A stretch of 19,912 bases of DNA from a bacterium. GTDB lineage: Bacteria > SZUA-182 > DTGQ01. The notes under the pieces were generated by a model. It ran no database searches. It saw only the letters and a program-made list of their open reading frames with translations, and had not been told where the DNA came from. Shown here one piece after another: positions 1 through 19,912 of this stretch (the first letter of the stretch is position 1; each line of letters opens with the position of its first letter). Made by a program: the position numbers and the translations under genes. Where the stretch lies: NCBI GenBank assembly GCA_040752695.1, contig JBFMGO010000111.1:1-19912 (forward strand), written 5' to 3'.

Positions 1-402
1 CTTTATATGTGATTCTCCTTTCTTCTTCATTTCTTCAATTCTGTTAACCAACCGCTTCGAGAGTTTTCCAACAAAATTGCTTTTCCTCTTATTTTCTAAT
101 ACCTCATCGATATCACCTTTACCTATTACCTGATAATTACTGTCCAAGTCGATTGCATAAACCTTACCTGCCTTTTTATCAATGACCTTAGCTCTATACA
201 CATTTTCCGGCTTTAAAGTGACGATATTGGTAACCTCTAAATTCTCTATTGGTATATTCTCCCTTTTAGAAACCTTGGCTAATATATTATCTTTAAGGCC
301 GTTTGCGATACTTTCCGTTCTGGCGGCATTTCCAAAATAAAGGCTGACCAGGACAGATACTACCATTACGCTTAAAATAAAGCTGCTTTTCTTCCTTGAC
401 AT
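1..402 (-). CDS. Secreted protein, N-terminal 134 aa only (runs off window start); function unknown, possibly the pro-region of a secreted enzyme
   Basis: Not in the ORF track because it has no stop in the window. Hand translation: MSRKKSSFILSVMVVSVLVSLYFGNAARTESIANGLKDNILAKVSKRENIPIENLEVTNIVTLKPENVYRAKVIDKKAGKVYAIDLDSNY...GKLSKRLVNRIEEMKKKGESHIK, open to base 1. Basic plus hydrophobic signal peptide; SD AAGGAAGG at 411-418. Confidence 0.8.
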   Translation of the reverse strand, partial: MSRKKSSFILSVMVVSVLVSLYFGNAARTESIANGLKDNILAKVSKRENIPIENLEVTNIVTLKPENVYRAKVIDKKAGKVYAIDLDSNYQVIGKGDIDEVLENKRKSNFVGKLSKRLVNRIEEMKKKGESHIK

Positions 403-903
403 GTTATATACCTTCCTTATCATATTTTAATTCTACGGAAAAATTTATTCCTACGGAAAAAAGCCAATTACAGACTTACCAAAACCCGCTTAAAAATAAT
501 GTATTATCATCACCTCCTTGTTTTGAAATGTGCACCCATATCTTATAGTCGAGGCGCCACAGATCAACACCGCCCGGTTGAGCGGCCCGATAGAGTGGTC
601 ACCAACAACCCCTATACGGCCGCATCCCCTGGATGGGCACACACCTTGAAGGGGTGCCCATGGAAGGAGGCAAGATTTTTCGCTGCGGGAACTCAAAATC
701 CCCATAAAAACAAGGGAGATGAAAAAACCATGTCTTGCAAGGCCACACACAGAGGGGGCCGGCAACCTGCTGGCTATCCCGTATGAGTGTATGAGTGCCA
801 GATGGTACCTATGCAAGCTTCCAAATTAAACCGGCAATAAATTTTATTAATTGAATATTTAATAAATATTAAAATTTATCTTAGATATTTTTAATTTTAA
901 ATT

Positions 904-921
904 ATACAAATACAATGCCAA
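904..921 (-). promoter_or_regulatory. Putative sigma54 (-24/-12) promoter directed at the 1-402 gene
   Basis: Minus strand TTGGCATTGTATTTGTAT = GG-N10-GT (GT instead of canonical GC), in an AT-rich tract, with IHF-like and UAS-like sites upstream. Confidence 0.45.
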
Positions 922-961
922 AAGCAAAATAAAGAAAAATAAAAATATATTTTTATTAATT

Positions 962-974
962 TACAATAACTTAC
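962..974 (+). promoter_or_regulatory. IHF-like binding site
   Basis: TACAATAACTTAC matches the CAA-N4-TTR core, with an A/T-rich tract 5' of it, between the UAS boxes and the sigma54-like site. Confidence 0.35.
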
Positions 975-1030
975 GAGAAGTCAAAAACCAGGGTGGTGTG
1001 GATTTTCAGAGGTGATAAAGGGATGGAGGC

Positions 1031-1147
1031 GGCCAACTTCTTGACCTGTGGTCAGAATTATGGCCTGTTTTTTTCAGTTAATATACTGATTATAGAGGCT
1101 TTTATAGCTTAGGCCAAAAAGTTGCCCCATAGGCCAAAAAGTTGGCC
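1031..1147. promoter_or_regulatory. Four 16-bp palindromic boxes (GGYCA-N6-TGVCC) in two tandem pairs; candidate enhancer-binding-protein UAS
   Basis: GGCCAACTTCTTGACC (1031), GGTCAGAATTATGGCC (1050), GGCCAAAAAGTTGCCC (1112), GGCCAAAAAGTTGGCC (1132); 19-20 bp spacing within each pair. Confidence 0.55.
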
Positions 1148-1232
1148 TCTTTGCACCGCTCCTACTCGATGGATGGGATGGAAGTTCCTCGGCGGGTGCC
1201 CTGCCGGTCCTGCAAGCATGGGTTTTTTCCCT

Positions 1233-1658
1233 AAGAGGCTATCTAAAAAGTATAAGAGGCTATCTAAAAAGTAGCAGGTGAGGTAGAATAAACACGCATT
1301 GTTTCAATTAGTTATAAGGTAGAAATCGATTTAGAGTGATTGAGCAGCCTGATCCTACTCCCCAAGATCCCCCCAATTTGAGTGCGGATAAGGGTTATGA
1401 CTACGAGGAATGCCATAAGGTGGCAATAGAGCATGGCTATGTTCCCTATATCCGCTCCAACAGGGGAAGAGAAGAAAGCCAAACAGGAACATCCCGACTA
1501 TAAGCCTCGTCGATGGGTAGTTGAAGTGACCCATTCCTGGCTCAACCGCTTTCGTAAGATCTTGGTCCGTTTTGAGAAAAAACTTGATCGTCACCTCGGC
1601 CTGCTTCAATTGGCTTGTGCTTATATTGTCTTCAAACGGGCTGAGACTTTTTCAGATG
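1233..1658 (+). mobile_element. IS5-family insertion sequence remnant (internally deleted, duplicated left end, truncated right end)
   Basis: TAAGAGGCTATCTAAAAAGTA occurs twice in tandem at 1233-1274. Its reverse complement (ACTTTTTAGAT...) partly matches ACTTTTTCAGAT at about 1646-1657, where the transposase-like sequence ends. Confidence 0.7.
1342..1658 (+). pseudogene. IS5-family DDE transposase, C-terminal fragment with a frameshift near 1455-1460
   Basis: One frame reads QPDPTPQDPPNLSADKGYDYEECHKVAIEHGYVPYIRS (ADKGYD motif). The next frame reads GEEKKAKQEHPDYKPRRWVVEVTHSWLNRFRKILVRFEKK (RWVVE..HSWL.RFR signature). The N-terminal half is missing. Confidence 0.85.
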
Positions 1659-1795
1659 ATGTGCTATGGACACTGGAAATATTAGGTTATCGACAAAAGC
1701 GAAATGACTTACCATTATTTATCACATAATAAATATCACATAGAAAAAAACGAGAACGGCTACTCACCCAAGCACCTTAATCCTCGTTGTAGTAT

Positions 1796-1890
1796 TATAG
1801 CGGTTTTCAGTTGCATGTGCTACATATACAGGTTATTCTTCTAAAAATATCAATGCAATACAGTAGCTTACCCAAGTGCAAACCGCTATA
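1796..1890. mobile_element. 95-bp MITE-like element with TATAGCGGTTT terminal inverted repeats (TA ends, Correia/IS630-like)
   Basis: TATAGCGGTTTTCAGTTG ... CAAGTGCAAACCGCTATA, 16/18 inverted match; non-coding AT-rich interior. Confidence 0.6.
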
Positions 1891-2078
1891 AATAACCACT
1901 GCCTATTCAAATAACCACTGTCTACTTTAAGCAAACTACTTCGCTAAAGACCATGAGGCAAAAGTTCCGATAAGAGGTTGTACAATCTGTTCTCAAGTTA
2001 AATACAGTACACGACAAAATACAATACACGATAGATGAAATATGCAGCCAATCAGGTGTTATTCTGAAATTTTCGGCA

Positions 2079-2097
2079 TGTCATTCGAGGAATGACA
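2079..2097. repeat. Collapsed GTCATTC/GAATGAC palindrome (remnant of the REP-like family)
   Basis: TGTCATTC-GAG-GAATGACA has the same termini as the elements at 2529, about 5413 and about 9750. Confidence 0.45.
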
Positions 2098-2125
2098 ACT
2101 GCACTGATAATTTCATTTATGAATG

Positions 2126-2221
2126 CCCCTCACCCCAGTCCCCTCCCGCAGGGGGAGAGAGAGATTAGGTGCGCCCTATACAGGGAAAGCGAGATTAGGT
2201 GCGCATCACACAGGGGAAAGG
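2126..2221 (+). repeat. CCCCTCACCCC..CCCTCCC..GGGGAGAG palindromic repeat followed by a ~30-bp tandem duplication
   Basis: Reads as 'PHPSPLPQGER', a widespread intergenic repeat type; GAGATTAGGTGCGC recurs at 2161 and 2191. Confidence 0.5.
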
Positions 2222-2360
2222 AGTCGCCCCTCGTAAGGGGAAAAAAACAGGTACTTAAATTGTCAGGGCGAGAAGAGTATGTGGGCAATATCGCATGGAT
2301 TACCAAGGTAATCCAGTAATCAAGCTCATGCAGCATTATCAAGCCAAGGCATTGTAACGG

Positions 2361-2481
2361 AACTGACAGGCAGGCTAAACCTACAGGCAGGTTGAAACCA
2401 GCAGGCAGGTGAAATAAGCAAGCAGGCTAAACCAGCAGGCAGGTGAAACTATCAGACAGGTGAAACCAGCAGGCAGGCTAA
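2361..2481 (+). repeat. Non-coding tandem array, about 7 x 17 bp (consensus AAACCAGCAGGCAGGTG)
   Basis: Seven contiguous degenerate units with no spacers. Confidence 0.85.
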
Positions 2482-2528
2482 GTACACATCGCGGGAAATA
2501 CGCAACCAGATAGTGTGCGGTAACCCTT

Positions 2529-2627
2529 CGTCATTCCCGTGAAGCCTGTCCTGAGCAGGCTTTAGGCGGGGAACGGGAATCCAGAAGCCCTGGAAAAACC
2601 TGGATTCCCGTCTTCACGGGAATGACG
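2529..2627. repeat. REP-like palindromic element (GTCATTCCCG...GGGAATCCAG...CTGGATTCCCG...CGGGAATGAC)
   Basis: Nested inverted repeats with ATTCCC-N8-GGGAAT type arms; the left arm carries an extra inserted hairpin (AAGCCTG..CAGGCTT). Confidence 0.75.
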
Positions 2628-2755
2628 GTTGGTTAGACTTCCCCTCAAGAGTGTCCACTATATGGACGAGGGCAACCGGTCGCGTATTTCCCGCGGCCTG
2701 TACTAAGCCTAAAGATTATTGAAATCAACAGATAAGCATAAGGAGGCGGTGATAA

Positions 2756-3613
2756 TTGGATGCGAAATCCTGGACCCCGTACGGGCTTGCTCTTCTTGAT
2801 TTCCTGAACGGCAAGACCGCAGCACAGATCATTGTCCATGAAGCTGATGGAAGAAAGAGGAAGATGCCGGCAAGCACCTTTTTTCGGACTCCTCCGGAGT
2901 TTCCGCTTTTGGAAAGTACCGCCCTAAGCCTCTGCCGGGGCCGTGTCCTTGATATTGGCGCGGGAGCCGGATGCCATAGTCTCGCCCTCCAGGAGCAGGG
3001 TTTTTCGGTATGTGCCATCGATATCTCTTCAAAAGCAGTGGAAGTTATGAGGATGCGGGGAGTAAAAGAGGTTTACTGCACTGATATCTTTAACTTTAAA
3101 ACAGAAAAGCCATTTGACACGATTCTCATGATGATGAATGGCATAGGAGTAGTCGAAAACCCTGATGCCCTCGGTCTTTTTCTGAATAGTGCTCACAGCC
3201 TGCTTAGATCGGGGGGACAGATCCTGCTGGACTCTTCCGATATGAGGGATACCGCCAGGAATGTCACGCCTTCAGGTCTGTTATCCTATCCAGACTCTAA
3301 GCAGCAGGCATCGGCTCAACAGGCATCAGACCGGCAGGCACCGGCTCAACGGGCATCGGACCAACAGGCATCGGACCGGCAGGCACCAAGTCAACAGGCA
3401 TCAGACCGGCAGGCATCGAATCAACAATCGGGCCGGTATATTGGAGAGGTAAAGTTTCAGATGGAATATAAGGGGAAGAAAGGGTCCCCCTTTTGGTGGC
3501 TGTTTGTCGATCCCGATATGCTCACGGAGAAAGCCTCAAAAGCAGGTTGGTCCTGCGAGGTCATCTACCGGGAGTGGGATGGGCACTACCTGTCCCGGCT
3601 GCTTTCCCTTTAG
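2756..3613 (+). CDS. Class I SAM-dependent methyltransferase with an in-frame repeat insertion
   Basis: Motif I VLDIGAGAG, AIDIS, FDTILMMMNGIG, LRSGGQILLDS; TTG start with AGGAGG at 2741-2746. Confidence 0.9.
   Translation: MDAKSWTPYGLALLDFLNGKTAAQIIVHEADGRKRKMPASTFFRTPPEFPLLESTALSLCRGRVLDIGAGAGCHSLALQEQGFSVCAIDISSKAVEVMRMRGVKEVYCTDIFNFKTEKPFDTILMMMNGIGVVENPDALGLFLNSAHSLLRSGGQILLDSSDMRDTARNVTPSGLLSYPDSKQQASAQQASDRQAPAQRASDQQASDRQAPSQQASDRQASNQQSGRYIGEVKFQMEYKGKKGSPFWWLFVDPDMLTEKASKAGWSCEVIYREWDGHYLSRLLSL
3302..3421 (+). repeat. 8 x 15-bp coding tandem repeat ([QR][QR]A[SP]x pentapeptide)
   Basis: CAACAGGCATCGGAC-like units encoding QQASA QQASD RQAPA QRASD QQASD RQAPS QQASD RQASN. Confidence 0.9.
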
Positions 3614-3720
3614 GAGCGTTGCGATCAGGAATGTTGTGATGCAGACAGAGGGCGCCCAGACAGCCGTTCCCATCCGGCCAGTCAGCCAGGAGGGTGGCCA
3701 GTAGCGGGAAAAGTGGGCAG

Positions 3721-4125
3721 TCAGTATTTTCTCTCTTTCCAGTCAGCCTCTATCCGGTCAGCGCTCCATCCAGTCAATCCCTTCCGGTCGGTGTCCATTC
3801 GGTCAGCTTCCATCCGGTCGGCCAGAAATGGCAAAAGCTCGGTTAAATCCTCCAACACCTGTCCACCGCCCTGAATAATCCGGTTGTACCAGTAAAGGCC
3901 ATCCCCATTTTCCGTAAAGTCAATCTTTTGGCCATCTTCGATCCCATGCCGCAGGACTACCACCAGCTTGTCCATCTTGAGTGCCTGCACCACAGCCCGG
4001 AGGTTATACACATTTCCTTTCGTAAAGGGCTCAAGGGGATCTGTCAGCGCCCATAGAAGAGGTCCTCCCTCGCTGGTCCCTCCTCTCTTCCTATCTAAAA
4101 CATACCCATCATTTCTAAAACACAC
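3721..4125 (-). CDS. Hypothetical protein or C-terminal gene fragment with a repeat-derived tail
   Basis: Globular-looking alpha/beta core (LLWALTDPLEPFTKGNVYNLRAVVQALKMDKLVVVLRHG...GGQVLEDLTELLPFL), then degenerate 15-bp repeats (DRMEA DRMDT..DRIEA). The start lies in a 20-bp duplication (about 4093-4132). Confidence 0.4.
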   Translation of the reverse strand: MCFRNDGYVLDRKRGGTSEGGPLLWALTDPLEPFTKGNVYNLRAVVQALKMDKLVVVLRHGIEDGQKIDFTENGDGLYWYNRIIQGGGQVLEDLTELLPFLADRMEADRMDTDRKGLTGWSADRIEADWKERKY

Positions 4126-4275
4126 CCATCATTCCCCCTAAAATCGTATCGAGCCACCTATTACCCTGTCAATCGAATATTGAGGGGTAACTGGTAAGCT
4201 TTCGCTCAGAATGACGCGGGTGGGCAAATTGAGCCCAAGGGTCATTACATTACCCATCAATTGGAACTTGACAAG

Positions 4276-5349
4276 CTACTTGGCCGGGATAAAGGAAATT
4301 TCAGCAGATAGGTTCCTGATAAATGCAGCCAGTAAACGAGCCGTATTTTCCAGATCCTGGAGAGAAACAACCTCAACAGGGGTATGCATATATCGGCAGG
4401 GAATACTGACCAATCCAGTCGCCACTCCGCCTCTGGCTAATTGGATAACGTTGGCATCGGTGCCTGTGCTCCGGGGTACCCCCTCTATCTGGAAGGATAT
4501 TTCCTTTTCCCTGGCTGCCCGGACCAGAAGGTCGAAGACTATGGGATTGATATTTGCTCCGCGTGTAATCATTGGCCCTTTTCCAAGAGCAAAATCGCCC
4601 ACCTTTTTCTTTTCAATGCCTGGCTGATCTGTGGAGAATCCTACATCTACGGCAATCCCAATATCTGGACGATGCTGATATGCACTTGTGGTGGCGCCGC
4701 GAAGGCCGACTTCTTCCTGCACAGTGGCAACGGAAATCAACTGCCCGCAAAAGGGCTTTCCCTCTTCCTTCAATAACCGCAAAGTTTCCGCAACCACGAA
4801 GGAGCCAACCTTATCGTCCAATGCCCTGGAACAGATAAGGCCGTTTCTCAAGTTTTCCAGCCCTACGTCCATGGTGACAGGGTCTCCGATGAGGATCACC
4901 TCTTCGGCTTCCTTTTTATCCCTGGCTCCGATATCGATATAAAGGTCAGTGATTTTGGCAATTTTCTTACGCTCTTCATCTTCCATCAGATGAATCGGTT
5001 TTTTCCCGATAACGCCTAGAATCGAGCCTTGTGACGTATGGATGCGAACTCTATGGCCTGGGATCAGATGGGCATCGATTCCACCGATAGCTGAAAAATA
5101 TAAAAAACCCTGATCGTCAATATACTGAACCATAAAACCTATCTCATCACAATGCCCGCAAAGCATGATTCGTGGCCCGGCATTCCCTCCCGATAAGATC
5201 GCTGAGACGTTTCCCATAACGTCAACAGTTACCTCTTCAGCATAAGATTGAACATATTCCCGGTACACGCGCACTGCTGGTGCTTCAAATCCAGATGGGC
5301 TTGGAGATTCAACCAAATTCTTTAGAAAATCAAATGATTCCTGACGCAT
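4276..5349 (-). CDS. M42 family metallo-aminopeptidase (TET/FrvX-like)
   Basis: SPSGFE, GHCDEIG, GGID, IDIGA, RALDDK, QEEVGLRGA, VDV, GTDA and RYMHTPVE motifs; 357 aa. Confidence 0.95.
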   Translation of the reverse strand: MRQESFDFLKNLVESPSPSGFEAPAVRVYREYVQSYAEEVTVDVMGNVSAILSGGNAGPRIMLCGHCDEIGFMVQYIDDQGFLYFSAIGGIDAHLIPGHRVRIHTSQGSILGVIGKKPIHLMEDEERKKIAKITDLYIDIGARDKKEAEEVILIGDPVTMDVGLENLRNGLICSRALDDKVGSFVVAETLRLLKEEGKPFCGQLISVATVQEEVGLRGATTSAYQHRPDIGIAVDVGFSTDQPGIEKKKVGDFALGKGPMITRGANINPIVFDLLVRAAREKEISFQIEGVPRSTGTDANVIQLARGGVATGLVSIPCRYMHTPVEVVSLQDLENTARLLAAFIRNLSAEISFIPAK

Positions 5350-5394
5350 AAGCAGCCTTTCCTCGATTTTTAATTTTGCATCTATGGTAGTGAT

Positions 5395-5499
5395 CTATAC
5401 TTTTGCACTTTTTGTCATTCCCGCCTTCGCGGGAATGACGGGTAGTCATTACGAAGTTATTGGTATTTCAATCACTTACTAAAAAGTGCAAAAGCATAG
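5395..5499 (+). mobile_element. 105-bp MITE, copy 1
   Basis: TIRs CTATACTTTTGCACTTTTT / AAAAAGTGCAAAAGCATAG; flanking 8-bp direct repeat GTAGTGAT (5387-5394, 5500-5507); internal GTCATTCCCGC-CTTC-GCGGGAATGAC hairpin. Confidence 0.85.
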
Positions 5500-5771
5500 G
5501 TAGTGATGCCAATACTATTTACCTGATAATGCTCCATGAGCAAGATTGCCTCGGTAACACTGAATAACCTTGATAATATGGGCACCTGTTTTGCACTGTT
5601 GAGTATCTTTACCTACCTACTCTCTCACAGCTATTGAGAATCTTCTCCCATAGTTATCGAGTATCTTCACTCTCCCGCCTGAAAAATGCAGTCATGGTAC
5701 CATGCTTCCTTTAATTCAGCAAGTCGAAACTATCCGGTCCCTTATTCTCTTGCCCCTCAACCTCATGAAGG

Positions 5772-5801
5772 TTGACAAAACCTATCGATCTCAATTATCA
5801 T
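5772..5801 (+). promoter_or_regulatory. Putative sigma70 promoter
   Basis: TTGACA-18 nt-TATCAT in the divergent intergenic region, upstream of the 6263 gene. Confidence 0.5.
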
Positions 5802-6262
5802 ACATATACCTGAAAAGGGTAGAAGTCATTAAAAGGGAAACGATTTCATTCTGTTAGGCAATGCATTCTCAGACAATACGCCTTCTCATCACTTCCTGCA
5901 TTAATCTCATGCTGCCGATCGAAACAGGAGTGAAGAATATACATAGTAGAAAAAGAGAAAAGCGAGTCTTCGCACCCATGGGTACTCTTTCGGAATTTAC
6001 CTTTGGGATGATGGCGACAGGCTTCCATCCTTGCGGCCTCAAAGGGACTGCCGTCGTCCAATCCCTTACTTGGCGAAAAGGTATGAGAAGAGGAAGGGGA
6101 AGTATCGAGAAAAGGGGGAAGATATTTGGGAATAAGCTCAAATAATAAGGACAATATGAAGAATAGAAAAAATCGGATGGATATGAAAATGAATATGAAA
6201 AAGAAAAATAATAATGACATGCCAATAATTCAAATACGAGCGAGGGGAAAGAGATAATACTC

Positions 6263-7273
6263 ATGCCGAAGCTAAAAAAAAGTATAACGACTATTTTCAA
6301 GATCGCTTTTGCTTCCGGCTTGATCTGGTACTTGATCTCGAGCGGCAGCCTCAATATTCAGTCAATGGGCAAAGCCCTGACGCACACCTTTTGGTTTTCG
6401 CTGGTCACTTTGCTGATGGGTATGCTCGTATTCATCACTTCCTATCGATGGTACCTGCTTTTACTTGCTCAGGGAGTAACGATCAGTTTTTGGAAGACCT
6501 TGAGTTTGAATTTTATTGGGATGTTTTTCAATATTTGTCTGCCGGGCTCCACGGGAGGAGATCTGGCAAAATGCTACTATGTGGCATCTATTTATCCGGA
6601 TAAGAAAGCATCCACGATTACTACGGTTCTGATCGATCGGATTTTGGGACTTACCGGATTGATTCTGGTGGGGGGGATAGCAGTGCTTGCTTATCCATCG
6701 ATCAGCCTGGGCGGAAGCAGAATACTCAGGGCTTTCAGTTCTACCATCATCATATTCGGCCTCGGAACCGTTGCGAGCCTGATTATACTTCTCAATATTC
6801 CTGTTTCTTTTATGGAGACCTACCTGGAAAAGTCTTCCCATCTGCCATTGAGAAATCTGTTACTGAAGTTTTATCAGGCACTGCGGGTCTACCGGAATAA
6901 ACAGTCTGTCATCTACTTTGCAATTTTTCTTTCCACGCTGGTCCACACGACAATTGTTATCTCAAGCTTCCTGATCGGCAAGATTATTGGATCAGCCATA
7001 AACTGGCGCTGCTATGGAGTCATTACACCAATGGGCCTTCTCGCTGGCGCTCTGCCCATTGCTCCGGCAGGTCTTGGTGTAGGTGAGGCGGCCTTTGAGT
7101 ACCTCTACCAGCAGGTAAATTCACCAATAGGGGGTGAAATTATGGCCCTGCTTCACATGGTATCGATTTTCTGGGGACTGGTAGGGCTCCCCTTTTATCT
7201 CTTAACCAAAAAAAGCCCCCTTCCTTCCACCGGCCAAATCTGTTCAAAGAAAAGTTTTAGTAACGAATGGTAG
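6263..7273 (+). CDS. Lysylphosphatidylglycerol synthase TM / flippase-like membrane protein (UPF0104-type)
   Basis: Multi-TM; RWYLLL, FIGMFFNICLPGSTGGDLAK, DRILGL and LPIAPAGLGVGE motifs. Confidence 0.85.
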   Translation: MPKLKKSITTIFKIAFASGLIWYLISSGSLNIQSMGKALTHTFWFSLVTLLMGMLVFITSYRWYLLLLAQGVTISFWKTLSLNFIGMFFNICLPGSTGGDLAKCYYVASIYPDKKASTITTVLIDRILGLTGLILVGGIAVLAYPSISLGGSRILRAFSSTIIIFGLGTVASLIILLNIPVSFMETYLEKSSHLPLRNLLLKFYQALRVYRNKQSVIYFAIFLSTLVHTTIVISSFLIGKIIGSAINWRCYGVITPMGLLAGALPIAPAGLGVGEAAFEYLYQQVNSPIGGEIMALLHMVSIFWGLVGLPFYLLTKKSPLPSTGQICSKKSFSNEW

Positions 7274-7380
7274 TATAGATCAGGTAATAACGGATCGTAA
7301 TAACGAATGGCAGGAGAGAATGGTAGTAGAGAATGGTAACGAAAAGTGATAATGTAATGGTGAAAAGTGATAATGGTGAG
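7259..7380 (+). repeat. Degenerate short tandem repeats (TAACGAATGGTAG; AAAAGTGATAATG) between genes
   Basis: Repeated TAACG(A/G)AT units and two copies of GAAAAGTGATAATG. Confidence 0.5.
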
Positions 7381-7860
7381 ATGATGAGTGATTGGGTCCA
7401 CATTGAAAAAAACCAAAGGCATATAGCTAGAGAGAAGGCAAAAGCCAGAGAACTTCGAAAATCTCAGTGGTGGAAGAATAAAATAGCGGCTGGCCTCTGC
7501 GCTTATTGTCATAAAAGGTTCCCGTCACAAGAGTTGACCATGGATCATATTGTACCCCTGGCCCGAGGTGGACGAAGTACCAAGGGAAATGTGGTACCTT
7601 CCTGCAAAAGGTGTAATATTGAGAAAAAATATTATACTCGTGCCGAAATGATAATGGACGAATTAAACGATACCTCTCCTGAACCACCTGATGAACCACC
7701 TGAACCAGTTGAACCGCCTAAACCACCTGGATCTCTTGAACCACTTGACCCTCCTGAATCTCCTGGCCCTCCTGAGCATCCTGAGCCCACGGCATCAACC
7801 GCATCTCCTGACCCTGCCGCACCTGCCGGATCTATCGAACATTCTCCTTCAAAGAAATAG
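7381..7860 (+). CDS. HNH endonuclease-family protein with a Pro/Glu-rich repeat tail (likely start 7381 rather than 7333)
   Basis: CAYC...LTMDHIVPLARGGRSTKGNVVPSCKRCN; the tail from about 7675 is built of 9-bp units (GAACCACCT). Confidence 0.85.
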   Translation: MMSDWVHIEKNQRHIAREKAKARELRKSQWWKNKIAAGLCAYCHKRFPSQELTMDHIVPLARGGRSTKGNVVPSCKRCNIEKKYYTRAEMIMDELNDTSPEPPDEPPEPVEPPKPPGSLEPLDPPESPGPPEHPEPTASTASPDPAAPAGSIEHSPSKK

Positions 7861-7993
7861 CATTTTTAATGAACATTATGAACCATGACCGCATTCGTTC
7901 AAATACCACGAATAACGGGTACTGGACAATGACAATGAAAGGCAAACGAGGCAGCGGGCAAAAAGGAGTAATTATCGTCTTACACGCGAGGCT

Positions 7994-8701
7994 CTAGTTA
8001 GTCCCAGTTGAGATTTCCTGCAGTTTCCCCAGTTCCTGGAAGCCTAAAATGGCATTTCCGCCATTCTTTTTTACCTGGTATAGGGCTTTGTCTGCAAAGT
8101 CTATGAGTTGTCCAGGAGAAAAAACCTGGTCATCCGGAATTGAGGCCAGGCCAATGCTTATCGTAATATGGGTACTTATGCCATTATATCGGAACAGGTA
8201 GCAGGTGATCCGCTCCTGAATCTTCTGAGCGATTGTGAAGGCCCCCTGATAGCCGGTATTCGGGACGAGAATGCCGAACTCGTCTCCGCCATACCGGGCT
8301 ACAATATCCGTTTCTCTCAGCGGGTGCCTGAGCATGTATCCTAATTTTTTTAATACAAAATCACCGAACCGATGACCGTAGGTATCATTAATTGATTTGA
8401 AATGGTCTACATCCAGCATGATACAGGTTAGAGGCTCTTTATACCGTCTGGCTCGTTTGAATTCGATGTTTAATCTTTGGCGAAGATGCCGGTAATTAAA
8501 CAATCCGGTCTGGCCATCGCGGGAGCATTGCCTCTTCAATTTCTTAATGAGGGTATTGAGCTCATTATTTACTTTCATCAACTCGTTATTCAAGATTACG
8601 TAGTTCAAGTACTTAATCAGTAACTGCTGATAATCAAAAACTCGAAGAGGGAAAGAGTTCTTTTCTTTTTGCTTACTTAGCTCTATTTCCAAACTGCTCA
8701 T
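7994..8701 (-). CDS. Diguanylate cyclase (GGDEF domain) with an N-terminal coiled coil
   Basis: DGQTGLFN, MLDVDHFKSINDTYGHRFGD, I-site RETD, intact RYGGDEF, TISIG, ADKALY. Confidence 0.93.
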   Translation of the reverse strand: MSSLEIELSKQKEKNSFPLRVFDYQQLLIKYLNYVILNNELMKVNNELNTLIKKLKRQCSRDGQTGLFNYRHLRQRLNIEFKRARRYKEPLTCIMLDVDHFKSINDTYGHRFGDFVLKKLGYMLRHPLRETDIVARYGGDEFGILVPNTGYQGAFTIAQKIQERITCYLFRYNGISTHITISIGLASIPDDQVFSPGQLIDFADKALYQVKKNGGNAILGFQELGKLQEISTGTN

Positions 8702-8737
8702 GCATACCTCTCCATTCGGTAAATCATCGCAGATATC

Positions 8738-9145
8738 CTATCTGGTGCGTTTCTTCTTCGGGTGACATCCATCGCAACGCGTTGGCCCTGTTGGCTTTCC
8801 CTCTAGCTTTAAGTTGCTGTGGCAACCTCTGCATCTATTCATGTAAGCATCCCTAAGAGGGATCCCCTCTCCATTTTGTCCTGCATGGCAATCACTGCAT
8901 TTACCTGGTATTTTGGTCTCTGTCTGGTTCCATTCGTGATGACAGGCCTTGCAGGCAATAGAAAGATCGAGAGCATGCCCTCCGTGGTCAAACTGAACCC
9001 CTTCATAAATATCCGTTCTATAGGTCCCTTTATCAATGAATATCTTCTCTGGCATATTTTGACCACTGGCCCGGCTCTGTATTCCAAAACAAATAACTAC
9101 TAAACACAATATCGTCCATAACCATGCACTTCGTTTACACCCCAT
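8738..9145 (-). CDS. Periplasmic tetraheme class III cytochrome c (cytochrome c3-like); likely start MGCKRS at 9145
   Basis: Signal peptide, VQFDHGGH, four heme motifs CKACHH, CSDCH, CRGCH, CDGCH, and GPTRCDGCH at the end; GAGGAG upstream of the ATG at 9145. Confidence 0.92.
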   Translation of the reverse strand: MGCKRSAWLWTILCLVVICFGIQSRASGQNMPEKIFIDKGTYRTDIYEGVQFDHGGHALDLSIACKACHHEWNQTETKIPGKCSDCHAGQNGEGIPLRDAYMNRCRGCHSNLKLEGKPTGPTRCDGCHPKKKRTR

Positions 9146-9281
9146 CTCTCTCTCCTCATCTTGTCTTGAGCCTTTCTCAAAAAAAACGGCCAATGACAAG
9201 ATCTTAAGCCCCCATCCTTAACCTGTCCCCTCTAACTATGCTTTGCCTATTTCATATTGACTTCAGCTTGTCCTTACAAAG

Positions 9282-9298
9282 AGCAAAATTGATACCAG
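9282..9298 (-). promoter_or_regulatory. Sigma54 (-24/-12) promoter for the cytochrome c3-GGDEF pair
   Basis: Minus strand CTGGTATCAATTTTGCT = TGG-N10-GC with TTGC; an imperfect palindrome CTGTATGG-N5-CCTATACAG lies at about 9482-9503 upstream. Confidence 0.65.
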
Positions 9299-9687
9299 TG
9301 CTTAGCACGATTTAAAAGAGAGATTCCGAGAATTTCCGGCGTAAGGCCAACACCTGCTATTCCGCCCGTTCGTTATTTACTATGATATTTCTCATCTCCT
9401 ACTGAAAAGGTATCAGGAAAATATCCCCTGCGGATAGAAGCGGGAAAGAGTATAAAAAATATTTCATCAGGCATAATTTTTCTGTATGGTCAAACCTATA
9501 CAGGCGGCAAAACATGATGTCTTTACCTGTTCCAACAGGGGCCCCTCTCTTTCCCCCCTCCATTCCTTTGAATGATTGCATCTGTTACCGAATGTTTTGG
9601 GGTAGCCGCTTATTCTTAGAGCGAACATAAGAAAACCGTTTTAGTCTTGGTAAAAATCGAGTATAATAAGAAACTATTTCAAAATAG

Positions 9688-9792
9688 CTATACTTTTGCA
9701 TTTTTTAATAAGTGCTTGAAATACTGATAGCTTCGCACTAACCATCCGTCATTCCCGCGAAAGCGGGAATGACAAAAAGTGCAAAAGTATAG
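9688..9792 (-). mobile_element. 105-bp MITE, copy 2 (inverted relative to copy 1)
   Basis: TIRs CTATACTTTTGCATTTTTT / AAAAAGTGCAAAAGTATAG; 7-bp direct repeat AAAATAG (9681-9687, 9793-9799); colinear with copy 1. Confidence 0.85.
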
Positions 9793-10043
9793 AAAATAGG
9801 ATCTTATATGAAAAATCCCCTGTCCTCTTTTATAAAAGGGGAAAAGAGATGCTTTGAATAAGGAGGGGGGGAAGTTTCTTGGAAAGGGAGGAAGTTTTTG
9901 CCTTACATTGGGTGGCTGGTATTGCACCCTCAATGCCGAAACGAATTGATCTGCATCCTGTGGCTGTTTCTTACGGGAGTGAAAATGGAAGACCTTACTT
10001 ACACCAGCTTTAGGGAAGTATTGGAGAGCAAGGAGAGACTTCT

Positions 10044-10649
10044 GTGCATAATACAATACGTTTAATCTCAGTTCCTTTTATCAGTGCCTTGATCGGTTGG
10101 TTTACCAATTACCTGGCTGTTCGTATGATCTTTCATCCATATCAGCCCATTGGTTTTGGACCTTTTAAAATTCAGGGGCTGATTCCGAAACGAAGAGAGG
10201 AACTGGCCGTAAGTATTGGAAAGACGGTTTCAAGCCATCTCGTATCCCATGCGGACATTACCGATGGTCTTAGGTCGGTCGATATTGATGAATCCTTTCA
10301 GAAAATTATTGACGAAAAAATGGAAGAATTTATCAATCGGAAACTGCTTTCCTTTAATCCAATGGTAGCAATGTTTATTAATAATGATATCAAAACCAAA
10401 ATCAAGATGGATATTATTTCCGAACTGATACTTTTACTGCCTGAACTGACTGAAAAGTTTGCCAGCGGCCTTGAGAGCCGCCTTGATATGCAGTCCTTGG
10501 TGACTGATCGGATCAGGTCCTTTGAGCTGGAAAAACTTGAGCGGATTATCCTGGAAATATCATCACGTGAATTAAAAGCCATAGAAATCTATGGGGGGAT
10601 CCTGGGATTCATGATCGGACTTATCCAGGTAGGTTTGATTGTCTTGTAA
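10044..10649 (+). CDS. DUF445 / UPF0754 (YheB-like) membrane protein
   Basis: ALIGWFTNYLAVRMIFHP...QGLIPKRREELA N-terminus and RELKAIEIYGGILGFMIGLIQ C-terminus; GTG start with AAGGAG SD. Confidence 0.88.
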   Translation: MHNTIRLISVPFISALIGWFTNYLAVRMIFHPYQPIGFGPFKIQGLIPKRREELAVSIGKTVSSHLVSHADITDGLRSVDIDESFQKIIDEKMEEFINRKLLSFNPMVAMFINNDIKTKIKMDIISELILLLPELTEKFASGLESRLDMQSLVTDRIRSFELEKLERIILEISSRELKAIEIYGGILGFMIGLIQVGLIVL

Positions 10650-10696
10650 AATCCATATATTATCAAAATGCCGGCTTATGGGATCGTGGATGCAGG

Positions 10697-10770
10697 GATA
10701 TACCCACTACCTTGGCATACTGATACCAAGGATACTGATACCAGGCAACCAGATACCGGGGATGCTGACC
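10697..10770 (+). repeat. Degenerate 15-bp tandem repeat (GATACTGATACCAAG) between convergent genes
   Basis: catactgataccaag / gatactgataccagg / caaccagataccggg / gatgctgaccc. Confidence 0.55.
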
Positions 10771-10916
10771 CCTTAAGGAGATGACTGCTGAGGGCGCCGG
10801 CTGGAAGCCAGCGGCAATGATCTATCAAGGGAAGCCCTCGGCAATTATTCATATGGGGGTACGGAAAATATATGTATATCTTGTTGGCACCAAAAACTGT
10901 GCAGGCGATTGTCGCA

Positions 10917-12161
10917 TCAAAAGCTGCGCATGCGATTGTGCTGATTTCGATCGATTGAATGCCTTGGTTTTCCTTTCTTTTTCTGAGATATGGCATCCTG
11001 ATACAGATTAATTAATATCTGGTAGTTCTTTTCACTCGTATATTTTTCTTCATATTCTGTTCTGGCCTTTTCTCTCATCGATGTCAAAATATCCCGGTTT
11101 TTCCAAAGCCATGAGACTTTCTCTGCCAGCCCCAAAGCATCCCCGGTGGGAAAGAGGCATCCGCTGGTGCCGTCGATCACCAGGTGTTCCATCCCTCCCA
11201 GATCACTGGCAATTACGGGAACTCCATAGGCATAGGACTTGATAATGGTAGTTGGGAAGGTTTCATAGGATTCTTTTGGGAAAACAAGCAATAAGGCGTG
11301 GGACAGATGATGCATACAGTCCTCCTTGGACTGCCAGCCTAAAAAGCTTATGTTTGCATTATTGGAGCAGACATCGAGCACGTCCTGCTTGAGCGAGCCA
11401 TCCCCCAGGATTCTCAAGGGAATATCGGGAAGAGAGGACCAGGCACTCAGGAGCGTGCGAATTCCGTTTTCTTCAGTAAGCTTTCCGAGAAAGAGAACAT
11501 AATCTTCAACCTCTCTTGATTCAAGCAGTCCTTCATCACTCAGATGGGGTTTCACGACCACTTTATGATCTGGAAATCCATAGTCGATCAGCCGGTCCTT
11601 AATGAACCGGGTTGGGACGAGATAATAATCAATGCTTCCATGGTGAGCTTTTTGGCTCCAGTGATCTCTGATCATTTTCACGACGTCTACTGTCTGGGGT
11701 TGATTATCCCGGCAGCATTTTTGCTGCTCATCTCCTTTCAATAGTGCTTGTTTCATGCATGAAATGCACAGTTTGTTCGAATAAAAGAGGGTTGATTTTG
11801 GGCACAATGCTTCATATCGGTATAAACTCTGAATGAGCGCGATATCCAATTTCTGACAGGCGTTGTACAGAGACGCAGATTCCATCGAGGTTGCATTATA
11901 GATATGGACCACGTTCGGATGGTGTTTGTGTATCAGTTGGATGACCGGAGAAGATGACCGGTCTCGCCAGTTGTTGTGCCTTCCTTGCAGATGCGGGCTT
12001 TGCGGCATGTGGTACCTGACGATAGTATCGTTTTTTTTATTTTCCTGCCCAACGCAAATTATCCGGTGGCCATTTTTTCTCAATAGCCTCTTATCAGCTT
12101 CAGCAACCCAATCTTTCCCTCCCTGCGATTGAACATCATGACATACTTGCAAGATCTTCAT
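10917..12161 (-). CDS. GT4 (GT-B fold) glycosyltransferase, divergent; likely start MKILQV at 12161
   Basis: MKILQV..GG N-terminus, VLFLGKLTEENGI, ILGDG, FLGW, YETFPTTIIKSYAYGVPVIASDLGG, VIDGTSGCLF. Confidence 0.85.
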   Translation of the reverse strand: MKILQVCHDVQSQGGKDWVAEADKRLLRKNGHRIICVGQENKKNDTIVRYHMPQSPHLQGRHNNWRDRSSSPVIQLIHKHHPNVVHIYNATSMESASLYNACQKLDIALIQSLYRYEALCPKSTLFYSNKLCISCMKQALLKGDEQQKCCRDNQPQTVDVVKMIRDHWSQKAHHGSIDYYLVPTRFIKDRLIDYGFPDHKVVVKPHLSDEGLLESREVEDYVLFLGKLTEENGIRTLLSAWSSLPDIPLRILGDGSLKQDVLDVCSNNANISFLGWQSKEDCMHHLSHALLLVFPKESYETFPTTIIKSYAYGVPVIASDLGGMEHLVIDGTSGCLFPTGDALGLAEKVSWLWKNRDILTSMREKARTEYEEKYTSEKNYQILINLYQDAISQKKKGKPRHSIDRNQHNRMRSF

Positions 12162-12425
12162 GTTTGGACTCTCCGGTATATTTTGCACATTACAACCAAG
12201 TCAGAGATCAATGAGCTACCCACTGGATCTACGAATAACTTTTTCAGGTTTTGATTGTGCGCAGGTTTATATAATTAATATAAAAGTTAGATACATAATT
12301 TATGTAGATACATCGGTGGGATAACTTAAAATACGCTACGAAAAATTTCGGGTCCCAGCGGAATTTATGGTAAGCTGGTTAACGTAACACCAATAACGAG
12401 ATCCTCGAAATGAAATGGAAAACCT

Positions 12426-12468
12426 ATACAAACCCCTCCCCCTTTTTTCAGGGGGGAAGGGTTTGTAT
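12426..12468 (-). terminator. Strong stem-loop, probable intrinsic terminator
   Basis: ATACAAACCCCTCCCCC ... GGGGGAAGGGTTTGTAT arms; T-rich sequence follows on the minus strand. Confidence 0.5.
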
Positions 12469-12733
12469 TGCTTGTTGAACAAGTAAAATGAATTCCAGGA
12501 CTTTATTCTAGGATTATATTACCTGCCGCCTACCCTCCTTTCTTTGATCCTCTATGGATGGACATGTTTTTTGATCACTATTCAACTTATGCAATAAGCC
12601 TGTTATTTTCTTTTTCAACCCAACTTCTCGGAATATCACTTCTCTTGAAGAATCCCCTTCTCTTGCTCTATTCTTCTCTTGGAATATATCCCTCTCTTCT
12701 AGCCATCTCTCTATACTGAGAGACGAAGAGACT

Positions 12734-12815
12734 ATCCCAAGACCTCATTTCAGATGAACGGTTTCACCTGTGGCCGGGATGAACGGTTTCACCTGTGGCC
12801 GGGAGGTTTGGGGAT
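12734..12815 (-). repeat. Hairpin immediately 3' of the 12821 gene, whose loop contains an exact 2 x 25-bp tandem duplication
   Basis: ATCCCAAGACCTC / GAGGTTTGGGGAT arms; GATGAACGGTTTCACCTGTGGCCGG at 12753 and 12778. Confidence 0.7.
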
Positions 12816-12820
12816 GGCCA

Positions 12821-13399
12821 CTAAATCAGCGGTAGTAAGCCAGTGAGCCCAGGGAGAACTGCTGTTGTAGTAGGAAGGAGAGCTGTAGGAACAATGGCAG
12901 TAGGAGCGAGTGCAGGAGGTACAAAGGCCGTCGTTGTCGTTGAAATCGTAAGGGTTTGAGTATAAGGCTTCGTGGTCGCTGCTGCGACGGACAATAGTGC
13001 CGGCAGGAGCAGGGCAAGTGAAGTGGGAGCTACAGTCGGAGCAGGGACTAACGCTGCCGTTGGCGCAACCGCAAGTCCGGTAAGAGGTATGGCACTGACA
13101 TTTACTACAGACAGTGCGGGATTAAAAATAATAGTGATGGTCGCTGCCGCGTTTCTCACTGGCCTGGCAGCCATTGGAGCAAGAAGAGGTTGTGGAAGAG
13201 CAGTTTGGAGAGGGGGCATGCCTAATGGCCAGGGTGCAAAAGGTAGCGGTGGATAAAGGGGGGGGACTGGGGGTGCATAGAAAAAAGGTGCCCGGGCTCC
13301 AAAAGCTCCTGGAAATGTTAACATCTGAGCTTTTCCGGAACTGACTGCGAATAACATAATTGCTGCTGTTATAAAGAGTAATGAGATCCACTTTCTCAT
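12821..13399 (-). CDS. Secreted Pro/Ala/Thr/Leu-rich protein with no acidic residues (array family A)
   Basis: AAGGAGG SD; signal peptide ending SGKA|Q; FFYAPP Pro-rich segment; RNAAAT motif; no D or E in 192 aa. Confidence 0.85.
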   Translation of the reverse strand: MRKWISLLFITAAIMLFAVSSGKAQMLTFPGAFGARAPFFYAPPVPPLYPPLPFAPWPLGMPPLQTALPQPLLAPMAARPVRNAAATITIIFNPALSVVNVSAIPLTGLAVAPTAALVPAPTVAPTSLALLLPALLSVAAATTKPYTQTLTISTTTTAFVPPALAPTAIVPTALLPTTTAVLPGLTGLLPLI

Positions 13400-13452
13400 T
13401 TTGGGTTTCCTCCTTCATGGTAATGTATCCTGGGGTTTTTAAAAAAATGTTT

Positions 13453-13533
13453 TTAATGAATAGTTGGGCCGTAAAAGCTAAATAGTAATAGTAGGGGATG
13501 TTCTCCTCTTCCATCTCCAATAGAGACTTTCAT
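13453..13533 (-). CDS. Possible 26-aa small ORF (MKVSIGDGRGEHPLLLLFSFYGPTIH)
   Basis: Perfect extended SD AGGAGGTGAT just before the ATG; fills the gap between the sulfatase-TPR gene and the 12821 gene. Confidence 0.3.
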   Translation of the reverse strand: MKVSIGDGRGEHPLLLLFSFYGPTIH

Positions 13534-13555
13534 GTATCACCTCCTGTTGCGAAAA

Positions 13556-16500
13556 TTAAAATGTGGTTAATCCGGAGTGTTGATAACTCTCCTGTTGTCT
13601 AATGACATCCATAAGCGCTCGGGCTTGCGTGTTGTCCGGCTCAAGTCGGATGATCTCGCTTAATTCTTCCAGTGATTCCCGGTAATTTCTCTGATACATG
13701 AGTGCCAGAGCCAGGTTATAATGAATTTTCGTGTTCTCAGGGGATATCTTTTTCGCTTTTTGCCATGCTTCTTTTGCTTTTTCAAGATCTCCCTGGCGGT
13801 AATAGGCAGTACCCATATTGATCAATGCCTCCGAATGTGACGGGGCTTTGTCAAGGATCTTCTGCCACGACCGGATTGCCTCTTCAATATTTTCCTGTTT
13901 CAGATAGGCAGTGCCTATGTGGAGGTAAGGCTCTTGCGCATTTGGATCAATCTCGATGACTTCTCTCCAGAGGGAAATGGCTTGTGGATATTCTGATGCC
14001 TGAAAGTGGACAGCAGCTAAATTCATCAGTGGTGTGGTATCGCGGGGGGCAAGCCGATGGGACTCCTCCCATTCTTTTATCGCCTCTTGTGCCCTGCCCA
14101 ACTCGTCATAGAGGATGTGTCCCATGAGCTGATGCGCTTCCAGGTTATCCGGGTCGATCTCCACCGATTTTTTAAGGTTGAAAAGCGATTTTTCAAAGGA
14201 CCGCAGGTTGGAATAAGTCTTCCCTAATGAAAGATAGATATCCGCTCTGGCCTGTCCTGTTTTCAGTGCAGATTCGAAGGGAGCAACCGCAGCTTCATAT
14301 TCTCCCAGCGTAAAGCAGGTGAGGCCAAGGTAGTTCCATGCATCCTGGTTGTCCGGGAAAAGTCTGGTTGCCTGCTGGTATTGCTCCTTAGCCTTGGCCA
14401 GTTCGCCCTCTTTAAAATAGATCGTTCCCAGATTGACGAACGCCTCTGAATAGGCCGGTCTTATCGCAAGAGCTTTCTTAAAAGCATCTTCAGCCTTGTC
14501 ATATGAACCTTGCGCCAGATAGAGACTGCCGATATTGTTAAGGGTTTCCGGTCGGTTGGGATCGATCTCAACGGAATGCAAAAACTCCCTGAGCGCCTCG
14601 TCCAGCATGGCTTTTCGGAAATAGACCACTCCCAGATTATTGTGTGCCTCGAGGTGTTCAGGCGTAATCTGCAATACCTTCTGAAAATCTGCACTTGCTT
14701 CTTCCATATCTCCTTTTTCAAGGGCTATTTCGCCTAAAAGATTGAGTGCATCACTATGGTTAGGATCAATCTCGATGGCTGAACGCGCGGATGAAATGGC
14801 CTCGTCGATAAGCCCCATCTCTTTGTAAGTCGTACCCAGGTTATAGTAGACATCGATGTACTCGGCCTCTTTCAAGGCTATCTTGAACTCTTTTACCGCA
14901 TCTTCGAATTTCCCCATTTCATGATAGACGACTCCAAGATGATTGCGAGCGTCCATGTAGCCAGGCTGGAGAGATAAAACGCGGAGGAAACTTTTATGGG
15001 CCTGTTCGAACTTTCTCATTTTTTCCTGTATGCAGCCAAGGTAGAAGAAAGCTGAGACATTTTCCGGGCTGGCTTCCAAAATTTTTTCAAACTCGCTCTC
15101 GGCAAGTTCATAGGACCCGAGGTAATAATAAGAAAGCCCCCGGTCGATCCTCTCAATCAGTTGAACCATATCCTTTGGGTCGGGTCTTTTTTTAACCGCT
15201 TCGGTATCCTTTTGGACCATGCGAAGGTAGCCCAGGCTTTCAAGCCGACGCAAGACGGCCTCGTCCTTTATCATGCCTGACTCTTTTTTTCCCTTCTGGA
15301 GTTTTTCCTCAAGGCCGGACAGCTTTTTTTCCCACTCCAGGGCAAGCTGAGGCTGATCCGACAAGAGATTCTTTTTTTCAAGGGGATCTTCCGACAGATG
15401 ATAGAGCTCGGACCTGGGTGCCTTGACATATTTCCAGTCACTTGTTCTTATCCCTTCGATTTTGCTCCACCCGAAATTAAGTTCCGGATAGAGAGTTTGG
15501 CAAAAGATTTCCTGATGAAGGGGTTGACTTTCCCCTCCGAGAAGGGGAACGAGACTTTTGCCAGGCAACTGGTCGATAGGGACAGCGCCGGGCTGAAGAG
15601 AAAAAAGATCCATAATGGTCGGGAAAATGTCCAGAGTGGTAACCATCGAGGTTATTTTTGTTTTTGCCTTTTGAGACGGAATGAGCCCGGATGGAGCGCT
15701 CATGATCAAAGGAACATGGAGAGTTGAATCATAAATGAAAATGGTATGCGTAGGCTCATTATGCTCATATAAGCCTTCGCCATGATCAGCGGTCAGGATG
15801 ATGAGCGTCTTGTCCGATACTCCCATTTCCTTTAATCCATGGAACAAATCTCCAATGCATTTATCAGTATATGCAATTTCACCATCATAAAGGCGTTGTT
15901 TATATTCTTCCTTGAATGGAGAGGGGGGAAGATACAGAGCATGGGGGTCGAAATAATGAACCCAGAGGAAAAAGGAATGGTTATGATTTCCCTTTAGCCA
16001 TCGCAAGGCGGATTGCGTTACTTCTTCAGCCCTTCGTTCGCTATCCAACGGCCCTGCAACTCTGTTTTTTCTGGGAAGAGAGTCATCATATAAATCGAAG
16101 CCCTGATCAAGACCGAATATGGAATCCAGAACATAGGCACCGACACAGGCACCGGTAAGATACCCCTTCGATTTCATGACCTCTGCAAGAGTGGTTATCT
16201 TTTCTCCCAGAATGAAAGTTCCGTTGTTCATGACGCCGTGTTGAAGTGGATACAATCCGGTCATGATCGAAACATGAGAGGGTAAGGTGATCGGCACCGG
16301 AGTGATGGCCTGAGTAAAGAGGATTCCTTCTGACGCCAGGGCATCGATAGCCGGGGTATTCACATCCTGATAGCCATAGCACCCGAGGTGATCTGCCCGC
16401 AGGGTGTCTATGGTAATGAGAAGAAGGTTATAGGATGGTTTTTTTGGTTCATGAACTGCGGCCCCTGCTGCTGGCGTCGTAGAATTTATCAATGACCATA

Positions 16501-16579
16501 GAAGTGGCAAGACCGATAAAAAGGAACACAGAAGAAGGAATGATGATGATCGCTTAGCTTGGCATTTTCTCTTTTGCAT
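13556..16579 (-). CDS. Exported sulfatase-like (alkaline phosphatase superfamily) hydrolase/transferase with a long C-terminal TPR array
   Basis: LLITIDTLRADHLGCYG, PITLPSHVSIMTG, WVHYFDPH, YDGEIAYTD, TADHGE, RLESLGY linker, then roughly 14-15 TPR repeats; N-terminal signal/TM. Confidence 0.92.
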   Translation of the reverse strand: MQKRKCQAKRSSSFLLLCSFLSVLPLLWSLINSTTPAAGAAVHEPKKPSYNLLLITIDTLRADHLGCYGYQDVNTPAIDALASEGILFTQAITPVPITLPSHVSIMTGLYPLQHGVMNNGTFILGEKITTLAEVMKSKGYLTGACVGAYVLDSIFGLDQGFDLYDDSLPRKNRVAGPLDSERRAEEVTQSALRWLKGNHNHSFFLWVHYFDPHALYLPPSPFKEEYKQRLYDGEIAYTDKCIGDLFHGLKEMGVSDKTLIILTADHGEGLYEHNEPTHTIFIYDSTLHVPLIMSAPSGLIPSQKAKTKITSMVTTLDIFPTIMDLFSLQPGAVPIDQLPGKSLVPLLGGESQPLHQEIFCQTLYPELNFGWSKIEGIRTSDWKYVKAPRSELYHLSEDPLEKKNLLSDQPQLALEWEKKLSGLEEKLQKGKKESGMIKDEAVLRRLESLGYLRMVQKDTEAVKKRPDPKDMVQLIERIDRGLSYYYLGSYELAESEFEKILEASPENVSAFFYLGCIQEKMRKFEQAHKSFLRVLSLQPGYMDARNHLGVVYHEMGKFEDAVKEFKIALKEAEYIDVYYNLGTTYKEMGLIDEAISSARSAIEIDPNHSDALNLLGEIALEKGDMEEASADFQKVLQITPEHLEAHNNLGVVYFRKAMLDEALREFLHSVEIDPNRPETLNNIGSLYLAQGSYDKAEDAFKKALAIRPAYSEAFVNLGTIYFKEGELAKAKEQYQQATRLFPDNQDAWNYLGLTCFTLGEYEAAVAPFESALKTGQARADIYLSLGKTYSNLRSFEKSLFNLKKSVEIDPDNLEAHQLMGHILYDELGRAQEAIKEWEESHRLAPRDTTPLMNLAAVHFQASEYPQAISLWREVIEIDPNAQEPYLHIGTAYLKQENIEEAIRSWQKILDKAPSHSEALINMGTAYYRQGDLEKAKEAWQKAKKISPENTKIHYNLALALMYQRNYRESLEELSEIIRLEPDNTQARALMDVIRQQESYQHSGLTTF

Positions 16580-16610
16580 TTTGGGGATACCTCATTTACC
16601 CAGTAAGAAA

Positions 16611-16699
16611 TTCCACATAAGTCTAAAGTCTCGGTATGATTTTGGATACTCGGCAGGTCAGCTATCCGGCTCATACCAAAACTTTTAGACTTATGGGAA
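16611..16699 (-). other. Long imperfect hairpin (89 nt) between the beta-domain gene trio and the sulfatase-TPR gene
   Basis: TTCCACATAAGTCTAAAG / CTTTTAGACTTATGGGAA outer arms; GGTATGA/TCATACC and GGATA/TATCC inner arms. Confidence 0.65.
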
Positions 16700-16739
16700 G
16701 TTAACTCATAAATAACAACACTTCTTACGCAATACAGCC

Positions 16740-17468
16740 TTAAATAAGTGTCACATTGAAGACACCGTAATCCAATATCGTGCCTCCCGATGTACCAACT
16801 ACCGTGTAAGTACCTGAGATGGTGGTTGGGGAAGTAAGAACACCATCGAGGTAAATATTATACCCGGTACCTAAAAATCCGCTTAAGCTGATCGAATTAT
16901 TTGCCTCTACACCAACTACATTGAACAGGATGTCTGCATACCGGCTTCCCTGAAGAGTGCCGGTACCGGTAACATTTCCCAGTACCGGGTCTACCACGAT
17001 GTTTAAGCTCATCGGCCCTGTATGCCACAGTACAACAAAGGCTATGTAGTTACTGGTCCATGTGCCGATCCAGCTCCCTGTCTGGGCTGCTGTGCGCATA
17101 GGAAGACCAGCAGCAACTGTTGTGGGAAGAGCGGGTACCGGAACAGCAGAGCTTATAGGCAGCGGCGGCAGCAGTGTGCTGACAGGCGGCAGTGGGCCGA
17201 AGAACATGAGAGCCAAGGGATTGTAGAGCAGGGCAGCACTGAAAGGATCGGGAGAGAGAAAAGGGAAGCTCTCGGTAAAGGGATCATAGGGCAAGAGTGA
17301 AAAGGGACTCATACGGGTAAAGGCATTCGATCGTAAGCCAGGTGCTTCGGCTGCTGCGCCGGCAGGTGAAAGGGTCGGAATCCATGCCTTATTCAAGCAC
17401 AAGCAGCACACCTGGATGCACGCTAACATATAAATAGATAATAAGATATATCTTTTTCCTCTGATCAT
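16740..17468 (-). CDS. Secreted protein with a Pro-rich pro-region and a ~115-aa all-beta domain (array family B, paralogue 3)
   Basis: Signal MIRGKRYILL..; RTAAQTGSWIGTWTS...HTGPMSLNIVVDP...LQGSRY...LTSPTT.SG.YTV...D.GVFNVTL. Confidence 0.88.
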   Translation of the reverse strand: MIRGKRYILLSIYMLACIQVCCLCLNKAWIPTLSPAGAAAEAPGLRSNAFTRMSPFSLLPYDPFTESFPFLSPDPFSAALLYNPLALMFFGPLPPVSTLLPPLPISSAVPVPALPTTVAAGLPMRTAAQTGSWIGTWTSNYIAFVVLWHTGPMSLNIVVDPVLGNVTGTGTLQGSRYADILFNVVGVEANNSISLSGFLGTGYNIYLDGVLTSPTTISGTYTVVGTSGGTILDYGVFNVTLI

Positions 17469-17534
17469 AGCTGAAAATCCTTAAACTTTAGATGACATAT
17501 ATTTTCCAGAGGTTCATGGTAAAATCTCGCATAC

Positions 17535-18161
17535 CTAAATAAGAACCGGCGGAAGAAGTGATAGCTCGAATACCCCTTCATCCAATATGGGAATATGCGT
17601 ACCAGTTACCGTATAGAAGCCTGTCATAGTAGTCGGTGAAGTGAGGAGACAGGTCAAAATGATATCGTATCCTGTAACGAGAAGCCCACTGACCGTAATA
17701 ACATCGTTTATCTTCACTCCCGTAACATCTGCTGGGGCGCTTGCATATCTGCTCCCCTGGAGGATACAGGTGCCGATTACACCCCCCAACAGCGGGTCTA
17801 CAACGATATTTAAAGACATCGGGCCGGTATGAAAAAGGACAATAAAAGGAAGAAAGGTACTTGTCCAGGTACCGACCCAGGTACCGGTCTGAGAAGCCGT
17901 ACGTACCAGGGTTGTGGTCGCGGCAGGTGCGGAAAGCACTGTCGGAAGAACAGGGGCAGGTATAACAGGCGTTAAGGGGCTGACGGCCGCTGTCCTGTAA
18001 AAGCCGGGAGTAAAAACAAGCGGATTAAAGAATCCCCCGTATCCTACGACGGTATTGAGAGCAGTGCCGGTGTATTGAGCCTGGCACGGAGGCAAATAAA
18101 AGAGTGAGGTAAAGATAAAAATCGATATATATAACAAGATATACTTTTTTCCTCTGATCAT
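17535..18161 (-). CDS. Secreted protein, array family B, paralogue 2
   Basis: Signal MIRGKKYILL..PPCQA|Q; RTASQTGTWVGTWTS...HTGPMSLNIVVDP...LQGSRY...LTSPTTMTGFYTV; SD AAGGGTG. Confidence 0.88.
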   Translation of the reverse strand: MIRGKKYILLYISIFIFTSLFYLPPCQAQYTGTALNTVVGYGGFFNPLVFTPGFYRTAAVSPLTPVIPAPVLPTVLSAPAATTTLVRTASQTGTWVGTWTSTFLPFIVLFHTGPMSLNIVVDPLLGGVIGTCILQGSRYASAPADVTGVKINDVITVSGLLVTGYDIILTCLLTSPTTMTGFYTVTGTHIPILDEGVFELSLLPPVLI

Positions 18162-18220
18162 GGCTAAATCACCCTTATGTAAAAAGGTTAATATCTCTCA
18201 CCAATCCTTTCGATGCATGG

Positions 18221-18931
18221 CTATATGATCACCGGTGCAAGGAGGGTCAGGTTGAATGTCCCCTCATCTACAATATCACCTGTAGCGGTTACGGTATAAA
18301 AGCCTGTCATAGTGGTTGGTGAGGTCAGAACACAGGTTAAAACAATACCAAGGCCGAGAGAGGGGATGCCTTCCAGGGAGATGATATTGTTTATTTTTAC
18401 GCCGCTTACGTCAAACGGGGCAGACGTATATCTGCTTCCCTGAAGAATAGCCGTGCCAAGGACACTTCCAAACAGTGGATCTACAACGATATTCAAGGTC
18501 ATCGGCCCGGTATGCCATAGGACAATATAGGCAAGGGAGGTACTTGTCCATGTACCAACCCAGGTTCCTGTCTGAGCGGCGGTACGCGTTACCGTGGTGG
18601 CTGCGGTAGGTACAGGAACCGCTGCCGAAGGAATAGACGGAGAGGTAAAAAGAGATAGTGGCGGGATAACCGGATAATAAATCGGGCTCAATAAAGGACT
18701 AAAAGGAGGATAGATCAAAGCCGCAAAAGGGTCAAAAACAGGATAATAATCAGCAGCTGTTCTCGTTAATCCGGGGAAAAAAGCTAGGGGATTGAAAAAA
18801 TCCCCATATTCTACGGCGGTATTGAGAGCAGTGCTGGAAAACTGAGCTTCACAGGGGGAGCAAATCATGAATAAAGAGATAAAAATAACGCTTAAAGCAG
18901 GGAGAATGATGCCTCGCTTTCTTGTTCGCAT
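18221..18931 (-). CDS. Secreted protein, array family B, paralogue 1 (likely start MRTRKRG at 18931)
   Basis: AAGGAG SD before the ATG at 18931; signal ending SPCEA|Q; RTAAQTGTWVGTWTS...HTGPMTLNIVVDP...LQGSRY...LTSPTTMTGFYTV. Confidence 0.88.
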   Translation of the reverse strand: MRTRKRGIILPALSVIFISLFMICSPCEAQFSSTALNTAVEYGDFFNPLAFFPGLTRTAADYYPVFDPFAALIYPPFSPLLSPIYYPVIPPLSLFTSPSIPSAAVPVPTAATTVTRTAAQTGTWVGTWTSTSLAYIVLWHTGPMTLNIVVDPLFGSVLGTAILQGSRYTSAPFDVSGVKINNIISLEGIPSLGLGIVLTCVLTSPTTMTGFYTVTATGDIVDEGTFNLTLLAPVII

Positions 18932-19062
18932 TGCCAAATCTCCTTCATTTATCGACATAAACCTCTCAAAAACCCATACCTGAATAAGGTGTTAAATTCC
19001 CTTACTGCCTTATCTGATTGCTGTGCATAAAAACATAACGGTAAAGATTCATAAGGTTTCTC

Positions 19063-19100
19063 AATTCCTCAAGATTCAAGAAATTGAATCTTGAGGAATT
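19063..19100 (-). terminator. Perfect 17-bp stem-loop 3' of the 19117 gene (terminator or mRNA-stabilising hairpin)
   Basis: AATTCCTCAAGATTCAA-GAAA-TTGAATCTTGAGGAATT. Confidence 0.7.
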
Positions 19101-19116
19101 AAAGAAATTGCCTCTC

Positions 19117-19539
19117 CTAGAGAGCTAAGCTTGAAAGATAAGCAAAGAGAATCGGATTCGCTACACTTAAGGGAGTAGGTGAATAGAGCGCTTGTGCATA
19201 AAGACTGAGGAGCCCTGCAACAATTGGAGTTACCGTGGCCGTAGGAGTGGTGGTAGTAGTAGGTGCAATTGGAGTGATCGTAACAGTACCTGTTGTCGGA
19301 TTGGTAATAATAAGAGTTGCCGCTGGTGCCCTGGTTATCGGCGCGGATGGAAGAATATAAGGATATGGCGGGTATAGAACAGGAAGAACAGGGACCGGTG
19401 GTAACAGGGGCGGAGCATAGAAATAGGGTACTTGGGACATGCAGTTTGACGAGAAAGTAAAAGTAAAACTCAAACAAAAAAGAGCGATTATAGACAGAAA
19501 AATTAAAAATTTAGGGTTTTTAACTTTTTGCATCATCAT
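19117..19539 (-). CDS. Secreted Pro/Thr-rich uncharged protein (array family A); likely start MMMQKVK
   Basis: Signal ending SNCMS|Q; PYFYAPP; RAPAAT; C-terminus LYAQALYSPTPLSVANPILFAYLSSLAL. Confidence 0.85.
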   Translation of the reverse strand: MMMQKVKNPKFLIFLSIIALFCLSFTFTFSSNCMSQVPYFYAPPLLPPVPVLPVLYPPYPYILPSAPITRAPAATLIITNPTTGTVTITPIAPTTTTTPTATVTPIVAGLLSLYAQALYSPTPLSVANPILFAYLSSLAL

Positions 19540-19557
19540 AAATAACCCTTCCGTCAA

Positions 19558-19912
19558 CTAAATTAATAGCGTTGATAAATAAGCAAAGAGCAATGGATTG
19601 GCCGTAGAAAGAGCAGAATGCGAATAGATTGCACCTGCATACAGGGTAGCCAGAACACCAAGGAGAGGTGCAGGCGCTGCCACAGTCGTTGTTGCTACAG
19701 TGGAAACGACTGTTGGCGCAACGATTGGACTCACTACCGTGGGTGCTCCGATGACTATAGCTCCCGCAGTCGGACTCACTGCCGTAATTCCCGTAGAGAG
19801 AATGATTGTGGCCTGAGGTGTTCTTATAAAGGGTACCGGTGCGAGTGGGAAAGGAAGAAGAGGCGGAGGCGGTGGCAGAAGTGGAACGGGAGCAAAATAA
19901 GGCATAATTGGC
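19558..19912 (-). CDS. Pro/Ala/Thr/Val-rich uncharged protein (array family A), 5'-truncated by the window end
   Basis: Frame is open to the window end (..PIMPYFAP); RTPQAT; C-terminus LYAGAIYSHSALSTANPLLFAYLSTLLI is paralogous to the 19117 protein. Confidence 0.85.
   Translation of the reverse strand, partial: PIMPYFAPVPLLPPPPPLLPFPLAPVPFIRTPQATIILSTGITAVSPTAGAIVIGAPTVVSPIVAPTVVSTVATTTVAAPAPLLGVLATLYAGAIYSHSALSTANPLLFAYLSTLLI

Follow-up and report, generated by a model that had tools for sequence, protein, structure and literature searches.

We propose that the six small genes of this window belong to one conserved cassette of an order-wide set, whose products probably assemble, beyond the inner membrane, into a coat or matrix of insoluble protein. 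These proteins would be proteolytically matured and convergent on materials of the suckerin and chorion type, and we put the probability of this reading at roughly 0.55. The window (the whole stretch of DNA analysed, 19,912 nucleotides) is the whole of contig C111 and contains the following features.

10917-12188: GT4 gene, outside the conserved cassette
12421..12473, no strand: terminator-like inverted repeat of 22 nt that separates the GT4 gene from A1
12821..13399, minus strand: A1, with signal peptide, Gln at +1, Pro/aromatic arm and Thr/Ala/Leu/Pro core
about 13142-13156, minus strand: R-N-A-A-A-T motif of A1
13556..16579, minus strand: enzyme gene (1007 aa), with an exported alkaline-phosphatase-superfamily (sulfatase-like) domain at aa 51-413 and about 13 TPR repeats
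about 16274-16288, minus strand: T-L-P-S-H of the enzyme (aa 98-102), at the formylglycine-motif position
16609..16702, no strand: inverted repeat (arms of 19 nt) that separates B1 from the enzyme gene, a putative element
16740..17468, minus strand: B1, with atypical signal peptide, Pro/Phe arm and R-T-A-A-Q; barrel domain at 16743-17096
17535..18161, minus strand: B2, with signal peptide, Gln at +1 and an arm with two R-T-A-x motifs; barrel domain at 17541-17903
18221..18931, minus strand: B3, with signal peptide, Gln at +1 and an arm in which R-T-A-A occurs twice; at 18224-18586, a barrel predicted to be 8-stranded and streptavidin-like
19063..19100, no strand: inverted repeat, perfect over 17 nt, in the gap from A2 to B3, a putative element
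19117..19539, minus strand: A2, which has R-A-P-A-A-T and a Thr-rich hairpin besides its signal peptide, Gln at +1 and Pro/Tyr arm; a pair of helices is predicted at the C-terminus
19558..19912, minus strand: A3, a homologue of A2, with R-T-P-Q-A-T; its 5′ end and signal peptide are on contig C113

The preliminary description had placed six open reading frames and the 1007-aa gene at these coordinates, and all seven are indeed there, on the minus strand. The sequence past position 19,912 is supplied by C113: the ends of C111 and C113 share an exact 31-nt overlap, the last bases of C113 code, in frame with A3, for a signal peptide that closes with C-Q, and two further charge-poor exported genes lie just upstream of A3. 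Therefore, the array comprises eight small genes and the enzyme gene. Sec-type signal peptides, which we called by eye and with a crude rule, had been described for five of the six proteins, the sixth being cut; that of A3 is now found on C113, and that of B1 is atypical, being Cys-rich and without an A-x-A-Q site (in the G002 orthologue the signal peptide is normal). The likely starts of B3 and A2, both with a ribosome-binding site, are at 18931 and 19539, respectively. Promoter and terminator scans gave chance-level results (9 vs 11.6 and 10 vs 8.1, respectively).

The six open reading frames are, on sequence evidence, real genes and not chance frames, because their dN/dS values are about 0.08-0.27 (Nei-Gojobori, against the G002 and G001 orthologues), values that are rough because dS is near saturation. 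Charged residues make up 0.9-8.6% of the six proteins, compared with about 25% of the two enzymes, and Pro makes up 9-18%. No Pfam or NCBIfam family matched any of the six at E<=0.1, in keeping with the earlier failure to recognise a named family, and no chaplin, BslA, curlin, TasA or pilin match was found in these databases among the six, 23 A2/A3 members or 58 barrels. A phage coat or other phage protein was dropped as a candidate, since a PHROG search of eight proteins gave one weak match, of unknown function (B2, E 0.004). An atlas feature search returned no usable match for A1; for the barrel, all that came up were clusters without a name, at 0.9. The conserved Arg motif is supported, and the single family A of the preliminary description is not: A1 (12821) is not detectably homologous to the genes at 19117 and 19558 beyond that motif (hhalign gives probabilities of 14.6% and 0.7%, compared with 99.4% for the A2-A3 pair), and ‘family A’ thus appears to be two families with the Arg motif alone in common. 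The fold prediction for A2 is of low confidence (pLDDT 62, pTM 0.28).

The family-B domain, carried by 26 proteins of the genome, is predicted to be a streptavidin-like barrel and is not an avidin by sequence. The B3 barrel model (pLDDT 88) is an 8-stranded antiparallel barrel as in avidin and streptavidin, with a Foldseek E of 7e-5 and, on structural comparison with streptavidin, a VIA Z of 13.6 and an rmsd of 1.9 over 102 residues, at 12-22% identity; scores just as high are reached by de novo barrels, Cap15 and amine dehydrogenase barrels. None of 58 domains matched Avidin (PF01382) at E<=1, and no solved avidin was among seven PDB sequence-profile matches at E<=10. Family B further differs from avidins in having 26 paralogues behind low-complexity arms. 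B1-B3 are tandem duplicates, and family C is found fused to the barrel, which represents module shuffling between families.

The 1007-aa protein matches PF00884 (E 1e-47) and PF01663 (E 6e-19). Its metal ligands are conserved (D58 in 119/120 homologues; H213, D265 and H266 in 120/120), the T, P and H of T-L-P-S-H are invariant in 120/120, and this motif aligns with the signature of 7oz8. Domain, metal ligands and nucleophile are thus those of the alkaline phosphatase superfamily, and the catalytic site is intact. A formylglycine (S1) sulfatase is ruled out by T-L-P-S-H in place of [CS]-x-P-x-R. The sulfatase fold and the D...D-H metal ligands are held in common with sulfatases, NPP, LtaS and EptA, and NPP, LtaS and EptA likewise use a Thr nucleophile. 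The enzyme differs from these in its T-x-P-x-H (in place of [CS]-x-P-x-R), in its long TPR tail and in showing no polytopic membrane domain, an N-terminal signal being all that is visible. The family is widespread (7947 matches), and no characterised member of this Thr-type sulfatase-like TPR family was found in the databases and literature searched; matches to MamA and other TPR families were set aside as generic TPR matches. Our enzyme tree is a quick tree of 71/73 rows. In genome G000, 5 of the 16 sulfatase-like genes have a charge-poor exported gene next to them, compared with 3.5% of 2315 other genes (all 113 members of the set described below being counted), and 11 of the 16 paralogues have no such neighbour. 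The corresponding counts are 5/13 in G007 and 4/12 in G004; the outside genome G037 has four matches, and 0/3 adjoin such a gene on short flanks. That the TPR enzyme acts on these charge-poor proteins at all has, in our estimate, slightly less than an even chance.

The block in the window is a small part of a genome-wide and order-wide system with candidate maturation enzymes, which the preliminary description had missed. The genome encodes about 110 proteins that are almost free of charge and have both an export signal and a Pro/aromatic or GGLY-repeat arm, a set that reaches far beyond the window. A crude filter found 113 (about 1.4% of the genome), of which 109 were kept for the terminus and motif counts after four false positives were removed by eye. 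By a blind crude rule, the first residue is Gln in 52 of the 109 and Tyr in 19 (among 675 other exported proteins, 11% have Gln there), and 67 end in Ile or Leu (12% elsewhere). In these 109 proteins, Ala is 3.2-fold enriched two residues after Arg and not after Lys; R.[AG].[AVQ], a pattern drawn post hoc from the same proteins, occurs in 32, compared with 6.0 in shuffles, and is absent from 77. The motif GGLY occurs 281 times in the 113-gene set, three or more times in 24 genes, and the cores contain 17% Thr, 16% Ala and 9% Val; these GGLY-type repeats and Ala/Val/Thr segments give the genome-wide set a suckerin-like composition, the six window proteins having the Pro/aromatic arm and not GGLY. 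The same arm is carried by subtilases, a glutaminyl cyclase, protease inhibitors, a cohesin and a multihaem cytochrome.

Among the subtilases, surveyed at 26 of 30 loci, 25 of 26 have a charge-poor extension, with intact Asp/His/Ser motifs where these were parsed. A subtilase gene adjoins the cassette at L092 and L094, and in 8 of 13 genomes one lies <=3 kb from a barrel gene. Their specificity may be for Arg, a guess from the acidic catalytic domains. The candidate glutaminyl cyclase belongs to PF05096 and has its own charge-poor arm; a charge-poor extension, of 58 aa, is likewise present on the cyclase from outside the order. Within the order, no cyclase was found in 4 of 13 genomes, among them G006 (97% complete). 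As for enzymes that could cross-link Tyr, G000 yielded neither a multicopper oxidase nor a DyP peroxidase.

How widely is the cassette conserved? We compared 13 genomes of the order, representing three families, with seven other (sister) genomes of the class. First, families A and B and the sulfatase-like TPR gene are linked across the order, in support of the preliminary description: the cassette, with the enzyme gene embedded in it, occurs in 10 of 13 genomes, and an eleventh (G007) has a diverged form with three enzyme copies. Second copies of the cassette in G006, G009 and G012 contain no enzyme, and an A2/A3 profile search gave no match in G004, G005 or G007. The proposed GT4 partner adjoins the cassette in only one of six other genomes with that flank visible, and we rejected it as a member on synteny; a 630-bp gap and the 22-nt hairpin lie between its gene and A1. 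Second, the barrel, family C (10-65 matches per genome), the Thr-type enzyme (4-13) and the subtilase group with a charge-free arm (4-10) were each found in 13/13 order and 0/7 sister genomes, as was the GGLYGGLY DNA pattern (0/21 further genomes; reversed control 0), counts that reflect one evolutionary origin and not 13 tests, because the genomes are kin. The barrel, GGLY repeats, family C, Thr-type enzyme and arm-bearing subtilases have expanded jointly.

We envisage the following pathway. Sec export and signal peptidase I would leave an N-terminal Gln or Tyr, and the glutaminyl cyclase that carries the arm would act on the Gln to give pyroglutamate. The Pro/Gly/aromatic arms might then drive self-association and also recruit the enzymes and other proteins with the same arm (subtilases, cyclase, protease inhibitors, cohesin and multihaem cytochrome). 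Subtilases would cut after the fourth residue of R-x-[AGP]-x-[AVQ], so that the hydrophobic cores and the barrels are released and become fixed in the layer. In the weakest step, the TPR enzyme might bind to these proteins and, via Thr98, transfer a phosphoryl-type group or take one off.

The proteins might instead be envelope components kept in the periplasm or membranes, with the arm as a sorting signal or pro-peptide and the hydrophobic cores inserted into the membrane or lining the periplasm as an internal scaffold or fibre. This alternative, which we consider unlikely, gains from the diderm nature of the host (BamA over the cut-off in 5/5 genomes tested), from a cassette without a dedicated outer-membrane export gene, and from the predicted hydrophobic helical pair at the C-terminus of A2/A3 (pLDDT about 65) and the hydrophobic helix that ends A4. 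However, the seven secretins of G000 offer a possible way out, and the set includes both extended GGLY tracts and proteins fused to a cohesin, Ig-like or deacetylase domain, features more typical of surface material. Matches to CsgG, the curli channel, were partial, mostly to positions 9-100 of 210. An organic template or store, either a biomineral matrix in which the enzyme handles phosphate esters or an insoluble protein reserve, is considerably less probable. The Pro/Tyr/Gly-rich composition and the co-exported proteases, protease inhibitors and phosphatase-superfamily enzyme would suit it, and amelogenin and shematrin are analogies for such a matrix, but almost no acidic residues are available for cations (Asp+Glu about 1% in the cassette A-type proteins), the proteins are nitrogen-poor, and storage would need neither many distinct conserved families nor a fixed gene order. 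We give marginally less credence to precursors of bioactive peptides (bacteriocin-, pheromone- or RiPP-like), cut free at the Arg motif and modified by the TPR enzyme: a variable arm is followed by a fixed motif and a conserved core of 38-109 aa (about 40 aa in A4), yet the orthologues keep a fixed order across three families under purifying selection, the cassettes were seen without a transporter, immunity gene or known RiPP enzyme, and the Arg motif also precedes folded barrels and occurs in enzyme arms. Least probable of all is that family B consists of ligand-binding avidin-like proteins clustered merely by tandem duplication and common regulation of unrelated exported proteins, since the streptavidin fold match and the B1-B3 duplication are outweighed by the lack of an avidin profile match, the low identity, the shuffled modules and the co-expansion of five components.

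The coat or matrix that we favour has counterparts among known systems. Suckerins, as described in an excerpt of PMC11931252, contain Gly/Leu/Tyr repeats, including GGLY, and Pro-bounded Ala/Val/Thr-rich segments. The likeness to squid suckerins, which concerns the composition of the genome-wide set alone, is taken as convergence; the bacterial set differs in lacking His-rich blocks and in carrying a folded barrel and the Arg motif. Silkmoth chorion and shematrins are further comparable materials. Bacillus spore coat proteins, of which CotT is Tyr/Pro-rich, are products of the mother cell and carry no signal peptides. In B. subtilis, according to part of PMC13553755, YabG carries out Arg-directed processing of the multi-gene coat proteins CotT and CotF. 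The likeness would lie in a multi-gene protein set with proposed cleavage after Arg; the candidate protease here is of the S8 type, and we rejected an endospore coat because Spo0A (TIGR02875), on which sporulation depends, was over the cut-off in 0/5 genomes tested (control rings: 1/14). Chaplins, BslA, curli and TasA are small Sec-exported proteins that form hydrophobic or fibrous surface layers. They differ from the present set, which shows no family match, is far larger in paralogues and has its own co-expanded enzymes. In the Q-rule of Bacteroidetes, as given in excerpts of PMC5837995 and PMC10653852, Gln at +1 accompanies a glutaminyl cyclase; here Gln at +1 is limited to the charge-poor set (48% vs 11%), and the cyclase is a PF05096 protein with an arm. 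No description of this system or enzyme was found in the literature covered, which was mostly outside subscription journals.

More tentatively, the whole order may have independently evolved an animal-style structural biomaterial: at least 100 suckerin/chorion-like exported proteins would condense via aromatic low-complexity arms and be matured by arm-tagged subtilases, a glutaminyl cyclase and TPR-guided Thr phosphotransferases, with the arm as a general address tag by which enzymes, cohesins and multihaem cytochromes are built into a coat that is extracellular and perhaps redox-active. We hold this wider proposal to be doubtful, although not far-fetched. The components are of small size, and their expression and testing would not require culture of the host. 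If our reading is true, the arm would be a candidate condensation tag for localising enzymes, the set would provide natively bacterial, exportable silk-like sequences for biomaterials, and the large family of Thr-type sulfatase-like TPR proteins would gain its first substrate hypothesis. Above all, the system would be a new kind of bacterial envelope or matrix, without homology to curli, chaplins, TasA or spore coats, that defines an uncultured order.

What might this array of exported proteins build? A check of open reading frames (ORFs) in the window bore out the preliminary description of six small genes around a 1007-aa exported sulfatase-like/TPR gene (the enzyme), and, as had also been stated, none of the six proteins matched a named family in Pfam or NCBIfam. 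The genes are as follows:

10917-12188, minus strand: GT4 gene
12821..13399, minus strand: A1
13556..16579, minus strand: the enzyme
16740..17468, minus strand: B1
17535..18161, minus strand: B2
18221..18931, minus strand: B3
19117..19539, minus strand: A2
19558..19912, minus strand: A3, cut by the contig end

Substitution rates indicate purifying selection on the six small ORFs. The window is an entire contig (C111) of a 6.05-Mb genome, G000, that is 96.6% complete. Sequence past 19912, which the preliminary description had wanted, was found on contig C113, which overlaps the end of C111 by 31 exact nt and on which the cut gene runs on. Because C113 provides the signal peptide of A3 and two more genes, the array is read in the order A4, A3′, A3, A2, B3, B2, B1, enzyme, A1. 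The single family A proposed for 12821, 19117 and 19558 stands for A2 and A3, which are homologous, whereas A1 has just the Arg motif in common with them. An exact 25-nt tandem duplication (12753-12802) lies directly downstream of A1. Elsewhere in the window are a short ORF that resembles, by a motif, an IS5-type transposase remnant (1433-1729), an ORF that looks methyltransferase-like on inspection and is interrupted by a repeat of the Q-Q-A-S-D-R type (2756-3613), and, by profile search, a GGDEF protein and an exported class III cytochrome c (7994-9199), in synteny shared with G002.

The linkage of A, B and enzyme genes (the cassette) proved durable: gene order, with the enzyme inside, is kept in 10 of the 13 genomes of the order (G000, G001, G002, G003, G006, G008, G009, G010, G011 and G012; contig ends interrupt three of the nine cassettes in relatives) and in metagenome contigs. 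G007, of the third family of the order, has a diverged cassette in which three enzyme copies lie among ten charge-poor genes; a search of G004 and G005 found no cassette. Second copies without the enzyme occur in G006, G009 and G012; the second cassette of G000, split over C142 and C21, carries family C genes (a third family) and the nearest enzyme paralogue. The GT4 gene, once counted as part of the neighbourhood, adjoins the cassette only in G002, one of six genomes with that side visible; a subtilase takes its place at loci L092 and L094. In genus g1 a DUF4412 gene lies upstream of the cassette (L003:6423-7208, L036:16360-17160, L169:208-972), and G007 has what resembles the same arrangement.

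The preliminary description had called for a genome-wide count of paralogues. Crude filtering of G000 for a signal peptide, <9% charged residues and >27% Pro+Gly+Tyr+Thr gave 113 genes on 55 contigs, leaving 109 charge-poor proteins once four false positives were removed. The B domain, a barrel, is present in 26 G000 ORFs, mostly behind GGLY repeats, and family C, with a Trp/Pro-rich module, comprises 27-30 G000 proteins without a Pfam match. Modules are shuffled, with family C fused to a barrel and a G007 protein bearing up to five barrels. Family C, with its module W-x-x-L-P-P-Y-N-x-L-W-P-L-W (L076, L167), has 10-65 matches per genome, and ten of its copies encircle one enzyme gene in G007. 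At locus L051 (G007:C12:68000-87999), seven or more genes in tandem encode charge-poor exported proteins of up to 1026 aa, with one to five barrels each. A separate scan for charge-free aromatic tracts embedded in larger proteins listed 42 ORFs, a number that includes some false positives from membrane proteins. Among the domain matches of 34 selected proteins were three subtilases, a glutaminyl cyclase, a multihaem cytochrome, cohesins, a polysaccharide deacetylase and the protease inhibitors I42, BsuPI and alpha-2-macroglobulin. The same charge-free arm occurs on a multihaem cytochrome c (L058:3012-4637, G000:C2) and on a GGLY protein that has one CxxCH motif (G000:C1:142128-142883), which could tie electron transfer into a layer. 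Membrane glycosyltransferase-like genes, recognised by eye, adjoin charge-poor exported genes (G000:C5:97789-99273, C113:11533-12969), and O-glycosylation of the Thr-rich cores is possible.

By profile search, the enzyme has a sulfatase fold and about 13 TPRs. It is probably not a classical sulfatase, having T-L-P-S-H at the position of the formylglycine signature. NPP, LtaS and EptA use a Thr nucleophile. Because 120 homologues show little or no variation at Thr98, His102 and the metal ligands, the enzyme is probably active, with Thr as nucleophile. Of the 16 sulfatase-like genes of G000, 5 lie next to a gene for a charge-poor exported protein, where the background is 3.5%; leaving out the window locus, 4/15 do (binomial p ~0.002, the paralogues not being independent). 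The relatives give 5/13 (G007) and 4/12 (G004) and, with their own cassette copies left out, 3/10 (G002) and 2/6 (G006). In a quick tree the cassette enzymes cluster with a support of 94, and their sister group is the family-C-linked copies (both together 97); adjacency takes 13 changes on it against 22.9 in shuffles, and therefore recurs in several branches, though most paralogues are without it. The enzyme family is common outside the order.

The Arg motif divides an arm of 31-73 aa (25% Pro, 21% aromatic) from a core of 38-109 aa. R-x-A-x-A is favoured in the charge-poor set, with no such bias for Lys; the strict pattern is missing in 77 of 109 proteins. All 31 members of A2, A4 and A1b, chosen by other motifs, have Arg four residues before Ala or an equivalent, and every one of 17 cassette barrels keeps R and Q. 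Gln or Tyr stands at +1 in 71/109 proteins, and 67/109 end in Ile or Leu. Co-expanded subtilases have charge-poor extensions and acidic catalytic domains, and are often beside barrel genes; glutaminyl cyclase occurs in 9/13 genomes, where 9 of its 11 genes bear a charge-poor extension. We infer cleavage, its site and the responsible protease from these signals.

Compositional analogy, copy number, modular shuffling and co-expansion argue for an exported structural layer, at a probability of roughly 0.55, in which the arms would associate and proteolytic cleavage would mature the proteins. Suckerin modules offer a compositional analogue (PMC11931252), and Arg-directed processing of coat proteins an analogue of the proposed maturation (PMC13553755). 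Searches of G000 turned up neither an oxidase nor a DyP peroxidase that could cross-link Tyr, and assembly would therefore be largely non-covalent or by other chemistry. The organism is diderm, with seven secretins, and the Spo0A profile passed its cut-off in none of five genomes tested. That the proteins instead form a periplasmic or membrane scaffold seems rather unlikely. A mineral template or store is more doubtful still, and precursors of bioactive peptides, for which cleavage would release the product, are slightly less probable again. The family B model (pLDDT 88, eight strands) resembles avidin-type barrels (Foldseek E 7e-5) and streptavidin (Z 13.6, 14% identity), but sequence searches found no avidin, and similar scores come from de novo barrels, Cap15 and a domain of amine dehydrogenase. 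The predicted domain behaves like a small generic barrel. Unrelated ligand-binding proteins are the least credible explanation.

As for the proposed structural layer, the barrel, GGLYGGLY, family C, Thr-type enzyme and subtilase group (S8 proteases with a charge-poor arm) each occur in 13/13 genomes of the order and in 0/7 other genomes of the class; searches of 21 further genomes likewise gave no barrel or GGLYGGLY. Against 1.84 billion representatives, the barrel profile gave 94 matches with E<=1e-10, of which some 90 were judged by eye to be proteins of the kind described here, and weaker matches were generic exported barrels; the A2/A3 profile gave 52 proteins, the named ones all hypothetical proteins of 'bacterium' MAGs. 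Because the 13 genomes are kin, this distribution reflects one origin and long conservation rather than independent cases. No description of this organisation was found in the literature searched. Coats and matrices made of protein are familiar, but the structural families of this putative one match no described family.
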